From the NCBI GenBank assembly GCA_000004985.1, contig GG738881.1: DNA of 64,000 bases; one strand, written 5' to 3'. The number at the start of each line of letters is the position of its first letter. Positions within the stretch are counted from its first letter, which is position 1. Source of the DNA: Naegleria gruberi (lineage: Eukaryota). The notes under the pieces were generated by a model. The model did not search any database. It was not told the origin of the DNA and saw only the letters and a list, made by a program, of their open reading frames with translations. Shown piece after piece: positions 1 to 64,000 of this stretch. The position numbers and the translations under genes were made by a program.

Positions 1-350
1 CCAAACCCAAACCCAAACCCAAACCCAAACCCAAACCCAAACCCAAACCCAAACCCAAACCCAAACCCAAACCCAAACCCAAACCCAAACCCAAACCCAA
101 ACCCAAACCCAAACCCAAACCCAACCCAAACCCAAACCCAAACCCAAACCCAAACCCAAACCCAAACCCAAACCCAAACCCAAACCCAAACCCAAACCCA
201 AACCCAAACCCAAACCCAAACCCAAACCCAAACCCAAACCCAAACCCAAACCCAAACCCAAACCCAAACCCAAACCCAAACCCAAACCCAAACCCAAACC
301 CAAACCCAAACCCAAACCCAAACCCAAACCCAAACCCAAACCCAAACCCA
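1..350. repeat. Telomeric repeat array (CCCAAA)n, about 58 units; C-rich strand shown, so this is a left chromosome end
   Basis: Near-perfect hexamer repeat from position 1 to about 350. There is one variant unit (cccaac) near 121-126. The array ends abruptly at ...cccaaaccca|gaactaaaaa. Confidence 0.9.
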
Positions 351-1042
351 GAACTAAAAATAGAATTTTTCTAAACCCAACGTTCAAACCCTAGCCCAAA
401 ATTATAAACTTATTCAAATATCATTAAATTTTATATCATTCGATTGGAAATGATGAGTAGAACAACGTGGTATATTTAGTTTTTCAATTTATAAAATATT
501 AACTTTGTAAATAGGGTCAGATTAAAATTTCATAAATGAAACCATAGGAAGAATGATAATTTCAAAATCCTTTAATGAGATTATATAGTCTATATCATCA
601 ATAACAACATTCATAATCACTTTCATATCAAATTTCAAAAGTTCAAGTCTGTAGATATAAAAGTATAGAGTGAAAAGGGAAGTTGTGAAGTACAATAGGT
701 CAACTATAACTTTTGAGTTTCTCATCAAAACATATTAAATCCTGACATGAAAATGTTCCATTTGATTAGTAAACATCGAATATCAAATTTATTTTAACTT
801 TCATATTTAAAGATTTCTTCCCTCAATCACACATGGACTACTATGATGAAAAGGATGAAATCTTGAAAAAGGACCACCTATTGAAACTTTACCAAAATGA
901 TTTACATGATCTATAATGATATAGAATTCAATTTCATGTCCTAATAATCAGAAATGGTATCATGGGAAGGTAAATGTTGATATTTTATGGTTGACTTTAG
1001 AGAAAGACAAGTCAGACCAATTCTATCAAATACGTCACTTCA

Positions 1043-1929
1043 ANNNNNNNNNNNNNNNNNNNNNNNNNNNNNNNNNNNNNNNNNNNNNNNNNNNNNNNNN
1101 NNNNNNNNNNNNNNNNNNNNNNNNNNNNNNNNNNNNNNNNNNNNNNNNNNNNNNNNNNNNNNNNNNNNNNNNNNNNNNNNNNNNNNNNNNNNNNNNNNNN
1201 NNNNNNNNNNNNNNNNNNNNNNNNNNNNNNNNNNNNNNNNNNNNNNNNNNNNNNNNNNNNNNNNNNNNNNNNNNNNNNNNNNNNNNNNNNNNNNNNNNNN
1301 NNNNNNNNNNNNNNNNNNNNNNNNNNNNNNNNNNNNNNNNNNNNNNNNNNNNNNNNNNNNNNNNNNNNNNNNNNNNNNNNNNNNNNNNNNNNNNNNNNNN
1401 NNNNNNNNNNNNNNNNNNNNNNNNNNNNNNNNNNNNNNNNNNNNNNNNNNNNNNNNNNNNNNNNNNNNNNNNNNNNNNNNNNNNNNNNNNNNNNNNNNNN
1501 NNNNNNNNNNNNNNNNNNNNNNNNNNNNNNNNNNNNNNNNNNNNNNNNNNNNNNNNNNNNNNNNNNNNNNNNNNNNNNNNNNNNNNNNNNNNNNNNNNNN
1601 NNNNNNNNNNNNNNNNNNNNNNNNNNNNNNNNNNNNNNNNNNNNNNNNNNNNNNNNNNNNNNNNNNNNNNNNNNNNNNNNNNNNNNNNNNNNNNNNNNNN
1701 NNNNNNNNNNNNNNNNNNNNNNNNNNNNNNNNNNNNNNNNNNNNNNNNNNNNNNNNNNNNNNNNNNNNNNNNNNNNNNNNNNNNNNNNNNNNNNNNNNNN
1801 NNNNNNNNNNNNNNNNNNNNNNNNNNNNNNNNNNNNNNNNNNNNNNNNNNNNNNNNNNNNNNNNNNNNNNNNNNNNNNNNNNNNNNNNNNNNNNNNNNNN
1901 NNNNNNNNNNNNNNNNNNNNNNNNNNNNN
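1043..1929. other. Assembly gap (887 N)
   Basis: Continuous run of n. The ORF-track entries spanning it (987..1988 and others, runs of X) are artefacts. Confidence 0.97.
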
Positions 1930-1939
1930 AATTAAATTT

Positions 1940-2600
1940 TACCATCATATCACACTCATTGAATAATGAATTAATTATACAAGCATAATACATTCAATTG
2001 TTATATTCATGTCAGTAATCAGTGAAGGTGACACTTCTTTAACCTTAGTATGCACATCTCAATATGTAGACAGTCAATTCCACTGAAACTTGAAATATTA
2101 CCTATTTAGATGATATAATGATGACTCTACATTGTAACATGAATGTGAAATTGAATGTTGACACTTTTCATATTGTTATATTTATAGAGATGGTATCCAA
2201 CAGAGTCAGTTCACAATATTAAATATTGAAACTCATTCTTTATGACATGTTTGATGTATAGAACTGTTTTTTATTGAATGTAATCAGTTTGAAATAATTT
2301 GATGAAACTGACACTGTCTAGTCACCATTACATGACAAATAGACCATAGTTTACATTCCATCTCAGTCATTTCAACGATTTATTGATTAATTCCACCACC
2401 ATTATGTTTCTCATACATTGTAGTACAGTTTATATTTCAAGAGTGATTTCTGTGTAGATTAGTATAATCGTAATAGCATGCAATACCAATAAAACTCAAT
2501 AGAAGAGTTAATTCTTCTCATTTTCAAATAGATTATTCAATATAGAACACATCTAGATAGTTTCCAGATCATAAAAGTCTAGATACTATATATGGTCTTT
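1940..2600. repeat. Subtelomeric dispersed repeat, copy A (about 660 bp)
   Basis: Shares long blocks with 3560-4150, for example ...attcaattgttatattcatgtcagtaatcagtgaaggtgacacttctt.aaccttagtat.cac.tctcaat..., ...ttatatttatagagatggtatccaacagagtcagttcacaatat.aaatattgaaactcattctttatgacat..., ...accatagtttacattccatctcagtcatttc.acga.ttattgat.a.ttccaccaccattatgtttct.atacac/t.tagtaca.tt... and ...acacatctag..atttccaga..ataaaagtc.agat.c.a.atatgg. Copy A carries an extra insert of about 90 bp. Confidence 0.75.
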
Positions 2601-3559
2601 GATTAAATTTAAAAATAGACTGCCGTTAATTACTGGAATATTAATATTCAAAGCTTGTTGATCAAGCTATTGATTGAAATCAAACCGATTATTGAATATT
2701 GATCATTGAATTGGTGAATAATCACTCTCTTGATAATGCTACAAATTGGATATTGATGCAAATAAACCTGATTCAATCTACAAAGGTTGGTAGTTGCACC
2801 ACTACGTGGCGAAACTACCATTCCACGATGAATCAACAAAGAATCACTTACATTCAACTCAATTTGACCGTTATAATCAATAAATCAATGAAATGTTGTT
2901 TTATTAGCAATACCTATTCAATCTAATGAGTAGATTCACGTCCCAAACATTTGACTTCTCAAAGTCCATAATACAAAAGTTAGTTCTGACCTGACCTTTA
3001 TATATCTATCAATATAAGAAATGAAACCATCAAATTTACATCATTTATAGATGATAAGAATTATAATCAATGATATAAATCTTCACTAAGTAATCTCTTA
3101 AATAACCCAAATAAATCAACTCTGAATCCTAACCAAACCCATATACATCTATACACGTTTTGAAACAATTCATGATACTTTCTTTCAGTCAATCAGTAAA
3201 TATTTAATGTCAATAATGCTTATATCCAAGTGTACACACTGTCTCAATGAAAGTATATCCAACCATCACTTAACTTTACCAGATACATTTAGTCACACTG
3301 ATATACAACTGGTATCAATTTTGGTGTTTTAGAATTGAATTCAATATGATAATAATAACAATCTGTCAAATTCTCATATTTCAACTTGTAGAATATGCTC
3401 CATCTCATTCATTTTACAAAATATCATACAAGTATCAAATATTAATACACTCCTCTTGATGAGGAGAACAATCTGAGAAAGTTTCATATTCATAGCTCAA
3501 TATCTTCATGGGTAGTAAATAGGGAAGTATCTTATTTTCAAAATTAAGTTTTACTATAA

Positions 3560-4150
3560 TTCTACAATTATTGAATAATGAAATACTTATACAAGAATCA
3601 TATATTCAATTATTATATTCATGTCAGTAATCAGTGAAGGTGACACTTCTTCAACCTTAGTATACACGTCTCAATGTGAAGTTGAGTATTGGCACTTTTC
3701 ATCTTGTTATATTTATAGAGATGGTATCCAACAGAGTCAGTTCACAATATCAAATATTGAAACTCATTCTTTATGACATATGTGATGTCTAGAAGTGTTT
3801 TTGATGATATCAATCTAGTTTCAAGCTCTTTGGCGGAGTTGACACTGTTTAGTTACAAATACATGACATTTGGACCATAGTTTACATTCCATCTCAGTCA
3901 TTTCGACGAGTTATTGATCAGTTTCACCACCATTATGTTTCTAATACACTTTAGTACAATTTGTGTTTCATGAATGATTTCTGTGAAAGTTATTATCCAA
4001 ATACCATATATAGTAATATCAATAGTCGTTATATACTCAATTCAAGAGTTAATTTTATTTCTTCTTTTTTTCATATAGATTATTGAATATGGAACACATC
4101 TAGCCTATTTCCAGACTATAAAAGTCCAGATCCCAAATATGGCAAAATGA
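3560..4150. repeat. Subtelomeric dispersed repeat, copy B (about 590 bp)
   Basis: Roughly 85% identical to copy A, same orientation, 1.6 kb downstream. No long ORF in either copy. Confidence 0.75.
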
Positions 4151-4523
4151 ATTCTTGGCGAGAGGGCAAGTTTTTCTGACAAATTCCAAACTTTATTGAT
4201 TATCTCAATAAATATAGGAAGGTACACCTTCCTGTTTTTAACACATGTAGATCAGACTATTATACATCACATTGATAAGTTATAAGATCTGAGCATGTGC
4301 GGATCCCAAACCAGAGAGATAATGACAGATACAATCCCCAAAGATTCCAAATAACTCCGAAATTTTCATTGAATTCAACCCAAGGCATGCCAATAGAATA
4401 TGGGAGAATTGATCAAGAGGATTTTTCAGTAACAAAATGATCACTGTGAAGAATAGTTAGGATTGTGTTGAAATGGAAGTGATGACGCAAACTACACGTG
4501 TTAGTTGGTAGAAACTAAAAAAA

Positions 4524-5645
4524 ATGCAGAAACTCGACATTCATATTCTTCCAGATGAAATAATGGAAGCAATATTGTCCAATCTTCAACTGTATGAAGT
4601 ATTCTTCTGCTTTTCAAGAGTTTCGAAGTATTTTCAACAACTTTCTCATTCAGTCATTCAACATGAATATTACAGCACCATTGTTGACCAATTTAATCAA
4701 AAACCGAGTTCGTTTAATTTCGGAGATTGCATTAAATTCGTCAAATTCAGTTTGAGAAATTCGGTTTATCAATATGCGGTCCTAATTATTCAAAAATACT
4801 TGTCAACCAGAAGTCCAGAATTCAACAATATTCCAGTAATTATGGGAGAAAAAGATTTACAATTTTGGAAACAATCCGAGCAGGATTTTATGTATTTGAA
4901 GGCTTTTTTTGATAATTTTCATGATTTACCAGGTCGTGGTAAGCCTGTTATTGAACCAACTGTTGTAAAAGAAGAAGAAGGATTACTTTCGAATATTTTT
5001 TCCGTATTCGAAACATTATTTGCAATGACAAGTCGAGTAATAGCAAAAAAAACATCTACTTACTCAGATCCTCAACAATCTGTTCACATCATTGGTGAAG
5101 AAGAAAGTGTCTCATCATTTTTCAATTGTGCCTCTTATGATAAAACTCAGAGTTTAACAGTTAGTTTTCCCGATCGTTGTTGGAAGATTGCATATGTTGG
5201 TGATGGGAAATATATGAGGATGTGTTTAACCAAGAATGATTACAATATGGATCAATCATCTTATTTTATCTTGGTGGGAAATCCTTATTCCAGTAATTGT
5301 TTGACAGAATTTGAAATGATGAAGAATGGTATTAAGCAATATTCGAAAGGAGCAGAAGTAATTGTTGTGACTTCAATGAAGGATTTACAAAACGGTCAAC
5401 CAAGATTCATTTCTAATGAACAAGCAAATTGGTTTGCTTATCAACAATTTGGAGGATTGTTCAAGGATATCACAACGACAGAATTGGAAGAACCATATGT
5501 AGTATCTTGTTATTGTTTCTTGATGAGATACTTCCTTGGAAATAAACCCCTTGAACTAGAGAATGAGAATGGATACTATTGGAAAGTGAGGAGTCAGTTT
5601 ATTGTACATGACATTGAGATTGTGGACAGAGTCTTTCGACACTAA
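4524..5645 (+). CDS. F-box-like domain protein (373 aa), single exon
   Basis: ATG at 4524. The N-terminus LPDEIMEAILSNLQLYEVFFCFSRVSKYFQQL fits the F-box pattern (LP.E.L..IL..L....L......VCK.W). TAA stop. Confidence 0.6.
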   Translation: MQKLDIHILPDEIMEAILSNLQLYEVFFCFSRVSKYFQQLSHSVIQHEYYSTIVDQFNQKPSSFNFGDCIKFVKFSLRNSVYQYAVLIIQKYLSTRSPEFNNIPVIMGEKDLQFWKQSEQDFMYLKAFFDNFHDLPGRGKPVIEPTVVKEEEGLLSNIFSVFETLFAMTSRVIAKKTSTYSDPQQSVHIIGEEESVSSFFNCASYDKTQSLTVSFPDRCWKIAYVGDGKYMRMCLTKNDYNMDQSSYFILVGNPYSSNCLTEFEMMKNGIKQYSKGAEVIVVTSMKDLQNGQPRFISNEQANWFAYQQFGGLFKDITTTELEEPYVVSCYCFLMRYFLGNKPLELENENGYYWKVRSQFIVHDIEIVDRVFRH

Positions 5646-5821
5646 TATATTCCTCTCTTACTTTGGAATATTGTTCAATAAAAGTGACTTGGCTCATTAA
5701 GTGAGATTCTTTAAATAAATCATTTCCACATTCACTCAAATCCAAAGCCATCGGAACTTTTTTAATTTTCTATAATTGATAACCAGTGTGCTGAGAGTAA
5801 AATTGGTGGAGGAAATATACT

Positions 5822-7144
5822 TTATTTCTTCATCACTGAAAGAGTTTTCACCAAAAATTCTTTTGTACTCTTTTTCAATTTTTCCAGTTCACTGCCATTT
5901 CTTCTCAAATATTTGAAAAGTTTTCCAACTTCTTGTTTTGCACGCTTTTCTCCATCGTTGTGATATTTTGAATTTAATGTTCTAATTTCTACATGTGGTT
6001 TGATACCCATATTATTATATTCCAACTTGGTGGCTCTTGTCTTGCAAAGTGGACATTGATTTAAGGAACTGAAAGGTTTCATACTCATTTCACACTTGAC
6101 AAAATTATTCGAATCTTCAAATTGGGAATCAAATGGAATATCCCTGGTGAGTTGATAGTCTTCTGCCGTTAGAATATCATCCTCATCAGCTGCAATATCT
6201 GTAGAAGAAGGCAATTTAGCACATTGCTCATAAACACAATTCTCACACAAACAACAATGGTAACATGGAACAAATTGATATACAGGTTGATTTTCTAAAC
6301 ACAAGACACATGTTTCACTCTTCAAGTCAGTTGTAGCTCCATAAGAATTAGAAATATTGACCGTTCTTGATGTCCTTGAAGTTGAACTCTGACAAGTGTT
6401 ATTAAATTTAAAAACATGCAAACTTACCAGTCGTTGCTCAATTTCTTCCAAATCACTCTTTAGTTTGGCTTTATGATTCTTCATTTGTGTCAAATTCATA
6501 TTGGCAATGTTTTCGAGACCTGTAACAACTCTTGACAGTTGAGTGGTTTGAAAAGCTTGGCGAAAGAGCTCTATTGTCTCTATTTCTCTTTGTAATGCCC
6601 TTCTTTCTTCCAATCTTTCAGCTTCTAGCTGTGTTATGTCATAAGTCACAAAGTCCACAATATAAGAAATCAAACCAATGATTGAAGACACCTTATAAAT
6701 CAACCAAATCAGATATTTAACGCCACTAAAACTAACATTCCATGAATAGATATAATACATGATCACCAAACAATCAGGAATTCCCAAAAAGTTATGCAAA
6801 ATCACTTGCCAAAGTGACAAATGATTCCAGTAATAAAATGTCAAATTAGGAAAGACATAATAGAATACCATCTTCATATAAGAGATAGAAGATACCCTCT
6901 GCTCCTCTGGAATGTGAAAATCTTCATTTCCAATCCAATTACTTGTTTTTAAATAAAGAAAAACACAGAACAAGGTTAATGGATTGAAAAGTACAGAGCA
7001 AAATCTGATGACAGTGTTGATATTTTGGCGTTCCTGAGGGTGGTATACAGGAGGGATAAGAAATCTAACGATTGCTTTGTACATTTTTTTTAAATGATAG
7101 TTTTTGTGTTGACACTTTGAAAATTTGACAGAATCATTGATCAT
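5822..7144 (-). CDS. Multi-pass membrane protein with coiled coil and C-terminal C3HC4 RING finger (putative membrane E3 ubiquitin ligase), 440 aa
   Basis: ATG at 7144 (minus). Hydrophobic helices in the N-terminal half. RING motif CVLCLENQPVYQFVPCYHCCLCENC. TAA stop. Confidence 0.6.
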   Translation of the reverse strand: MINDSVKFSKCQHKNYHLKKMYKAIVRFLIPPVYHPQERQNINTVIRFCSVLFNPLTLFCVFLYLKTSNWIGNEDFHIPEEQRVSSISYMKMVFYYVFPNLTFYYWNHLSLWQVILHNFLGIPDCLVIMYYIYSWNVSFSGVKYLIWLIYKVSSIIGLISYIVDFVTYDITQLEAERLEERRALQREIETIELFRQAFQTTQLSRVVTGLENIANMNLTQMKNHKAKLKSDLEEIEQRLVSLHVFKFNNTCQSSTSRTSRTVNISNSYGATTDLKSETCVLCLENQPVYQFVPCYHCCLCENCVYEQCAKLPSSTDIAADEDDILTAEDYQLTRDIPFDSQFEDSNNFVKCEMSMKPFSSLNQCPLCKTRATKLEYNNMGIKPHVEIRTLNSKYHNDGEKRAKQEVGKLFKYLRRNGSELEKLKKSTKEFLVKTLSVMKK

Positions 7145-7991
7145 GTCAAGTTTCGATCATGAGTTTTGATTGGATAATATTTTGATCATGAAACTTGTCA
7201 ATTTTTACAATCTAGTTGGCAGAATCAGTTTCTTCGTGTCTCTCGAATGGTTCGTCCACTACAGAATTAACAACAACTGTGGTGAATTCACTTACCTAGT
7301 CAAGGTGTTATTTCATTCTCTGATTGTTGTTCAACCTTTACTCTAGTTCCTTTCTATTACATATTATTGGATGGCAAGCAATTTCCAAGTATTATGATGA
7401 TTCAAGGACAATACTTTTATTAAAGATATAAAACTTGGATGATGTTCCGATATTGTACATTTGTGTATATTAGTGAGAAACCTCCACCATGAATTGAAGA
7501 AAGTAAGGATGAAGATGTTATATGTTGTGAAAATAAATAGTTACTAGAAGAAAGTTTTTGATTTGGTCAAGTAGTGATGGTACATTATCTTGTACCGATT
7601 CCAATAAAGACAAAAATCCTCCAAAATTCACCCCACACATAGTATTGACCATTCTGAACAATCTCCAATTGCTGGTTTTTGTGATGACCAAGTAGATGTG
7701 CCGATTTTGATGAAAAATCGACTTGGAGCCAAATAATTTTAAAGAGTAAACTTGCAGAATACTAATTTAAATACTATTAGAACAACAAATCAACCTGTTC
7801 TAACAACATTTGAAATTTTTCCCAAGTGATGATGATATTAAATTTCTTGATGATTAAAATTTCCAACAATAAAATTACTATTCTACTATATCCAAAGATC
7901 ATGCACATTGAATCAGCAATGATGAAGTGATTATTTTTTTTGTTAGAGAATACTTTTCTTACCATTTGCATTAGAAAGGAAAGATCCTTTT

Positions 7992-10900
7992 ATGAACAGG
8001 ACAGTTACTCCAGTATTATCTGATCCTTTCGAATATTCTCAAAACAAAACAACAACACACTACCAAAAACAAATAATGTCGTCCAAGATAACATCCACCA
8101 GCAACAACCACTTTTCTTCTCTCAATAGTGATGAAAATGTAAAACACCAACAAGAAGCAATACAACAATCATCATCATCGGCATCGTCATCAACAACATC
8201 ATCTTTTTCAAATAGTAGTGGTAGTGGTGCCGTATTATTGTCATCATTTCAAGAAAAGGCAATCAATGAAATCATGATACGAGCATTCACGAATCGGAAT
8301 GTCATTCTCATTGTTTTTATCATTATATATTGTTGTTCTTTATTGTATACCTTCACTTCTCAGGGAATATTTGGAACATTATTTAATATGTTTCTAATTG
8401 CTGTTCAGATGACATTAAATAGAGGAAATATCAAATCAACAATGGCTATGGATTTTTCAAAAGCAGATAAAGATGAGAAACAAAGACTTGTCTATTCAAT
8501 GATTATTACAACGTTGAGATATTTCATATTTCCGAAAAACAAGATTTTGTTTCTTCCTTCGACGTTTATGTGGTTTGTTGGAGCTAACAAATTGTTTGAT
8601 GAGAATAATGCTTTTTGGGGAATGTTGCCGACCTATTTCTTAACAAGTCTATATGGAGGAGTTGGATTGGTGGCAGCTGTGATGGAATTTGTGAGGAAGG
8701 GATGTAGTGAGACATTTGTGGATTCAGCTTGTGAATGTGCTTCAATGACTTGTTGTATTTGGGTATTCACCTATTACAAGGTTAATGTGACTGGGTATTT
8801 GAGGCAGAAAGTTGCAACTTTGGAAGAAACCAGTAAGAAATTAGAGTCAGCTCTGGAATCAAAAAGTACATTTTTGTCTCACATTTCACATGAATTTAGG
8901 TGTCCATTGCTGTCGTCATTGGGAAGTTTGGAATTATTGAAAGAAACAAATATGAGTGACAAGCAAAATCGACTGGTTGACATGATTATTTCATCCAACA
9001 ATATTTTGCTAATGCTCATTGAGGAAGTGTTACAATTGATGAAAATTGAATTCAATTCAAAGAATGACAAACGAGATGAGTATTTAAAAACATTCAATTT
9101 GGGAGAATGTCTAAAATCCCTTAAAGATGTCATTTCTGGTTATTCGAATCATTTTTCTGTCAAGTNNNNNNNNNNNNNNNNNNNNNNNNNNNNNNNNNNN
9201 NNNNNNNNNNNNNNNTTATAGTTTCGAGGAAATCGTTTTTTAACTTTGAATAAATTCCGAATCCAATCAAGCTTAATAATATCTTCCATAGTATGTTCTG
9301 ATTTGTTCACTAGAGTTTTTAATGAATCAATTGATTTGCATAACTTGAGTTGAGATGAAGACAGGTTGTTTTTCAATAGATTTCTCTCCGAACTTTCCTG
9401 CAATAACCTTTCATACCTTCGTTTGAGACTAAACTTTTGATTTCGAACCGCTTGTAATTCTATTGTCATTAATTAAAATCATATCACAATTTATTACAAA
9501 CCTTTGGTTCTTTTTGCTTTTTCTTGATCGGATTGAGCCTTACGTTTTTTTTCATTTGCCTTCTTTAACAATGCGTACTCTTTACCTTTTTCCATCAAAT
9601 CCCTGTCAATTGTAAAATTGATGAACTCTAAATCATGGTCGGTAAGATAGATTTCTACCATTTCTCTGGCTAAATCAAATCTAGATTTCATATTTGCAGA
9701 TTTTACAACTCCTTTGTATTGCTTGATTCTTGTATTAACATTTGAAATTTTGAAAGGAGCTCCCAATTTAATCACCTTATCGATAACTGGATCGTAAACT
9801 GTGCAAGTATTGACATACTCAAAACGAACTTTGCAATAATGTTCATTTTCTTCAATCCTTTTCAATTTTTCTTTGAAACTAATCTCTTTTGGATCTTCTG
9901 CGCATGTTTCGATAGATGATGATCTTGTTTGAGCTGTACTATTGAGGGGATCTTGAATCAATTCTAATAACTTTCTTGCAACTCTTCTCTTCAAGCCAAT
10001 CAATTCCAAAGACTCCTCATTTTCATCCAACAAATGCTCTGACAATCTTATAACGTTTTCATAAAGAGCCAACTTGATTTTCTCAAGCTCATCATCCTCA
10101 AGAGCCATTGAGCTTTGCAATAGTTCCATCAAATCATCCATTTCTAACATTTTTTTCTTAATTCTTATATAATTTAGAACAGTTACATCCTCTTATATTG
10201 TAGTATTTCTCATAGATAATTTCTCAGTAACATCTCTCCTTAATATAACTATTAGATTTGTAGCTGATTATATCGGAATTATCCATCCATTATCCATTTT
10301 ATCCTGGCTTTGTCTTGATGGGATCCACTTATAGTGGATCCCATCTGACAAAATCCTTTCAATCCAGCGTTGGCTGGATAACACGGATACATATTACCCT
10401 CGTTATTATTATCGTATTGAATTCTATTCTAACAATGTGAAATTGATACAAGATATATAGTAATGTAATTAAATGTATCTGGTAAATTTACATGGTAAAT
10501 TTACATGATGATTGGATGTACTTTCATTGAGATGGAGTGTTCACTAGGATATATAGTGTTGACATTGAACATTCTGATTAATTTTATGAAAGTAGTTTGA
10601 AATGTTTCTAAACTATTNNNNNNNNNNNNNNNNNNNNNNNNNNNNNNNNNNNNNNNNNNNNNNNNNNTCATTACACAATGTGAACGAATCTCATGTTCCA
10701 TCATCAGGATTGGGCTTAACTACTGTCTTACAATTTATTAAACAAATGGATGGAACTATAGATGTGGAATCTGAACTAGAAAAAGGAAGTACATTTATTG
10801 TCACACTACCTTTCAAAATAATGAAAAAGGCGGAATTTTCTGATTGGGATAATAGTGGAGCCAAGATGAATTTTTCAATTCAACAGAGATACCTTTCTCT

Positions 10901-11318
10901 TTTATCAAATGTTCATGAAATGAGTGAAGAATCTGCTGCTACCAATTCTCCAGAAGTTTATTCAAAGATTATTCTGGCAGAAGATAATGCTATCAATAGA
11001 AAAGTCATCCTCAAACTCATTGAAAGTATTACAGGATATACAGCTGATTTTGTCTCAGATGGAAAGGAATTAGTTAAAAATTTTGACATTCGACGCCATA
11101 GGTTGGTGATTACAGATCTTAACATGCCAAACATGGATGGTATTGAGGCAGCCAAAGAGTTGAAGCGTTTGTATGGAAATTCTGTCAAAATTATTATCCT
11201 CACTGGTAATTCAGCTGTCAATGTTGAATCTCTGAAAGGAATTGTTGATGGATTGCTGGAAAAACCATGTTGTAAAGAAGATTTACGGAAATGTATTGAT
11301 CTATACTGTAAGGAATAA
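7992..11318 (+). CDS. Hybrid sensor histidine kinase (multi-TM sensor - HisKA - [gaps] - HATPase_c - REC), disrupted in this assembly
   Basis: ORF 7992..9165 carries 4-5 TM helices, a coiled coil and the H-box LSHISHEFRCPL. ORF 10668..11318 carries the G2 box SGLGLTTV and a complete receiver domain (IILAEDNAINRKV...ITDLNMPNMDG...LEKP). The two halves are separated by 50-N gaps at 9166-9215 and 10618-10667 and by about 1.4 kb of opposite-strand coding sequence. The N and G1 boxes are not present in the sequence shown. Confidence 0.75.
9216..9469 (-). CDS. Hypothetical ORF (partial, runs into the gap at 9166-9215)
   Basis: ATG at 9469, immediately downstream of the stop of 9494..10150. It may be a separate small gene or spurious. 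Confidence 0.25.
9494..10150 (-). CDS. Hypothetical acidic/basic protein (218 aa) lying between the two halves of the histidine kinase on the opposite strand
   Basis: ATG at 10150, TAA at 9494. No domain recognised. Confidence 0.45.
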   Translation of the reverse strand: MLEMDDLMELLQSSMALEDDELEKIKLALYENVIRLSEHLLDENEESLELIGLKRRVARKLLELIQDPLNSTAQTRSSSIETCAEDPKEISFKEKLKRIEENEHYCKVRFEYVNTCTVYDPVIDKVIKLGAPFKISNVNTRIKQYKGVVKSANMKSRFDLAREMVEIYLTDHDLEFINFTIDRDLMEKGKEYALLKKANEKKRKAQSDQEKAKRTKGL

Positions 11319-11700
11319 TCCAAAGTTTCATTCTTTGGGTTAGTTGAATTTCAATATTTTTAATCTGGAAAATGTATCAATCAAATCTAATAAGGTTGGA
11401 TTTTTAATCAAAGAGACTTGCAGTAATTAATTACTTGAAACAGTTGTAACACTGAATCAATAGAAACTTTCATTGTAAAGTATTTTCACACTTATTCTTC
11501 TAAACTCAACTTGCCACTTTCAACATTCTAAAAATACATCATACATCATGGATCACAGGAAGAAATCTTGTCTTCCATCTCAATTAAAAAAAAACGCAAA
11601 GATATCAACGAAACTGTTCTTCTTGTTCGCTTCCTTTGATCTTTTGTTTTTTTCTCGTACAATATAATTACTTTATAATCATCAACAATATTTAGAGAAC

Positions 11701-14640
11701 ATGTCCTATTATTTGAATCAATTGGAAGGTTCCGATGATGATGAATATTATAGTGAAGAAGAAGAAGAAGAATTTGATGATGATGATGAAATAATTCATG
11801 ATCAAGAGGAAGAAGTCGATGAAGAGGAAGATAGTGAGGAAAGAGCTGCTGCTATCGAACAACAAAAGGCTTCACTTTCTATTCAAACACTTTCCAATAA
11901 GAAACAACAAAACAAACAAAAGAACAAGATTGCGAAGACAAACACTTCCAAAAAGAAAGATCAACAACAGGAAAGCGTTGTCATGTCCATGACCGAAGAA
12001 GAATTGGAATATTATCAAAATTTAAAGTTGTACGGAATTTCTGGACCTAAAAACATGAATAAGAAGGAAAATCAAGTGATTGAAGAAATCAAATTTAAAT
12101 TGGATGTTCTCCAATCATCGAAAATGTTCTTTGAAAGTGTAAGACCAACCTCTCTGACAATCATTTCCGGAAATCCAAAATATGAAGAACAAAAACGTTA
12201 CATTATGGCTCATCAATATGAGGCTAGAAAAGGAAAACACTATAACAATGATGATGCCATGATTGAAGGAGAAGTAGTTGCTCCTAAATTCTTATTCCAA
12301 GATGTTAGTTCTTCAAAGATTGGTGAATATGTTAGAAATTTGATGAATAGAGTAGATCACTTATCTACACTTTCTCACGACGAAAGATCATTGTTTATTT
12401 ATGGTGGAAGAACAGGCACCTTGCTTCACGATGATTTGATTCGTTATGATTTTATGACTGGTAAAATGGTTGTTTTCAAGAATTTGGGATTTGTCAGTCA
12501 TTGTGATGGTACTAGAGTACAAGTACCATGCCCTTCTATTTCTAATAGTGAAATGGTTTCATGTGGAGGTAGAGTTTATATTTTTGGAGCTACTTATGGT
12601 TTTCCAAATAGTTTAGATTCGGTTCTTACCAGAGCCCATTTTGGATATTTTTGGGGTAATAGACCTAATACTGCATGGACCAATAATGAATTGGTTATTT
12701 TGTGTATGGATGGAGTGATTGGATTCAATAGTGGTCTTTTGGGTGTTGATATACCACGTGTTAATACTACAGCTCTTACTGAAAGATCACATCCTGTAAG
12801 AAGTGCAACTTCTGATATTCCTCCAGCTCGTTCTCACTTCTCTATGGTCAAGATGGTAAAGGGCTCAAATCTAGTTGAAGCAATTATCTTTGGTGGTAAG
12901 AAGAATACTGTCTTGGATGACATGTACACTTTCACCTTCTCTGATAGGGGACAAACCTATGAAGTCAAACAAATCAAAAAACCACCACCATCCAAAAAGG
13001 ATGGTCTTGTTACTTGGCCATGTGCAAGATATGGCCACACTGCTTGTCTCGTGAGTAATTTAATGTTCGTCTATGGTGGATGCAATGTCAAAGGAAAATT
13101 ATTGAACGATTTGTACATGTTTGATATTTCAACTCAAAAGTGGACTGAAATTATTTGTGATTCAATGTTACCTCCTCCACTCTTCAAATCTCAATCCTTC
13201 GCTGTAAACAACCAGTCCATTTACATTTATGGAGGTCAATCTACTCAAGAAAACAGCAATATTCCTCCTACCATTTCTTCCAGTTTATTTAGATTTGATA
13301 TTACTGACAAGAAGTGGAATATTATTGAAATTATCACGGAAGAAGCAGATGATATTCAAAATAATAAGGCTGTTCCATGTGTTGGACATCAAACTCAAAT
13401 TGTTCATGGAAAATTGTTGCGTATTGGTGGATTGGCAAATAATGTTGGTGATCCATTTGTAAAGCTTTTAAATTTGAACGACCCTGGTAGACCAATTCCA
13501 CTCTGTTCCTATCTCTCAAGTAAGAGAGCAGATGGATTTTTGTGTGATGTTGTTTTCAGAGTCCGTGACGTTCTTGGTCAAGAAATTGACTCACTCAGTT
13601 ATGTTCTTGCACATAAGGCCATCCTAAAGGCCAGATGTTCCTCTCTCCACAAGATGATTCTTGCCAGTACTGAAACTATGAGTACTACAAAGCTCTCCGG
13701 AACATTTAATGATGAAATGAGTGAAATTACTCTTGTAGATATTGAACAAGTTGACACTGCAGTTTTTGAGCAATATCTCAACTTCCTCTACAGTGGTAGT
13801 TTGGATTTAAAGTCTCTCAATGAGGTTAATTCATTCCTTGAATTTGCCAAGACAATATCACCAGATAATCATTATCCAGCTATTGTAAAGATTTGTACCG
13901 CGGAAGAACAAAAGGATTTGGAAGTTACCAAGCTTGTTCTATCTCAAATTCACAAAGATTTCTCCACTCTCATCAATGATCATTCATACAGCGATTTGAT
14001 TGTTGTTTTGGATCAAGGTGATGCTGTAGCTCAACATGTCGGAGGACCAACAGAGGAAATTTTCGAAGAGGAACCATTTGAAATTCCAGAAACTAGCTTT
14101 GAAACTAATGATGCTACTGCTGAATTAGAACACGAAATCATGTCACCATTGACTAGAAATACTGTTCCAACAGGTGGTATTGCAGTTCACAGATTAATCA
14201 TGTCAAGATCTCCATTCTTCTCAAGAATGTTTGTTACTTCTGGTATGATGGAATCAAAGGAAAGAGTTGTTCACTTGACCGATTATTCCACTGAAGTTAT
14301 GCTTGAAGTCTTGAGCTATTTGTACACTGATACTATTAGACTTTCACCAAGAAATTGTCTTGGTATTTTAGTTTATTGTATCATGTTGGATTTGGTTGAT
14401 ATGGCTAGTGTTTGTAGAAGAATGGTCGTTTCACTTTTGGAAGATTCTATTGTTTGGTCTGTTATTGACATTGCCATGCTCTATAATGACAAGACTTTGG
14501 AATCTGAATGTGAACATTACATTTTAAATAATTTCGAAAAGCTTCGTGGTGCTGCTGGTTTCTTGAATTTACCAGAACTGACCAGAATTAAGATTAAACA
14601 ATTATATGAAAAGAAAGCTGAAAAGAAATCTAAGAAATAA
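11701..14640 (+). CDS. LZTR1: LZTR1-like protein: acidic N-terminus, about 6 Kelch repeats, then two BTB/BACK domains (979 aa), single exon
   Basis: Kelch blades (FIYGGRTG, YIFGATYG, IIFGGKKN, VYGGCN, IYIYGGQS). Two BTB cores (LCDVVFRVRDVLGQEIDSLSYVLAHKAIL ... and YSDLIVVLDQGD...AVHRLIMSRSPFFSRMF). This is the architecture diagnostic for LZTR1. TAA stop. Confidence 0.75.
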   Translation: MSYYLNQLEGSDDDEYYSEEEEEEFDDDDEIIHDQEEEVDEEEDSEERAAAIEQQKASLSIQTLSNKKQQNKQKNKIAKTNTSKKKDQQQESVVMSMTEEELEYYQNLKLYGISGPKNMNKKENQVIEEIKFKLDVLQSSKMFFESVRPTSLTIISGNPKYEEQKRYIMAHQYEARKGKHYNNDDAMIEGEVVAPKFLFQDVSSSKIGEYVRNLMNRVDHLSTLSHDERSLFIYGGRTGTLLHDDLIRYDFMTGKMVVFKNLGFVSHCDGTRVQVPCPSISNSEMVSCGGRVYIFGATYGFPNSLDSVLTRAHFGYFWGNRPNTAWTNNELVILCMDGVIGFNSGLLGVDIPRVNTTALTERSHPVRSATSDIPPARSHFSMVKMVKGSNLVEAIIFGGKKNTVLDDMYTFTFSDRGQTYEVKQIKKPPPSKKDGLVTWPCARYGHTACLVSNLMFVYGGCNVKGKLLNDLYMFDISTQKWTEIICDSMLPPPLFKSQSFAVNNQSIYIYGGQSTQENSNIPPTISSSLFRFDITDKKWNIIEIITEEADDIQNNKAVPCVGHQTQIVHGKLLRIGGLANNVGDPFVKLLNLNDPGRPIPLCSYLSSKRADGFLCDVVFRVRDVLGQEIDSLSYVLAHKAILKARCSSLHKMILASTETMSTTKLSGTFNDEMSEITLVDIEQVDTAVFEQYLNFLYSGSLDLKSLNEVNSFLEFAKTISPDNHYPAIVKICTAEEQKDLEVTKLVLSQIHKDFSTLINDHSYSDLIVVLDQGDAVAQHVGGPTEEIFEEEPFEIPETSFETNDATAELEHEIMSPLTRNTVPTGGIAVHRLIMSRSPFFSRMFVTSGMMESKERVVHLTDYSTEVMLEVLSYLYTDTIRLSPRNCLGILVYCIMLDLVDMASVCRRMVVSLLEDSIVWSVIDIAMLYNDKTLESECEHYILNNFEKLRGAAGFLNLPELTRIKIKQLYEKKAEKKSKK

Positions 14641-14685
14641 TCTAAGAAAAATTAAAAAAGTATTTATTTAACAAAGTGAGGTTTT

Positions 14686-15282
14686 TTATGAAACTTGTTG
14701 TGTTTGGCGAGGGAATAATGAACGAGGAGATGCAGGTATAGAATTATCTAATAGAGCTTGTGGTCTCATCATGATTGGAGTTGTATTTCTTCTTGGTCTT
14801 TCTCTTAGAACAACCTTATTCGAAATGGTTTCCATAACATCGAGACTTTGAACATTTTTCGAAACTGTTGGTTGATTTGTTTCAACTTGTTGAGGTGAAT
14901 AATTCTCCTTATCTTCCGATTGATTCAAAAATTGCTCCTTTCTCGATTGCATTCTATTAGAAAAATGATTTTTTCTATTAGTTACTGGAACTTTGACTTT
15001 TGCCAGTTCTTTCCTTAATTCTTCTTGTTTAATTCGTTCTTCTTCTTTTTTCTTTTGGAGAGCTTGTTCAATTTGTCGTTGCTCAGCAAGTTTTCTCTCT
15101 TCTACTTCTTCCTTTGCCCTGACAATGTCAGCAATCATTTCTCTATAAGAAGGATGACTAAACACATTCTCTGTTGTTGTCTTTCGGTAATTTTCTCTGG
15201 TTTCGAAATTAATTTGAATACTGGAAGTGACAGTTTGAGAATCGAGAGTCCTCATACTAGCTCTACTGATAAGGGATTTCAT
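14686..15282 (-). CDS. Hypothetical coiled-coil/K-E-rich protein (198 aa)
   Basis: ATG at 15282. Convergent with the LZTR1-like gene. TAA stop. Confidence 0.45.
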   Translation of the reverse strand: MKSLISRASMRTLDSQTVTSSIQINFETRENYRKTTTENVFSHPSYREMIADIVRAKEEVEERKLAEQRQIEQALQKKKEEERIKQEELRKELAKVKVPVTNRKNHFSNRMQSRKEQFLNQSEDKENYSPQQVETNQPTVSKNVQSLDVMETISNKVVLRERPRRNTTPIMMRPQALLDNSIPASPRSLFPRQTQQVS

Positions 15283-15965
15283 CTTTATGCTTGCAATAAA
15301 CTATTCGAAACGATTATAATATTTTTTTTGTATTGATTACAGTAATGAATGGAGTGAGGGGGAATTCAAATAGTTCTGTTAGAGATGAAACTTTAACAAA
15401 CATCATCCATTTAAAGAAATCATAATTATTAAATTAATGAAACAATTAACTGTCAAGTTCTGTCAATCCAAATCAAAGTTACAAAAAATACCAACATTAC
15501 TACTATTTTCTTATTTTTTGATTAGATTTGTATTTTAATTTGTCTATTTCTGTATTTTCGAATAAAATTTACAGATTCAAAAAGAATAGTTTGGTTTCCC
15601 TTTGAGCAGATCTATACTAAAATCTGCAAATTTGTTGTATCACATGTTACAGATCTAAATTTTCTGGATCATTTCAACTAAATAACAGATTATCTAATAC
15701 AAAATACAACATTCTTACAATTTTATTCGAAACTGTCAATATCTTTCATAATTCTTAATTAGATAAGAGAAATCTCATTGGAAACTATAATAACATCCCT
15801 CAATCAACTCTGGTCTTTATTTTAAATAATATAAACCTTTCGTCTATCTCTCTTTCGAATCCAATCAACAAAAAATTGTCAAAACATGTTCTCTCTTTCA
15901 TTCAGTCAACCAAATCTACTGACAATCAACACTTGTAATTCATTCTCATCATCCATACATAAAAA

Positions 15966-17240
15966 ATGTCAACTATTCCTCTATTGCAAACTGAACACCT
16001 TTCAAGCTTTCAGTTTCCAATAGCTGTAGAAGAAACTCATGACGATACTTATCTTCACTCATCAGACCATCTCCACAACTCCCCTCCAACCCTTATTCAT
16101 TTGCAAAAGAGAAGATATAGTTCAGTGTCAGTAACTGGTCAATCGGACATTTCAGAAGACGAAACCACCCAAGATGATTCGAAACTTTTTAATCCACTTT
16201 CCACTCCACCCAGACGTAAATTTTCAATCCTGAATTCTCCTCAATCTGCCTTTCCTTCCCCAATTTCTCCCATATCAGGTTTAATCTCCTCCCCACTCAG
16301 CCCAAGAATTACGAACATTGTTTCACCGCTGCAAATTGCAATCCAACAATCAATGACCTCAAATACGAGTGCGCGAGATTTGCACGATTTAATGCAAATT
16401 TTGTTGGAACATGAAAAGTTGAAGAAGAGCAATCATGATGAGATTGATTCGTATAGAAATCAGATTGAAAAAACTGAAAAATTATTGAAAGAGCATGTTC
16501 AGGAGAATTCTCAATTGAAAATGACAGTGACAGGTCTTCATAAGGATGTTCAATTTTTGAGATTACAACATGAAAAGTATCAGGTTGATTATCACCATAA
16601 AATATTAGAAATGAAAAACAAGTTAGAAAGGAAAGAACGAGATTTGTCAAAATTATTGACATTATCTCAAAGATTGGAAAGGGACAATATTATTTTACAT
16701 CGAATTCAAGAGTTGTTGTGTGAAAAAATTGATGCACTTGTGAAACAATTGGAAGATAAGGAAGTTGCAGTTTCGTATTTGGAGGAAATTGTGAAAATTA
16801 TGCGAATGTTGGTGGAGGAGAAGAATCGTGAGTCGTATGATAAGGCTGAGCATGTTTATAATTGCCTGAATGATTTGTGTCATAAATTGGCTATTTTGAA
16901 CGGAAAGGAGAAGAATGAACATTCGAATGAAAGAGTTTCGAATATAAAGAAGGATTTTGATGAGGGAATTCATTCACTTAGAGATGAATTAAAGAAGGAA
17001 TTGAATGATTGTGTATCAACTCTGTATGAGAGAGTTCATGGAGATGGACTAGATGCTTTACATTGCGAAAAGAAAGTTAAATTCATTCAGACGAAACTGG
17101 AAGAATTGAAAATTCAATCAGAAGAACAAGAGAGAATTCTCCATCAAGCCAATGAAAGATTAATTTCAGAATTGGGAAAAAAGATGGAAGAAATATCCAG
17201 TTTACAACTTGGATACTCAACAACCAATACAGAAAACTAA
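15966..17240 (+). CDS. Hypothetical coiled-coil protein (424 aa)
   Basis: ATG at 15966. S/P-rich N-terminus, long heptad-rich C-terminal half. TAA stop. Confidence 0.5.
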   Translation: MSTIPLLQTEHLSSFQFPIAVEETHDDTYLHSSDHLHNSPPTLIHLQKRRYSSVSVTGQSDISEDETTQDDSKLFNPLSTPPRRKFSILNSPQSAFPSPISPISGLISSPLSPRITNIVSPLQIAIQQSMTSNTSARDLHDLMQILLEHEKLKKSNHDEIDSYRNQIEKTEKLLKEHVQENSQLKMTVTGLHKDVQFLRLQHEKYQVDYHHKILEMKNKLERKERDLSKLLTLSQRLERDNIILHRIQELLCEKIDALVKQLEDKEVAVSYLEEIVKIMRMLVEEKNRESYDKAEHVYNCLNDLCHKLAILNGKEKNEHSNERVSNIKKDFDEGIHSLRDELKKELNDCVSTLYERVHGDGLDALHCEKKVKFIQTKLEELKIQSEEQERILHQANERLISELGKKMEEISSLQLGYSTTNTEN

Positions 17241-17808
17241 ATCTTTCTTTCCTCCTTATTCGAAAGTTGCCAATCTTCTTCATTTATTCAATAAATATCT
17301 TTTGTCAACCACAGCAGCGTAGAAATGGGCAATTAAATTGTCAATCACATTGAAGGTCCATTCAACTCGATATTGTTTCACTGTCTTGGTCAATTTTACC
17401 ACAAAACTCAAACAAGGAATTTTCAAAAACCTGAAAATCCATGAACCTTATTTCAAAACATGGAAAGTTTATCAATTTTATTCCACAACAATCAAAAATT
17501 CTATTTTTTTGGCGCCCAAACAAAATTTCATAACGGTAAATTTTTATATTGTCCGACAACAGAGATTCTCGCATTGTCGAAAAAACATTTCCTGTCTCTT
17601 CTTTGGTGGAGGGTTCCAATTCGAAAAAAACTCTCTGTTGTTGCTTCTCTCAATTGTTGTTAGAGCAAAAATCACACAATATTCATCATCAAATATTATT
17701 TTACAACAACAACAACAACATTAAATAACAACAATAATAATAATATTAGAGAGGAAACTAGTTTGAACATTAACAACAGCACCTCTTGTTTTTCATCATC
17801 CGAAGAGA

Positions 17809-20800
17809 ATGATGATGACTACAACACCGAATGTTGATATAATGATGGTTGGAAATACACAACAACAACAACAATATTCCACCAATAATCAATCACAGGT
17901 ACATAACTTTATTAACGATCCCAATGATTGGAAATTAAAAGTAGTTTCTGGACAATTTCGTGATGAAGATTTAATTAATAATCAAATTGAGTCAGATGAT
18001 GATGATGGTCTTTATAGTGATCATCAATTAACAATGGATGATGATTCAGATGATGATGCTTTTTTTGGAGGAAGACAACGTAACAGCCAAATTGTCATTA
18101 CTCATGGCAAACATGATTTGGATTCTTCTTCATCAGATGAGGAAGAGGAAGAACATGCCAAATCACCTAAGAAGATGAAATCTTTTAGAATGGGACAAGA
18201 TGAGGAAGAGGAACTTGATACTCCTGCCTTTCAACATGTCAATTCAATTCGTATGAATCATCCCTTCTATCAAAAGTATGGAGATGCTGAGAGTGGAATA
18301 ACAACTGATGCTGCTTCACAACAACCAATTATTCAACAACAATCTATCATTCTATCACCTTCTTCACCTATTGACAGTAAACAACAACAACAATTGAATA
18401 ATAATAATACAAAGAATGATGAACAAGAGAAACAACAAGAATTAACAACAACAACAACAACATCAATTCCAGATTGCTCATCAGACTCATCAGAATCATC
18501 AGGTTTTAATAATGAAGTGGTGTCATCATCACTTAAAGGAAGTGTGGAGCAAACGTCTACATTTGTTCCGACATTGTCCTCTAAACACGATGCAACTATT
18601 CCACAACAGCAACAACAACAATCACTAACACAAAACACAGCAACAGTTCCAACAATAATAACCGAAGTTGTTGAATTTCAACAACCTATCATCACCAACA
18701 ACAACAAACAAACAGAAGAATAACACCACCACTCAATCATCTGATGAGGATCATCACCAATTTGAAATTGTTACCACAACTACCATAGAGGATGCCAATT
18801 CTACAGTACAATACACTACCACCACCGTTCCTTCTTCAACTCCTAATTTATCCAACAACCAAACAATAGCAGCCAATAATCCATACGCTTCTGAGAATGA
18901 CAATAATTATGCACTCCAACAGGCACTCCAGTACAGCACTACTGTTTTTGATGATACCTCAACAGAATATATTGATGATCCTTTTGCAAGGATGGAGTCA
19001 CCTTTTGTTAATAACGGTCCTAAGAGAAGTATTATTGATCCTTCTACAAGAGTACAACCAGCTCAAAAGAAACGTGTTCGTTTTGCAGATAGTGTCACTC
19101 TGTTTCCAATTACTTACATCAATGTAAGTCCGAGAGAGGAAAAGCCAAATAACTTGACTTGGTATCAACAACAACAACAACAACAACCACAACAACAATT
19201 TTCTATTGTCACTACAATTTCTAGTCCAATATCACCAACTCCTTCTTCTTCTTCTACTACTGCCCCAACACCTGGATCAGTAGTACCAAAGAGTAATGGC
19301 ACCACAACAACAGCAACAGTCACAAAAACAACATCAGCAACAAGTAGTAACCCACCAAAGAAGGAAATGAACAATTCTACTCCTCCACAACAGTCAACAA
19401 ACTCAACAAATGCAAAATCTACTGTATCTTCTAATAGTTCTTCAAAAGAAGCAAAAGAAGAGGATACAATTCCAAGTAATCATTTCAATGAGGACAATGA
19501 AAAGGATAATGATGATAATTCTGGAAACCCAAATGATAATTATGAGGATGATGAATTTAGAACCAATGATGGAAAGAGGAGATTTTGGGGTTTGACTGGC
19601 TACCAATATTTGGTATTGTCATCAGCTTGGCTTGGATGGGCATTTGACATTTTTGATGGAGTATTATTCAGTTATGCAGCACCAATTTGCATTCCAAATT
19701 TATTGGGATATCCTGACGATCAAATTACATCAACAGCTGCAAAGGAACAAACAGCTCTCTGGAGTAGTATTTTGAGTACTGTACTATTGTTTGGTTGGGG
19801 ATGTGGTGGAGTTTTTTTCGGCTGGCTGACAGATAAAGTTGGACGATCAAAAACCATGATGATAACAATCATTGTCTATAGTATTGGAACATTTTTAGCT
19901 GCATTTTCGTTCCATATTAGTGTTTTAGTAATACTGAGATTTGTTGCAAGTCTTGGTATTGGAGGAGAGTGGTCTGCAGGTGCAGCCCTCATTTCAGAAA
20001 CTCTTCCTATTGAGAAGAGAGTTATTGGAGGAGTTTTACTCTACACAGCTGCTCCTTTAGGAAGCATGGCATCATTTGCTGTTAATTATCTTATCACAAG
20101 TGTTTTACTTCAAACGACAACTAATCCAATAGTTAATGGCACAATAACAAATTCTACAATGCTCATTACTGATGGACTTATGAGTGGTGATATTAATGCT
20201 CCAGTGGTAACCGGTGGACCTATTCCTCTGTGGTTATCGTGGAGAATTCTTTTTGCTATTGGTGTTATTCCAACCATTGTTGGTATTTTTGTTAGAATTT
20301 GTGTGAAGGAACCTGATGCATGGCTCGAACAAAAGAAGAGAGAAAAGGAAGAAGAGGAAGAGGAAAATAATACATTGGAAAGTAATGAAATTAATGAAAA
20401 CAATGAAACAGAATTACCACAAACACCTCCTCGTAATAGAAATGTTTCTATTGTTTCAGCAAGTCCAGCTGCTTTTCAGAAGAATGAGGATTCCATTTCT
20501 CTCAATACTGAAGATGATTTGAAGGAAATTGATCTAAATGATCAACCTGTAATGCCACCCATTAGAAGCGAGTCAGAATTCTCCAGTACTTCACTTACTC
20601 CTTTAAAGAAAAAGAAGAAGGGATCATCCTATCTTGATCTTTTTGCCAATGCCGATTTGAGAAAGAGAACCATTTCAGCCATTCTCTTTGTTTGTCCTGC
20701 CTTGATTTCATGGTGGTGCATTTCTACGTTTATTCCAATTTTGAGCACTCATCTTGCTTCACCCATTGAGGATGCAACTGAAAGAAAAATCACACAGAAT

Positions 20801-21268
20801 CAATATTCTGTACTAGGAAATATGCTTTTTAATTTTGGAGGTTTAATTGGAACATTGCTTGTCATTCCAATTGCTATGAAATTGGGGAGACTCTGGGTTT
20901 ATAGAATTTACTTCTTCTGTTCTACAATATTCATTATTATTGCTTTTGGAATTCCTGACATGTCACCATATGTTAGATTTTGTTTAATGTTCCCAGTAGG
21001 ACTTTTTGTTTTTGGAGCTTTTGGCAGTTTTACATTCTATTTACCAGAGTTATTCCCATTGGAATTGAGAGGAAGAGGAGCCGGATTTACCTACAATTGT
21101 GGACGTTTTGGTACTGCAGTTTTCCCATTCATTGTTGGTATCATGGTGAGTCAGGGTGTTAATCCTCTCATTGTATTGGCTTGTCTTTCAGTTGCAACAG
21201 CTGCTGGCTTTGTGGTTTCTGTAATTCCAAAGTTTGCAGTTGAAACCAAGAATTTGGTTCTTCACTAA
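17809..21268 (+). CDS. MFS (major facilitator superfamily, SV2/sugar-transporter-like) membrane transporter with a very long Q/N/T/S-rich disordered N-terminal region
   Basis: ORF 18668..21268 carries the 12-TM MFS core (GWAFDIFDGVLFSY...FGWLTDKVGRSKTMM...RFVASLGIGGEWSAGAALISETLP... second half FGAFGSFTFYLPELFPLELRGRGAGFTYNCGRFG). ORF 17809..18723 starts at ATGATGATG, is low-complexity, and overlaps by 56 nt in another frame. See findings. Confidence 0.7.
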
Positions 21269-21288
21269 GTAAAATAATGTAAAATAAT

Positions 21289-21480
21289 TTATTGACAAGA
21301 CGACTTGGCTTGATTGAGCAATTCTTTCATTTCTTCACTCTTGGCAAAAGTTTCCATTGTTTGTCCTTCTATGGTTTCACTGATTGCTTCTGGTTTATAT
21401 TTCAATAACAGTGTGACAATATCGAGATTATTTCTTTTAATGGCAATATGTAGACATGACTGATTTAGAATAATTAACAA
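21289..21480 (-). CDS. Possible ankyrin-repeat-containing exon or small ORF
   Basis: LHIAIKRNNLDIVTLLLKYKPE looks like a single ANK repeat. No further exons resolved. Confidence 0.2.
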   Translation of the reverse strand: MLIILNQSCLHIAIKRNNLDIVTLLLKYKPEAISETIEGQTMETFAKSEEMKELLNQAKSSCQ

Positions 21481-21918
21481 TATTTAAATTTAGTATTATT
21501 AAACCTACAAACTATTTCAAAATTTGATATTTATCGAATAGTTTAATTGTAAATAGGTTGAATATCCACTTACTTTCTAAATCAGGATTTTAATATTATT
21601 TAAAATAAAAAATGCTTACAGCCTATCACAATTAATATTTACTCATCCAAAATACTCACAAACTATTCCTATTAATATCATCACACTTTCCATTCACTTA
21701 CTTTCTTCCGATATTAATTAATTAAAACAACTTTATCAAATCCTTACATGCTTCCGTATCCATTGGTCAATCCACAACAAGAATCCAAAAAACCTACATC
21801 AAAACTAATTTCCACTCCCTCCTCAATTCCTTCCTTCACCAATTCCAATTTATTGCTCTTGCAAGCATTCCACAATTCGATTGGTTGCATTTTGTTTTTT
21901 TTTGATTTTTAAAAAAAA

Positions 21919-23971
21919 ATGGAAAATGTAAAAACGGAACAAGAACCTTCTGAAAATTGTCATCATGATGATGCTGGTAATAACAATTCATCATCATCCA
22001 AGGCTGGTTCATTCTTATTTGAACATTTATTGCCAAGAGAGGAAGAAATTAAAAAGTGGATTTTAAATTGTTGTTGGGAAAATTCGGAAGGAGCATCATC
22101 TTGGTCGGAAGAAGCAAATAATGATGTTTCGAGTTTATCTACTAGTATGAAACATGTTAGAAAAATTATTAGATTATTATTGGATTTTTTGAATGAATTT
22201 TCCTTCTTGTTTAAATTTATCAACTCACAAAATGGTGATGCCTATGATGGACTCGAGAATTATGAGAAATTCAAGGAAGAACAACACTTGTTGTACTTTA
22301 TTTGGAAGGATCATTATGGAAATTGTTTGCCTGTGGAGTGGCAAGACTATTTTCAAACATGTAGTGATGAATTATTGATAGAAATGATGAATTATACGCA
22401 ATCTGAGGATGAATTGTTTATTAAACAATTTGAGGAGGGTACAATTTTTGGAAAGGATGGAATGCCAAATTCTGTGAAGAGATTCCTGATGGGTTGCAGA
22501 GTGCTGAGATTTCACAAGCACGTAATTGAAAATCCCAAAGATATCATTTCTTACCTGTCCTCTCCAAAGTTTGATTTGAGTTGTGAGAGTGGTGAAATTG
22601 CCAACTCGAACGAACTTACTAGAAATATGTCGCCAAAGAAGATTCACGAAATTGAGAGATTGGCAGAATTTATTAGCTACTTTTCCTATTCTTCAGATGA
22701 TCAACAATTAGAAGATGTTGAAAGTGTCATTCCAACAATTCTTGGTAGGTTTTAATAGTTTTAATACTTATGAAATTATAGATCTCGGCTCTGGAAAGGG
22801 TTATCTTTCACATGTTCTCTTCACCAAGTATGGATTAAATGTTGTTGCAGTTGACCACAATGAACAACTCGTCCAAAAAATTCAAGCTAAGGCTCAAAAA
22901 GATGTACAGAAAAAGAAGAAACAACAAAAGAATCAACTCAAAGCCATTGCCTCTCATTTAGAATGCAACAGAGAACAATTGTGTAAGATGGTTAATCAAA
23001 TGTTGGAAACAACAAAATCGATCAGAGAGGATGTTATTGGAAATAATTGTATTGTAGGTCTACATACTTGTGGTGATTTGTCTTGCATTCTAATGGACAT
23101 GTACGTCAATGATGTGAGACATACCCAAAGTTCTCTATTGAAATCACTAGTTAATGTTGGATGCTGTTATCACAAGCTCACTGAAAAGTATCACAAACAA
23201 CATGTAAATACTAGCTCTACTAACAACAGCAGTGAAAAGATTGACCAAGCATCAAACTCTGAGGCATTGAAATTTAGTGGTTTTCCACTTTCTCCCTACA
23301 CGAATGATTATGTTGTGAATAATCTGGCCAATGGTTTTCAATTCACTAGATCTGGACTCATTCTAGGATGTACAGAGAATACCATTTGGAAAGATTCCTT
23401 GAGCGTCTCAAACAATTCAACAACAATAGAAATCATTCCAGTACATGACTATTGGAAGAGAAATGCATTCAGATGTGCTATGGAATATTTCCTGCATGAA
23501 TTTGTGGAAAAGAACGAGGAAGGTATTGAACATCCAGTTGTCTACAGTTTTGGAAGTATTGCAGAACAAAATCTATCGAGCACAAGTTCTTCAACTCAAT
23601 CTTCATGTCCAGATTTTGTCAAGTATGCCCTAGCTGTCTTGCAACGATTGTCCAAAACAAGTGTACTCTCCAAGAAATTTCATAGAGAGGATATTGTAGA
23701 AATGGCCATCCAAGATGAGTATTCTCCTGAGCTTGTGCAGGAAATTGGTCAATTTTACATTCAATCTTGTGGAGCTCAACCTGAAACTGCAAGAATCAAG
23801 AAAGTTGATATCTTTTGGACTTTAAGAGCCATTATTGGTCCAGTCATTGAAAGTCTAATCCTCCTCGATCGATACCTCTTCCTTTTAGAAAACAACACTC
23901 ACGCTGATATTGTCCAGCTATTTGATGAGGACATTTCACCTCGTGCCTTTGCACTCTTTGCCCACAAGTAA
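21919..23971 (+). CDS. METTL25-like (Methyltransf_32) SAM-dependent methyltransferase, two exons joined by a 37-nt intron
   Basis: ORFs 21919..22755 and 22715..23971 overlap in different frames. Removing the intron gtaggttttaatag...gaaattatag (about 22744-22780, 37 nt, 1 mod 3) joins ...VIPTIL to DLGSGKGYLSHVL, a SAM-binding motif I. ATG at 21919, TAA stop. Confidence 0.65.
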
Positions 23972-24170
23972 ACTGTGCTTCCCATATCAACCCTATCAAT
24001 CAAACCCTACAACTCCCTGACCTATTCATTCCATATACTATTAATTTCCATTCCAACAACACAACATCAAAACACAACAATTGCCATCAATTCTTACATT
24101 TTTCCTGAACAGAACTCTCTCAAATGAACTTGAATTTACTAGAAAAAACACCTCGCAAGAACAAACGACG

Positions 24171-27100
24171 ATGAATGCCTCGGAGCTTTTACTTTGCATC
24201 ATTAAGATGATGATAATCATGATGCTTATTGTTAGTTGCTTGATGGTAGATTGGGGTCATTCCGCACTCGTTGATAAGAAGTTTAAATTAAAGACAGTGT
24301 GTGGTGATTTTAATTATCCTTACTTTTATCGTCCAAAGGGATTGTCATATTATTCGGGTTCTATTTATGTTGCTAATACAGGACAGCATAATATTATTAA
24401 ATGTGATCCTACTAATGGCGCCATTCAAATAGGTAAGTTTTATTTACTAATAATAGTGATTATTTAATATTTACATTATATAAATTTATATATATGAACA
24501 ACAATAATAATAGTGGCTGGAGCATCAGGATATTCTGGATTTGTTGATAATTTAGCACCATTACAATCTTACCTAAATACTCCTAGTGATGTTTGGGTTG
24601 AACAGGACAATGTCTATTACATTGCAGACACCCTTAATAGAAGAATTAGAAAAGTCTCCAATGGAATAATGACAACACTAGCAGGGGATGGAGTTGCAGC
24701 AAGTAACCCTGACTTTATTACACCTGTTCAATTGAACGATCCAAAGAAAATATTTCTTTATGGTGGCAATTTGTACTATGCAGAATATGAAAAGATTAGA
24801 AATATGCATAATATGCAACCAACAAGCATTGAAACCATAGCTGGAAACACATACGGATCTACTATTGGAGTTTCTGCTCTAAGCTCACAAGTTAAGGAGC
24901 CTCAAGGTCTTTATTTCTATTCGGACAATAAGTATTTAATAGCGGATACTGGAAATCATCGTATTTTAAAAGTAGAAAATAGTGTAGTTAGTTTTATTGC
25001 TGGAAGTAGTTCTCAAGGATACTCAACAGGTTATGCCATAGGTTCTCAACTTTCATCACCAAATGGTGTTGTAGCTTTGGGATCTTCAGTAGTATTTACA
25101 GATACTGGAAATCATTGTATTAGAAAGATTAACACAGATGGAACTTTAACTACCATTGCAGGAGTTTGCACTACTTCAGGTTATAACTCAGATCAAGCAG
25201 ATGCCACCAATGCTTGGCTCTCATCACCAAGTGGAATAGTTGAAGTAAATGGTGATTTATACTTTACGGATTCAATGAACGGAATTATTAGAAAGTTGGA
25301 AGCTTATTGTGATACTGGATATGTATCATATGATAATTACCAATGCACATTAGCGACGGTTGTGCCTCAATGTTTTGGAATTAGTGCTTCAGACTCTTCA
25401 GTTTGTTCAGGAAGAGGATCTTGCACAAGTTACAACAATTGTGTCTGTAATTCTACATATTATGGATCTCAATGTAGTTATGATTATTCTTGTGGTGGAT
25501 TGAGTCCAGATTCATCAACAGCATGTAACGGAAAAGGTGTTTGCCAGTCACAAGATAAGTGCCAATGTATTTCTGGTATTGTTGGTAATTTGTGTAATCT
25601 TGAGGCCAATTGTTTTGGAATCTATTCATATACAAGCACGGTTTGCAGTGGTAAGTTTTTCATTGGAAAATTAAGTTAATACTAAATTTAAACTAATAAG
25701 GTAGGGGAACATGTGTGAGCAATGACAAATGCTCGTGTAGTGATGGATATTATGGATCTCAATGTTCTTACAGTTATGCATGTAATGGAATAGCTCCAGA
25801 TTCATCAAATGTTTGTAATAGTCGTGGTGTTTGTACTTTGACTGGTTATTGTTCTTGTTATTCTGGTTTTTCTGGAGGATATTGTGAAAATATTAATCCA
25901 ACTAATTCATTCATGTGTTTTGGATTTTATCCATACGAATTAAATGTTTGTGGAGGTAAGTTGGTTTGATTCCAAATTTGTTGGTTAATATTTCGTTTAT
26001 TAGCAAATGGAAATTGTATTGGCACTAATGTATGCTCATGTAATAAGGGATATTATGGATCTCAATGCTCGTATAATTATGCATGTAATGGAATAGCTCC
26101 AGATTCATCAAACGTTTGTAATAGTCGTGGTTCATGTAATTCGAATGGTACATGTTCATGTGTATCTGGTTATCAGGGATCATACTGTGAATCAGCACAG
26201 TCAACACATGTAGTGAGTTCTGACACTGGCATTTGGATTGGAATTGGGCTGGCTATTGGAGTTTCTGTTCTTTTTCTTGTTGTGATATCCGTTGGGTTGT
26301 TAATTATTGTCATTACCTTGCGATTAAGAAAAAAGAAACATAATGAAGCAAGAAGAATAGATCAACTTAGAAAAGATAATGATGAGCAAGCTAGAATTCA
26401 ATCTAACAAGGAAAAGCCACAAGAGATGATTAACCTTACTATCACTACCAATAGTAATTCATCAGGTGTTAATGCTATAGCTAATACCAGTACTAATCAA
26501 CCATCATCTTCATCTACTAATACTCAGATACAACCATCTTCAACAATGGGATCATACACAAGCTATCTTAATAGTAACAGTAATCAAAACACAGAATTAT
26601 CCTATGCCATTTTGAATCAGGGTGAGGACAACTCTTTTAGACCTCCTCCAACCATTATTAAACAAGCAAGTAAGACGAATGATGGTATGGATATATTCTC
26701 ATCAAAGGATCACACCTATAAGATAATTAAGGTTTTGGGACGAGGAGGATTTGGAACGTGTTATTTGTGTGCAGATGTTGAATCGAATGATTTGATTGCT
26801 GTTAAGGCAATCCCAACAAACTTGAACGACTTTTCATCTATTTTCAGTGAATTCTCCAAATGTTTGGCATTCCAACATCCAAACTTGGTCAGGTCATATG
26901 AATATTTACAAGGAAATGGAATGATGTGTCTTGCAATGAAATTCTACAAGTGTGGAGATTTGGAGCATATTTTCAGAAATGTTGCCAAGAGAAAGCCACC
27001 ATCTGATGAATTATTAATTTCAATCATTAATCAGGTGGGTGAAGGTCTTGATTATTTACATAGAACCCAAAAGGTCCTCCATCGTGATATCAAGCCTAAC

Positions 27101-27517
27101 AATATTATGGTTGATGAATTTGATGAAGATAATTCAAAGATTTCAGTTGCTATTGGAGATTTTGGAGTTTCAAAACAAGCTACTACTGCTCACACTTTTA
27201 CAGGAACAATTTATTATGTTTCACCTGAATTATACGCTGGTTCAAAGGATACTTCATATCCAACTGATATATTTTCATTTGGTGTCACAATGTACTTGAT
27301 CATATGCAACCATTTTAACAATATGAGACAAGGTATTACTCAATTATCAATGGTTGAAGGTTATGATAAGGTTATGGATAAGGTTAGAAAGGAGTTGAAT
27401 GCTACAGGTATCAAAGATGATATTACTGAATTGGTAATGAAAATGTTATCTAAGGAACCTGGAGAAAGACCACTCGCTGAAGAATTAGCCAATTTCTGTA
27501 AGATTAATGTTTGTTAA
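24171..27517 (+). CDS. Receptor-type Ser/Thr protein kinase: signal peptide, NHL repeats, tenascin/EGF-like Cys repeats, TM helix, kinase domain. Four exons: about 24171-24432, 24514-25650, 25701-25955, 26004-27517
   Basis: Introns gtaagt...aataatag (81 nt), gtaagt...ctaataag (50 nt) and gtaagt...tttattag (48 nt), all phase 1. NHL-like blades (YVANTGQHNIIKC, YIADTLNRRIRKV, LIADTGNHRILKV, VFTDTGNHCIRKI, YFTDSMNGIIRKL). Repeated C.C..GYYGSQCSY modules. TM segment IGIGLAIGVSVLFLVVISVGLLIIVITL then RLRKKK. Kinase motifs GRGGFGTCY, AVKAI, HRDIKPNN, DFGVSK, SPE. Confidence 0.75.
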
Positions 27518-27547
27518 TCTATATTAAATATATAATGATTTATTAAA

Positions 27548-29476
27548 TTACAAACAACTTGCATTTCTACATAATTGATTGTAAACAGCATTAGCCACAG
27601 CAACACCGGAATTCCAACCAGCTTGATTGGCATATTCAAAGTGAATACCACCATAAATTCTGGATTTACCAGCTTCCTTAGCAGCATCTGACAATTTGTT
27701 AAATGTTCTTGTGTGATATTTGTAACCATCACTTACTACATCAAAGGAGATGTCATCACTTCCCAATACTAAACTCAAAATTCTTGCAGCAGCACCAGAG
27801 AAGGTTGAGTGTCCACTGGTGTATTCAGGGAAAGGTGGAGTTGCCAACAATGGGAACCAATTAAGATTTCTATTTCTATTATTTACAGCTGTCACTGGAC
27901 GAAGTGCATTATAGAAATATTTGTGATCCCAAGAAACAATACCAGCATCAGCAAGAGTACAACCTAACAATTTGAAAATGGCAGATACTTTGAAAATGTC
28001 AGTAATTCCTTGGCTTCTAATAATTGATTGAAGGATGACATTCCAATGTCCTGGTGGAGTGGCAGTTCCTGCACCATCATCCCAGAACCAAGCAATTCTT
28101 CTTTGATCAAAAGTTCTAACACTTGAATCATTTCTACCATACAAGAATACTTCATCATAGGAAGTTTCGAATAAAGGAGTTCCCAATTGTGGAGGTGGAC
28201 CTTGTCTAAAACTTTCAACATTTTGAATTCCAAAAGGTTCAACATTTGGCCATTGAGGCAACAATGGATTTCTGACATAATTTGGAGCATGACTTTGATA
28301 ATCCATTGCTCCATCTCTAAATTGATAATCAACAAATTCTGCACTTCCATCATTATCTCTAGATCTCAAAACTCTGTCAGCTGTCGTCACTGCAGATTTA
28401 CCAATTTTAGTTAATTCTGAAACGTCATATTGTGAACATCCATTACATTGTAAAGCTCTCTTCAATGCAGCATTATAACAATCAATATTATTTGGAAATA
28501 ATTGAGAAAGGACACGATGAGCAGAAAAGGAAATTGTGGTTGCAATGGTTGCGTAGTCACATGCCTTGTTTGAGTTTCTGGATCTTCTGCAGGAGCCAAG
28601 GGCATCGTCTGTGGCTGTGTGAAGAATGGCCATGGCTCTGGATGCAATTGGTGGAGCAACTTTGAAATCTCTGACAGTTGACAGTAAAACATTATTCCAC
28701 TTGACAATGAAATCTTCATTGAAAATGTCTTTTTCAGTGGTAATTGCAGCACATTTTGGAGCAATATCAGTTTGACTGATTGGGAAAGTATGAGAACTGA
28801 CAACACTGACATAATATTGATTAGTGACAGGATTAATTCTAATCAAATTCAAACCTCTAGCCATTCCTTTACCCCAAATATTTGAACTCAATTCACAATC
28901 AACAACCAATGAACCATCTGCTGAAATTCTCATTGGCATTGGACTAGACCAAGTAATTCTAGGAAAGGCAATACTACCATTGACCTTCCAAAAATAGGTA
29001 TAAAACCCAAATGGTAAAATTGAACCTGTGTCCACCCAAGTACCATTTTTACCTCCGTAAGCTCCGTGGACAACAAGTGGTTTAGTAAGCATGATTGCAA
29101 AGGCATCATCATAAACTCCCAAATCTTGTGAACCTGCCAAATTTGGATAACCTCGAACTTTTGCATAGTGAACTACATATTGATCTCCCACAGATGTGAA
29201 AAATTGTGCACCATCTGGCAAACGAGCTCCATTATCAGAAACATCCAAACCATATTGATTTCTATAGAAATTTGTTGCCTTTTCATGAGCATCTGGATAA
29301 CGAGTGATTGGTGCAATGTTTCCTGCTTGAATGCCATCTGCCAAAATTGACAGGTGGAATTGAGCATCGTATTCTTGAGGATTGGTTTCTGTGGTTGGTG
29401 AGTAGGCATTGATTAGAAGAAATGGTGAAAAAATCAATGTAAACACGAGAAGGAGTCGTGTTAGTGGAATTGACAT
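27548..29476 (-). CDS. Secreted vanadium-dependent haloperoxidase / PAP2 acid-phosphatase-superfamily protein (642 aa), intronless
   Basis: Signal peptide MSIPLTRLLLVFTLIFSPFLLINA. C-terminal motifs KYFYNALRP (K....RP), PEYTSGHSTFSGAAA (PSGHS) and SRIYGGIHFEYANQAG (SR...H) match the vanadate/phosphate-binding signature of V-haloperoxidases and PAP2 enzymes. TAA stop. Confidence 0.7.
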   Translation of the reverse strand: MSIPLTRLLLVFTLIFSPFLLINAYSPTTETNPQEYDAQFHLSILADGIQAGNIAPITRYPDAHEKATNFYRNQYGLDVSDNGARLPDGAQFFTSVGDQYVVHYAKVRGYPNLAGSQDLGVYDDAFAIMLTKPLVVHGAYGGKNGTWVDTGSILPFGFYTYFWKVNGSIAFPRITWSSPMPMRISADGSLVVDCELSSNIWGKGMARGLNLIRINPVTNQYYVSVVSSHTFPISQTDIAPKCAAITTEKDIFNEDFIVKWNNVLLSTVRDFKVAPPIASRAMAILHTATDDALGSCRRSRNSNKACDYATIATTISFSAHRVLSQLFPNNIDCYNAALKRALQCNGCSQYDVSELTKIGKSAVTTADRVLRSRDNDGSAEFVDYQFRDGAMDYQSHAPNYVRNPLLPQWPNVEPFGIQNVESFRQGPPPQLGTPLFETSYDEVFLYGRNDSSVRTFDQRRIAWFWDDGAGTATPPGHWNVILQSIIRSQGITDIFKVSAIFKLLGCTLADAGIVSWDHKYFYNALRPVTAVNNRNRNLNWFPLLATPPFPEYTSGHSTFSGAAARILSLVLGSDDISFDVVSDGYKYHTRTFNKLSDAAKEAGKSRIYGGIHFEYANQAGWNSGVAVANAVYNQLCRNASCL

Positions 29477-29936
29477 TTGGCGTTTTTGAGATTGTTTTTT
29501 TTTTGATGATTCTTAGAATGTTGCCGACAGATTATTGAGATTTAAAGGTATTGGATTGTGTGCTTATCTTTCACCTTCCATAAATTTGTTGCATGACAGC
29601 TAGTGACGTTGTCGTGTCGGCAAGTATTTAAAGCAGTTTTGAGCTGGAGATCATCCTTATTCTATCTCATTCCATTTAAACTCAATAATTGCGGTTAGCA
29701 TTAATAACAATCTCCTTCTTGTTAAATCAGTTTCCTTCCAAATATTAAAAATTGGCAACTGACATTATCATTTTTTTAAACCAATCATCATCACTTTCAT
29801 TCCATTAAGGAAAGAGATCCAGTCGGTATCTTTTTCTACCAAAATCCTCTTTCCTGCCACTTGTCATTATTTACATCATTCGAAACCTTTCAAACAACAT
29901 TTTCAAAAAAAAATCCAAATTTCAAATCCACACAAA

Positions 29937-30683
29937 ATGCTAAAACTCTTCCTCACTCTACTTTTAGTAACTTTCCTTTTAAATTTCTCAAACCAAGCTT
30001 GCGATCCTTCAAAATTATTCGATGCTGAATTGAGTTTATTATTTGATGATGCGTTGCCATTCGATTTGATTCCAAAGAGGATGGAATATCCATTGAATAC
30101 TCAACGTTTTACAAATGCCAAGTTGGTTGAAGGTTTACAATTTTTCAAAACCAGATTTGGAATTGACTTGAATGTCAACAGTCAAAAAGAATTCAGATTG
30201 GAAAAGGGAAGTTTTGAAGGTTATAGTGTAGTTGGTGCAGTTACTAAGAAATCAAGATTCTTTGGAAGTCCATTGATTAGAGTTTATGCTGACATGTTGA
30301 CAGTTGTCAGTTTGAATTCCACTCAAATTGATCCATTGACTCAATATCCAATTCCAAAGGATGCTATTGCTCAATTTGGTTACTATTCATTCTATTACAG
30401 AGCTAACAATACTTTATTTACTGAACCTATCAAAGTCACAAGTCAAACTTTCCAAGAAGGTTGGAGAGATGCTCAACAAAACCTTGACCATTCACGTAAT
30501 ATTATCTTTGACTTGTATTCTCCAGAGTGGGGAGTTGGTTCTTCTCAAGGTGTTGTCACAATGCCAATGCATGATTCTACATTAGGTAAAAGTCAAGTGT
30601 CAATGAGAGAATGGTTGAGATTTCCACCTGTTGGAACTGCCAAGAGAGGTGATGTTACCACTTGTCAATCTTGGTTAAATTAA
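29937..30683 (+). CDS. Secreted protein (248 aa) paralogous to the N-terminal non-catalytic domain of the adjacent haloperoxidase-like gene
   Basis: Signal peptide MLKLFLTLLLVTFLLNFSNQA. Shared blocks LQFFKTRFGIDLNV vs ATNFYRNQYGLDVS and FGYYSFYYRANNT vs FGFYTYFWKVNGS. Divergently transcribed from a shared 460-bp intergenic region. Confidence 0.55.
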   Translation: MLKLFLTLLLVTFLLNFSNQACDPSKLFDAELSLLFDDALPFDLIPKRMEYPLNTQRFTNAKLVEGLQFFKTRFGIDLNVNSQKEFRLEKGSFEGYSVVGAVTKKSRFFGSPLIRVYADMLTVVSLNSTQIDPLTQYPIPKDAIAQFGYYSFYYRANNTLFTEPIKVTSQTFQEGWRDAQQNLDHSRNIIFDLYSPEWGVGSSQGVVTMPMHDSTLGKSQVSMREWLRFPPVGTAKRGDVTTCQSWLN

Positions 30684-31622
30684 ATATAATAGAATATGAT
30701 AAATATGCTATTTTCAGTATTTTCTTAAAATTCATTAATTTTTTCAATAGTATTTCATCAAATTAAGAGGGATACCAAGATACTTTACAATTTTCTAATT
30801 GAATAAAATAGTAATGTTGTACAAATATTAAAAGTACATGTTGAGTTAATGGTAAATGTACTTTTAAAATTCACGTGTATTATAACTTGCCCAAAATTTA
30901 TCAGAGAGATTTTCTACTTATTATTGCATCCCAGAATTGATATTTCTAAACTTTTATTTTTAAAACCACAAGTTTCTTATTTCCAATCACGTTTCTCTTC
31001 AACTCGCCAGAATATGTTAACGATAGATGAGTAACCTTGCTGCCATAACCGGCTCTTTTCGGTGGGGAAGTGGAATAAGGGTGGTTGCTGTCCTATAAAG
31101 TGCTGAAAGTGCTTGATTGCTCCCACTTCCTTTTTACTTTTTACTTTGGATTGAGCAATTCAATAACTTTGGTACTCTTCAAGAAAAGGCGAAGGAAGAG
31201 GAACCTTGATACCTCTCTCTAAGGCTATGAAAGTTATGTGTGAGTTAAATGGAATAACAAAAGTTCTCAACCATTCCTAACAATACATTCACAGTTTTCC
31301 AACTTGTTCGATTTAGTGAAAATTACTTATGATTTTCCATGATGAAAAATAAATTCCAATTTCATGATGATAATCCACCAATAAAAATTACTACTATTTA
31401 GATATCATGTTGAGATGATGAAAGTTTGGTGTTTCCATCATGTAAAACCACTCCGAAAATCATCATCATCCATAGAGGCCATTTGTTGAATATTTCTTGA
31501 TTCTGAAATCGGAATTATTGGTTTTATCAATCACAAGTAAGACTCCAATCTGCCAAGAATTCATCCTTAATAGATGAATTCAGTGAATCAAATCTTGATA
31601 TTCAAATATTTCTTTAACTTTA

Positions 31623-32811
31623 TTAATAAACAAAGGCAGCAGAAGGAACAGTGTTGATACCACATCTTCCAACTCCTTTGACAATTCTAAAGTATCCATC
31701 TTCTCCAAAGTCATATCCCCAACTGGTTAAGAAATTCATAAAGTTTCAATAAATTATTCTCAAAACTAAACTTACCTATTCTTAACAATCCAATAAGGTT
31801 GTGGCTTACCAAACCAGAAAGTTTCAAGACCATAACCAACAATTAAAACACCATGGTCCAATTGAGTTGGATCACACCAAGCAGGATCAGCAATTCCATT
31901 ATTATAATTTTGTAAAAAGTCAGCATTCAAAGCAACAGCAATTGGTCCATTTTCAGCCAACCAATTAGCCATTTCAGTTTCATTAGTCGACAACATGGTC
32001 CAATTAGACAATTTAGCAACAAAATTAGCTGGTTTCACTTCACACTTGTATCTTTCAGCATAGTAAGGATAATCCTTTTCAGTGACAACTCCTCCTGCCT
32101 TCATCAAGTATTGATAGGCCGACCATTGCAATCCTCCATTACATCCATCATCACATGATTGTTGATTTTCAAAAGTTACACAATTATTATCACAATCGAC
32201 AAGTTGTTGCTCTGAGAAGGAAACGAGTTGCTTGTGTTTAATGGCATAGGAACCTTCAATGGATCCAATGGCAGAAAATGCCCAACAAGATCCGCATTGA
32301 CCTTGGTCTTTGACACCAGTGATAGCTCCATGATTTCTCCAATCATAATGCTGTAAATTTCAAAATTTCAATTCATTACAAAACAATTTCACATTTTACA
32401 AAAATTGTAAACTTTTCAACTTACATCAGGAGCAGGTTTGGCATAACTATTAGACACCATCTTATTAGAATCCATTCTCATCATCTTTTGAATCTCCTTT
32501 GGTGTCTTCTTTTCCATCAAATAAAACTTTCTAAACTCGTCACTTGTCAAATCAGAAAACTTTGTAATGCCATAATTATTATTTCCTTCTCTGATATTCA
32601 TTCTACGACTAGTTTCGATATTTTCTCTAAAAACCTTCAAACGATATTCATATTCTTCTGGTCCTTTGTAAAATCTTTGGAATTTACGAGTAAAATCAAG
32701 GAAATGATCTCTGACAGCTGTTTCAGAAAGTGGTTGATAGGTTTCTTGATCAAAAGCAAGAATACCACATGCTAAAATCACGAGGAATGTCAAGGTGTAA
32801 AGTAATTTCAT
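31623..32811 (-). CDS. Cathepsin L-like papain-family cysteine protease (pre-pro-enzyme), three exons: about 32425-32811, 31776-32350, 31623-31722
   Basis: Signal peptide plus I29 propeptide (ERFNIN-like: KVFRENIETSRRMN). Catalytic Cys block (QGQCGSCWAFS), His (HGVLIVGYG) and Asn (NSWGYDFGEDGYFRI) regions. Introns of about 74 and about 53 nt (gtaagt..cag). TAA stop. Confidence 0.8.
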
Positions 32812-33291
32812 TTTTTTTGTGATGTTTATTGGAAATTTGACTTTTGATTGATGAGAATTTGTGCGAAATGGTTTTCAAATTGGTGAACTGGAAGATAACA
32901 AATATGTGCATTTTGTAATCTCACTACAATTTTCTTTTTGAAATTTGTATTTTTTTCAAAATACTTGAAGAGTTTCGAATAAAAAATTAGATTTCAATAT
33001 GAAATGTATGAAGAATCCTTTGAACAACTTTAGAATAGGCAAAATTCAATATTGTAATCAATTTATCTGAACTTTTAAGCCAACGAACTATTGCCCTCAT
33101 TTGGCGTTTTACGACTGTCAATTATCAAAGCGAGTTTGACAGCAAATTTCCTTAAAAAAAATACCGTTTCTGTGTGGCTGTGCTGTGTTCTTGCAAGACA
33201 AACAATTCCACCGTTAATTTCATCACAAAGTTCATCATCATTCGAAAAATTAAAAATTAATTATTGGAAAGATTTCGAATAACAATAAGAA

Positions 33292-35086
33292 ATGCTAAAC
33301 GACGAACATTCGACAGTTTCTACGCCCAGAGGAAGTTCATCCAAACAATCATCTTCCGATAGAATAGAAACTCTCTTATCCGAATACAAGTTTCGTATAG
33401 AAGCAATATTCGATTATTCTCCAGCAAGAGATACCTTTCGTAAATATTTAAAGAAAGTTTGTTTAAACGAAGAACCTTTCATGTTCTACGAAATGGTCGA
33501 AAACTATCAAAAAACAAGATTAGACAAGAATCGTTTAGAATTGGCAGCTGACATTATCAATCAATTTATTGTTGTCAACTCAAAACATGAATTAAACATG
33601 TCAATGGCTATCAGAAATGAAATTCTAAAACAACATGCTCAAATCTTGGAAAAGAATCAAAACCTGCCAAATTTGGAATTATTGACATGTCCTTCAGATT
33701 TATTTGCCAATGCTCAAGATGTAATTTTTACAGAATTGAAACAAGATAATTTTCCAAGATTTGTCAGATCGAAAGAATTTAAAAAATTTATCATGAAGGA
33801 ATTTAAAAAGAATGAAACAATTTTTGAAATGTTGGGAGATAAGAAAGATGATGATGGTGAGTTGAGTTTTTTTTGTAAATTTGGAAAATTAATAATGGAA
33901 AATATGTTTTGGAATAATGGAAATAATTGGAAAATTGGAAAATTGAAATTATTGTAAAATTTATTGTAAATTTTTTTGTAAAATTTGACAGTAGTGTCAA
34001 TTGATCCACATTCAATGTATTTGAAAGAACATAATGAAACAACTGCTGATTGTCCACTCATTGATACCACTTCATTCTATGTAACTCCAAAAGATTATGA
34101 ATTGGTGAAGGAAATTATTTCAACTCTTTCAGATCCAATGAAATGGAATGTCGTGAGTGAGAAATCAGGTTCCAAAACACTCGTCTCTACTAAGGCATTC
34201 TATTTCAATGAGAAGGAAGGTGCCTATCCACTAACATGCAGTACGGGAATGTACACTGGACAACATAAGCAATTTTTCCACGTCATTTTCTCACCTGCTT
34301 TTGAAAAGAACATGAAAAGAATATTTAAAACGAGATTTCAATTGGAACATTTGAAAATTGATGCTAGTAAGGGAATTGAATTTCCAAATACTGTATTTTG
34401 GGGAGAATTGAATGTAAGTTGAATTTGTTTCAAGAAAATTAACTCAATTTATTATTCGTATTTAAATATTACAAATCTATTACAATGGAAATAATGGCAA
34501 TCGCATGATTCGATAGGCACCAATTATAATGAAGAAGAGAGAGCTCGTAGTGGCCAGAACCATTATTCCAGATCAATACGATCCAGAAACTGGTCAATTC
34601 AACCGATATGTCATGCTTCAAAAGCCAACCAATCATCCAGAATGTCCAAAAAAGGATTCAACCATTCGATGCTCGCTCTACACTGCAATCATTGCTGAAA
34701 AGAAAACAGCAGACACGATGAGATATTACATTTTTGACACAGTTGACTTTAAGGGAAGTGTTCCCAAGTTTGTGATTAATAAGGCAAGCAAATTATTTGC
34801 TGCTGGAATTAACAAAATGTTGAGGAGTATGATTAAGCATAAAATAGACGAAACTCAATTACTTTCGTGTAATGGAACTTTGGAAATTATGAAAGAACAT
34901 GAAAATTATTTGAGGGAGAAATTAACAAAGGAAATGGAACATAATCAAGCAGATTCGAATGAGGAACCTAAAGGTGAATTATCGACTTCTTCATTGAAAC
35001 AGTCAGTGGAAGATTCGTCCACTCATGAAAGTCAAATTCCACCAAACGAAGAATCCAACATTCCAGAAAACAATTTTGAACAATAA
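33292..35086 (+). CDS. RGS-domain + START (StAR-related lipid-transfer) domain protein, three exons: about 33292-33856, 33992-34413, 34517-35086
   Basis: The RGS core (FDYSPARDTFRKYLKKVCLNEEPFMFYEMVENYQK...FPRFVRSKEFKKFI) lies in exon 1. Exons 2-3 encode a START fold with the hallmark C-terminal segment VDFKGSVPKFVINKASK. Introns are gtgagt..gacag (about 135 nt) and gtaagt..cgatag (about 103 nt), in phases 1 and 0. Confidence 0.65.
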
Positions 35087-35326
35087 TAATCTATCCAATT
35101 TTTAATTAACTTTTTACAAATTTCTTAAGAAGATTAGTCTGTTAAATATTAATAAGCATGATAACCAATAGCAACCATAATTCCAGAAGAAAACAAAAAC
35201 AGCAATTCCAAGGAATCTTCGTTTGTACTTGAAATATTGTTTAAATTTGTCAACTCTTGTGTCAAACTTCTCGAAAAAAAAGTACCAACACTGCCAAACA
35301 CAGAATTCTTAATTAAAACAACTTTT

Positions 35327-36541
35327 TTATTTGAAATTAAGTGGAATTTCACAGAGAGAACCATCAGAATATCCAACAATCAATAAAGGAATCGTACACT
35401 TGTTGAAATCAGATTCGAATTTCATACAAGAAACACCTTTCTCATCACCCATTGGAAGAAATGCAACTATTCTACCACTTTCATAATCAGTTACACGAAC
35501 TAAACCTTTAGAACAAGCCGACACAATCCATGGCTTTCTAAATTGGGAAGGAACGAATTCCATAGACGAAACTGAACCAGGATGCATGAAACCAAATTCA
35601 TTATCCGACAGAATTTCCCTCACCTCATCATCCATTTCTTCTTCATCATCCATTTCAGACATGGACATCTCAACCAATGGAACGCTTTTCAATACGACAA
35701 CGGAAGAATTAGACGAAATGGCACAAGTTTGAGAGCTACCGTAAAGCCACTTGATGATTGATGGTTTCTTTGGTAGAGACAATGGAACTATTTGCTGAGA
35801 TTCAGTATTCAGGATGATTGCCATGGATTCTAGCATACCACAAATGCAATATTTTCCATCTTCACTAAAGCTGGACATTTGGAAACTTCCTTTTATGGAA
35901 ATGTTTAGTTTGGCATAGAGGGAAGAGTCTGTGAGTAGGATGTTTCCATAGGAAGAGATGGCTAATGAGTTGGTTTTTTGATTGTAGGCCAGACAAGAGA
36001 CAGTTGACTTGAAAGTATTGTTTGTTCTCTTGAGGATTAGTTTGTTTTCTTTTGAGATGGAGAAAGTATGAACTTGATTGGAAGAAGCAACTGCAAGTTT
36101 CTTACTAGTTTGCATCCAGACCATTGATTCAATCCATTGACCACCATCGATTTCGTGCTGATCCAATTTAATCAATTCTAGGGATTGGAAAGTTTCGTCT
36201 CCCTTCTTCTGAACTTTCCACAATGAAAGAGAACCATCTTGACTCGCACAAATCACAAAGTTTCTCTCATTCTCCAACTCAACTATCAACATGCTTAATA
36301 ATCCATCTTGATGAGCATTGATTTCTCTGTGCAGAACTTTCCTATTGGTTGAATTGACCAAGACAACCTCACCATTAGCAAGTCCCAATACCAAAATTGA
36401 ATCTTGACCATGGACACATGTGTTTGGCAACCATTCCATGCATGTAATGTACTCACTCATTGGTGTGTCCAATTGCCAGGATGGCTGCAATTGTGGAAGT
36501 TTGGATTTGGCGCTCTTTTTTGCCTTCTGTGATGGTATCAT
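35327..36541 (-). CDS. WD40-repeat protein (404 aa), single exon
   Basis: Repeated WD-like units (SLSLWKV, LTDSS...). ATG at 36541, TAA stop. No specific ortholog recognised. Confidence 0.5.
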   Translation of the reverse strand: MIPSQKAKKSAKSKLPQLQPSWQLDTPMSEYITCMEWLPNTCVHGQDSILVLGLANGEVVLVNSTNRKVLHREINAHQDGLLSMLIVELENERNFVICASQDGSLSLWKVQKKGDETFQSLELIKLDQHEIDGGQWIESMVWMQTSKKLAVASSNQVHTFSISKENKLILKRTNNTFKSTVSCLAYNQKTNSLAISSYGNILLTDSSLYAKLNISIKGSFQMSSFSEDGKYCICGMLESMAIILNTESQQIVPLSLPKKPSIIKWLYGSSQTCAISSNSSVVVLKSVPLVEMSMSEMDDEEEMDDEVREILSDNEFGFMHPGSVSSMEFVPSQFRKPWIVSACSKGLVRVTDYESGRIVAFLPMGDEKGVSCMKFESDFNKCTIPLLIVGYSDGSLCEIPLNFK

Positions 36542-36868
36542 GACGAAAAACTAAAGTAACCGACAAATTACAAGCTAAATTGCTCAGAAAATAAAAATCT
36601 GTGAAAAAGTATGGAGAGGAATTTGACGTATTTTTTCACCAATTATTCGCCAATTCTGGTGGAGCGGTTGTGGAGGTAAAAAATTTTGCGTCATTTGTGT
36701 AAATTACAATGGCAAATGATGCAGGTTAAAGGTGAGTACATGAGGAGTCCATGATTTGTTGAAGGTGTAGTGTGGGAAATATTTAAAAACAAAAATTGGA
36801 ATATTACTGAGTCACTCAAGAACAAATAGAAAAAGAATAAGACACATTTTTCACACTAGTAAATTCAG

Positions 36869-37973
36869 ATGAAGAAGGTTCCAGTTTCAGTCATTACAGG
36901 TTTCTTAGGAAGTGGAAAGACTACTTTGATTAACTACATTCTCACTCAACCTCATGGATACAAGATTGCCATCATTGAGAATGAATTTGGGGAAGTTGGA
37001 ATTGATGACGCATTGGTTGTTCAAGCCAATGAAGAAATATTCGAAATGAATAATGGATGTATTTGTTGTACTGTTCGTGGTGATTTGATTGTAGGTTTTG
37101 CACACCTTTTTTCTCAATTTTTAATATTTCCAAATTTGTAACATTTAAACTGTGCATAATTATCAGAGAATTTTGGGAAGATTAGCAAAGAGAAAGGATA
37201 AATTCGATTACATTCTCGTTGAGACATCAGGTATGGCTGACCCAGCTCCTGTCGCTCAAACATTCTTTGTTGATGATGACATTTCTGAACAATATTATTT
37301 AGATGGAATCATTACCATAGTGGATGCCAAACATATTTTACAACATTTATTAGAAGAAAGGCCAAAAGATGAAGAAAATGAAAGTGTTGAACAAATTGCC
37401 TTTGCTGATCGAATCATTTTAAACAAGATTGACTTGTTGAAACAAGACGAAAGTTCAGTATCTTTAGAAGAGGTCAAGAAACACATTCAATCAGTCAACA
37501 AATTTGCTCCAATCATTGAAACCAATCATTCCATCATTCCAGATCTTTCCTCTCTCCTCAACATTCGTTCATTCGATGTACAAAAGATTTTACAAATGGA
37601 TCCAGACTTCCTCAAAGATATGGAACATACTCATGATACTTCTGTTGGTTCTGTAGCCATTGTCGAGAAGGGAATGATCAACCAACAATTATTCTCAAGA
37701 TGGTTAAGAGGATTATTGAGTGAAAAGGGTGCAGACATTTACAGATCTAAGGGAATTGTAAAATCTCAAGAGTTGGCTGATGAAGATTCTCAAATTACAA
37801 ATTCAAATGAAGAATTTGTTATGGTTTTCCAAGGAGTTCACATGATGATGGATATGAAAGTGATGCCAGTTGCCAAATCTAAAGTTGGCAATGTCAACAA
37901 GTTAGTTTTTATTGGAAAGAATTTGAATAGACAAGAATTGGAACAAGGTTTCAGAAATTGTTTACAAGAATAA
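36869..37973 (+). CDS. CobW/COG0523-family (ZNG1/CBWD-like) metal-chaperone GTPase, two exons: about 36869-37090 and 37167-37973
   Basis: P-loop GFLGSGKTTL, CxCC metal motif GCICCTV, ...GDLI|RILGRLAKRKDKFDYILVETSGMADP after removing a 76-nt intron (gtaggt...attatcag). C-terminal CobW_C-like domain. TAA stop. Confidence 0.75.
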
Positions 37974-37999
37974 ATTACACTACTTTTCCACTAATGAAT

Positions 38000-38743
38000 T
38001 TAATCCAACATCCTTCTCACTCCATTTCTATTCGTTGGAGAATAAGTTGCTGCAATTCTCTCAACTAGCTTCAAAACCTCAGTTGGACTTGCCTTCTCTG
38101 AAATTCCCAATTCTGAACGATCTCTCAGGACACATCCATTCTTTTGGATGCAGAGTCCAATTCCTACTTGAATGGTGGCAGCTGGTGCATTGGATCCCCA
38201 ACAAACATCCACCAAGTTACAACCATAATAATAGAAACGTTGGTCACAAGAAGAGAAAACTTGACCTTGGTGTGGAAAGTTGGACATGCAATCAAGGACA
38301 CAAGCTACACATTTTTGTGATTGAATTCCTTTGAATGGAACACGATCTCCAACTTGTTTGTTGAGTGGTCCAGTAATTTTGTAGTAATCTGGATTGGCAT
38401 CGACATTTGACTTGGCAGTTGTTGAGATGGCATTGTAGACAAGTAGAGTATCACCTGTAACTTCGTTTTCCTTTGGAGTCATTAACATGAGTGTAGTGGC
38501 TCCTCCTTTCTTCTTTCCATTATTCGAAAGTAGAGTATTACTCTTCAATGTTAAATGAACATGTTCTTCATTAGATGCATAGGAAAGAACAACCCCTCCA
38601 CGTCCACGATTAGCAGTGCTGTAACCTGGATTTTCAGGTCCTCTACATTGACTGGCAGTTGACTCAACATGTGCTGTCAAGAAATATACAGACAACAGCA
38701 TGATACAGATGGACACCACCATCCCAACACTATGTTTTAACAT
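38000..38743 (-). CDS. Secreted Cys-containing protein of unknown function (247 aa), intronless
   Basis: Signal peptide MLKHSVGMVVSICIMLLSVYFLTAHVES. No recognised eukaryotic housekeeping domain. The composition looks like a small secreted enzyme or toxin. Confidence 0.4.
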   Translation of the reverse strand: MLKHSVGMVVSICIMLLSVYFLTAHVESTASQCRGPENPGYSTANRGRGGVVLSYASNEEHVHLTLKSNTLLSNNGKKKGGATTLMLMTPKENEVTGDTLLVYNAISTTAKSNVDANPDYYKITGPLNKQVGDRVPFKGIQSQKCVACVLDCMSNFPHQGQVFSSCDQRFYYYGCNLVDVCWGSNAPAATIQVGIGLCIQKNGCVLRDRSELGISEKASPTEVLKLVERIAATYSPTNRNGVRRMLD

Positions 38744-38955
38744 TTTTTCAAGTATGATGGTTACAGTGGTTGTTAATACCGAACTGTCGCTTAGTGACCT
38801 GATGATTATGCGGATAATGTTTTTTGTGCGAAATTATGGATGTTTGATTACAAATTGAAATAAATAGTTCTTTAAATGCAATTTCCGTATTTATTGCATT
38901 ATTTGTAATCATTTTTCACAATCAATATATTTTACAATAATTCCACTTCATTTGT

Positions 38956-40713
38956 TCATGGAGTTCCTTGATTATTGTACAATTGTTCCAAATCCTTTTC
39001 ACAATAATTAGAACAGTAATCGTAGAGTACTTTGGCCAACAAATTGCTATCCTTGTCTGGAGCTTTGAATCCATTTTGTTTGTACTCCTTGATTGAATTC
39101 AAGAGTCCACTATGAGTGGTTTGACTGAGTTTTTTCAGAGCAGATGAAGTGCTTGTGAGAATATTCTTGTTGAGCATTGCTCCAATGTTGAAAGAACGAG
39201 TTTGGACATAACGAACTCTATTCTTATCCTGTAATAATTAAGATAATAATTAAATATTAAATAAACATGATAAATAAACAGTTATTCAAATAATACTTAC
39301 AACCATTTTGTAAATGCGTGATGAAACGAGTGCACTCTTGGCACTATTCTTTTCAAAATCACTAGATTTGATGAGGAATGAATTTTCCACCATCTTTTCT
39401 CCAATAAATTCACTCTTGCTTGAAATGACAAGGCCAATTGTTCTGGAATCAAATTTGGAGTTCAATAAAACAGCGCCATACTTGCCAGTGGATGAGCTCT
39501 TATTGATCGGTATGTACTTGAGGTATTCAACTTTTGGCAGAAGGGTGTCAAAGTGATATTCTGAATAGGTTGCCTTGACAACATCATCCATGGAGGCGTT
39601 AACATAACCAATGGTCTTGTTATTAATCAAAGCAAGGTTTTCCTTTGAGAAATCTTCATTGGATGACAATTGAATAATACTTGGCATGTCAGTAAATGTG
39701 ACATTCCAATGGGTACTATGTTCCAAACACATCCATCTTGTAAATCTCCAATCATTTTCAATCACTGTTCCTGTATTCAAATCTTGACTACCAAACTTGT
39801 ACTCTTTTGCCTTCTCGTGAACTTCTTTCTTTTTCTTGTAAATTTCCAAAACATATTTTGGAAGAGTTTGATTACTAATGCTTGAATTTAACCATTTTTG
39901 AACAATCTTCTTTTTCTTTTGTTCAAAAAGTGAGAACCAATCGCTCAATTCCAATAGGAACATATCACAAATGATTTGAATCTCATCCAAGACACCCACT
40001 GTTTTAGTATCACCTGGTTCACGTCTGAGAACTTGTTCTACCTGATTATTACAAAATTCCATTTGTGAATGTAAGAATTCTCTCAAAGATTCATGTCTAA
40101 ACTCACGATAACTCAAATTCTTTGGAATGTTTTTCAAATAGAATAGAGTTTGATCTGGTGTTTCGCTTTTTTGCTTTTCAACTTCAAGAATATCAAATGC
40201 CATTCTATTTTGTAATATTTGTTGACAGAACTTGTCCAATCTCAATTGAACATCGAACAAGTTTTTAAAAATCTTGTTTGTGTAAACTTTCTCAGTAACT
40301 GGGTCAAGGAAATATTCAAGAAAGAGAAACTTGATTTCGAATTCGTTAGCCAAACTAAATCTTCTTTCTACAAATTCAAGAAAGTGATTTCGTAATTCGA
40401 ATACACTTTGTACTTCCAAATCTTCACCCGAAAGATTTTCCTCTGATGAATTTGTTGAAGTAGTTTCGTTTATCATAATGGAACCAAAACTTGTTGGTGA
40501 CGTTGGAAAGTTTGCCGAATCTCCACTGCTAGTTGATAATGTCTGACTATTCGACATTGATAATAATCCAGGTGAAGAAAGTGATGAACTAGACGAAACA
40601 GCAGGTAATTGCTTGGAAGATGGGACAAAGAAAGGATGAAGCAGAATGGTCACTGGCAATCTGACAGATGCAGCAGCTGACTTGTCATTTGATGAGCTCG
40701 ATGTGGTACTCAT
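38956..40713 (-). CDS. Hypothetical S/T-rich protein, two exons: about 39301-40713 and 38956-39228
   Basis: ORFs 39286..40713 and 38956..39177 are joined by a 72-nt gtaagt...attacag intron (phase 0), giving ...RIYKMV|DKNRVRYVQTRSFNIGAMLNK... . No domain recognised. Confidence 0.45.
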
Positions 40714-41369
40714 GGTATTCGTTAGGTTGTTTTTTTTCTATTCGAAAAGCAAGCAATTCTTGATAAAACCAACTTTCATGGCCCAACAAATCTTCTCATA
40801 GCCTTCTAAATTAGGTGTACTCTAACTATATGGAAATACCATGAATTTTGAAGGAATAATTTCATCAGTCGTGCTTGCCGAGCATGGCAAATAAAAGAGA
40901 AGAGTTGGTCATGTACTCGTGAAGGATTGGTCTAAAATTGCATCATCATCATGATGAATTATTTTTGTATTTAAATGTTTTAATATATTCGTGATGATGA
41001 GAAAAAGGTTTGTTTGGTTTAGGCTCGGTATTTGAATAATCAAACGTTGTTTGAATACTTATAATTTCGGAAGGGATAATTAAGAATTTTGTATTATGTT
41101 GCAAGTTTGAATTGTTGAGCAGCCATCATAGTTTCCAGTTGAATTGGTTTTGTTTATTTTCTTTGTGTTTAGTAAGGCTTGGAATTGAGCGCCAAAAGAT
41201 ATCGTAAATTTTGAAAACAATAAAAAAATAAAAAGACTGTAGATCCATGCCGTGATTTATTCAATAAATAATTAATATTTTAGTTCAATATAATGGTATA
41301 TAAGGAAACGCCATGGTTATTATCAAAAGGAGATGATGTTTTAGATGCTCGAAGAGGTAAACTTCCCGG

Positions 41370-41993
41370 ATGAGCAACAAATGTTCAAAAAGTCAAGCTA
41401 CTTGTGTCAAATTGTTCTTCAGGTCATCAAATTTAGTTCAACCCTTGTTGATTGACAAAACAGTGAAAAAAATCAAAACTATTGGAATGTGGAAGGGTTC
41501 TTTGTTGAATTGCACAAGACTTTTGTTTGTTGCATTGTTGATTCTTGTAGCATTATTAATCTCACCAACAAGGACACTCACTATTAGGACTGTAAATAAT
41601 TTAAATAATAATGATGGATTGAGCAAACACTCAATAGACAAAGACAACAACAATCAAGTGGGAATTGACCTAGTGTCGAATAGAGGGACACTACATCAAC
41701 GAATGGCATTGGAATCACCCAACCCCGTGAATGCTAGTACTAGTAGTAACAACACACTCTATGCCTCCAATAGTATGGAAAGGGCAACATCAACAACTCA
41801 ATCAGCAGGTGCTTTGGCAGCTCTAATAGTGGCTACAACTGTAATGATTGGTCTCACTCTTGTGATCATTATTTTCATTGCAATTTTTATGATTTATGCT
41901 AGAAGAAAGGAAGTTCTGAATAGGAAGGCTTCATTACACAATGATATTGTGAATACTAACAAAGTTGTTATTGAAATTAGTCAAGGTTTATAA
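41370..41993 (+). CDS. Small type-I membrane protein (probable true start at an internal ATG MWKGSLLN...)
   Basis: N-terminal hydrophobic signal, N/S/T-rich ectodomain, TM helix ALAALIVATTVMIGLTLVIIIFIAIFMIYA then RRKE. Confidence 0.35.
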   Translation: MSNKCSKSQATCVKLFFRSSNLVQPLLIDKTVKKIKTIGMWKGSLLNCTRLLFVALLILVALLISPTRTLTIRTVNNLNNNDGLSKHSIDKDNNNQVGIDLVSNRGTLHQRMALESPNPVNASTSSNNTLYASNSMERATSTTQSAGALAALIVATTVMIGLTLVIIIFIAIFMIYARRKEVLNRKASLHNDIVNTNKVVIEISQGL

Positions 41994-42460
41994 TGATTTG
42001 AATAAACCTTGTGTCTGCATTGATTTATTCTCTTCTCCTGTAGGTGCTAGGTGAACTGAAGAACTTCTAAAGTGAGCTCAACATTTCAGAAAATTCTGAA
42101 ACAATTTCCTCATATAGCATCACCTTCCAATGATATCCATTTTCGACATTTTAGAATTTGAAAACAATAATCAACATGAAATTCCAGAACTCATGAAGTG
42201 ATTGTTTTATGAGAATTGAGTTACTTGGTTCCTTGCCTTATTTATTGCAGAGTTCATAGGTCGAGTTATCATACTTTTCTTGTGTTTGCTTTCATTGCAA
42301 ATTCGAAGTTATCGTAGTAAATGACGTGGATTTTTCCGTTCAATATTGAGGATACTTCCAATACACCAACTCCTCTAGATTTTTCACACAACGTTTTAAA
42401 ATTGGAGTTTGTTAATAACTGTTCCATTTGTGTTAAATTGTTAAATTCCATTACAAAAAA

Positions 42461-44140
42461 ATGATTCAACATCTCGATCAAGACTTGTTCAGTTATTTGG
42501 TTTCCTTTCTTCCGAGAAGTGATCGTGCCATTCTGGTGGAGAATTTAAAACACCTGAATCGATACTTTTTCAAATTATTCGATCCATCTTCATCAAACAA
42601 GAACTCTGAATTAAATTCTTCAACTGTTTTGAGAGAAGAAGAATTTGATGATTGTTTGCATTCGGAGAGTTTGATGAAAATATTTGATAATTTGTACATT
42701 CCAACAATTCATGTGAAAGCGAATGTTGTTCAAGGTGGAGGAGAGTTAATGGAGGAAATGATTGGGATTTTGAAAAGATCGGAAGGAGTGGAATGTTTAT
42801 TAGGCTCCGATAAGGAATTTCTTGTGGAATTGGAATTTCCTGATGAGAAGATGATGCATGGGAATGGAAGATATTCAAATATTTGGGAATTATTGGAAAG
42901 ATCATGTAAATATTGGGTTGATGCAAGAGTTTCCTTGATTAAATTATTTACAGAGTGGAAATATTCGAAAAAGAGTTTAAATTCAGAAACTCTGAGCGAA
43001 TATTCGAATAGAAATGGTTTGATATTGAATGTTTGTCGATTAGTGAACAAGTTTCGAATTCATTTAATACTGGATAATGATACATATTCTAACCATGATA
43101 TATGGAAATATTCAGAAACGGTCGGCTTTCAAAAAGGATATTTTCGCGTTTCAGATAACTCAATTCCAGATATGGCCATCTCAATTCTTGCAAACATGAT
43201 GAGCCAGTTAATTTTACCCAAGATGGACACTTTTTGTAACTTGCCACTCGAGGGATTATATTCTGAAATGGAAATGAAATATATTCGAGCTACCATGAGA
43301 CTCAATCAATGGAATTTGCTCTACAAATTTCTAAATATTCAGCAGAATATCATTTGTAGACATATGAGCAAGGTGTTCCACTCAAACAGCTTGACCATTG
43401 TCAAACAAACTACTAAGAGTGAATTGTATCATAAGAATGCTGAGGATATCATTTATATTTTCTCACTCATTCCAATGGATTTATTGCAAACTGTTCATAG
43501 AATTCGACTCGTCAAGATCTTTCTAGAAAATTTCTACTCGAGTGAGTTGAATATTTCAGATGAATATAGAGAAAAGTACATTCAGAAATTCCCTGATGAT
43601 GCCATGCATTCAAATGGTATTCATATATTCGATTCCAGTTCATCCTCTCCACTAGTTTCCAATCAGAAAATTCAATTCACATTCGAAACTGTTCAATTCT
43701 TTAAAAAGTGTTTTGCTACCATTCGACAAAATTGTTTCTACATGCCCAAATATCCAAGCCTCTCCCTAAAAGCAATTTGTCACGAAATTAGTGATGATTT
43801 AATTTACACTGAAGATACCACAATTGGAAAAATTGACAGAATTTGTGTGGAAAATTGTATTAGAGGAGTGACAGCTCCAATATTCTTCATTCCATGTGTT
43901 ACTTATTGGAGTATGGTAGGATTGACTTGTTCATGTATTAATCCCTATCTCTATAAGGATGGAAAGAGTACAATCATGTCATGTTTGGATTATGACATTT
44001 TTAATTATGTATTTTGGTCAACTGGTTGTTACCCTTATTCAATCTGTACTTGTTGTCTTCCTTTGGAATATGCAGAAGTGGAACAGAGAAGAATTGACGA
44101 TAACAAGTTCAGACATCATACTACTTGCAATATTTTGTAA
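42461..44140 (+). CDS. F-box-like domain protein (559 aa), single exon
   Basis: N-terminus LDQDLFSYLVSFLPRSDRAILVENLKHLNRYFFKL resembles an F-box, as in the 4524 and 60575 genes. TAA stop. Confidence 0.5.
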   Translation: MIQHLDQDLFSYLVSFLPRSDRAILVENLKHLNRYFFKLFDPSSSNKNSELNSSTVLREEEFDDCLHSESLMKIFDNLYIPTIHVKANVVQGGGELMEEMIGILKRSEGVECLLGSDKEFLVELEFPDEKMMHGNGRYSNIWELLERSCKYWVDARVSLIKLFTEWKYSKKSLNSETLSEYSNRNGLILNVCRLVNKFRIHLILDNDTYSNHDIWKYSETVGFQKGYFRVSDNSIPDMAISILANMMSQLILPKMDTFCNLPLEGLYSEMEMKYIRATMRLNQWNLLYKFLNIQQNIICRHMSKVFHSNSLTIVKQTTKSELYHKNAEDIIYIFSLIPMDLLQTVHRIRLVKIFLENFYSSELNISDEYREKYIQKFPDDAMHSNGIHIFDSSSSSPLVSNQKIQFTFETVQFFKKCFATIRQNCFYMPKYPSLSLKAICHEISDDLIYTEDTTIGKIDRICVENCIRGVTAPIFFIPCVTYWSMVGLTCSCINPYLYKDGKSTIMSCLDYDIFNYVFWSTGCYPYSICTCCLPLEYAEVEQRRIDDNKFRHHTTCNIL

Positions 44141-44196
44141 ACTCTTTACTCCTTATTAAATGAAGGGTTGTAAAAACTCTTTACTGGAATGGAGAA

Positions 44197-45741
44197 TTAC
44201 AGCTCATCAAGCAATTCAGCAAGTTTCTCCTTTGCAGCTTCATTTCCTTGAGCAGCCGACTTTTCAAACCACCAAATTGCCAATCCATCTGAAACTGCAT
44301 TCGAATCTTCCTTTGCAAAACCATAATAATAGAGACATCCCAAGTAGTACTGCGCATCAGAATTACCCTGACGTGCAGATTTCTCCAGCCATTCCTTTGC
44401 CTTATCATAATCTTGCTCTACACCCATTCCATTCAGATATAAACCTCCAAGATTCTTCTGACCTAGTGCATGACCTTGGTTGGCCGATTTTTCAAATAAT
44501 TCCCTTGCCTTCTTGTGGTTAATCTCACCGGCTAATCCATTGCTGTAGATACATCCGAGATCGTTGAGTGCATCTGGATTATTGGAGGCCTTTTCAAACC
44601 ATGATTTTGCCGTTAGAATATCAGATTTTACTCCCTTACCAGTTTGGTATAAACATCCGAGTTGATATTGAGCTATGGAGTTTCCCTGATTGGCAGATTG
44701 TTCTAGCCAATGAATGGCACGAGAAATTCTATTCGATTTGATATTTTTCAATCCCATTTGTAATTGATAGGTTTCGTCTTGTTCACACAAATTTCTAAAC
44801 TTGGATCGTGACAATTGATCCCAAAATTTCTGATCCATTTTCAATATTGAATGATGATCGTTGGAACTTTCCTTAAATCTATCTACTCGCACACTATCCA
44901 GAAACCAGTCAATTTCAGCATCCATGCCAATCACATCAAATTCATGAGCTTGTTTGACATTTGGCAAGTTCTTTAACACTTCTTGCAATTCAACAATCTT
45001 TTCAGTTACTATTTTCAAGCTCTGTACTGGCTCCTCTTCTTTCAACCAATCATTCCATTCTCTTTTTACACGTTTAAGCTTGGTCAATTCTGTCAACTTT
45101 TGCTCAGAATAAATATTTACAGATTTCTTCATTTCCAATTTACAATTTTCCAACTTTTTAAACATTTCATCAAATAACATGTCAATTCTCGATTCTATCA
45201 ATGGAACTTTCTGTCTGACAAGTTCACATGCTTGGTCAATTGATTCATCCTGACATTGATACTCATTCTCAACACGATTCATGAAATTTTGCCAATATTC
45301 AGTCCAATCCCTTGTTAAATTCATACTCTTTTCCATTTCTTCTCTATTTACATTATTGGAATTACTCAAACTTTCATTCAAACTAAAAATCTGAAACCAG
45401 CTCGAAGTTGAAGAATTTTTATTGGAAGAAACAGCAGAACCCTTCGAGCTAAGCAAACTCTTTGAACTATTTGTGGGCGAAACACTAGGAGGACGTCTAC
45501 CATTCGGTATTCCATTTGGTTGGGCCGGTAGAGGACATGTCGATGTTGAAATTTCATTACTAAGGCATTCATGATCAAGATGGCCTGGAGAGGCAGCTGA
45601 TGAATTCTTCCCCGAGGAGGAGGAGGATGAAGATGTTGTTGTCTTTATCAATGATGAATCGACAATCATTAAGGAAGAAGACAAGTGCTCCACAATCGAT
45701 TGTATCAACATTTTCTTTGATGATTTGCATAACTCACACAA
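44197..45741 (-). CDS. Sel1-like repeat (SLR/TPR-like) protein with S-rich N-terminus and coiled coil
   Basis: At least 5 tandem Sel1 repeats at the C-terminus (AQYQLGCLYQTGKGVKSD..A..WFEKAS..., ALNDLGCIYSNG..., ALGQKNLGGLYLNGMGVEQDYDKAKEWLEKSA..., AQYYLGCLYYYG...). The likely true start is an internal ATG (MLIQSIVEH...). TAA stop. Confidence 0.65.
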   Translation of the reverse strand: MCELCKSSKKMLIQSIVEHLSSSLMIVDSSLIKTTTSSSSSSSGKNSSAASPGHLDHECLSNEISTSTCPLPAQPNGIPNGRRPPSVSPTNSSKSLLSSKGSAVSSNKNSSTSSWFQIFSLNESLSNSNNVNREEMEKSMNLTRDWTEYWQNFMNRVENEYQCQDESIDQACELVRQKVPLIESRIDMLFDEMFKKLENCKLEMKKSVNIYSEQKLTELTKLKRVKREWNDWLKEEEPVQSLKIVTEKIVELQEVLKNLPNVKQAHEFDVIGMDAEIDWFLDSVRVDRFKESSNDHHSILKMDQKFWDQLSRSKFRNLCEQDETYQLQMGLKNIKSNRISRAIHWLEQSANQGNSIAQYQLGCLYQTGKGVKSDILTAKSWFEKASNNPDALNDLGCIYSNGLAGEINHKKARELFEKSANQGHALGQKNLGGLYLNGMGVEQDYDKAKEWLEKSARQGNSDAQYYLGCLYYYGFAKEDSNAVSDGLAIWWFEKSAAQGNEAAKEKLAELLDEL

Positions 45742-46287
45742 TGAGAGTGTGAGCTTTTAACATCAACACTACAAACCCCCTCAGTTTGCACTCCTCGCTC
45801 ACAACAAACACAACAAACAATGAAGGAGGATAATGATCAGGGCGGGCACTTGTGTTAATAAGGACAAAAAAGGAACAGTTAAACGCTTAATGCATAAGCA
45901 AGGAAGAGTCGATATTCTTATCTTCCTGAATGGCTGTAAATGGGTTCCAAAAGTGGGCATGCTCATTGGAGTTTTAATACAATGGCAGTTATCCTGTAAA
46001 GTGTGGAAAATTTAAGGCAATGTTACACTAGAGCTGTGGTGTGTGTTGTATTGTATTGTGTGCACGTACTGTTATATTGAGAGAAATGGAGGTGAGCTCT
46101 TCATGATTGTTGTCAAAACAGAAAGGAATCCATTCATAGGTTGATACAATTCCTTCATATACAGTTGAGCCATTCTTTATTTCCTCATTTTGAAACGGCT
46201 GTAGAATTAAGGAGCAATAAGGATAACAAGGTGGAATATTCCTTAATCTTGATTAGTGTTGTGGAGAAACAGTAAATTGAGCATTTT

Positions 46288-47363
46288 TTACAAAATCAAG
46301 AAATTTATGAAAATTACAAAAATTATTGAGAAAGAATTCAATAATTGAATCTGCCAAGATGAAATTTGACTCACTGATCCACTACTCAATATCTTGTTCG
46401 TAATTAGTGATGAAAATGGTGTAATATCTCCATAAACTTTCAGATAACACGATGAGCATAATTTCAGAGCTTTCAACTCTTTCATTCTGGAATAAATTGC
46501 ATTCGAATTGTAGAGAAAGGTGTGGCTTGTTTGGTTGAGGATGGATTGCCAGCCACTTTCGAATGATGGGTAAGAAATGATGGTGGCCTTTTTCAGATTG
46601 GATTTGGCCCAAGTTTCGTATGTGGATTTGGTCACGACCGAAACTATGACTCCATTCTTGTCCATTTCCTTTTCGTTTGCAATGGAAATTGTGGAATTAT
46701 CCTTTTCTGATCGAATAAATCCAGCTCCACTGGCAGCATATGGACCTATCTCAGTTTGAATAGTTTATAATAGTAAAAAAACTTTCGAATACATTAAAAT
46801 GACTTACAGAGTAAGGTAACTTGAGTTTTTCTGTCTTCTGCCCAATTGACTGCTGCAATTGCAACATCACAAACTCCAGAATTTACTGCTTCTTTCATGA
46901 CTTCGAATACTCCATTCGAAACATCGAGTGGAATCATTGTTCCATTCAATTCAGAATGTGTGGAAGGATATTGATTTCGAATAGTTTGAATCAATAATCT
47001 GGCTGCCATATTATTAAAAACCATTCGAGTTGTATCGGCCGATTTTTCATAACATAAATTCAAGTTTAGTTTAGTATAGTTGAAAGTGGCTGGAAATTCC
47101 AAACCACTTCTACACGAATCGTCTCCTGGAAACATGAAACCAACTTCTGTCATGTATTGCATCCATTCCTTACTGTGGACGTATCTATTTCATTCGAATG
47201 TGTATGTTTTTATTAGAAAGTTTGGAATAATTGAAGGATCTTACCTTTGGGTAGCTATGGAAATGACATCCACAAAATTTTGAGAAACATAAACTTGACC
47301 ATAACTATTCGAAATGGTAAACATCACGATGATGAATGCTGCGCAGAGAATTAATTTCAGCAT
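46288..47363 (-). CDS. Secreted bacterial-type solute-binding-protein family 3 (SBP_bac_3/PBPb, periplasmic binding protein type 2)-like protein with C-terminal hydrophobic tail, three exons (about 47245-47363, 46808-47184, 46288-46744)
   Basis: Exon 1 encodes the signal peptide MLKLILCAAFIIVMFTISNSYG. Exons 2-3 (ORFs 46794..47162 and 46288..46665) encode ...IPLDVSNGVFEVMKEAVNSGVCDVAIAAVNWAEDRKTQVTLL...PYAASGAGFIRSEKDNSTISIANEKEMDKNGVIVSVVTKSTYETWAKSNL..., typical of amino-acid-binding PBPs. Introns are about 60 and about 63 nt, gtaag..ag. Coordinates +/-2. Confidence 0.55.
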
Positions 47364-48038
47364 TGTTCGAAACTTTTTTTTAAATTATGAAAAACCTAAT
47401 GCTTACTGGTTCGAAATTGACAGTTTTAATGTCATTTGCATGTGAGAGATTGAAATGTTGAAAGATGCAGTCCAATACAGATGCGCCATTTTCAATGCTC
47501 CTTTGATTTGGTAATCGCAATTATCATGATTAGTAATGAAATGAATTGATTGATAGAAATGGATGCTTTAACATTAGAGAGATAGTACATATTCTTACGA
47601 GATTGTAAATTGTTCATACCGTAAATAATTTCAAAATTGTCTCTTGTCAATGGATGATTTGGAATATTAACAGAGAGATTGTAAATTCTGACGCAATTGT
47701 AAATTGTTTATCTGTAAATAATTTCAATCTAAAATGGATATTATTGAAATATTACAGCTATCTTGTTAAATACTTTTTATAAATCAATAAATTAATTTTA
47801 TTAAAGATTAATATTAAATCATATAGCAGATTGTATATCAGAATGGCGTTCTTTTGGTTACTCCAAGTTTAGAACAGTACTCGTCACGTCACAATCAATG
47901 AAATAATATAATCCTTAATGGTTCGTTAAGTTTAACGACCACACGATGAAACAATTTTTGAAAACTATCATTCCACTATAATAGTTCTTAATTACAATTT
48001 GGAATAATAGTAAATTGTTTCAATAATTCGTGTGGTCC

Positions 48039-49760
<1,722 letters not shown>

Positions 49761-50701
49761 TTAATTAATTGATGAAGGAAATAATACGAGAAGAGAGAAA
49801 TGCTATAAATCGAAGAAGAATGCGGAAGGAAAATTTGTTGTTGGGGAGAAATGGTTATTAGGCCTACTTGAAAGCAATGTTGAGAAATTCAATTAATTGT
49901 TATTATGTGCGATTATCATGTTAGCTTAACTTCAGCTAAATTCAAAATTGAATTAATTGAAGCCTTCACCAAATAATTAAAATTAAATAGGTTCCTAATT
50001 CTCTTCATGTTATCTAATCATCATGGAGAGAAGAAGTAAAGAACAAAATCTGGTCCAGTACTATTCAGAAATTGATAACGAAGTTTGTAATACATATTGC
50101 GATTAATTAGGTGTACAAAGGTAAATAGTCATCATTGTTGAGAGTTGATTTTCCATTGAATCCTCCTCTAAAAAATTACTGTCATAAAATCGAACAAATA
50201 TTGGTTTGTATTATTTATTAGTTATTTTAATAATATGAATGCAACCAGTAAAGAATAATTATCATAGTTATTAAGAATTACTGGGAAAGAGTAAATCAGA
50301 GGAGCGTATTCGTTATCAAATCCCAATGATTAAGATCATCAACTGATGGAATTGCTACACACTTCTAATTCCTTTTCCAGCAACAGAGCGCCAATAACAT
50401 TCCCTAACGCAGTATCAATCAAGGGATAATAGTAGGAGGTGTTTCATTGATCAACCAATGTACATTGCCGCCAACCTTATTACAATGAAAAATCAGGTGG
50501 TGGGTTCAACTGGCCCTTAAGAAAAAGGTCATCACCTCTATTCCTTCTCTCTCTCCAACAGTAATGAATATTGTAAAAATCCGAGGATTTTAATAGGTCG
50601 AACACTATTTTGCGTGAACTTTTGTTGAGGGCAAGCCTTAAAATCAGCTGCGCCTTACAAGTCATTGAATACAACAACAAAAAAAAACACACAAAACAAA
50701 A

Positions 50702-50937
50702 ATGGGTCTCCTCGAAGATAGCACTCCAAGATGTGAAGGTATGGGATTGATTGTCCTCATCCTCAATATCCTTTTCCCAGGTTTGGTACCATCATTGCTG
50801 CTTTCCTCACTTCTGAAAAGGAAAAGATGACTTCTACTTTGATTGTCGGTATCCTCCAATTCATCTTGGCTTCCTTGTTGATTGGTTGGTTGTGGGCCAT
50901 CTGGTGGGGTTTCAAGATTATGCAAGCTTCTGCTTAA
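50702..50937 (+). CDS. Putative small two-TM proteolipid (Pmp3/UPF0057-like?), two exons with a 35-nt intron; speculative
   Basis: ATG at about 50702: MGLLEDSTPRCEGMGLIVLILNILFPGL|EKMTSTLIVGILQFILASLLIGWLWAIWWGFKIMQASA* if gtaccatcattgctgctttcctcacttctgaaaag (35 nt) is spliced out. Below the ORF-track size cutoff. Confidence 0.25.
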
Positions 50938-51300
50938 ATTTCAAGAAAATAATTTTCACATGAAAATAAAAATTGCTTAATAGCAAATGATTGAAACTTC
51001 TTGTATTCTGGTGTTTGGAAAGTTCAAGATGTCTTGAGTATGTGCAAGATCAATCCGAATAAAAGTTCAATTCATCGAACCAAGCAAGAATGATGCTATC
51101 ACCACATAACAAATATTGAATAAATAAACAGTGGTTACACAGGATGGTCTCTATGATCTTTGAAATGAAGAAATTGAACAATAGGAAGCTTGTTATGCTT
51201 CTCTAATAGATTGATAAAACTCTGTATTTTTATTCATAGAATTCTCCCACTGATGATTCCTCAATCAATTAAACCATTAAATTTATATAAATTAATAAAT

Positions 51301-52869
51301 TTATTGTTTAAGTTTCTTGGATGGTTGTGTGGATGGCTCGTCAACTTGTTCAATTTTACGACTCTTCTTTTCAGAACTTGAACTTGTTGTAACAATGTTA
51401 ATATCAACCCAAGCATCAAGTGAAGGATGAAGAACTCCACCAGAAAAGTGAGCACAAACTGTATTCAAATTAGAGTCGGAAGTGAAATAAATAAAAGTGT
51501 GCAATTCACCACATGCTGCATTAATCTTAAACTTGCTAGATTTCAAGTGCAAGTCAACGTAGTGTCTTTCAATTTTAGAGAAGGTTGACACTGATGGTTC
51601 AGCAAGTGGTGATTCTCTCATTTCATCCAAATAATAACCAAGTTGATTACAAATATTCGATCCAGTAACATAGACATGATTAATTGAAGATTGATCCTTT
51701 TCCAATGATGTGGTTGTACAAACAGTGTGATATCCACCAACACTGATATCAGAGAATGTTTTGGCAATATCTTCTGGGAGAGGTACATCATTCAAATTGG
51801 TACCATCAAGTCTATCTCTTTGTGAGGAAATCTTTTGTCCAAGTTGACCTTCCAAATATCTACCAAATCCAGCAAGACTAATCTCTTGTTCATTCTTACG
51901 GAAGAGGAAGAAGGCATGTTCACTTCCAGAAATAATTCTAGATACAGGTAATGTTGTCTTGACCAATGTTGGAGTAAAGACAGGTTCAACAAACAATTTG
52001 CTTTGTCCACAGAAATATACTTGACCATCATTTCTCAAAAACAATGACCATGCATTACCAGCTTGAACTTGAACTGTTTTGGAATCAATATCTTTACATT
52101 TCAAAAGAGAGAATTGTGGAACAATATCTTCATCTAGTAATTCTGAATTGGCATTATCACTTGGATCAAATCCTAATTTACCATTATCTGGTGAACCTGT
52201 AATATAAACTCTGTTATCATTGGTCAACATGAGAGTGTGATTAGTACCACAAGCAACTTGTAAAATACTTGTACTGGTTGGTTTGAGTTTTGACATGTCT
52301 ACAAGTTGTGGAGGATTTACAATTTTAGGTAATCCAGCAGAATCACTCAATGAACATTGACCAAAGGTATTATTTCCTGATGCATACATAACAAGTGGCC
52401 TTCTGCCAATGAAAAGATTGTAGAAATATCCACAACTCACATCAACAATATCTTCCTCAAGTAAATCACATAAAGTTGGTGTTTTTACATATTTTCTTGA
52501 TTTATAATCATCATCAACCATTGAATTTTTAAAAGAGACTGGTAAATTTTGTAAATCGTTCATACCACAACAATAAACTTTGTGAGAATCAGTGATAAAA
52601 AATGTTCTATTTGTTCCGCAAATAACCTTAACAATAGTTTGCTTGTTGAACACTTTTGTTGTATTCAATATGTGTACTTTACATTTTTCTTGTTCTTCCC
52701 TTGTCCAATACGAGTTGTGATCATGTTGAAGTAATTGACTTCCGGCTACCATATTTTGTGAAGGATGCATTGCAGAGAGAATAATATTTCTCCTCTCATA
52801 ATTTGTCGATGTTTGAACACCTAATTGATGATGACTATTATCACCAAAACACAAGATACGAAGACTCAT
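51301..52869 (-). CDS. RCC1-repeat (regulator of chromosome condensation-like beta-propeller) protein, 522 aa
   Basis: Repeated RCC1-like blades (CFGDNSHHQLG, ACGTNHTLMLT, AGNAWSLFL, ISGSEHAFFL, SVGGYHTVC, CGELHTFI). K/S-rich C-terminus. TAA stop. Confidence 0.6.
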   Translation of the reverse strand: MSLRILCFGDNSHHQLGVQTSTNYERRNIILSAMHPSQNMVAGSQLLQHDHNSYWTREEQEKCKVHILNTTKVFNKQTIVKVICGTNRTFFITDSHKVYCCGMNDLQNLPVSFKNSMVDDDYKSRKYVKTPTLCDLLEEDIVDVSCGYFYNLFIGRRPLVMYASGNNTFGQCSLSDSAGLPKIVNPPQLVDMSKLKPTSTSILQVACGTNHTLMLTNDNRVYITGSPDNGKLGFDPSDNANSELLDEDIVPQFSLLKCKDIDSKTVQVQAGNAWSLFLRNDGQVYFCGQSKLFVEPVFTPTLVKTTLPVSRIISGSEHAFFLFRKNEQEISLAGFGRYLEGQLGQKISSQRDRLDGTNLNDVPLPEDIAKTFSDISVGGYHTVCTTTSLEKDQSSINHVYVTGSNICNQLGYYLDEMRESPLAEPSVSTFSKIERHYVDLHLKSSKFKINAACGELHTFIYFTSDSNLNTVCAHFSGGVLHPSLDAWVDINIVTTSSSSEKKSRKIEQVDEPSTQPSKKLKQ

Positions 52870-53065
52870 TTTTTTTATTATTATTTTTAATTAATATTAT
52901 TTGATGTTAACAGCAGTGTGGGTGATGGAATCTTAAAATTACGAAATTTATTGGAAGTTTTTTTTGATCAAAGAAGAAACACCTTTTTGATATGTCCATC
53001 TATTAAAGCAAATTTTATGATTGTTTGTGAGTAGAGAGAGAAAAGTGAGAGATTTACAAAATTGT

Positions 53066-54169
53066 TTATTTCTTTGGTTTAACTTGAGGTTCTTCACACA
53101 CATGAATGTAAATATAAGTATGCTTATTGTAATGTTCGTGACCCTTACTCCAATCGTAACCAACAGCATAGGCAAATAAGGAACCATCTCCATTGAAACC
53201 TGTTGAAAGCAGTGTCAAGTCGGCACCCAATTTTTTGAATTGGTGTAATCTTTGTTTTGAGGTGTGATCCCAAAAGTGGAAAGTACCATCAGCACCAGCA
53301 GTAGAAAATGATCCAAAACTTGGATGGAATGAGAGAGCATTGACTGCATATACATTGGCAGTATTTGGGCCATCTCTGTGACACTTGAAAGCAAAATTCT
53401 TCCTTGTAGTTGTTTCTTGGAAATAATTGATACCGACACGTCCTTCAATAGATCCAATTGCAAATCCTGACATGTCAGGGAAACAAGCAACACATCTGGT
53501 TTGTTCTCTGAGTGGTGATGGGTACTTTTTAAATGGTTCTTGTGGTTTTCTGACATCATAAATGTAAACTTCCTTATTAGCCAAAGCTACTACAGCCATA
53601 TTTCCTGCCACAGATACGTCATAAATCTTATCAGCTTGTGGTAGAGACATTACGGCTTGTCCATTATTATTTCTAATATCCCAGTATTTAATTGATTTAT
53701 CCCAACTTCCTGTCATTACTATAGTTTGCATTCCTTCCACTCCATCTAATGATTTAATTATTTTAATAGGTTGATCGTGTTGTCCAAAAGTTACATCCGC
53801 TTGTTGTCCTAATTGTTGATATTTAGCCTTGTTATCACAACCTGCAGAGAATATTTTACCATCCCTAGACATACAACAACAGAGAGCAGGAGCTTCATGT
53901 TTATATCTTGCCTTAGCTGATGCCATAACTTGTACCTTTCCCATATTTTGTGCTGCTTGAATTTCCCAGGCTGTGACTGATCCATCCCAAGAACTAGCAA
54001 CAATAAAATTCTGAGTAGGACACCATGAAATCATGGAAACTGTATCAGAAGGAAGATCAGGTAAACAATAACTTCCATTCGGATTAACATCTCCCATTTG
54101 TGGATTTCCTTGCATTTGTCCCATTTGAAACCCTGTAGAAGGTTGTCCCATACTTGGTTGTCCCCACAT
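53066..54169 (-). CDS. RAE1: mRNA export factor RAE1/GLE2 (WD40), 367 aa
   Basis: Q/G/M-rich N-terminus, then a WD40 propeller with the Rae1-specific block FAFKCHRDGPNTANVYAVNALSFHPSFGSFSTAGADGTFHFWD. TAA stop. Confidence 0.75.
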   Translation of the reverse strand: MWGQPSMGQPSTGFQMGQMQGNPQMGDVNPNGSYCLPDLPSDTVSMISWCPTQNFIVASSWDGSVTAWEIQAAQNMGKVQVMASAKARYKHEAPALCCCMSRDGKIFSAGCDNKAKYQQLGQQADVTFGQHDQPIKIIKSLDGVEGMQTIVMTGSWDKSIKYWDIRNNNGQAVMSLPQADKIYDVSVAGNMAVVALANKEVYIYDVRKPQEPFKKYPSPLREQTRCVACFPDMSGFAIGSIEGRVGINYFQETTTRKNFAFKCHRDGPNTANVYAVNALSFHPSFGSFSTAGADGTFHFWDHTSKQRLHQFKKLGADLTLLSTGFNGDGSLFAYAVGYDWSKGHEHYNKHTYIYIHVCEEPQVKPKK

Positions 54170-54576
54170 TTTCCTCTATTATTATTATTATTTATATAGT
54201 ATATATTAATTAGTATTAGTTTGATGATGAAATTCTCTCCAACAAGCTGTCGTGTGTTATTTCCAAAATTTCAAAATGAATGGAAAAATGTGTGATGAGA
54301 ATTTTTTTTGATGAATAATTTTTCTTGTGTTCTTCATCTGCATTTCAGCGTTATATTTTTAATAGAACAAAGAGAGAATTCTCTGTGAAGGAATTGAAAA
54401 GCTGTTTGTTTGTTTTAAAGGAATTCCATTGTATATATTGATCAAGATTTTACCTTCTCACTGTTCCGATATTTTCCTGTTCATGATATTAATCAATTTA
54501 CTTGGCAATCATCATCATCATGAAATAACAAATATTTAATTTATTAGATGATAAAGATCACACAATTAAAAGAAAA

Positions 54577-55116
54577 ATGAGCAAATCATCAAAGGCTATT
54601 GATTTTCCAACTTTTTATAATCTTCCACCATTCTATTCACTGCAGCCAGTGTTAGAAACGAGAGAAAAACAAAGTAAATTGTGGAGTGAAGTAATTTTGA
54701 AATATTGCGAGCATGAAAGGAAATTTGTAATTGTTATTGCTGAGGAAGAAGGAAAATTATTTTCCAATTCTACAATTAATAGAAAATTAAATAGAGAGGC
54801 TATTTATTACTTTTTGGATGATCTTGTTGCGAAGGAGAGAGGTGAATGGTTGGATAAAAAGTCCAAGGAATCAATATATATTTATTGGAAAACACCAATG
54901 GAATGGGCTGATAAGATTCAGAAATGGGTTGATGATTCGGGAGTTTCAAATACTGTTTGTACATTCTTTGAATTGTTGGAGGGAGAAACTGGAGAAGGAA
55001 CTGAATTTCATGGAATGAATAAGGACATTTTCAAGAAGGCACTTAAACTGCTAGAGAAGAGAGGAAAAGCCGAAATGTTCCAATCTGGTGACAATGAAGG
55101 TGTAAAATTCTTGTAA
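54577..55116 (+). CDS. VPS25: ESCRT-II subunit VPS25 (179 aa)
   Basis: FPTFYNLPPFYSLQPVLETREKQSKLW..., tandem winged-helix pattern, C-terminal ...GKAEMFQSGDNEGVKFL (compare human ...EHKAEIITVSDGRGVKFF). Confidence 0.8.
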   Translation: MSKSSKAIDFPTFYNLPPFYSLQPVLETREKQSKLWSEVILKYCEHERKFVIVIAEEEGKLFSNSTINRKLNREAIYYFLDDLVAKERGEWLDKKSKESIYIYWKTPMEWADKIQKWVDDSGVSNTVCTFFELLEGETGEGTEFHGMNKDIFKKALKLLEKRGKAEMFQSGDNEGVKFL

Positions 55117-55388
55117 TTTATTTTGTAAATATTTCAATACAATTATTTATTATAATTATTCATTAATATTTAATTAAATATTAATTTAAAAAACACTTCC
55201 TATATAAAAATAATAATAATGGAATAATTCAAATATATGATTTATCTAGACTTAAGATCTTTTTATTTAAAGAAATTGTGTGTGAACAAGCAACATTGAA
55301 ATGAACTGAAACATTTCCATCTCCGTACAGTACTCACAACATCCCACCATATCCACAACTGTTTTCCCATCACAAAAAAAAAGACAAT

Positions 55389-56160
55389 ATGCAGAGAAGA
55401 GGATGTTATCATCATAACCTCTTCATGGTTGGATTATTTGTCGTCACCATAATGATGGCAACACACATGTTGGTGGTGGATAATTTGGGAGGAAACTGTT
55501 ACCAAAACAATGGATTCAGCTGAGGATTATTTTGGAATGTTGTATCCAAAGGATGGTTCAACAGTTTTCAATGGATTGTTTAGTCATGGAGCTACTGCCA
55601 CGGATTTGATCTTTTCTCAATTCTTTGCTGGGGATGAATTCACAAAAACACGTTTTCACACACAATGTAGAAGTGTCAAATATTCAAGTCAGACCTGAAT
55701 TTCAACAAAATATCGACATTTTACCTAATGAAATGGACGAATCATTGTATAGATTAGTAATTGATTTATTTGGTGATTCAATTGCTACTAAAATCAAATA
55801 TGGAGGTGTTGTAGATATGACAGTTTCAGTTCGTTCATGTGAACTAAACTTTTTGAGTTTATTAATGACGCTAAGTATTAGTAGAAATTCTGATGGAAGT
55901 TTCTTTTATGAGTTTAATATACAAATGTGTGAAATCAAGGTCAATATTCCAACTGATCTCCAGATGCATCTTTGGCTCAGTACTATCCTAGGGTGTTTGT
56001 GAAATCTAAAACTGTTTCGAATAAGTGTGAGAGTAAGCTGGCTGGTACTGGTTATTTAACAACAATTGGAGATTTGATTGTTTGTTCTGGTTGTCAACCA
56101 TCTATTTCAGCAAACTTTAAGGAAGTTTCTTGTGAATGTCTTATGCTCAATAAATTGTAA
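55389..56160 (+). pseudogene. Fragmented ORF series (three overlapping frames): either a gene with unresolved tiny introns or a decaying pseudogene
   Basis: A start MQRRGCYHHNLFMVGLFVVTIMMATHML (signal/TM-like) at about 55389, followed by ORFs 55510..55698, 55625..56002 and 55972..56160 in shifting frames. No domain recognised. Confidence 0.3.
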
Positions 56161-56267
56161 TTATATTTATTGACCCACGTTTAGTTTTCCGTATAGTTCA
56201 ATTATTGTAATCAAATGTCAAGGTTAAAGAACATCATAATCAAAAATAATAAAAACTATTTAAAAAA

Positions 56268-56615
56268 ATGAAACAATTCATCATTACACTTTGTCTCTGT
56301 CTCTTGTGTTCCCTCTTGATTATTGGCATGTCAACTGCCCAACAAAATGATGACAGGTCCGAGTATTCTCGTCCAATTCGTCAAGTAAGAAGAATTAGAA
56401 GAGAAAAACTCATCAATCAAGTTGAAACTTTATTGAAGGAATTAAAGAAACTTCACTTGGAAGAAGAACTCGCAGATTCAATGAATTTACCAAATGCTGA
56501 ATGTCTTCGTTGTTTGATGAAGAAGAATGATGATTTGAAGGACTCTGTTAAAAGTAGTGTTGGATTTGTTGGTGGTTCAATGAGATGTTTGGAAGTTTGT
56601 ACTGCTGCTAATTAA
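56268..56615 (+). CDS. Small secreted Cys-containing protein (115 aa)
   Basis: Signal peptide MKQFIITLCLCLLCSLLIIGMSTA. Basic RQVRRIRREK segment (possible pro-peptide cleavage site). 4 Cys in the C-terminal half. Confidence 0.4.
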   Translation: MKQFIITLCLCLLCSLLIIGMSTAQQNDDRSEYSRPIRQVRRIRREKLINQVETLLKELKKLHLEEELADSMNLPNAECLRCLMKKNDDLKDSVKSSVGFVGGSMRCLEVCTAAN

Positions 56616-56645
56616 AAACTTGATATTTCTGTGATTTTAAAAAGG

Positions 56646-56734
56646 TAGGGTGGTACGTGGATCGAACACGTGACCATCGGATATCTGCTGCAAATTACAT
56701 TGCAATCCGGTGCTCTACCGCTGAGCTAACCACC
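56646..56734 (-). tRNA. tRNA-Cys (GCA) with an intron of about 17 nt in the anticodon loop
   Basis: Minus-strand sequence GGGTGGT-TA-GCTC-AGCGGT-AGAGC-A-CCGGA-TT-GCA-A-[intron about TGTAATTTGCAGCAGAT]-..-TCCGA-TGGTC-ACGTG-TTCGATC-CACGT-ACCACCC-T. Perfect 7-bp acceptor stem, canonical D and T arms, U73 discriminator typical of tRNA-Cys. The intron contains TGCA complementary to the anticodon. Confidence 0.65.
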
Positions 56735-56876
56735 CCTTCGATCATTACTTTTAAATATTCATTTCTATAGGAACAATATCCTTAATCAACTTTTGTTTAT
56801 AATTGTAATATTTTATTTAATTGAATAGTTTAGTTAGAAACAATTTAATATGTGAGATTTTCAAGTAGTGGTGTTG

Positions 56877-59800
56877 TTACTTATCCCAATAAATTACTTC
56901 GCCTCCCTTACTGCCAGTCACAACACTTTCTCCATCATCACTCACTCCAATAGTTGTCATTGGACTTGCATGTGCAGTTAGAGAAGAGGCAAGAGATCCA
57001 TCAGCCACATTCCACTTGTACAATTTACCATCCTCTCCACCAGATAATAATTCAAAACCATCTGTGCTTAAACATCTCCAAGCTTGATTAACACTCGAGT
57101 GATTAAATTGGGCAATTTCAGATCCAGAAATGTCAAATAATTTGATGGAACCATCCTTTGAACATGAAATAAACCTTTGACTGTCTTCACCACAGAAACA
57201 CAAATCTGAAACAACATCACTGTGGGCACTGAATTCTGCAACGGCCTTCTTTTGTCTAACATCTATTACAATAATGACACCATCTTCACTTCCAGAAACA
57301 ATCATATTACCAGAAGTATCAATATTCAAGCTGTGAACAGGAGAATCATGTTCTTGGAAAGTTGCCAGGGGCGTCGTTGAGACAGAATCTGATGAACATT
57401 TCCAAACTTTCACTGTTGAATCCCAAGAGCTAGATATCAAACTATCTCCACTAATGCAAATCTTTGAAACAGCATCCTCGTGACCTTCCAAAATATCCAA
57501 AACCTTTCCATACTCAACAGAGTAGACATAAACTCTATTATCCCATGAACCAGCAATGAGAACCTTTTGTTCTGAATTTGGATCTTCAATCACAGCACAC
57601 GATGAGAGTGCCATATCACCCATATCTGCTATTCTTCTCAATTGGCGTTTCGATTCAATAGAATAAACCTTGCATGTACTGTCATCACTACTGGTATAAA
57701 TTCTTGACTTGTCCTTGCTTATTATTGCAGAAGTAATACGATCTCTATGCAAGTCAACTTTAAATGAAATGTCATCAGAAGTTGAGTATTTTGGCATGAA
57801 TTCACTAACTTGACTCATACTCTTTTGCTTTCTGAGTTTGGATCTCTTTTTTCTTGTTCTTGGACTGTTATCACCAAGACTATCTAACGAGATGGAAGAT
57901 GAGAGTGATTCATCTTCATTATTTGAGAAACTCTCTTCAGAAATCTTACTCAGCATAAAACTACTTGGTCTATTCAAATCTGTCTTTAACATGTCACTAA
58001 TATCAAAGTCATCATCTTTTGGAGTAATGATAGGGGAAAATGGTGAAGAAACACTTCTAACCACTGGAGATGATGATTTAGAACTAGTGTTACTAAAACT
58101 TTCCATTAAGAGTGAGGAAGAATAGCTTCTTGCTGGAGATTTTGGAACTACCTCCTTGGTAGCTGAAATAATATCCAAAGGAATGACATCTGAGGAGGTC
58201 ACCGAGAATTTAGTAATGTTAGAAAGATTGGTTCCAGTTTTTCTTTGTGGATGTGGATGATTGAAAACTTGTCTTGGAGTTTGACCAAACTCTCTGATTT
58301 GAATTTCAATACCTCTTCTTTGGACAGGATCTCGAATCTTTTCAATATCAATAGCACCTTCATAGGTCAAATAGTAGAAGAGATTGTCAGCTTTAACTGC
58401 CTCTTCACCAATTTGTTTGTATCCAAATATTAAATCAATCCAATGATGGAGATTCTGAGAGACATGGTCACTCTCGAGAGCTAGTCTGCATTTGTAAACA
58501 AATTCCTGTTCATCCTTTGCCCATGGTGGTAAGATAACATTATTCACACGTTGACCATTATTTCTCACACCCAAATCAAGATTTAAGGAATTGATCAAGA
58601 AACTACCTGTTGATTGATAAAATTCTGGAATGAGTTCTTTCAAATCGGCAGTGTTAGAAAGAACAGAATTATAAGTGCTTTGAATGGAGAAGAACTCTCT
58701 ATCAGGAGCATCAAATCTACCATTTTGTAATTTGAGCATGTACTCTGGAGCTTGTCTGAGAAGGAAATACAAGACATAACCTGGTGTCGAGTAGTGAGTA
58801 CCATATAAGAATTTTGGATCTGGCATGTCGTAGTATCTTTGTTTGAATCCTTCTAGTCTGTTTGGATTGAGTGCACCTATTGGCTTTCTCAAATCTCTGA
58901 AAGTATTAGGATTATTCAAATCGAGAGTCTTACTCGTGTAATCAGCAATTACCCAAGGGAAAACTGGATACTGAGTCAAATCATTGAATGATCTATCTGC
59001 AATAAAGTTCAAATAGAGCAAATAATCAAAATTGCTGATTAATCCACTTTGCCATTTGAGGGTCATATTCCCTTGATCATTTAGAGAAATGTTAGAAATG
59101 ATTGGTTGTTTTAGAATAATGTTATAAATATTGTCTCTCTCTGTTTGATTCTTGACTGCTAAAAAGATACTCTTATTGTTTTGCATAAAAACTTCAATAC
59201 CAATATGACGAAGGTTGTGTCTTCTTCTCACAATTCTGTTAATATCCCTCAAATTATACTTTTTAACAGGTTTTGTACTAATATTGTTGAAAGGTTGAAA
59301 GTAAATCCTCTCATTAGTCAATAGAATGCATCCATGTGTATCGACGAGTGGTGTCACTTTGGTACCATGAGTTTCATACAGAGTCTGTTCTCTGAAATCC
59401 TCAAGCCAAGTCACATCAAATGAAAATCCTTTAGCAATTTGATCCTCATAGATTTGATTAATTTGTTCCACTGATGGAAGTCCAGAATTACTTTGGAATA
59501 ATTGATAGATTGGGGTAACTTTTTCAACAAATTGTTGTGCAGTTAAGAATGTTAATCCAATAACAACTGTTTCAGTTTGCTATTATTATAATAATTTTAA
59601 ATTTTCCAATAAAGTTTCATGATCAGTAGTACCACCATCATCAACATCATCAAATTGAATCAATTAACAATCAATAAAGCAAGTAAAGGAATTGAAAATT
59701 TGTCCATTACCAACTGTAAATAATTCCCGAAATTATTCTTCTTCTTACCTTTTTAAATATGAATGGATGGTCCTTGTTTCCTTTTCTAATTTCTACAAAT

Positions 59801-60232
59801 TCTGAACAATTGAAACAGAATAGATTTTCATCGGCAAACGAGGCAAAATAGGGATGATTCATTGATGTGGCTTTAAACTTTTTAAATCCTCCTTCAATTT
59901 TATCAAAACAGTGTCTTGTGATTGAAAATCTGGTATCATCCGGTACAAATACTAGTGATTGTGAGCAAAAGTGAAGTCTTCCTTTGTATTTCTCTCTGAT
60001 TTTCCAATATTTCCAATCATCATCAAAATTAATATTTAAATATTAATATATATTAATTTTCATTCAAATATAAATTATAAACACAAATAGTTATAAATCA
60101 TGAAAATCACCATCAAAAAACACACCTTCCACTTGCTCCAAAGTAATACGTACAAGAAAAGTCTTGGAAATAAATTTCATCCTCCTTCAACAAGAGCATG
60201 TTGAATCTCTTATTCTTCCTCTTCCGGAGCAT
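56877..60232 (-). CDS. NSMAF: NSMAF/FAN-like protein (GRAM/PH - BEACH - WD40); main exon 56877-59579 plus at least two 5' exons (about 59749-59995 and about 60150-60232)
   Basis: The main ORF has the GRAM-like region (THGTKVTPLVDTHGCILLTNERIYFQP), the BEACH core (LTQYPVFPWVIADY...ILPPWAKDEQEFV...WIDLIFGYKQ) and 5-6 WD repeats. Upstream minus-strand exons encode MLRKRKNKRFNMLLLKEDEIYFQDF... and ...EKYKGRLHFCSQSLVFVPDD...HPFIFKK. These match the human FAN N-terminus (RFSLLLLNLEEYYFEQH ... LKICSKSVIFEPD). TAA stop. Confidence 0.7.
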
Positions 60233-60574
60233 CTTCAAAATCTTGTTGCAATTTCTCTAATAAACAAACACTCTCTATAGAGGATCCTCAATAATAATTT
60301 TAATAATAAACAGAAGTAGAATCAACGTCCTCCTCGGCAGAAAATTGTTTTTTTTAATGATGAAAATTTAGAAATCACGATGATGAGCAAGTCCCAGCAC
60401 AGATAAGAAAATTAATCGAGTAAAAAACTAGTTTTCAGTAACTTAGGATAGGATTATTTGGAACGTAATACAAGTTGATTTTATTGCAACGTATTTCATC
60501 ATGAATTTCAAATTTTAAAATTCAAGTTGAAAAGTTTGCAGAGATGGACAACATGTTAGTAATTTTGAAATGTT

Positions 60575-62413
60575 TCAAAACGTACCATCTTGACAGGATT
60601 GGTTGCTCCAACATTGTATATCAATAAATGTTGATTGAGTCATTTTACGTATGAATTCAACTCCTTCACCAGAAATACTATTTTCATAAATAGAAAGTCT
60701 GGTCAATTGGTTCATTTTACTGATTGCCTTGAATCCTTCATCACTAATATTATTATCGCAAACATCTAGATGGGTCAATTGTTTCAGTTCACTTATTGAC
60801 ATAGCTCCATCATTACCTAAATTATTTCCTTTAATCACAAGTTCAGTTAAATTTTTCAAGTCTGAAAGGTGTTTAGCTCCTTCACTACTAATAGAATTAT
60901 GGGAAATATCTAGAATAGTCAGTTTTTTCAGTTCACTTATATGCATAGCTCCATCATTACCTAAATTATTTCCTGTAATCACAAGTTTAGTTAAATTTTT
61001 CAAGTCAGTAAGGTAATTTGCTCCTTCACTGCTAATAGAATTATCGGAAATAGAAAGCTCCTTCAATTGTTTCAATTCACTAATGTATTTAGCTCCTTCA
61101 TCACTAATACGATTATAGGGGATATTGAGACAGGTCAATTGATTCAATTGACTGATGTATTTCACACCTACACCTCTCATTTCACTGTAAGGAAAATTAA
61201 GAATTGTTAAATTTTTCAATTCGCTAATGTATTCAAGTCCTTCACCATCAAAATGACTTTCAAGAATAGAAAGTTCTGTCAATTGTTTCAATTTACAAAT
61301 GTGAAAAACTCCTTTCTTATTAATATTGTTTACAGAAATGTCAAGTTTGGTTAATTGTGTCATTTCGCTTATATACTCAGCTCCTTGTTCACAAACGTAA
61401 TTCTCAGAAACAAGTAGAGTAGTTAATTTTTTCATATTTCTAATATATTTAGCACCTTCTTCACGAACATAGTTTTTAGTAACATCAAGATATGTTAATT
61501 GTTTCAATTCACTGATATATCTAGCTTGTTCAGATCTAATACCACTTTCAGAGATATAAAGACTTGTCAATTGGTTCAATTTGCTAATATATTTAGCTCC
61601 CTCAATACTAATTTCATTTTCACTAATGTGAAGAACTATCAATTTTTTCAATTGACTTATTGATTGAAGTACTTTATCGTCAATACTACATGTATTAATA
61701 TTAAGGCATGTCAACTGCTCAAATTTACCAATATATTGAGCTCCTCCACTACCTATCTTAATACGAGAAATATCAAGATTTGTTAAATGTTCCAATCCAC
61801 TCAAATATATTATTCCTGCATCACCAATACTATCATTGCAGGCAATTTCAAGACTTGTTAATTGTTTCAATTGACTGATATATTTAGCGCCTACATTGTC
61901 AATATAATTAGCAGAAATATTAAGCTTTGTTAATTTGTTAAATGATTCACTGATAATTTTAACTCCTTCGGAACCAATATAATTACCAGAAATGTAAAGA
62001 CTTGTTAATTGTTTCAATTCAGCCATGCTTTCAACATGTTCATCATCAATATCCATTCCTTGAATTTCAAGACTAGTCAATTGTTTCAATTGACCAATAT
62101 ATGTAACTGATTCGGAATCAATTTTAACTCCAACAACGTAAGGAATACAAAGATTAGTTACTGATTTCATCAATATTAATTTTTTGTAAATATTTGATAG
62201 TACTTTAATCTCAAGATTTGCAATATTTTGTAAAAATTGACCATTTACATCATTGGAATGACATTTAACAGTCATATTATGACATGTTGATAGAATGACA
62301 TTGTACCATTGTTTAGAAACTAATGCACAATTCATGACAAGAAATTTAAAATCGTCACCATAGAACGATAAAATTTCATAAATAACATCATCTTGAAAAA
62401 CTTCTCTTTCCAT
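60575..62413 (-). CDS. F-box-like + leucine-rich-repeat (RNI-like, about 20 repeats) protein, 612 aa
   Basis: N-terminus DDVIYEILSFYGDDFKFLVMNCALVSKQWYNVIL is F-box-like. Then a regular 24-25-aa LRR repeat (LKQLTSLEIQGMDIDDEHVESMAE / LKQLTSLYISGNYIGSEGVKIISE ...). This gene uses TGA as its stop, the only one in the window. Confidence 0.7.
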   Translation of the reverse strand: MEREVFQDDVIYEILSFYGDDFKFLVMNCALVSKQWYNVILSTCHNMTVKCHSNDVNGQFLQNIANLEIKVLSNIYKKLILMKSVTNLCIPYVVGVKIDSESVTYIGQLKQLTSLEIQGMDIDDEHVESMAELKQLTSLYISGNYIGSEGVKIISESFNKLTKLNISANYIDNVGAKYISQLKQLTSLEIACNDSIGDAGIIYLSGLEHLTNLDISRIKIGSGGAQYIGKFEQLTCLNINTCSIDDKVLQSISQLKKLIVLHISENEISIEGAKYISKLNQLTSLYISESGIRSEQARYISELKQLTYLDVTKNYVREEGAKYIRNMKKLTTLLVSENYVCEQGAEYISEMTQLTKLDISVNNINKKGVFHICKLKQLTELSILESHFDGEGLEYISELKNLTILNFPYSEMRGVGVKYISQLNQLTCLNIPYNRISDEGAKYISELKQLKELSISDNSISSEGANYLTDLKNLTKLVITGNNLGNDGAMHISELKKLTILDISHNSISSEGAKHLSDLKNLTELVIKGNNLGNDGAMSISELKQLTHLDVCDNNISDEGFKAISKMNQLTRLSIYENSISGEGVEFIRKMTQSTFIDIQCWSNQSCQDGTF

Positions 62414-62597
62414 TTTTTTTGGTAAATCATAATTTATTCAATTTTTTGGTCAACCAAACATTTTACATCATGCTGATTCTAGGAATGATTTCACATCACT
62501 TGTTTGGAATTTAATTCATGTTGGTACATCATCAGAACAACCTGAACTAGCTTTGATGTTATTTAACATCATAGCTCAACGAAAGGGTAACTGATGA

Positions 62598-63979
62598 TTA
62601 TTGTCTTGTTTTGAAAGAATTGAAAAGTGAGAATACAACATCCAAGAGTGAGTTAACTATTTCCTTAAATTCAGGTCTACTCTTGAAATTGTATTCAACA
62701 CATTTACTTCCTAATGTGTGGATAAGCTTGGCTTGCTCTTCTGTAAGACATGGATAATGCTTACATAATTCTTCAACAGAAACGAAATTGATTTTGAGCA
62801 GCTGAGTATTGCTATCTTTTGTACGCACAATGCTTTGATTGGTCAAAAGCATATTCAGTGTAACTCCAAAACTGAAAGCATCCACTTTTGTGTTACCTAT
62901 TTCCGCACCTGTTACCATTTCAGCAATCTCTGGAGGCTTCCATAACTGGGTCATCATATTAATCAATTATCAACTTACCATATAGCCCGCAGTACCATAG
63001 ATTGAAGTTAGTGTTGTCAAATATTTTGCTGACTCCTTTGCTACGCTAAAATCTGTTAGTTTTACATCATTCACATATTCAATTCCATTAATAGTAATTG
63101 TTGAATAGAGAATATTGGAAGGTTTTAAATCGTGATGATAGATTTTTTCACTATGCAAAAATTCAAGTGTTTGAGCAATTTTCAAAGCAATGAACATAAT
63201 TTGAAATATTTGTCCATAACCTTGTCCTCCAAAATCATTAAAAGAATTTGTTTCATCTTTAAAACTTTTCATCAGTTCCAAAAATAATTGTACATTATTA
63301 TCATTTTCTTCATAATGAATTAACTTGACAATTCCTGGATGTTTGCTAACTTTTCTAATAATGTTTAGTTCTTCCAAATTATTTTCACATTTTATCGTTT
63401 TTCGTGCTACTGGAATATTATTCAATAATACTTTAACCACAATACCACATGCACCCTTTCCTAATTCTGTCATGCCACTTAGATCTATAATAGGATTTTG
63501 TAAAGTACAAGAAGTGATGGTATCAATGAATTTCTCAACATTATTAAGTGCAATAATCTTAGAAATGTTGTGTTAAAATTGAAAGGCATATCCTGAATAG
63601 AGGAAATATTAAGGAATGTGCTGAGTTGGGTTTTGTCGTTTGGATTCAAAAATTTGCTTAAAATTGACTTTTCTATTCCTACCACTCCTAATCGTTGTGC
63701 TGTTTTCAATACTGGAATGATTAAGTGTGTTGGAAGAGTGACATTAATTCTGTAGCAATATTTCACAATATATATCATTTCTTTTGGATAATTATCATCT
63801 GAAGATATCAAATTAAAATTAGTCATAGATGAATTTAGAATAGTTTTGTGACACTTTACAATCTCTCCATCAATTGTTAATACTAAATCGTGGTATAATT
63901 TAGTTTTGTACAAGTTTTGGAGAGTTTCTAACAAATCATTTCGATGAAAAATGTTCAACAGAGGTTCAACTGAATTCAT
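62598..63979 (-). CDS. BTB/POZ-domain + protein-kinase-like protein (kinase with non-canonical HHD and DFS motifs), at least 2-3 exons
   Basis: ORF 63485..63979 carries a BTB core (YHDLVLTIDGEIVKCHKTILNSSMTNF). ORF 62970..63473 carries the kinase N-lobe and catalytic loop (LGKGACGIV, VARK, HHDLKPSNIL, TDFSVAK). ORF 62598..62966 carries the C-lobe, joined through a 33-nt gtaagt..cccag intron (..GYM|LWKPPEIA..). The BTB-kinase junction at about 63474-63484 is not resolved. Confidence 0.5.
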
Positions 63980-64000
63980 ATTAACGTTGATCTTTGGATA

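Follow-up and report, generated by a model that had tools for sequence, protein, structure and literature searches.

A terminal (CCCAAA)n array in the Naegleria gruberi genome, probably the inner part of a telomere

The stretch of DNA analysed here, called the window, comprises 64,000 nucleotides from Naegleria gruberi (Discoba; Heterolobosea), and presumably corresponds to the initial 64 kb of a scaffold from the public Sanger assembly of this organism. The products of its long open reading frames (ORFs) include F-box, RING, HisKA, Kelch/BTB (LZTR1-like), MFS, kinase, Sel1 and RCC1 proteins, as well as WD40, BEACH, LRR, CobW and pyridine-nucleotide disulphide oxidoreductase proteins, a gene set typical of eukaryotes. 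The BEACH ORF, located at 56877-59471 on the minus strand, shows full-length identity of 100% to a N. gruberi BEACH domain-containing protein encoded on a 379,849-bp scaffold. Its next best matches belong to N. fowleri, Willaertia magna, and Acrasis kona, with 77%, 66%, and 47% identity, respectively. The RING-finger ORF at 5822-7144, also on the minus strand, is 100% identical to a N. gruberi predicted protein from the same 379,849-bp scaffold, and the search among 5.8 billion proteins did not detect a homologue outside N. gruberi. The annotated RING-finger protein, with 312 amino acids, covers 71% of the 440-aa ORF. The identity of the host is in agreement with the earlier note on this DNA, which had described the gene set as heterolobosean in flavour and as not fitting Dictyostelium.

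Stop codons were compared among the 27 long ORFs of the window. Twenty-four of them end in TAA and three in TGA, and TAG is used by none. A run of CAA at 19166-19198 is in frame and encodes polyglutamine. Both observations bear out the standard genetic code, with CAA-encoded polyglutamine and TAA as the dominant stop, that had been proposed for this DNA. A thioredoxin-reductase-like ORF at 48039-49322 on the minus strand ends in ACT GGT TGC TGA GGA TAA, corresponding to Thr-Gly-Cys-TGA-Gly-stop. Judged by its codons, this end reads as the classic GCUG selenocysteine tail, which bears out the remark of the earlier note on a selenocysteine-containing thioredoxin reductase. The search for a SECIS element at the Rfam gathering threshold gave no hit. 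The one RNA gene revealed by the Rfam scan is a tRNA-Ile(AAT) at 56644-56736 on the minus strand, just downstream of the BEACH gene, and its length of 93 nt suggests the presence of an intron. Tandem DNA repeats of 72 and 144 bp, with 61-86% match, are present at 60734-61101 and 61350-62010 within a 612-aa LRR ORF (60575-62413, minus strand), the LRR units of which are recent tandem duplications.

Positions 1-350 of the window are occupied by a telomere-type minisatellite, (CCCAAA)n, with the G-rich sequence (TTTGGG)n on the minus strand. Tandem Repeats Finder reported a single array at 1-350 with a period of 6, 58.5 copies, 99% matches, 0% indels and a score of 693. Parsing with regular expressions divided the same interval into 56 units of CCCAAA and one each of CCAAA, CCCAA, and CCCA. 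The CCAAA is a truncated first unit (1-5) and the CCCA a last partial unit (347-350), leaving the CCCAA at 120-124, which is one A/T shorter than the consensus and corresponds to TTGGG on the G strand, as the sole internal variant. The count of about 58 units with one degenerate unit near position 121, made in the earlier note, is therefore accurate. Outside 1-350, the whole 64 kb contains no further site, on either strand, at which even two CCCAAA or TTTGGG units follow each other; as single hexamers, CCCAAA occurs 21 times and TTTGGG 18 times in the window. A near-perfect hexamer array of 350 bp cannot be explained by chance.

The array begins at base 1 of the window, within which no sequence lies upstream of it. 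At this 5′ end the plus strand reads CCCAAA, and the TTTGGG of the minus strand runs 5′ to 3′ toward base 1. This is the universal polarity of telomeres, whose G-rich strand runs 5′ to 3′ toward the end, and a left telomere requires the C-rich strand at the 5′ side. The length of 350 bp is a lower bound for the tract, set by the length of the read or contig, because the contig carrying the array (1,043 bp) has approximately the length of one Sanger read.

The array is followed at 351-450 by a predicted telomere/subtelomere junction with degenerate telomere-like units, including ctAAACCCAAcg and tcAAACCCtagCCCAAAa, all in C-strand orientation. Six C-strand telomere-permuted hexamers were found in 351-450, compared with 0.145 per 100 bp in 1930-64000, which corresponds to an enrichment of about 40-fold. 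On the G strand, the number of telomere-permuted hexamers within 351-450 is zero. Decayed repeats are usual at the boundary between telomere and subtelomere.

Based on composition, blastn and the ORF list, the 693 bp at 351-1043, which belong to the same contig as the array, were classified as unique, AT-rich subtelomeric DNA with 26.8% GC. The longest ORF in this interval does not exceed 68 aa, and blastn did not detect similarity to the remaining window. The earlier note had the array followed by ordinary unique DNA. That description suits 351-1043, but the unique DNA lasts only 693 bp, and the scan for N-runs then revealed a scaffold gap of 886 N (1044-1929) between the 1,043-bp telomere contig and the gene-bearing sequence. 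Beyond the gap, a gene-poor stretch at 1930-4523, which we also regard as subtelomeric, has 29.7% GC, and all of its ORFs are shorter than 100 aa. The GC content deeper in the window is 31-37%, higher than in 351-1043 (26.8%) and 1930-4523 (29.7%). The first long ORF encodes an F-box protein (4524-5645, plus strand; Pfam F-box match), and the approximately 4.5 kb before it are AT-rich and gene-poor. Two further assembly gaps, of 50 N each, are located at 9166-9215 and 10618-10667, where they interrupt a histidine-kinase region (HisKA ORF 7992-9221 and ORF 10602-11318).

Positions 1-350 very probably belong to the inner part of a telomere on a N. gruberi chromosome, captured at the start of the 379,849-bp scaffold and composed of a telomerase-type TTTGGG repeat. 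The observations that support this reading are the array itself, its terminal position in the sequence, its polarity, the anatomy of the junction, the organism, and the standard code. The array is a real telomere-type array and most likely belongs to the TnAmGo class. It has a short T/G-rich unit with a G run, it is terminal in the window and has the polarity of a telomere, and degenerate repeats are found on its proximal side only. Other end-maintenance systems are not indicated. The RING-finger ORF at 5822-7144, one of the first two long ORFs and with no homologue outside N. gruberi, and the AT-rich, gene-poor stretch fit a subtelomere.

That base 1 of the window is the scaffold start is something we infer, and this gives some room to the alternative of an interstitial telomere-like microsatellite, cut by the boundary of the window and marking no chromosome end. 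Interstitial blocks of telomeric repeats are frequent among the genomes that Fulneckova et al. surveyed (PMC3622300), and 86 out of 120 metagenome arrays with six or more perfect CCCAAA units are internal. However, the chance that a window boundary falls inside a 350-bp array would be approximately 0.5%, and the array far exceeds in length the longest internal metagenome array, a perfect repeat of 132 bp. In addition, the degenerate units are found on the inner side only, the polarity is correct, and the repeat of N. gruberi was placed by the survey among the genomes with a convincing terminal pattern, occurring predominantly at scaffold ends genome-wide (PMC3622300). We consider an interstitial origin very improbable.

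The earlier note had called the array a true chromosome end. For the array, this claim is supported by the onset at base 1, the polarity, the degenerate junction and the survey (PMC3622300). The genes of the window, however, are tied to the array only across the 886-N gap, so that for them the claim rests on mate-pair scaffolding. It could thus be that the telomere is a genuine N. gruberi telomere, and that the 1,043-bp contig stems from another chromosome end and was mis-joined across the gap at 1044-1929, in which case the genes of the window would not be subtelomeric. Such a mis-join is suggested by the gap and by the small size of the telomere contig, which has the length of roughly a single Sanger read, and it would also be consistent with the lack of sequence in common between 351-1043 and the remaining window. 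Furthermore, in Willaertia magna the syntenic block of BEACH, ESCRT-II and WD40 genes lies more than 110 kb from the contig end. Against it, the contig is the outermost one and has the orientation required for a telomere, which a random mis-join would produce only half the time, and the adjacent 1930-4523 is AT-rich and gene-poor, with the RING-finger ORF lacking homologues outside N. gruberi close by at 5822-7144. Moreover, a definite size was estimated for the gap, implying clones that span it. A mis-joined telomere is accordingly an unlikely explanation, although it deserves more weight than the interstitial one.

The shortness of the telomere contig and its separation from the genes by a gap were also weighed with respect to an artefact, which could be of vector or adapter origin, or could have arisen when a read of a contaminating ciliate such as Paramecium was assembled into a Naegleria scaffold. 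TTTGGG units are indeed present in the telomeres of Paramecium. Nonetheless, searches of 340-1043 against 72,556 plasmids and 5,426 E. coli genomes returned no match, and the presence of vector or host DNA is therefore not indicated. The earlier note had named an adapter or cloning artefact as one of the cases in which the telomere call would fail. The motif is moreover repeatedly terminal in the N. gruberi assembly (PMC3622300). An artefact is the least probable of the explanations considered here, and a telomere of N. gruberi continues to be the preferred reading.

If 1-350 is the inner part of a telomere, the array would be the product of telomerase. A telomerase RNA with a CCCAAA-type template of about 1.5 copies may direct the addition of TTTGGG units onto the 3′ end of the G strand, and the lone TTGGG unit could reflect an occasional slip or misincorporation. 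The older, inner repeats would gradually decay, giving rise to the degenerate units at 351-450. Synthesis by telomerase, the template, a G-overhang, and the coincidence of the scaffold end with the physical end of the chromosome are all probable elements of this model. A template for the telomerase RNA was also searched within the window. This search gave no more than six 9-mers of 1.5 units, scattered over the window, approximately three times a rough chance expectation of about two, and we attach no significance to this number. Outside the array, the longest string resembling the telomere repeat is ACCCAAACCC, which corresponds to 1.67 units and is located at 49572-49581 on the plus strand, just upstream of the thioredoxin-reductase-like ORF. 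It was rejected as a candidate template and is most likely due to chance.

Telomeres of relatives were not reached by following the synteny of the BEACH gene, as the orthologues of Willaertia magna and Acrasis kona are internal to their contigs. Among the genes searched, the RING-finger ORF is the one closest to the telomere, and it has no homologue outside N. gruberi. In Willaertia magna (JBEGDK010000098.1, 113552-136772), the order BEACH, ESCRT-II (VPS25-like), and WD40 is the same as at 53-59 kb of the window. The Willaertia contig measures 437 kb, and the block occupies 113-137 kb of it, with both contig ends more than 110 kb away.

The scan of metagenomes for (CCCAAA)6 detected 120 contigs. 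Besides the internal arrays mentioned above, 26 arrays were terminal with the polarity of telomeres and eight were terminal with the wrong polarity, terminal meaning located at most 30 bp from the contig end. The excess of correct polarity (26 versus 8) has a one-sided binomial p of approximately 0.0015. Thirteen of these 26 arrays belong to a single metagenome assembly, JAESGV01, and the excess is not significant when its 13 contigs are left out or counted as one (14 versus 8, one-sided p of approximately 0.14). The 120 contigs share neither DNA nor protein with the window, and therefore provide no independent copy of the N. gruberi locus.

All 13 contigs of JAESGV01 (L006, L028, L030, L041, L053, L076, L077, L081, L082, L083, L101, L114, and L119) terminate in (TTTGGG)n in the polarity of a telomere, and they possess long standard-code ORFs. 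In L083, two DYW-type PPR genes accompany an ORF that abuts the array and encodes a Ty3/gypsy-like pol protein with RT, RNase H and integrase. A CHAT-domain protein is encoded among the JAESGV01 contigs as well. Contigs L077, L101, and L119 share subtelomeric homology of 77-92% with each other. The one DYW-type PPR ORF that was searched has no close sequenced relative, and its best matches are PPR proteins of plants with 22-24% identity.

The contigs of JAESGV01 and the other terminal arrays provide independent support that TTTGGG caps standard-code eukaryotic contigs, and at least one environmental eukaryote with the standard code appears to use the same terminal repeat as N. gruberi. A broader proposal, in which telomerase would make TTTGGG repeats not just in N. 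gruberi but across a wider range of poorly sampled protists with the standard code, is speculative, and we hold it to be rather doubtful. If the motif of JAESGV01 and that of Naegleria were shared by descent, a distinct class of telomerase RNA template in Discoba would await discovery.

The TTTGGG telomere motif of N. gruberi has already been known since 2013. It was listed as the candidate telomere repeat of this organism, from the same public assembly, in a survey of 143 genome assemblies (Fulneckova et al. 2013, Genome Biol Evol 5:468; PMC3622300). The survey screened both scaffold ends, 5′ and 3′, for TG/CA-rich minisatellites, with their position and orientation as the criteria (PMC3622300). 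Its authors speak of 'unexpected candidate telomeric repeats', and state that experiments are required to confirm a terminal position (PMC3622300). Our literature search on Naegleria telomeres, TERT and long-read chromosome ends returned only this in-silico report of 2013, and did not return a result on Naegleria telomerase, telomerase RNA, BAL31 or TRAP. Telomeres are not mentioned in the N. fowleri nanopore paper or in the Naegleria pangenome paper. The earlier note had taken the motif as a hint of an under-sampled lineage. This suggestion is not supported, since N. gruberi is a sequenced model organism. With the motif published for this genome in 2013, the array at 1-350 is ordinary. The finding flags a N. 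gruberi scaffold that probably reaches a chromosome end, and has little importance beyond such bookkeeping. In addition, it exemplifies TTTGGG as a pure telomere motif that arose outside the ciliates.

Paramecium is the obvious organism for comparison, as it shares with the N. gruberi array the TTTGGG hexamers on the strand running 5′ to 3′ to the end, and the short terminal tracts. In Paramecium, TAA and TAG are glutamine codons, and the macronuclear telomeres consist of a random mixture of TTGGGG and TTTGGG, produced by a telomerase that misincorporates at one position of the template. In contrast, the array of N. gruberi is pure TTTGGG, with TTGGGG in none of 58 units (0 CCCCAA, 56 CCCAAA), the main stop codon of the host is TAA, and the host is a heterolobosean and not a ciliate. 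A Paramecium-type telomere was therefore rejected, given the absence of a C4A2/C3A3 mixture and the use of TAA as stop in 24 of the 27 long ORFs, which is not compatible with a ciliate code of the Paramecium type. The same conclusion had been drawn in the earlier note from the reading of the genes. The purity of the array, the TAA stops and the non-ciliate host indicate that TTTGGG is most likely an independent derivative, and the hexamer common to Paramecium and N. gruberi is best seen as convergence.

Similar to canonical TnAmGo telomeres of the TTAGGG, TTTAGGG, TTGGGG, and TTTTGGGG types, the array of N. gruberi is built of a short T/G-rich unit with a G3 block in near-perfect tandem copies. 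It is terminal, its polarity is fixed, and its proximal repeats are degenerate. Unlike TTAGGG, which is presumed to be ancestral, the TTTGGG unit of N. gruberi contains no A. Compared with the candidate repeat reported by Fulneckova et al. 2013 (PMC3622300), the organism, the assembly, the motif and the type of evidence (position and orientation) are identical. Positions 1-350 are one instance of that repeat, and nothing substantive differs. What is added here is the anatomy of one end, comprising at least 58 units, the TTGGG variant, the degenerate junction, the subtelomere with 26.8% GC, and the scaffold gap.

What the first reader, a model, noticed from the sequence alone, without database searches (positions are those of the whole stretch)
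7992..11318. Hybrid histidine kinase interrupted by a gap-bounded 1.4-kb block encoding genes on the opposite strand: nested gene or scaffolding misjoin
TM-sensor plus HisKA lie at 7992-9165 and HATPase(G2)-REC at 10668-11318. The two gaps (9166-9215, 10618-10667) bracket a segment whose coding capacity (9216-10150) runs on the minus strand. The kinase N and G1 boxes (about 70 aa) are missing. Other introns in this window are 33-210 nt, so a 1.5-kb intron with a nested antisense gene would be exceptional. An inverted or misplaced contig between two gaps is the simpler explanation. Either way the gene model here is unreliable.
Basis: seen in the sequence. Interest (0 to 1): 0.5.

Follow-up and report, generated by a model that had tools for sequence, protein, structure and literature searches.

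The report
Stray contig splitting a Naegleria kinase gene
A real but unannotated sensor histidine kinase gene near a chromosome end of Naegleria gruberi looks interrupted, most likely because the 2010 draft assembly slotted a small unrelated contig (a fragment of a P-element-like transposase gene) into a roughly 0.3-kb sequencing gap, so this is probably an assembly artefact and not unusual biology.

Summary
Two 50-N gaps (9166-9215, 10618-10667) bracket a 1402-bp block that lies between the two halves of a hybrid histidine kinase.

The window is the Naegleria gruberi NEG-M draft assembly. It begins with the telomere repeat, so the locus lies 8-11 kb from a chromosome end.

- **Kinase:** the two halves are collinear, on the same strand, and both conserved (dN/dS 0.10-0.16 against an orthologue). 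Each half stops in the middle of coding sequence. In the orthologue (metagenome contig L001) the missing piece is 88 aa (N, G1 and F boxes) plus one 62-nt intron, 326 bp in total. Two other homologous loci encode this stretch in a single ORF.
- **Block:** it holds none of the missing kinase sequence on either strand, so an inverted contig is excluded. Its minus-strand gene is not a complete nested gene. It is the 5' part of a P-element/THAP9-like (TNP-like) transposase-family gene. It runs open into gap 1, and at least 478 aa are missing from it and absent from the whole window. The block's other end stops inside a repeat whose only other copy is subtelomeric (3157-3359).

Best reading (about 0.7): a stray contig placed in a small sequencing gap. 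A real transposon insertion is not excluded (about 0.2). The kinase has no annotated protein among those searched.

The parts
7992..9165 (+). Hybrid histidine kinase, 5' part of the CDS (391 codons plus 1 nt). It has an S/T-rich N-terminus, six hydrophobic segments, a coiled linker and HisKA. It ends mid-coding at ...GYSNHFSVK.
   Evidence: ORF. Pfam HisKA. 57% aa identity to the orthologue L001, aligned to its last codon. dN/dS 0.10-0.16.
8301..8768 (+). Membrane sensor region with six hydrophobic segments (aa 104-259), conserved with P0001, P0002 and P0003.
   Evidence: Kyte-Doolittle peaks. Alignments.
8859..9050 (+). HisKA dimerisation and phospho-acceptor domain. H box SHISHEFRCP, His300 at 8889-8891.
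   Evidence: Pfam PF00512, E=3.7e-12. Coordinates.
9166..9215 (.). Gap 1 (50 N). It cuts both the kinase CDS (+) and the block gene's exon 2 (-).
9216..10617 (.). The 1402-bp block, a separate contig whose two ends are both arbitrary. It contains no kinase sequence in any frame.
9502..10150 (-). Block gene exon 1 (ATG at 10150). The annotated protein XP_002674916.1 / NAEGRDRAFT_69847 (218 aa) is this exon read through into the intron.
   Evidence: 100% match to P0121. Splice deduced.
9460..9501 (-). 42-nt phase-1 GT..AG intron of the block gene, at the same position as a 43-nt intron in the homologue L002.
9216..9459 (-). Block gene exon 2, incomplete (coiled coil, then ...IIKLDWIRNLFKVKKRFPRNY). 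It is open at the gap. The homologue continues for at least 478 aa into a TNP-like RNase H domain.
10402..10613 (-). Copy of repeat E, 73% identical to 3157-3359 in the opposite orientation. It reaches to 4 nt from the block's right end.
3157..3359 (+). The only other copy of repeat E in the window, in the subtelomere about 3 kb from the telomere repeat.
10618..10667 (.). Gap 2 (50 N).
10668..11318 (+). Hybrid histidine kinase, 3' part of the CDS. It resumes mid-coding at SLHNVNESHVPSSGLGL (G2 box at 10707-10718), followed by a linker, the REC domain (10968-11297, Asp at 11115-11117) and the stop codon at 11316-11318.
   Evidence: 71% aa identity to L001 from its first codon. dN/dS 0.15.

Best explanation
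This is a scaffolding artefact in the Sanger draft of Naegleria gruberi NEG-M.

Contig B (1930-9165) and contig D (10668 onward) are true neighbours. They carry the two ends of one intact hybrid histidine kinase gene: a six-segment membrane sensor, HisKA, HATPase_c and REC. What separates them is a small sequencing gap of roughly 0.3 kb. That gap holds the N, G1 and F boxes, and possibly a short intron.

The 1402-bp contig C does not lie between them. It is a stray contig carrying the promoter region and the first 297 codons of a P-element/THAP9-like (TNP-like) transposase-family gene. The scaffolder could only place it at an existing gap, and it gave both flanking gaps a conventional 50 N. 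Where the contig really belongs is unknown. Candidates are this or another subtelomere, or a haplotype-specific insertion nearby.

Shown: the anatomy of both genes, the truncation of the block at both ends, and the contiguous structure of related kinase loci.

Inferred: that the block is physically absent from this site in the N. gruberi chromosome.
For: 1. Source. The block ORF is 100% identical to N. gruberi XP_002674916.1 on a 379,849-bp scaffold. The window therefore comes from a gapped draft assembly.
2. The kinase halves have the same strand and order. Both align to the orthologue right up to the gap edges, so both contigs end inside coding sequence.
3. In the orthologue L001 the interval is 264 nt of CDS plus one 62-nt intron, 326 bp in total. 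In L003 and L004 the same interval lies within a single ORF. A 1402-bp insert has no counterpart in any of them.
4. Both halves are under purifying selection against L001 (dN/dS 0.10-0.16). There are no stops in 391 + 216 codons in a 33% GC genome.
5. The block carries none of the missing 80-88 aa in any frame.
6. The block is truncated at both ends.
   - Its gene runs open into gap 1 and lacks at least 478 aa. The homologue L002 continues into Pfam PF21787 TNP-like RNaseH_N (33.2 bits against a cut-off of 24.6). None of this is elsewhere in the window.
   - Its other end stops 4 nt inside repeat E.
7. Gap sizes in this scaffold are sometimes estimated (886 N), yet both gaps here are exactly 50 N. 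That fits a floor or default value given to gaps that came out at or below zero. If the block truly sat here, gap 1 would need at least about 0.2 kb of kinase exon, plus at least 1.4 kb if the block gene is complete.
8. Heterolobosean introns seen or reported are short: 42, 43 and 62 nt here, and 9-95 bp in Acrasis kona (PMC11589745).
Against: - No independent N. gruberi sequence (reads, mate pairs, long-read assembly, transcripts) could be consulted. N. gruberi is not in the contig look-up.
- The meaning of the 50-N gaps (floor versus 'unknown size') is my inference from three gaps.
- The scaffolder presumably had mate-pair links tying the block to this neighbourhood. The block also shares repeat E with a site 6 kb away, so it may truly lie close by.
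- Transposon-related sequence is what one would expect to find flanked by assembly gaps if it really were inserted here.
- The orthologue and the other homologues come from other organisms, so they say nothing about a recent, strain-specific insertion.
Confidence: 0.7

Rival explanations
1. Real insertion. A P-element-like (TNP-like) transposon, or a relic of one, is physically inserted antisense into the N-G1 region of the kinase gene in NEG-M. It could sit in the intron seen in the G1 box of the orthologue or in an exon, and might be present in only one haplotype. The assembler failed on its repeated or heterozygous parts and left two gaps.
For: - The block gene belongs to a transposase-related family.
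- Mobile elements commonly cause assembly breaks on both sides.
- The block's right end lies in a repeat.
- The scaffolder placed it here, presumably from mate pairs.
- The orthologue has an intron in this very interval that could host an insertion.
- A recent insertion would leave both kinase ORFs intact, as observed.
Against: - An insertion is a point event, but at least 264 nt of unique kinase coding sequence are missing around it. Both kinase contigs stop in unique coding sequence and not at a transposon boundary.
- If the element is complete, gap 1 would have to hide at least 1.4 kb of transposase gene plus about 0.2 kb of kinase exon, yet it is written as 50 N in a scaffold that elsewhere gives an estimated 886 N.
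- No second copy of the gene and no terminal inverted repeats are visible in the window.
- The closest annotated paralogue is only 39% identical, so this is not a young high-copy family.
Confidence: 0.2
2. Genuine large intron with a nested antisense host gene. The kinase has an intron of at least 1.5 kb that contains a functional gene on the opposite strand, and the kinase mRNA is spliced across it.
For: - Both kinase halves are intact and conserved.
- The block gene has its own upstream region, ATG and a spliced intron.
- Gap lengths are formally unknown.
Against: - The supposed nested gene is not complete. It is open at gap 1 and lacks at least 478 aa relative to its homologue.
- The orthologue has only a 62-nt intron here, and two other homologous loci have none.
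- Introns seen in these organisms are tens of nucleotides long (PMC11589745).
- The kinase exon sequence continues into both gaps, so neither intron boundary is visible.
Confidence: 0.04
3. Inverted contig. The block belongs here but was placed in the wrong orientation, so the missing kinase segment is on its other strand.
For: None beyond the block's coding capacity being on the minus strand.
Against: - tblastn of the missing segment from four homologues, and an HMM built from them, find nothing significant in the block or anywhere in the window in six frames. The best block hit is E=0.058 at 18.5 bits.
- The block's minus-strand ORF is a different, independently conserved protein.
Confidence: 0.01

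Closest known systems
Naegleria gruberi membrane-bound hybrid histidine kinases (24 annotated; Excavata groups II-IV of Kabbara et al. 2019, PMC6324907). The nearest annotated paralogue is XP_002672168.1 (P0002).
   Same: - Multi-helix N-terminal sensor with no known domain, followed by HisKA, HATPase_c and REC.
- Shared motifs: RYFIFPKNKILFLP, NVTGYL, HISHEFRCP and VPSSGLGLTTV.
   Different: - No annotated N. gruberi protein corresponds to it; the best is 40% identical.
- Its ATP-binding core (N, G1, F boxes) is not in the assembly.
- It lies 8-11 kb from a telomere.
Orthologous kinase locus on metagenome contig L001 (ENA ERZ929261, k127_159497; P0001)
   Same: - 57% (N part) and 71% (C part) aa identity, including the sensor region.
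- Same domain order.
   Different: - It is contiguous: 88 aa plus a 62-nt intron in the G1 box where the window has gap-block-gap.
- It comes from an uncultured relative, not from N. gruberi.
P-element / THAP9-like (TNP-like) transposases
   Same: The block gene's homologue L002 continues, after the same intron and the shared KLDWIRNL motif, into a Pfam TNP-like RNase H N-terminal domain above the curated cut-off.
   Different: - The block itself holds only the N-terminal 297 aa, which have no Pfam match.
- No THAP zinc finger was detected.
- No terminal inverted repeats or target-site duplication are visible.
- Whether it is an active element, a relic or a domesticated gene is unknown.
Interleaved or stray small contigs in mate-pair scaffolded Sanger draft assemblies
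   Same: - A short contig bounded by two identical conventional-size gaps.
- Flanking contigs that fit each other directly.
- Features of the small contig truncated at both ends.
   Different: The artefact is inferred from gene structure and comparison with relatives, not from read or mate-pair data.

Membership tests
Hybrid histidine kinase (HisKA-HATPase_c-REC) | HisKA domain with an H-box histidine | tested here: met
   Pfam PF00512, E=3.7e-12, aa 290-353. SHISHEFRCP, His300 at 8889-8891.
Hybrid histidine kinase (HisKA-HATPase_c-REC) | Complete HATPase_c with N, G1, F and G2 boxes | tested here: inconclusive
   Only profile positions 71-110 of 111 are present, including the G2 box GLGL. The N, G1 and F boxes fall in the unsequenced interval. 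They are present in all four homologues and absent from the window.
Hybrid histidine kinase (HisKA-HATPase_c-REC) | C-terminal receiver domain with acidic pocket, phospho-acceptor Asp and conserved Lys | tested here: met
   Pfam PF00072, E=2.4e-19, full length 1-110 of 111. AEDN, ITDLNMP (Asp at 11115-11117) and LEKP (Lys).
Nested (intronic) gene | A complete gene contained within an intron of the host gene | tested here: not met
   The minus-strand gene runs open into gap 1. Its homologue L002 continues for at least 478 aa.
Nested (intronic) gene | Host-gene splice donor and acceptor flanking the nested gene, and spliced host transcripts | not testable with these tools
   Kinase coding sequence continues into both gaps. 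No N. gruberi transcript data could be reached.
Scaffolding artefact (stray contig placed in a gap) | Flanking contigs are collinear and join directly once the block is removed | tested here: met
   Same strand and order. Both edges align to adjacent parts of the orthologue, with 88 aa plus a 62-nt intron between them.
Scaffolding artefact (stray contig placed in a gap) | The block contributes nothing to the interrupted feature, and its own features are cut at its ends | tested here: met
   No kinase sequence in the block. Its gene is truncated at 9216. Repeat E is truncated at 10613-10617.
Scaffolding artefact (stray contig placed in a gap) | An independent assembly or reads show the block elsewhere and the flanks joined | not testable with these tools
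   N. gruberi is not on record in the look-up of encoding contigs.
P-element/THAP9-like (TNP-like) transposase family (block gene) | RNase H-like catalytic domain of TNP type (Pfam PF21787 and partners) | tested here: inconclusive
   It is absent from the block because the gene is cut before it. It is present in the homologue L002 at 33.2 bits against a cut-off of 24.6. Homology between block and L002: E=3e-12 and 3e-5 by tblastn, and 2.4e-5 in a library of 1.8 billion proteins.
P-element/THAP9-like (TNP-like) transposase family (block gene) | N-terminal THAP zinc-finger DNA-binding domain | tested here: not met
   No Pfam THAP hit in the block protein even at E<=10.
P-element/THAP9-like (TNP-like) transposase family (block gene) | Terminal inverted repeats and a target-site duplication delimiting a mobile element | not testable with these tools
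   Both ends of any element would lie beyond the block. Only a 13-nt internal palindrome was found.

The most novel reading that the evidence does not exclude
A P-element-like transposon, possibly present in one haplotype only, has recently inserted antisense into the ATP-binding-domain region (or its small intron) of a subtelomeric hybrid histidine kinase gene in N. gruberi NEG-M. The assembly gaps would then be a consequence of that insertion. This would be a snapshot of ongoing transposon activity and gene disruption at a Naegleria chromosome end.
Probability: 0.18. Interest if true: 0.3.

Novelty: not a real feature. Interest (0 to 1): 0.15.

Why it matters
The value is mainly for curation.

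1. N. gruberi has at least one hybrid histidine kinase beyond the 24 counted from the annotation (PMC6324907). The assembly problem hides it.
2. XP_002674916.1, annotated as a 218-aa 'predicted protein', is really the mis-terminated first exon of a TNP-like transposase-family gene. Its paralogue XP_002668845.1 probably has the same defect.
3. The case shows that gap-bounded small contigs in this draft should not be read as introns or nested genes.

If the minority reading were true, it would document a transposon insertion into a signalling gene at a chromosome end. That would be of modest interest.

Tried and rejected
- Looked for independent N. gruberi sequence by exact-protein look-up: the 979-aa neighbour, P0121 and P0122. 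None is on record.
- Scanned JGI metagenome contigs with a kinase alignment. The first alignment was too divergent. The second gave 600 pattern matches but no relative.
- Used the last word-indexed protein search on the L002 C-terminal ORF to find N. gruberi proteins carrying the rest of the block gene. Nothing was found.
- Ran phmmer of the same ORF against PDB sequences. Nothing at E<=1.
- Tried to place the block in the 886-N gap. There is no overlap of the block ends with 744-1043 or 1930-2229. The local arrangement, repeat E then a 182-bp spacer then repeat R, does not match what follows repeat E in the block. A complete gene would not fit either.
- The inverted-contig idea is rejected.
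- The N. gruberi genome paper (Cell 2010) is not held, so its assembly conventions and intron statistics could not be checked.
- Structure prediction was not used. The question did not turn on a fold.
Full report
**What is there.** The window has three runs of N: 1044-1929 (886 N), 9166-9215 (50 N) and 10618-10667 (50 N). The last two bound a 1402-bp block, 9216-10617.

Left of the block, an ORF starts at the ATG at 7992 and runs to the gap edge. It has an S/T-rich N-terminus, six hydrophobic segments at aa 104-259, and a HisKA domain (Pfam E=3.7e-12) with the H box SHISHEFRCP.

Right of the block, the same strand reads SLHNVNESHVPSSGLGL... from the first base after the gap. Pfam finds only the last 40 positions of HATPase_c (the G2 box), followed by a full receiver domain. 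The stop codon is at 11316-11318.

**Where the window comes from.** The block's 218-aa minus-strand ORF is 100% identical to Naegleria gruberi XP_002674916.1 (NAEGRDRAFT_69847), on a 379,849-bp scaffold. The window starts with about 350 nt of (CCCAAA)n. TTTGGG is the candidate N. gruberi telomere repeat (PMC3622300). The locus therefore lies 8-11 kb from a chromosome end in the 2010 Sanger draft.

No N. gruberi protein in the 5.8-billion-protein collection matches the kinase. The best N. gruberi hit, XP_002672168.1, is a 40% paralogue. The kinase therefore has no annotated protein there. A survey based on the annotation counted 24 N. gruberi histidine kinases (PMC6324907).

**What should lie between the kinase halves.** The closest relative is P0001, on ENA metagenome contig L001. 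It shares 57% identity with the N part and 71% with the C part, and the alignment runs right up to both gap edges. Both N. gruberi contigs therefore end inside coding sequence.

In L001 the interval is 88 aa (N box HQILSNLITNAIKAS, G1 box DYGYGIP, F box IFEPF) plus one 62-nt GT..AG intron in the G1 box, 326 bp in total. In two further homologous loci, L003 and L004, this stretch lies within one uninterrupted ORF. It is 80-84 aa in the other three homologues, P0002, P0003 and P0004.

Against L001, both halves show dN/dS of 0.10-0.16, with dS near saturation. Both halves have therefore been kept as coding sequence.

**What the block is.** It contains nothing resembling the missing kinase segment on either strand, and neither does any frame of the whole window. 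That excludes the inverted-contig idea.

Its minus-strand gene has an ATG at 10150 and a 42-nt phase-1 intron at 9460-9501. A second exon then runs open into gap 1. The annotated 218-aa protein is simply exon 1 read into the intron.

A full HMMER search of 1.8 billion representative proteins found only two relatives:
- an N. gruberi paralogue, XP_002668845.1, at 39% identity;
- P0123, on Logan contig L002.

L002 has an intron at the same position (43 nt). Its next exon continues through the shared motif KLDWIRNL for a further 478 or more aa. That exon hits Pfam PF21787, the TNP-like (P-element/THAP9-type) RNase H N-terminal domain, above the curated cut-off.

The block gene is therefore the 5' third or less of a P-element-like transposase-family gene. 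None of the remainder is in the 64-kb window.

The block's other end stops 4 nt inside a roughly 205-bp repeat, here called repeat E. Its only other copy in the window is at 3157-3359, in the subtelomere. The block is thus a contig with two arbitrary ends.

**Interpretation.** The most economical reading is that contigs B (1930-9165) and D (10668 onward) are true neighbours, separated by a sequencing gap of about 0.3 kb. Contig C, the block, would be a stray contig that the scaffolder could only place at a gap.

The two identical 50-N gaps sit beside an 886-N gap in the same scaffold. They look like a floor or default value, as expected if a 1.4-kb contig was squeezed into a space estimated to be smaller than itself. 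This reading of the gap lengths is my inference.

If the block truly sat here, gap 1 would have to hide about 0.2 kb of kinase exon. It would also have to hide at least 1.4 kb of transposase gene, if that gene is complete.

A complete nested gene in a large intron fits poorly:
- the gene is truncated;
- relatives have no intron, or a 62-nt one, at this point;
- introns seen here are 42-62 nt, and a related heterolobosean has introns of 9-95 bp (PMC11589745).

**What remains open.** A real, recent and possibly hemizygous insertion of a TNP-like element into the kinase cannot be excluded. Mobile elements often produce exactly this gap pattern, and the scaffolder presumably had mate-pair links to this neighbourhood.

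One point argues against it. An insertion is a point event, yet at least 264 nt of unique kinase coding sequence are missing. Both kinase contigs also stop in unique sequence and not at an element boundary.

I put the artefact at about 0.7, a real insertion at about 0.2, a true large intron with a nested gene at about 0.04, and the remainder on anything else.

The decisive data could not be reached with these tools. They are the long-read assembly described in PMC12695648, the original mate pairs, PCR across 9100-10700, and RNA-seq.

**Comparison with known things, and verdict.** The kinase is an ordinary member of the Naegleria membrane-bound hybrid histidine kinases. It is new only in having no annotated protein. 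Its membership of the family rests on the HisKA, G2 and REC tests. The N, G1 and F boxes cannot be tested because they are not in the assembly.

The block gene works like, and is probably a member of, the P-element/THAP9-like transposase family. The defining catalytic domain is seen only in its homologue, and no THAP finger was detected.

The 'interruption' itself is most likely not a biological feature. Interest is low (0.15). Its value lies in correcting the annotation.

Noticed in passing
window 1-350: The window begins with about 58 copies of CCCAAA (complement TTTGGG), with one 5-nt variant unit near position 121. This is the candidate N. gruberi telomere repeat reported in PMC3622300, so the scaffold starts at a chromosome end.
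   Followed up: partly
window 1930-2595 and 3542-4142: A subtelomeric direct repeat of about 0.6 kb (80-86% identity, 1612-bp spacing). The first copy starts at the very first base after the 886-N gap, so the repeat probably extends into that gap and may explain it.
   Followed up: partly
window 9494-10150 (-) and N. gruberi XP_002668845.1 (P0122): Annotated XP_002674916.1 (218 aa) ends ...KRTKGL*. That is read-through into a 42-nt intron. The paralogue XP_002668845.1 ends ...KRQKGTSD at the aligned position, so its model is probably truncated in the same way. Both are likely first exons of TNP-like transposase-family genes.
   Followed up: partly
window 10317-10345: A perfect 13-nt inverted repeat with a 3-nt spacer (GATGGGATCCACT tat AGTGGATCCCATC), about 170-200 nt upstream of the block gene's ATG. 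It extends imperfectly to 10309-10352. Its function is unknown. It could be a protein-binding site.
   Followed up: no
window 10474-10512: Relative to the subtelomeric copy of repeat E, the block copy carries a 13-nt tandem duplication (CATGTAAATTTAC twice), which creates overlapping small palindromes.
   Followed up: no
P0002 = N. gruberi XP_002672168.1 (not in the window): The nearest annotated paralogous kinase model (544 aa) ends ...EDKRNCT, exactly where homologues have the start of the receiver domain (AEDN...). The model probably misses an intron and the whole REC domain.
   Followed up: no
window 11701-14640 (+): An uninterrupted 979-aa ORF with Kelch repeats and two BTB domains (LZTR1-like architecture) lies immediately downstream of the kinase. 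An exact-sequence look-up found no record.
   Followed up: no
L003 1636-3360 and L001 (both ENA ERZ929261): The same metagenome sample holds at least two different Naegleria-type membrane histidine kinase genes, P0001 and P0003. This indicates an uncultured Naegleria-like organism with this kinase clade. No close homologue from N. fowleri or N. lovaniensis appeared among the top hits.
   Followed up: no

What the first reader, a model, noticed from the sequence alone, without database searches (positions are those of the whole stretch)
24171..27517. NHL-repeat / EGF-repeat / TM / Ser-Thr-kinase receptor built from symmetric phase-1 exons
All three introns fall between protein modules and are phase 1. 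Each EGF-like C.C..GYYGSQCSY module begins right after an intron. This is the classic exon-shuffling arrangement. The ectodomain combination (NHL beta-propeller plus tenascin-type EGF array) attached to an HRD-type (non-tyrosine) kinase is not a standard metazoan receptor class. It resembles lineage-specific receptor kinases of protists.
Basis: partly seen in the sequence, partly recalled or inferred. Interest (0 to 1): 0.5.

Follow-up and report, generated by a model that had tools for sequence, protein, structure and literature searches.

The report
Naegleria NHL–EGF receptor Ser/Thr kinase gene
This is a real four-exon Naegleria gruberi gene for a membrane receptor with a six-bladed propeller and six EGF domains outside the cell and an intact Ser/Thr kinase inside, but its introns cut through domains, so its repeated EGF exon comes from internal tandem duplication and not from classic exon shuffling.

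Summary
The gene model holds. Exons 24171-24432, 24514-25650, 25701-25955 and 26004-27517 (+) splice through three GTAAGT..AG introns, all phase 1, into a 1055-aa protein. Its order is signal peptide, six-bladed NHL propeller, six EGF_2 domains, one TM helix, then a catalytically complete HRD/DFG Ser/Thr kinase.

The window is Naegleria gruberi. The gene is NAEGRDRAFT_50593 (XP_002674840.1).

- Intron 1 lies inside a beta-strand of propeller blade 1.
- Introns 2 and 3 lie between Cys2 and Cys3 of EGF3 and EGF5, inside domains.
- The first YYGSQCSY module has no intron before it.
- Exon 3 is one copy of a three-copy tandem two-EGF unit. Duplicating about 303 bp that contained an intron makes a 1-1 exon automatically.
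- Three relatives have no intron in their EGF arrays or at the intron-1 position.

The architecture recurs in a small heterolobosean kinase clade that has at least two ectodomain types. It is an undescribed but unsurprising protist receptor-kinase variant. Function is inferred, not shown.

The parts
24171..24432 (+). Exon 1. It holds the ATG, a hydrophobic N-terminal signal sequence (aa 1-29), the N-terminal closing strand of the propeller and most of NHL blade 1.
   Evidence: splice model; hydropathy; AF2 helix 3-25 and strands 37-89. This exon is missing from the public model P0001.
24433..24513 (+). Intron 1: 81 nt, GTAAGT..AG, phase 1, splitting codon 88 inside strand 85-89 of blade 1.
   Evidence: There is no intron at the equivalent position in the N. 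lovaniensis homologue.
24514..25650 (+). Exon 2. It holds NHL blades 2-6, a Cys-containing linker, EGF1, EGF2 and the first third (Cys1-Cys2) of EGF3.
24279..25307 (+). Six-bladed NHL beta-propeller, aa 37-352. It spans intron 1.
   Evidence: The AF2 model has pLDDT mostly above 90 with 6 x 4 strands. Foldseek matches include teneurin-like protein 9ifo (E 5e-21), SOQ1 7djm, NHLRC2 6g7w, teneurins and Pizza6. Pfam gives NHL and TEN_NHL.
25371..26188 (+). Array of six six-Cys EGF_2 domains (aa 374-613), organised as three tandem two-EGF units: A (374-453), B (454-538) and C (539-618). It spans introns 2 and 3.
   Evidence: There are 36 Cys in 6 x 6 register. Each domain alone passes the Pfam EGF_2 gathering score. 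The DNA repeat family D1 has 3 copies at spacings of 290 and 303 nt.
25651..25700 (+). Intron 2: 50 nt, phase 1, splitting codon G467 between Cys2 (C465) and Cys3 (C471) of EGF3.
25701..25955 (+). Exon 3: 255 nt, symmetric 1-1. It encodes EGF3 Cys3-6, all of EGF4, and EGF5 Cys1-2. The public model skips it.
   Evidence: An open frame with all 10 aligned Cys retained is unlikely under neutral drift: p about 0.002 at 14% divergence and 0.014 at 10%. The unit containing it (unit B) is 72% nt identical to the next unit, C.
25956..26003 (+). Intron 3: 48 nt, phase 1, splitting codon A552 between Cys2 (C550) and Cys3 (C556) of EGF5. It is probably a duplicate of intron 2.
   Evidence: The 47-nt stretch before and across the donor is duplicated (D2, 70%). 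Intron 2 versus intron 3 similarity is reached by 3% of shuffles.
26004..27517 (+). Exon 4. It holds EGF5 Cys3-6, EGF6, the TM helix, a Ser/Asn/Thr-rich juxtamembrane region, the kinase domain and the TAA stop.
26231..26320 (+). Transmembrane helix, aa 628-657 (IWIGIGLAIGVSVLFLVVISVGLLIIVITL), followed by the basic stop-transfer sequence RLRKKKH.
   Evidence: hydropathy above 2.5. The same TM-plus-basic pattern can be read in all family members.
26717..27490 (+). Ser/Thr protein kinase domain, aa 790-1047. Motifs present: GRGGFG, AVK, HRDIKPNN, GDFG, VSPE.
   Evidence: Pfam Pkinase 1.1e-47. Motifs are read from the translation. The nearest solved kinases are CAMK-type CDPK1.

Best explanation
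The locus is one Naegleria gruberi gene, NAEGRDRAFT_50593. The public model mis-annotates its 5' end and omits exon 3. It encodes a type-I single-pass receptor Ser/Thr kinase.

Proposed layout and mechanism:
- An N-terminal signal sequence directs a six-bladed NHL beta-propeller to the cell surface. This is the likely ligand-binding head.
- A stalk of six tenascin/teneurin-type EGF domains connects the propeller to the membrane.
- One TM helix and a roughly 130-aa low-complexity juxtamembrane linker lead to a cytoplasmic RD-type kinase with every catalytic motif intact.
- The most likely mechanism is ligand- or contact-driven clustering of ectodomains, followed by trans-autophosphorylation of the Thr-rich activation loop (DFGVSKQATTAHTFTGT). 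This step is inferred, not shown.

Proposed history:
- The EGF stalk grew inside this gene by tandem duplication of a two-EGF unit.
- The last duplication copied about 303 bp that already contained a phase-1 intron sitting between Cys2 and Cys3 of an EGF domain.
- That event created the symmetric 255-nt exon 3 and a second intron at the same intra-domain position.
- Because both introns cut EGF domains at the same point, including or skipping exon 3 both give intact EGF domains (six or four).
For: Gene model:
- Identity to N. gruberi P0001 / XP_002674840.1 is 100% over shared parts.
- The public model starts at aa 140, inside blade 2, and lacks a signal peptide. The extended model restores a confident closed six-bladed propeller.

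Domains:
- Pfam hits are, the cysteine register, and the two hydrophobic segments.
- Kinase motifs are complete (translation; alignment to CDPK1).

One gene:
- EGF5-6, the TM helix and the kinase are contiguous in exon 4.
- Relatives share the architecture: P0002 (N. lovaniensis), P0138 (N. gruberi paralogue NAEGRDRAFT_68566) and P0142 (a single 1284-aa ORF).

Duplication:
- There are three DNA copies at spacings of 290 and 303 nt. Units B and C are 72% nt identical, against 56-57% to unit A.
- The duplicated region includes the donor, and the two introns are weakly similar.
- Unit A has no intron at the homologous site.
- There is no EGF intron in L001, L002 or L003.

Exon 3 is coding: the neutral-drift simulation gives p about 0.002-0.014.
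Against: - No transcript evidence was available. The public model skips exon 3, so it could be a cassette or unused exon.
- dN/dS between units B and C is only 0.68.
- The EGF part of the AF2 model has low confidence, so disulfide connectivity was not verified.
- The N-terminal hydrophobic segment has an acidic n-region and could be an uncleaved anchor.
- Ligand, localisation and kinase activity are all untested.
- Intron 2/3 homology is weak (3% of shuffles reach it).
Confidence: 0.7

Rival explanations
1. Classic exon shuffling. On this view, phase-1-flanked module exons were inserted by intronic recombination from other genes, and that is why all introns are phase 1.
For: - All three introns are phase 1, and exon 3 is a symmetric 1-1 exon.
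- The CFG-type EGF module occurs in heterolobosean proteins with different partners: NHL without a kinase (P0029), 7TM-RGS (P0045), and other repeats (P0017).
- The kinase clade occurs with at least two ectodomain types.
Against: - The introns lie inside domains, not at their edges.
- Exon 3 starts at Cys3 of one EGF and ends at Cys2 of another, so it is not a transferable folded module.
- Its nearest relative is the adjacent unit of the same gene.
- Unit A, and the EGF arrays of L001, L002 and L003, have no intron.
- None of the introns in the N. lovaniensis homologue coincide with these.
- Phase identity of introns 2 and 3 is inherited, not independent.
Confidence: 0.1
2. The public 831-aa model is right about exon 3. 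On this view the mature mRNA joins exon 2 directly to exon 4 (a 353-nt intron), giving a four-EGF receptor. Exon 3 is then either a decaying duplicate or only a minor cassette exon.
For: - P0001 reads ...YTSTVCS|ANGNC..., which is exon 2 joined to exon 4.
- Skipping keeps the frame and the Cys spacing.
- dN/dS for units B and C is 0.68, which is only weak constraint.
Against: - Exon 3 keeps an 85-codon open frame and every cysteine, despite about 28% nt divergence from its paralogue. Neutral simulation gives p about 0.002-0.014.
- Both of its splice sites are full GTAAGT / AG consensus with short introns, like intron 1.
- The same public model is wrong at the 5' end. It has no signal peptide and a truncated propeller.
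Confidence: 0.2
3. The protein is an adhesion or surface-matrix protein whose kinase domain is a non-signalling pseudokinase, or whose activity is constitutive. On this view it is not a ligand-gated receptor.
For: - NHL-EGF-TM proteins without a kinase exist in Naegleria (P0029).
- NHL plus EGF ectodomains in teneurins mediate adhesion (established knowledge).
Against: - All catalytic motifs are intact: GxGxxG, the beta-3 Lys, HRDxKxxN, DFG and (S)PE.
- The kinase domain is the best conserved part between species: 55% identity to N. lovaniensis against 32% overall.
Confidence: 0.12

Closest known systems
Mycobacterium tuberculosis PknD-type bacterial receptor Ser/Thr kinases (Hanks kinase + TM + extracellular six-bladed NHL propeller)
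   Same: Both are single-pass membrane Ser/Thr kinases whose extracellular sensor is a six-bladed NHL beta-propeller. The propeller's best sequence matches are bacterial NHL proteins, including one named PknD (P0028). The fold matches Pizza6; that Pizza6 was designed from a PknD-type NHL propeller is recalled knowledge.
   Different: - The topology is reversed: the ectodomain is N-terminal and the kinase C-terminal here.
- PknD has no EGF stalk and no signal peptide, and its gene has no introns.
- The kinase here is a eukaryotic CAMK-like type, with bacterial StkP only further down the list.
- This is an analogy of design, not membership.
Metazoan teneurins and teneurin-like proteins (EGF repeats + NHL propeller ectodomain)
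   Same: - Pfam's best EGF and NHL models for this protein are the teneurin ones: EGF_Teneurin, EGF_TEN and TEN_NHL.
- The top structural hit is teneurin-like protein 9ifo.
- In both, the EGF domains are membrane-proximal and the NHL propeller is distal.
   Different: - Teneurins are type-II proteins with a YD-shell/toxin domain and no kinase.
- There is no YD, TTR or FN-plug here.
- EGF_TEN scored 49.5 bits against a cut-off of 65.
Lineage-specific protist and plant receptor Ser/Thr kinases (Entamoeba histolytica TMKs, plant RLKs)
   Same: The plan is the same: variable ectodomain, one TM helix, cytoplasmic non-RTK kinase. The family also swaps ectodomains on one kinase clade. Entamoeba TMKs are described in PMC2880585 (listed).
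   Different: - The kinase is not of the Pelle/IRAK/TKL type. Its nearest solved kinases are CAMK-group.
- The NHL+EGF ectodomain was not reported in any paper returned by the literature searches; Entamoeba CXXC-type and plant LRR/lectin ectodomains are recalled from knowledge, not checked here.
- The family is small, with two members seen in N. gruberi.
Metazoan EGF-module genes with phase 1-1 exons (Patthy-type exon shuffling)
   Same: The introns are phase 1, and there is a symmetric exon within an EGF array.
   Different: In the metazoan pattern the introns flank whole modules. Here they cut between Cys2 and Cys3 of an EGF, and the exon spans parts of three domains.

Membership tests
Eukaryotic protein kinase, Ser/Thr-specific, catalytically competent (Pfam PF00069) | Pkinase profile match above the gathering score | tested here: met
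   163.1 bits against a cut-off of 31.7, aa 790-1047, profile positions 1-258 of 263.
Eukaryotic protein kinase, Ser/Thr-specific, catalytically competent (Pfam PF00069) | Catalytic motifs GxGxxG, VAIK Lys, HRDxKxxN (the Ser/Thr form), DFG and APE-like | tested here: met
   GRGGFG, IAVKAI, HRDIKPNN, GDFG and VSPE are read from the translation and align to CDPK1.
Type-I single-pass receptor kinase | N-terminal signal sequence, one internal TM helix, and the kinase C-terminal to the TM helix | tested here: met
   There are only two hydrophobic segments, aa 1-29 and aa 628-657, and a basic RLRKKKH follows the TM helix. Signal-peptide cleavage was not tested with a dedicated predictor.
Type-I single-pass receptor kinase | Ligand-dependent activation at the cell surface | not testable with these tools
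   This needs localisation and biochemical assays.
NHL-repeat six-bladed beta-propeller | NHL profile hits and a closed six-blade fold | tested here: met
   NHL 52.8 bits and TEN_NHL 36.7 bits. The AF2 model has 6 x 4 strands with pLDDT above 90. Foldseek matches NHL propellers at E 1e-21 to 1e-13.
EGF-like domain (EGF_2, tenascin/teneurin type) | Six cysteines in EGF spacing, with each domain above the Pfam gathering score | tested here: met
   There are 36 Cys in 6 x 6 register. The six segments score 26.4-31.1 bits against a cut-off of 22.1.
EGF-like domain (EGF_2, tenascin/teneurin type) | C1-C3, C2-C4, C5-C6 disulfide connectivity | tested here: inconclusive
   The EGF region of the AF2 model has pLDDT mostly below 70, and coordinates were not inspected.
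Exon-shuffled mosaic gene (class 1-1 modules) | Introns of one phase located at module boundaries, so that each exon equals a module | tested here: not met
   The phases are all 1, but all three introns lie inside domains.
Exon-shuffled mosaic gene (class 1-1 modules) | The same module exon, with the same flanking intron positions, found in other genes | tested here: not met
   There is no intron in the EGF arrays of L001, L002 or L003. N. gruberi paralogue DNA was not retrievable, so the test is incomplete.
MAP kinase kinase (the name UniRef gives to D2VLP5) | Closest similarity to STE7/MEK kinases | tested here: not met
   The best 60 PDB matches are CDPK, CaMK1, MARK, SNF1, StkP, NEK2 and ASK1. 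No MEK or MKK is among them. The name appears to be an automatic label.
Teneurin | Type-II topology with a YD-repeat shell/Tox-GHH C-terminal region, and an EGF_TEN match above the cut-off | tested here: not met
   No YD or related hits were found, and EGF_TEN scored 49.5 against a cut-off of 65. The topology is type I.

The most novel reading that the evidence does not exclude
Exon 3 may be a regulated cassette exon. Introns 2 and 3 cut EGF3 and EGF5 at the same intra-domain point. Inclusion therefore gives a six-EGF stalk, and skipping gives a chimeric but intact four-EGF stalk. The amoeba could use this to tune how far the NHL sensor head projects from the membrane. More broadly, this small heterolobosean kinase clade, with NHL-EGF or other ectodomains, would be an independently evolved surface-sensing receptor kinase system in a lineage with no described receptor kinases. 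It may have been built on a bacterial-type NHL sensor like that of PknD.
Probability: 0.15. Interest if true: 0.45.

Novelty: new variant of a known kind. Interest (0 to 1): 0.27.

Why it matters
- The public N. gruberi model for this gene lacks its signal peptide, about 1.5 propeller blades and two EGF-domain equivalents. Correcting it changes the protein from an odd cytosolic-looking kinase into a clear cell-surface receptor.
- Heterolobosean amoebae, including the pathogen N. fowleri, have poorly known surface sensing. A small clade of receptor Ser/Thr kinases with interchangeable ectodomains is a concrete set of candidates for prey, substrate or cell-contact sensing.
- The locus is also a cautionary example. 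Symmetric same-phase exons in a repeat array can arise from tandem duplication of a segment that contains an intron, and need not indicate exon shuffling.
- None of this overturns current understanding.

Tried and rejected
- The protein-database search with the TM + kinase region did not recover even the gene's own public protein. The search with the two-EGF unit found nothing at all. The word index evidently failed on these queries, so a survey of 'paralogs sharing the EGF exon' could not be made that way. The exhaustive kinase-domain search was used for the family instead.
- N. gruberi genomic loci for P0001 and for the paralogue P0138 are not on record. Intron positions in the N. gruberi paralogue therefore could not be checked. 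N. lovaniensis and metagenome loci were used instead.
- Four literature searches found no paper describing this gene, this family, or any Naegleria receptor kinase. The N. gruberi genome paper is not in the library.
- The idea of two separate genes (NHL-EGF and kinase) was rejected, because exon 4 is contiguous from EGF5 through the kinase and the homologues are fused.
- The UniRef label 'MAP kinase kinase' was rejected.
- Synteny with N. lovaniensis was considered. The neighbours differ: Methyltransf_32 and PAP2 here, against XPG, AOX and APH there. Orthology of P0002 is therefore uncertain.
- A second copy of the gene in the window was looked for with tblastn and not found.
- Disulfide connectivity could not be read from the AF2 model because confidence was low in the EGF region.
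Full report
**1. What is in the sequence**

The region lies between a Methyltransf_32-type gene that ends at 23971 (+) and a PAP2/VCPO-like gene at 27548-29476 (-). No single ORF covers it. Joining 24171-24432, 24514-25650, 25701-25955 and 26004-27517 gives one 3168-nt reading frame of 1055 codons plus TAA.

The three introns are 81, 50 and 48 nt. All have GTAAGT donors and AG acceptors, and all are phase 1, splitting codons 88, 467 and 552.

**2. Identity of the locus**

The best database hit, P0001, is identical to the window translation wherever the two overlap. It is 'predicted protein [Naegleria gruberi]', XP_002674840.1 / EFC42096.1 / NAEGRDRAFT_50593 / UniProt D2VLP5.

- It starts at Met140 (24669), so it lacks exon 1 and the first 51 codons of exon 2.
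- It joins exon 2 directly to exon 4 (…YTSTVCS|ANGNC…), skipping exon 3.

The longer model is better supported.
- It supplies a hydrophobic N-terminal signal segment.
- Its N-terminus aligns with that of the N. lovaniensis homologue.
- It completes a confidently predicted closed six-bladed propeller. The public start would fall inside a strand of blade 2.

**3. Domain architecture**

Pfam finds the following.

| Domain | Position or count | Score |
|---|---|---|
| Pkinase | aa 790-1047 | 163 bits |
| EGF_2 | six matches | 26.4-31.1 bits each |
| EGF_Teneurin | present | 60.7 bits |
| NHL | present | 52.8 bits |
| TEN_NHL | present | 36.7 bits |

AlphaFold2, run with a 26-sequence alignment, gives aa 37-352 as six four-stranded blades, mostly at pLDDT above 90. 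Foldseek matches NHL propellers: teneurin-like protein 9ifo, SOQ1, NHLRC2, teneurins and Pizza6.

Residues 374-613 contain 36 cysteines in six sets of six. Each set on its own exceeds the EGF_2 gathering score.

Hydropathy shows only two hydrophobic segments, aa 1-29 and aa 628-657. The second is followed by RLRKKKH.

The kinase carries GRGGFG, AVK, HRDIKPNN, GDFG and VSPE. These are the Ser/Thr form of the catalytic loop, with all catalytic residues present. Its nearest solved relatives are CAMK-group kinases: CDPK1 at 1e-26, then CaMK1, MARK and SNF1. Bacterial StkP, NEK2 and ASK1 also appear. No MEK is among the top 60, so the UniRef name 'MAP kinase kinase' is not supported.

**4. One gene, not two**

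- Exon 4 alone runs from Cys3 of EGF5 through EGF6, the TM helix and the kinase.
- The public model already joins the NHL and kinase parts.
- The same NHL-EGF-TM-kinase order occurs in N. lovaniensis C9374_004148 (P0002) and in the N. gruberi paralogue NAEGRDRAFT_68566 (P0138).
- It also occurs in a metagenomic protein, P0142, that is encoded as one uninterrupted 1284-codon ORF.

**5. Where the introns really are**

- Codon 88 lies in predicted strand 85-89, the fourth strand of blade 1.
- Codon 467 lies between C465 (Cys2) and C471 (Cys3) of EGF3.
- Codon 552 lies between C550 and C556 of EGF5.
- Both EGF positions are inside the Pfam EGF_2 match envelopes, aa 462-488 and 548-573.
- The first YYGSQCSY-bearing domain, EGF1, has no intron at the homologous VCSG|RGSC site.

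So none of the three introns falls between modules. Exon 3 encodes two-thirds of EGF3, all of EGF4 and one-third of EGF5.

**6. Origin of the symmetric exon**

The EGF array is a three-copy tandem repeat of a two-EGF unit. At the DNA level the copies are 25416-25598, 25706-25888 and 26009-26191, with spacings of 290 and 303 nt.

| Pair | Nucleotide identity | dS |
|---|---|---|
| B vs C | 72% | 0.47 |
| A vs B | 57% | 0.99 |
| A vs C | 56% | 0.95 |

The 47 nt that end in the donor GTAAGTT are also duplicated. Introns 2 and 3 align better than 97% of shuffles.

The simplest history is this: an intron was present, or arose, inside one EGF of the B/C ancestor, and a segment of about 303 bp that included it was then duplicated in tandem. 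Any in-frame tandem duplication of a segment containing one intron yields a symmetric exon flanked by same-phase introns. The 1-1 pattern is therefore not independent evidence for shuffling.

With introns 2 and 3 non-independent, agreement in phase with intron 1 has a chance probability of about one in three.

Comparators point the same way.
- The N. lovaniensis homologue has six annotated introns, none at these positions, and no intron in its genuine EGF sequence. The annotated break near its second EGF seems to bridge a one-base frame change.
- P0142 has about ten EGFs in one ORF.
- The NHL-EGF-TM gene C9374_010347 has its whole EGF array in one exon, and its introns also cut through NHL blades and linkers.

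**7. Is exon 3 used?**

No transcript data were available. Several points favour use.
- The exon has full-consensus splice sites and short flanking introns like intron 1.
- It has an 85-codon open frame.
- Every cysteine is retained despite about 28% divergence from its paralogue. A neutral-drift simulation gives p about 0.002 at 14% divergence on this lineage and 0.014 at 10%.

Two points count against use.
- The public model skips the exon.
- dN/dS is 0.68.

Skipping is structurally harmless, because both introns cut at the same point of an EGF. A cassette role therefore remains possible.

**8. Family and context**

An exhaustive HMMER search with the kinase domain shows a gap in identity.

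| Hit | Identity |
|---|---|
| P0002 | 55% |
| P0126 (metagenome fragment) | 58% |
| P0132 / N. fowleri FDP41_008832 | 42% |
| P0138 | 39% |
| P0145 | 39% |
| P0142 | 37% |
| P0147 | 36% |
| Most other listed hits (mainly multi-kinase-domain proteins) | 23-35% |

One further listed hit, P0127 from the plant Tagetes erecta (49%, matched in 15 separate kinase stretches), is outside this clade.

All full-length members have one TM helix followed by basic residues, with the kinase at the C-terminus.
- Four carry NHL + EGF ectodomains.
- The N. fowleri protein and P0147 carry a different ectodomain with no Pfam match.

The CFG-type EGF domain (C-[FY]-G-x9-C-S-G-x-G-x-C…) is common in heterolobosean surface proteins with other partners, including 7TM-RGS, NHL-only and others. 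So domains have been recombined at the protein level in this lineage, even though this gene's exon structure is not evidence for how that happened.

**9. Mechanism (inferred)**

The protein is most likely a type-I receptor Ser/Thr kinase. The distal NHL propeller would be the binding surface, the EGF array a rigid spacer, and activation would follow clustering and activation-loop phosphorylation of an RD kinase.

The architecture, topology signals and catalytic competence are shown by sequence. Surface location, ligand and activity are not shown. The design parallels bacterial PknD (NHL sensor + TM + kinase) with reversed polarity, and its ectodomain resembles teneurins. Both are analogies, not memberships (see the membership tests).

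**10. Verdict**

The exon-shuffling interpretation is not supported.

The protein is an undescribed variant of a known kind, a lineage-specific protist receptor kinase with an NHL-EGF ectodomain. It is already present, unnamed and partly mis-modelled, in public databases. Interest is modest.

Noticed in passing
window 1-350 (and 1-2000): There are 58.5 tandem copies of CCAAAC at 99% match at the very start of the window. Over 1-2000 the GC fraction is 0.19, with strong GC and AT skew. This looks like a telomeric C-strand repeat (TTTGGG on the other strand). If so, the window begins at a chromosome end and the receptor-kinase gene lies about 24 kb from it.
   Followed up: partly
window 24669-27517 versus public model XP_002674840.1: The public N. 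gruberi gene model for this locus starts at an internal Met and omits exon 3. As a result it lacks the signal peptide, the first 139 residues and 85 residues of the EGF array.
   Followed up: yes
window 60575-63461 (-): A 612-aa LRR protein ORF lies at 60575-62413 (LRR_6 and LRR_8). A kinase-like tblastn match lies just upstream on the same strand at 62835-63461. Together they may be one LRR + kinase gene.
   Followed up: partly
window 27548-29476 (-) and 29937-30683 (+): A 642-aa secreted-looking PAP2 / vanadium-chloroperoxidase-N-like protein lies head-to-head with an ORF whose product is weakly similar to its N-terminal 200 residues (21% identity, E 8e-4). They may be a diverged, divergently oriented paralogue pair.
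   Followed up: partly
L001 9700-9800 (N. lovaniensis PYSW02000020.1): The second EGF of the N. lovaniensis homologue changes reading frame by one base within ...CSCWEGY / FGNNCEK... The public model bridges the change with an intron-like gap (…NRRG|RLSTTT…). This is an assembly error, a real frameshift or a mis-annotation.
   Followed up: partly
P0045 (ENA metagenome protein), P0029 (L003), P0017 (Acrasis kona): The same CFG-type EGF array is attached to a 7TM + RGS domain protein, to a multi-propeller NHL-TM protein without a kinase, and to other repeat proteins. It appears to be a general heterolobosean ectodomain building block.
   Followed up: partly
aa 37-352 of the protein (window 24279-25307): The NHL propeller's strongest sequence matches outside Naegleria are bacterial and metagenomic NHL proteins, at 25-40% identity (mostly 30-39%). 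Several carry names given by their sources, such as YvrE or PknD. A bacterial origin for this domain is possible but was not tested phylogenetically.
   Followed up: no

What the first reader, a model, noticed from the sequence alone, without database searches (positions are those of the whole stretch)
27548..30683. Divergent gene pair: an intronless secreted vanadium-haloperoxidase/PAP2-like enzyme and a stand-alone secreted paralog of its N-terminal domain
The 642-aa minus-strand protein has the three signature motifs of the V-haloperoxidase/acid-phosphatase superfamily (K..RP, PSGHS, SR...H) behind a roughly 400-aa N-terminal domain. The 248-aa plus-strand protein starts 460 bp away and aligns to that N-terminal domain only (FGYYSFYYRANNT vs FGFYTYFWKVNGS, FFKTRFGIDLN vs FYRNQYGLDVS). 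Both have signal peptides. Both are intronless in a genome where most neighbours are spliced. This is consistent with a horizontally acquired bacterial/algal/fungal gene followed by partial duplication, or with a two-protein secreted system sharing a substrate-binding module. Halogenating enzymes are rare in heterotrophic protists.
Basis: partly seen in the sequence, partly recalled or inferred. Interest (0 to 1): 0.65.

Follow-up and report, generated by a model that had tools for sequence, protein, structure and literature searches.

The report
Naegleria haloperoxidase fused to beta-barrel, plus partner
In the amoeba Naegleria gruberi, a secreted enzyme of bacterial vanadium-haloperoxidase type carries an extra N-terminal beta-barrel from an uncharacterised protein family, and a free-standing relative of that barrel is encoded head-to-head next to it; this pairing is kept across Naegleria species, but no function has been tested.

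Summary
Both uninterrupted ORFs exist at the stated coordinates. They are exact RefSeq proteins of Naegleria gruberi (642 aa, "PAP2_haloperoxidase domain-containing protein"; 248 aa, "predicted protein").

Residues 246-642 of the long protein are a complete bacterial-type vanadium haloperoxidase (VHPO) catalytic domain. All seven vanadate-site residues are present. Every significant PDB match is a VHPO, led by the Zobellia iodoperoxidase; no phosphatase matches.

The head-to-head pair is conserved and intronless in five Naegleria-type loci. The short protein is not a recent partial duplicate of the N-domain, because each has closer outside relatives. None of 80 bacterial VHPO loci has a barrel gene nearby.

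This is a new variant of a known enzyme kind, and its function is untested.

The parts
27548..29476 (-). Long gene: single-exon CDS of 642 aa plus stop codon (XP_002674918.1)
   Evidence: ORF list. Exact-sequence look-up.
29405..29476 (-). Predicted signal peptide of the long protein, residues 1-24 (MSIPLTRLLLVFTLIFSPFLLINA|YSP)
   Evidence: Hydrophobic core at residues 11-22, Kyte-Doolittle 2.49. The cleavage site is inferred by the -3/-1 rule, not computed.
28742..29404 (-). N-terminal beta-barrel module, residues 25-245; member of an uncharacterised secreted-protein family
29042..29068 (-). Family signature loop H137-G-A-Y-G-G-K-N-G145 (HGxYGGxxG), present in the long-form barrel and absent from the short partner
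   Evidence: Alignments A4 and A7. Remote relatives carry the same loop.
27551..28741 (-). VHPO-type catalytic domain, residues 246-642 (both helical bundles)
   Evidence: End-to-end match to bacterial homologues. Profile matches to 4CIT residues 57-449 and 1IDQ residues 17-420.
27896..27922 (-). Motif 1: K519-x6-R526-P527 (preceded by W516-D517-H518)
   Evidence: Invariant in 91/91 sequences. Aligned to the CWDEKYRSNLIRP segment of VIPO1.
27806..27817 (-). Motif 2: S554-G555-H556-S557 (context PPFPEYTSGHS, identical to Zobellia VIPO1)
27641..27664 (-). Motif 3: S605-R606-IYGGI-H612. H612 is the predicted vanadate-binding histidine.
   Evidence: Conserved in 90/91 sequences. Aligned to the SRMYGGIH segment of VIPO1.
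29477..29936 (.). 460-bp divergent intergenic region, a presumed shared bidirectional promoter
   Evidence: Spacers of about 440-580 bp occur in four other loci. No alignable conserved block was found.
29937..30683 (+). Short gene: single-exon CDS of 248 aa plus stop codon; stand-alone barrel-family protein
   Evidence: AF2 model with pLDDT 73.8.
29937..29999 (+). Predicted signal peptide of the short protein, residues 1-21 (MLKLFLTLLLVTFLLNFSNQA|CDP)
   Evidence: Hydrophobic core at residues 4-15, Kyte-Doolittle 2.92. The cleavage site is inferred by eye.

Best explanation
**What it is.** The long gene encodes a secreted two-module protein.
- Its C-terminal 397 residues are a vanadium-haloperoxidase-type enzyme. 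An ancestor of Naegleria acquired it from bacteria long ago.
- Its N-terminal ~220 residues are an eight-stranded beta-barrel from a separate, uncharacterised family of secreted proteins. This barrel became fused to the enzyme.
- A second, more diverged member of the barrel family is encoded head-to-head 460 bp away. It is probably co-regulated from the shared spacer.

**Inferred mechanism.** Vanadate is bound at H612 and held by K519, R526, S554, G555 and R606. It reacts with H2O2, with H556 as acid/base, and oxidises a halide to a hypohalous species outside the cell. Iodide or bromide is most likely, given the closest characterised relative. The barrel module(s) most likely bind a small hydrophobic or phenolic molecule, or position the enzyme, so that oxidation or halogenation is targeted.

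**Shown.** Domain architecture, homologies, active-site conservation, bacterial affinity and conservation of the gene pair.

**Inferred.** Secretion, vanadium dependence, halide oxidation, co-regulation, and any role of the barrels.
For: **Catalytic domain.**
- It matches bacterial proteins end to end (HMM positions 4-390).
- All 18 PDB matches at E <= 0.01 with the family profile are vanadium haloperoxidases: VIPO1 4CIT at 2e-67, C. inaequalis VCPO at 2e-34, then NapH1, NapH3 and algal VBPOs. No phosphatase appears.
- K519, R526, S554, G555, H556, R606 and H612 are invariant. The VIPO1 second-shell residues W, D and F are also present, as W516, D517 and F549.
- The last Asp of the phosphatase motif SRx5Hx3D is replaced by A616 (read directly from the sequence).

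**Origin.**
- At least 594 bacterial loci are related at 33-42% identity, in Thermoanaerobaculia, Planctomycetota, Cyanobacteria and Verrucomicrobiota.
- The nine Naegleria-type sequences form one clade in 200/200 bootstraps, and all carry the barrel.
- Codon GC3 equals that of neighbouring genes, so the gene is fully ameliorated.

**Barrel.**
- hhalign gives E 4.7e-11 between the N-domain and the short family.
- An exhaustive profile search finds 123 representative relatives, mostly about 250 aa with signal peptides.

**Pairing.** The divergent, intronless pair occurs in the window, in N. lovaniensis, in GCA_006365135.1 and in two metagenome contigs.

**Secretion.** Signal-peptide-like N-termini, invariant cysteines, conserved N-x-S/T sequons and no further TM-like segment.
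Against: - No activity, metal or expression data exist. No paper on these genes was found.
- VHPOs and PAP2 acid phosphatases share the same active-site residues, so sequence cannot prove halide oxidation.
- In hmmscan, only Pfam PAP2 passes its gathering score for this protein. VCPO_N and VCPO_2nd are sub-threshold.
- Foldseek gives no hit at E <= 0.001, and there is no Pfam or PDB sequence match.
- One short paralogue (P0122) is not next to a long gene.
- The intergenic regions share no alignable element.
- The donor lineage is unresolved.
Confidence: 0.6

Rival explanations
1. The long protein is a secreted acid phosphatase (PAP2 chemistry) used for phosphate scavenging, not a haloperoxidase. 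The barrels are accessory binding modules.
For: - PAP2 is the only Pfam family above its gathering score.
- The Lys/Arg/Ser-Gly-His/Arg/His site is common to both enzyme classes (established knowledge: Hemrika et al. 1997; residue list via the title cited in PMC10427571).
- Many database homologues are labelled 'phosphatase PAP2 family protein'.
Against: - No phosphatase structure matches the family profile at E <= 0.01, whereas 18 VHPO structures do.
- The domain has the full two-bundle VHPO length and aligns over both bundles of VCPO and VIPO1.
- The final Asp of the phosphatase motif is absent (A616).
- The second-shell residues match VIPO1.
Confidence: 0.2
2. The barrels do not handle a substrate. 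They are anchoring or oligomerisation modules that hold the enzyme on the cell surface, cyst wall or prey. The short protein would be a structural partner or competitor for the same site.
For: - Bacterial homologues carry varied non-catalytic appendages: RTX repeats, malectin, dockerin and FG-GAP/VCBS.
- The residues conserved across the barrel family are mostly glycines, so they look structural.
- AOC and dirigent barrels are oligomeric; for example, the dirigent protein is a trimer (PMC4340379).
Against: - The best structural matches are small-molecule-binding or catalytic barrels.
- No carbohydrate-binding or wall-binding family is detected.
Confidence: 0.3
3. This is the first reader's scenario: the 248-aa gene arose by partial duplication of the 5' part of the fusion gene within Naegleria.
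For: The two genes are adjacent and homologous.
Against: - Long N-domains and short proteins never form an exclusive clade (0/200 bootstraps).
- P0129 is closer to the long form and P0130 is closer to the short form.
- Identity between the two is only about 20%, while each class is 54-92% conserved internally.
- The short form lacks the HGxYGGxxG loop that the long form shares with distant relatives.
- Caveat: the NJ tree rests on about 20% identity and is noisy.
Confidence: 0.1
4. Bacterial contamination or an assembly artefact rather than a Naegleria gene.
For: All close relatives of the catalytic domain outside Naegleria are bacterial.
Against: - The gene sits inside a 380-kb scaffold between a eukaryotic kinase and a spliced cathepsin gene.
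- Its GC3 of 0.23 equals that of its neighbours.
- Orthologous pairs occur in N. lovaniensis and other assemblies.
- The N-terminal fusion is absent from bacteria.
Confidence: 0.01

Closest known systems
Zobellia galactanivorans vanadium iodoperoxidase VIPO1 (PDB 4CIT/4USZ)
   Same: It is the best solved relative: phmmer E 9e-32, and profile E 2e-67 covering chain residues 57-449. The PPFPEYTSGHS segment is identical, as are the W-D-x-K...R-P and SR..YGGIH motifs. It has the same monomer-sized two-bundle domain.
   Different: VIPO1 is bacterial and has no N-terminal barrel or partner gene. The Naegleria domain lacks the short insertion around VIPO1 'CNPYVSVTRGHLMFATKK'. Halide specificity is not inferable from sequence.
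Curvularia inaequalis vanadium chloroperoxidase (PDB 1IDQ/1VNC)
   Same: The profile match at E 2.6e-34 spans both helical bundles, chain residues 17-420. K353, R360, S402, G403 and H404 are aligned with K519, R526, S554, G555 and H556. R490 and H496 are equated with R606 and H612 by motif, not by that alignment.
   Different: It is much more distant, fungal and 609 aa long, and has no barrel module.
Streptomyces NapH1/NapH3 and other site-selective bacterial VHPOs (PDB 3W35, 8CXL, 9PTR, 9L8X)
   Same: They belong to the same superfamily (E 1e-13 to 1e-21). They show that VHPOs can perform substrate-directed halogenation or cyclisation.
   Different: They match only over the C-terminal bundle. 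They achieve selectivity within the catalytic domain, not with a fused barrel.
PAP2 acid and lipid phosphatases
   Same: They share the KX6RP and SGH motifs. Pfam PAP2 matches at E 4e-8, above its gathering score.
   Different: None is found by the profile in the PDB. The protein has no membrane helices. It has an extra N-terminal helical bundle, and the terminal Asp of motif 3 is absent.
Allene-oxide-cyclase-like barrels: plant dirigent proteins (5LAL, 8TH2, 7R5Z), AOC (1Z8K), beta-barrel Diels-Alderases (Cyc15 8OF7, Tsn15 6NNW, PyrI4 7DVK, AbnU 7DVI, PloI4 7X80), pyocyanin demethylase (5K21)
   Different: Identity is 3-13%. There is no Pfam hit to the Dirigent or AOC families. Foldseek is not significant. 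The Naegleria family has an additional N-terminal strand and helix and an HGxYGGxxG loop. Homology is not established.
Bacterial VHPO homologues with accessory modules (RTX, malectin, dockerin, FG-GAP/VCBS)
   Same: The catalytic domain is the same, at 36-44% identity. They follow the same principle of one secreted enzyme plus a non-catalytic module.
   Different: Their modules are mostly C-terminal and of other families. None of 80 bacterial loci has a barrel-family gene within 3 kb.

Membership tests
Vanadium-dependent haloperoxidase (VHPO) | Vanadate-site residues equivalent to C. inaequalis K353, R360, S402, G403, H404, R490 and H496 | tested here: met
   K519, R526, S554, G555, H556, R606 and H612 are present and invariant in 90-91 of 91 homologues. 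They are aligned to VIPO1 and VCPO. The residue list comes from the mutagenesis paper title cited in PMC10427571.
Vanadium-dependent haloperoxidase (VHPO) | Two helical bundles (N-terminal bundle plus PAP2-like bundle) rather than the single bundle of phosphatases | tested here: met
   Tested by sequence only. The profile aligns over 4CIT residues 57-449 and 1IDQ residues 17-420, and the match to bacterial homologues is end to end. No 3D model of this domain was made.
Vanadium-dependent haloperoxidase (VHPO) | Closer to characterised VHPOs than to phosphatases | tested here: met
   All 18 PDB matches at E <= 0.01 are VHPOs and none is a phosphatase.
Vanadium-dependent haloperoxidase (VHPO) | Pfam VCPO_N / VCPO_2nd above gathering score | tested here: inconclusive
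   VCPO_N scores 21 bits against a cut-off of 29.3, and VCPO_2nd scores 14.5 against 27, in hmmscan of the window protein. Precomputed Pfam lists PF22778 for the Naegleria and bacterial homologues.
Vanadium-dependent haloperoxidase (VHPO) | Vanadate-dependent oxidation of halide by H2O2 | not testable with these tools
   Requires enzymology.
PAP2 acid/lipid phosphatase | Motifs KX6RP, PSGH and SRX5HX3D (motif definition recalled from Stukey & Carman 1997) | tested here: not met
   The first two motifs and SRX5H are present, but the final Asp is A616 (sequence). N617 is conserved instead, in 81/91 sequences.
PAP2 acid/lipid phosphatase | Integral-membrane six-helix core (lipid phosphate phosphatases) | tested here: not met
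   No TM-like segment after the signal peptide; the maximum 19-aa Kyte-Doolittle value is 1.53.
Dirigent / allene-oxide-cyclase-like barrel | Eight-stranded antiparallel beta-barrel fold | tested here: met
Dirigent / allene-oxide-cyclase-like barrel | Detectable sequence or profile homology to the Dirigent or AOC families | tested here: not met
   No Pfam family at E <= 1 in 70 members. No PDB sequence relative. Foldseek finds nothing at E <= 0.001.
Dirigent / allene-oxide-cyclase-like barrel | Ligand pocket inside the barrel, and oligomeric assembly | not testable with these tools

The most novel reading that the evidence does not exclude
The fused barrel and its free partner act like dirigent or cyclase proteins for the haloperoxidase. 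They would bind a hydrophobic or phenolic substrate, or a reactive halogenated or radical intermediate, and so dictate where and how the enzyme's diffusible oxidant reacts, possibly as a hetero-oligomer of long and short proteins. That would be the first case of an oxidant-generating enzyme covalently joined to a dirigent-like module. It would also be an extracellular, selective halogenation or cross-linking system in a heterotrophic amoeba, for example for cyst-wall hardening or for modifying bacterial signals or toxins.
Probability: 0.15. Interest if true: 0.8.

Novelty: new variant of a known kind. Interest (0 to 1): 0.5.

Why it matters
**For the enzyme.** VHPOs are known from algae, fungi and bacteria. 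A conserved, secreted VHPO-type enzyme in a free-living bacterivorous amoeboflagellate, acquired from bacteria and then remodelled by fusion, extends their range. It also offers a testable example of how a eukaryote domesticates a bacterial oxidative enzyme.

**For the barrel family.** The fused module defines an unannotated family of secreted proteins, with at least 123 clusters at 50% identity in amoebae, other eukaryotes and bacteria. Its first functional clue is this physical and genomic link to a haloperoxidase.

**If the barrels steer the chemistry.** The system would be useful for biocatalysis (selective halogenation). It would also bear on Naegleria biology: cyst wall, predation and defence.

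Tried and rejected
- **Combined alignment A6.** A 118-sequence MAFFT alignment of long, short, remote and bacterial proteins placed the short family against the catalytic domain. It was discarded, and the full-length structure prediction was abandoned for an N-domain-only prediction.
- **Third word-indexed homology search.** The search with family profile A5 returned only known members because the candidate cap saturated.
- **AlphaFold-database fold search.** The library was not installed.
- **First NJ/bootstrap script.** It timed out and was rewritten with numpy.
- **Donor lineage.** With VIPO1 as outgroup, the Naegleria clade falls outside all 77 bacterial sequences. This is probably a long-branch effect, so no donor is named.
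- **Intergenic alignment.** Aligning the spacers of five loci showed no conserved block.
- **NCBIfam.** No hit for either protein.
- **Genomic neighbours of remote barrel relatives.** P0133 lies in a eukaryote-like contig, P0136 in a clustered set of copies, P0140 in a bacterial contig next to a hydrolase and a glutaredoxin, and P0130 on a GC-rich short contig. None has a VHPO neighbour, and none gives a functional clue.
- **AQ-brominating VHPO subfamily** (PMC11312541). Considered as the nearest functional analogue, but its members are mainly gammaproteobacterial. The related PDB entries are far weaker matches than VIPO1.
- **Paralogous loci in N. gruberi.** Look-ups for P0001 and P0008 failed. 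Adjacency of P0001 and P0120 is therefore inferred only from their shared scaffold length.
Full report
**1. What is in the sequence.**
The window is AT-rich (33% GC). It contains an uninterrupted 642-aa ORF on the minus strand (27548..29476) and an uninterrupted 248-aa ORF on the plus strand (29937..30683). Their ATG codons face each other across 460 bp.

The 248-aa protein is 100% identical to a 'predicted protein' of Naegleria gruberi on a 379,849-bp scaffold. The 642-aa protein is exactly XP_002674918.1/EFC42174.1, 'PAP2_haloperoxidase domain-containing protein', on the same scaffold. So the organism is N. gruberi, and both gene models are already in RefSeq as single exons. No paper discussing them was found.

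**2. The catalytic part.**
- *Pfam.* PAP2 matches residues 503-634 (E 4e-8, above the gathering score). Only sub-threshold hits are found to VCPO_N (residues 247-301) and VCPO_2nd.
- *Homologues.* The homology search returns eight full-length Naegleria-type proteins (53-87% identity). It then returns about 80 bacterial proteins at 35-43% identity that cover only the C-terminal ~60% of the query.
- *Domain boundary.* An HMM of residues 246-642 matches those bacterial proteins from HMM position ~4 to ~390, starting right after their signal peptides. The 397-residue block is therefore one complete bacterial-type domain.
- *Solved structures.* With the single sequence, the best solved relative is the Zobellia galactanivorans vanadium iodoperoxidase 4CIT (E 9e-32), followed by Curvularia VCPO. 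With a family profile, all 18 PDB matches at E <= 0.01 are vanadium haloperoxidases: 4CIT at 2e-67 over residues 57-449, VCPO at 2.6e-34 over residues 17-420, then NapH1, NapH3 and algal bromoperoxidases. No phosphatase appears.
- *Active site.* K519, R526, P527, S554, G555, H556, S605, R606 and H612 are invariant in 90-91 of 91 sequences. The stretch PPFPEYTSGHS is identical to VIPO1, and W516-D517 matches VIPO1 W-D. The terminal Asp of the phosphatase motif SRX5HX3D is A616.
- *Conclusion.* By every sequence criterion available, this is a VHPO-type domain. Whether it oxidises halide cannot be shown here.

**3. Origin of the catalytic part.**
- A scan of one genome per bacterial and archaeal species found at least 594 related loci. 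The best are 33-42% identical and come from Thermoanaerobaculia/Acidobacteriota, Planctomycetota, filamentous Cyanobacteria and Verrucomicrobiota.
- Among named database hits, Naegleria is the only eukaryote.
- The nine Naegleria-type catalytic domains form one clade in 200/200 NJ bootstraps, on a long stem. Their position relative to the bacteria is unresolved.
- GC3 of the gene (0.23) is the same as that of neighbouring genes.
- The neighbours are ordinary eukaryotic genes: a kinase, a spliced cathepsin L, an RGS protein, a WD40 protein and an MFS transporter.
- This fits an old bacterium-to-Naegleria transfer. It does not fit contamination.

**4. The N-terminal module and the 248-aa protein.**
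- *Homology.* BLASTP between the two proteins gives E 8e-4. Profiles built from the nine long N-termini and the nine short proteins match with hhalign probability 97.2% and E 4.7e-11 over 162 columns. The control, short family against catalytic domain, gives probability 0.2%. A joint alignment shares invariant D, Y, G, Y, N and L residues and the G-x-G-x3-G motif.
- *Wider family.* An exhaustive HMMER search of 1.84 billion representatives with this joint profile found 123 proteins at E <= 1e-3. Nearly all are 200-300 aa with signal-peptide-like N-termini.
- *Taxonomic spread.* Members include EukProt transcriptome entries, including a domain within a 1178-aa protein of the amoebozoan Flabellula baltica. 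They also include a protein in a dense bacterial gene neighbourhood and one on a eukaryote-like 453-kb contig.
- *Annotation status.* None of 70 members hits any Pfam family, and there is no PDB sequence relative.
- *Uniqueness of the fusion.* Among the 123 representatives, only the Naegleria long form is fused to a VHPO. None of 80 bacterial VHPO loci has a barrel-family gene within 3 kb.

**5. Fold of the module.**
- AlphaFold2 on the 248-aa protein with 18 sequences gave pLDDT 73.8.
- On residues 25-246 of the long protein with 94 sequences it gave pLDDT 87.7 and pTM 0.84.
- Both models show an N-terminal strand, one helix, and a barrel of about eight antiparallel strands.
  - pyocyanin demethylase;
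  - the AOC-barrel-like LucK;
- The resemblance is therefore at fold level. It is suggestive of a small-molecule-binding barrel, but it is not evidence of homology.

**6. Relationship between long-form barrel and short protein.**
In an NJ tree of 94 family members, the long N-domains (181/200 bootstraps) and the short proteins (196/200) are each monophyletic. They never form an exclusive pair (0/200). P0129 groups with the long form and P0130 with the short form.

The long form keeps the family-wide loop HGxYGGxxG (H137-G145). The short form has a deletion there. Both therefore probably descend from older stand-alone genes. One of them fused to the enzyme. This is more likely than the short gene being a recent partial copy. 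The tree rests on about 20% identity and is only indicative.

**7. Conservation of the arrangement.**
The head-to-head, intronless pair occurs in four other loci as well as the window:

| Locus | Short gene | Long gene | Spacer |
|---|---|---|---|
| N. lovaniensis (locus tags C9374_007299 / C9374_007298) | 262 aa (-), 4762-5550 | 649 aa (+), 6001-7950 | 450 bp |
| Assembly GCA_006365135.1 | 251 aa | 631 aa | 438 bp |
| Metagenome contig L088 | 240 aa | 643 aa | ~580 bp |
| Metagenome contig L090 | 250 aa | long gene cut by the contig end | ~540 bp |

- N. gruberi has a second long/short set (87% and 91% identical) on another scaffold, and a third long paralogue without a known partner.
- One extra short paralogue (P0122) lies beside a RecQ helicase instead.
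- The spacers are not alignable.
- The pairing has thus survived divergence down to 54-60% protein identity. This argues for functional or regulatory coupling. Co-expression itself is untested.

**8. Secretion.**
This is an inference from sequence; no predictor was available.
- Both proteins start with hydrophobic cores followed by small-residue cleavage motifs, and neither has another TM-like segment.
- The long family has six invariant cysteines. The short family has two, C22 and C243.
- An N-x-S/T sequon is conserved at the same alignment column in both proteins, N166 in the long form and N157 in the short form.

**9. Mechanism proposed.**
- *Shown.* A VHPO-type active site, a fused barrel, and a conserved partner gene.
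- *Inferred from family knowledge.* Vanadate is bound to H612, peroxide is activated, and halide is oxidised outside the cell.
- *Speculative.* The barrels bind a substrate or intermediate, or tether the enzyme. The bacterial homologues' own diverse appendages (RTX, malectin, dockerin) show that this enzyme family commonly recruits non-catalytic modules.

**10. Verdict.**
The catalytic enzyme is a new eukaryotic member of a known family and is already labelled as such in RefSeq. The fused barrel, its unannotated family and the conserved divergent partner are new. Novelty class: new variant of a known kind. Interest is moderate (0.5). It would be higher if the barrels prove to direct the chemistry.

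Noticed in passing
window 1-350 (and the N run from ~1046): There are 58.5 tandem copies of CCAAAC, which reads (TTTGGG)n on the other strand, at the very left end of the window. AT-rich sequence and an assembly gap follow. This looks like a telomere-type repeat at a scaffold end, so the gene pair lies about 27 kb from a chromosome end. The N. lovaniensis orthologous pair is also about 30 kb from the end of its 1.08-Mb contig.
   Followed up: partly
window 31772-32811 (-): A cathepsin-L-like cysteine protease gene lies immediately downstream of the short gene. It is split into at least two ORFs, an I29 propeptide and Peptidase_C1 positions 72-188, so it contains intron(s). The kinase upstream (26213-27517, +) is a single ORF with an N-terminal TM-like segment.
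   Followed up: partly
window 56644-56736 (-): tRNA-Ile(AAT) predicted at 93 nt, long enough to suggest an intron.
   Followed up: no
window 18668-21268 (+); L001 1448-4544 (-): An MFS/sugar-transporter gene lies near the pair in both species. In N. gruberi it is about 6 kb from the long gene. In N. lovaniensis it is directly next to the short gene. This indicates rearranged synteny of the region.
   Followed up: no
L086 5238-5987 and 7653-8441: In one Naegleria-like metagenome contig, an extra short-family paralogue (P0122) sits beside a RecQ-type helicase rather than a VHPO gene. A separate 262-aa PAP2-family gene lies about 1.7 kb away.
   Followed up: no
L005 1187-1966 (+), 2193-2924 (-), 3664-3903 (+): Two full copies and one fragment of the barrel family are clustered on one 5.5-kb metagenome contig of an unidentified organism.
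   Followed up: no
proteins P0131, P0134, P0135, P0143, P0153, P0169, P0191: A subgroup of barrel-family members is unusually methionine-rich, at 6-12% Met with runs such as MMMMM. In the tree it groups nearer the long-form N-domain.
   Followed up: no
protein P0177 (Flabellula baltica, 1178 aa), residues 729-910: The barrel-family domain also occurs inside a large amoebozoan protein that has a weak beta-helix match. The family is therefore not restricted to stand-alone proteins or to Heterolobosea.
   Followed up: no
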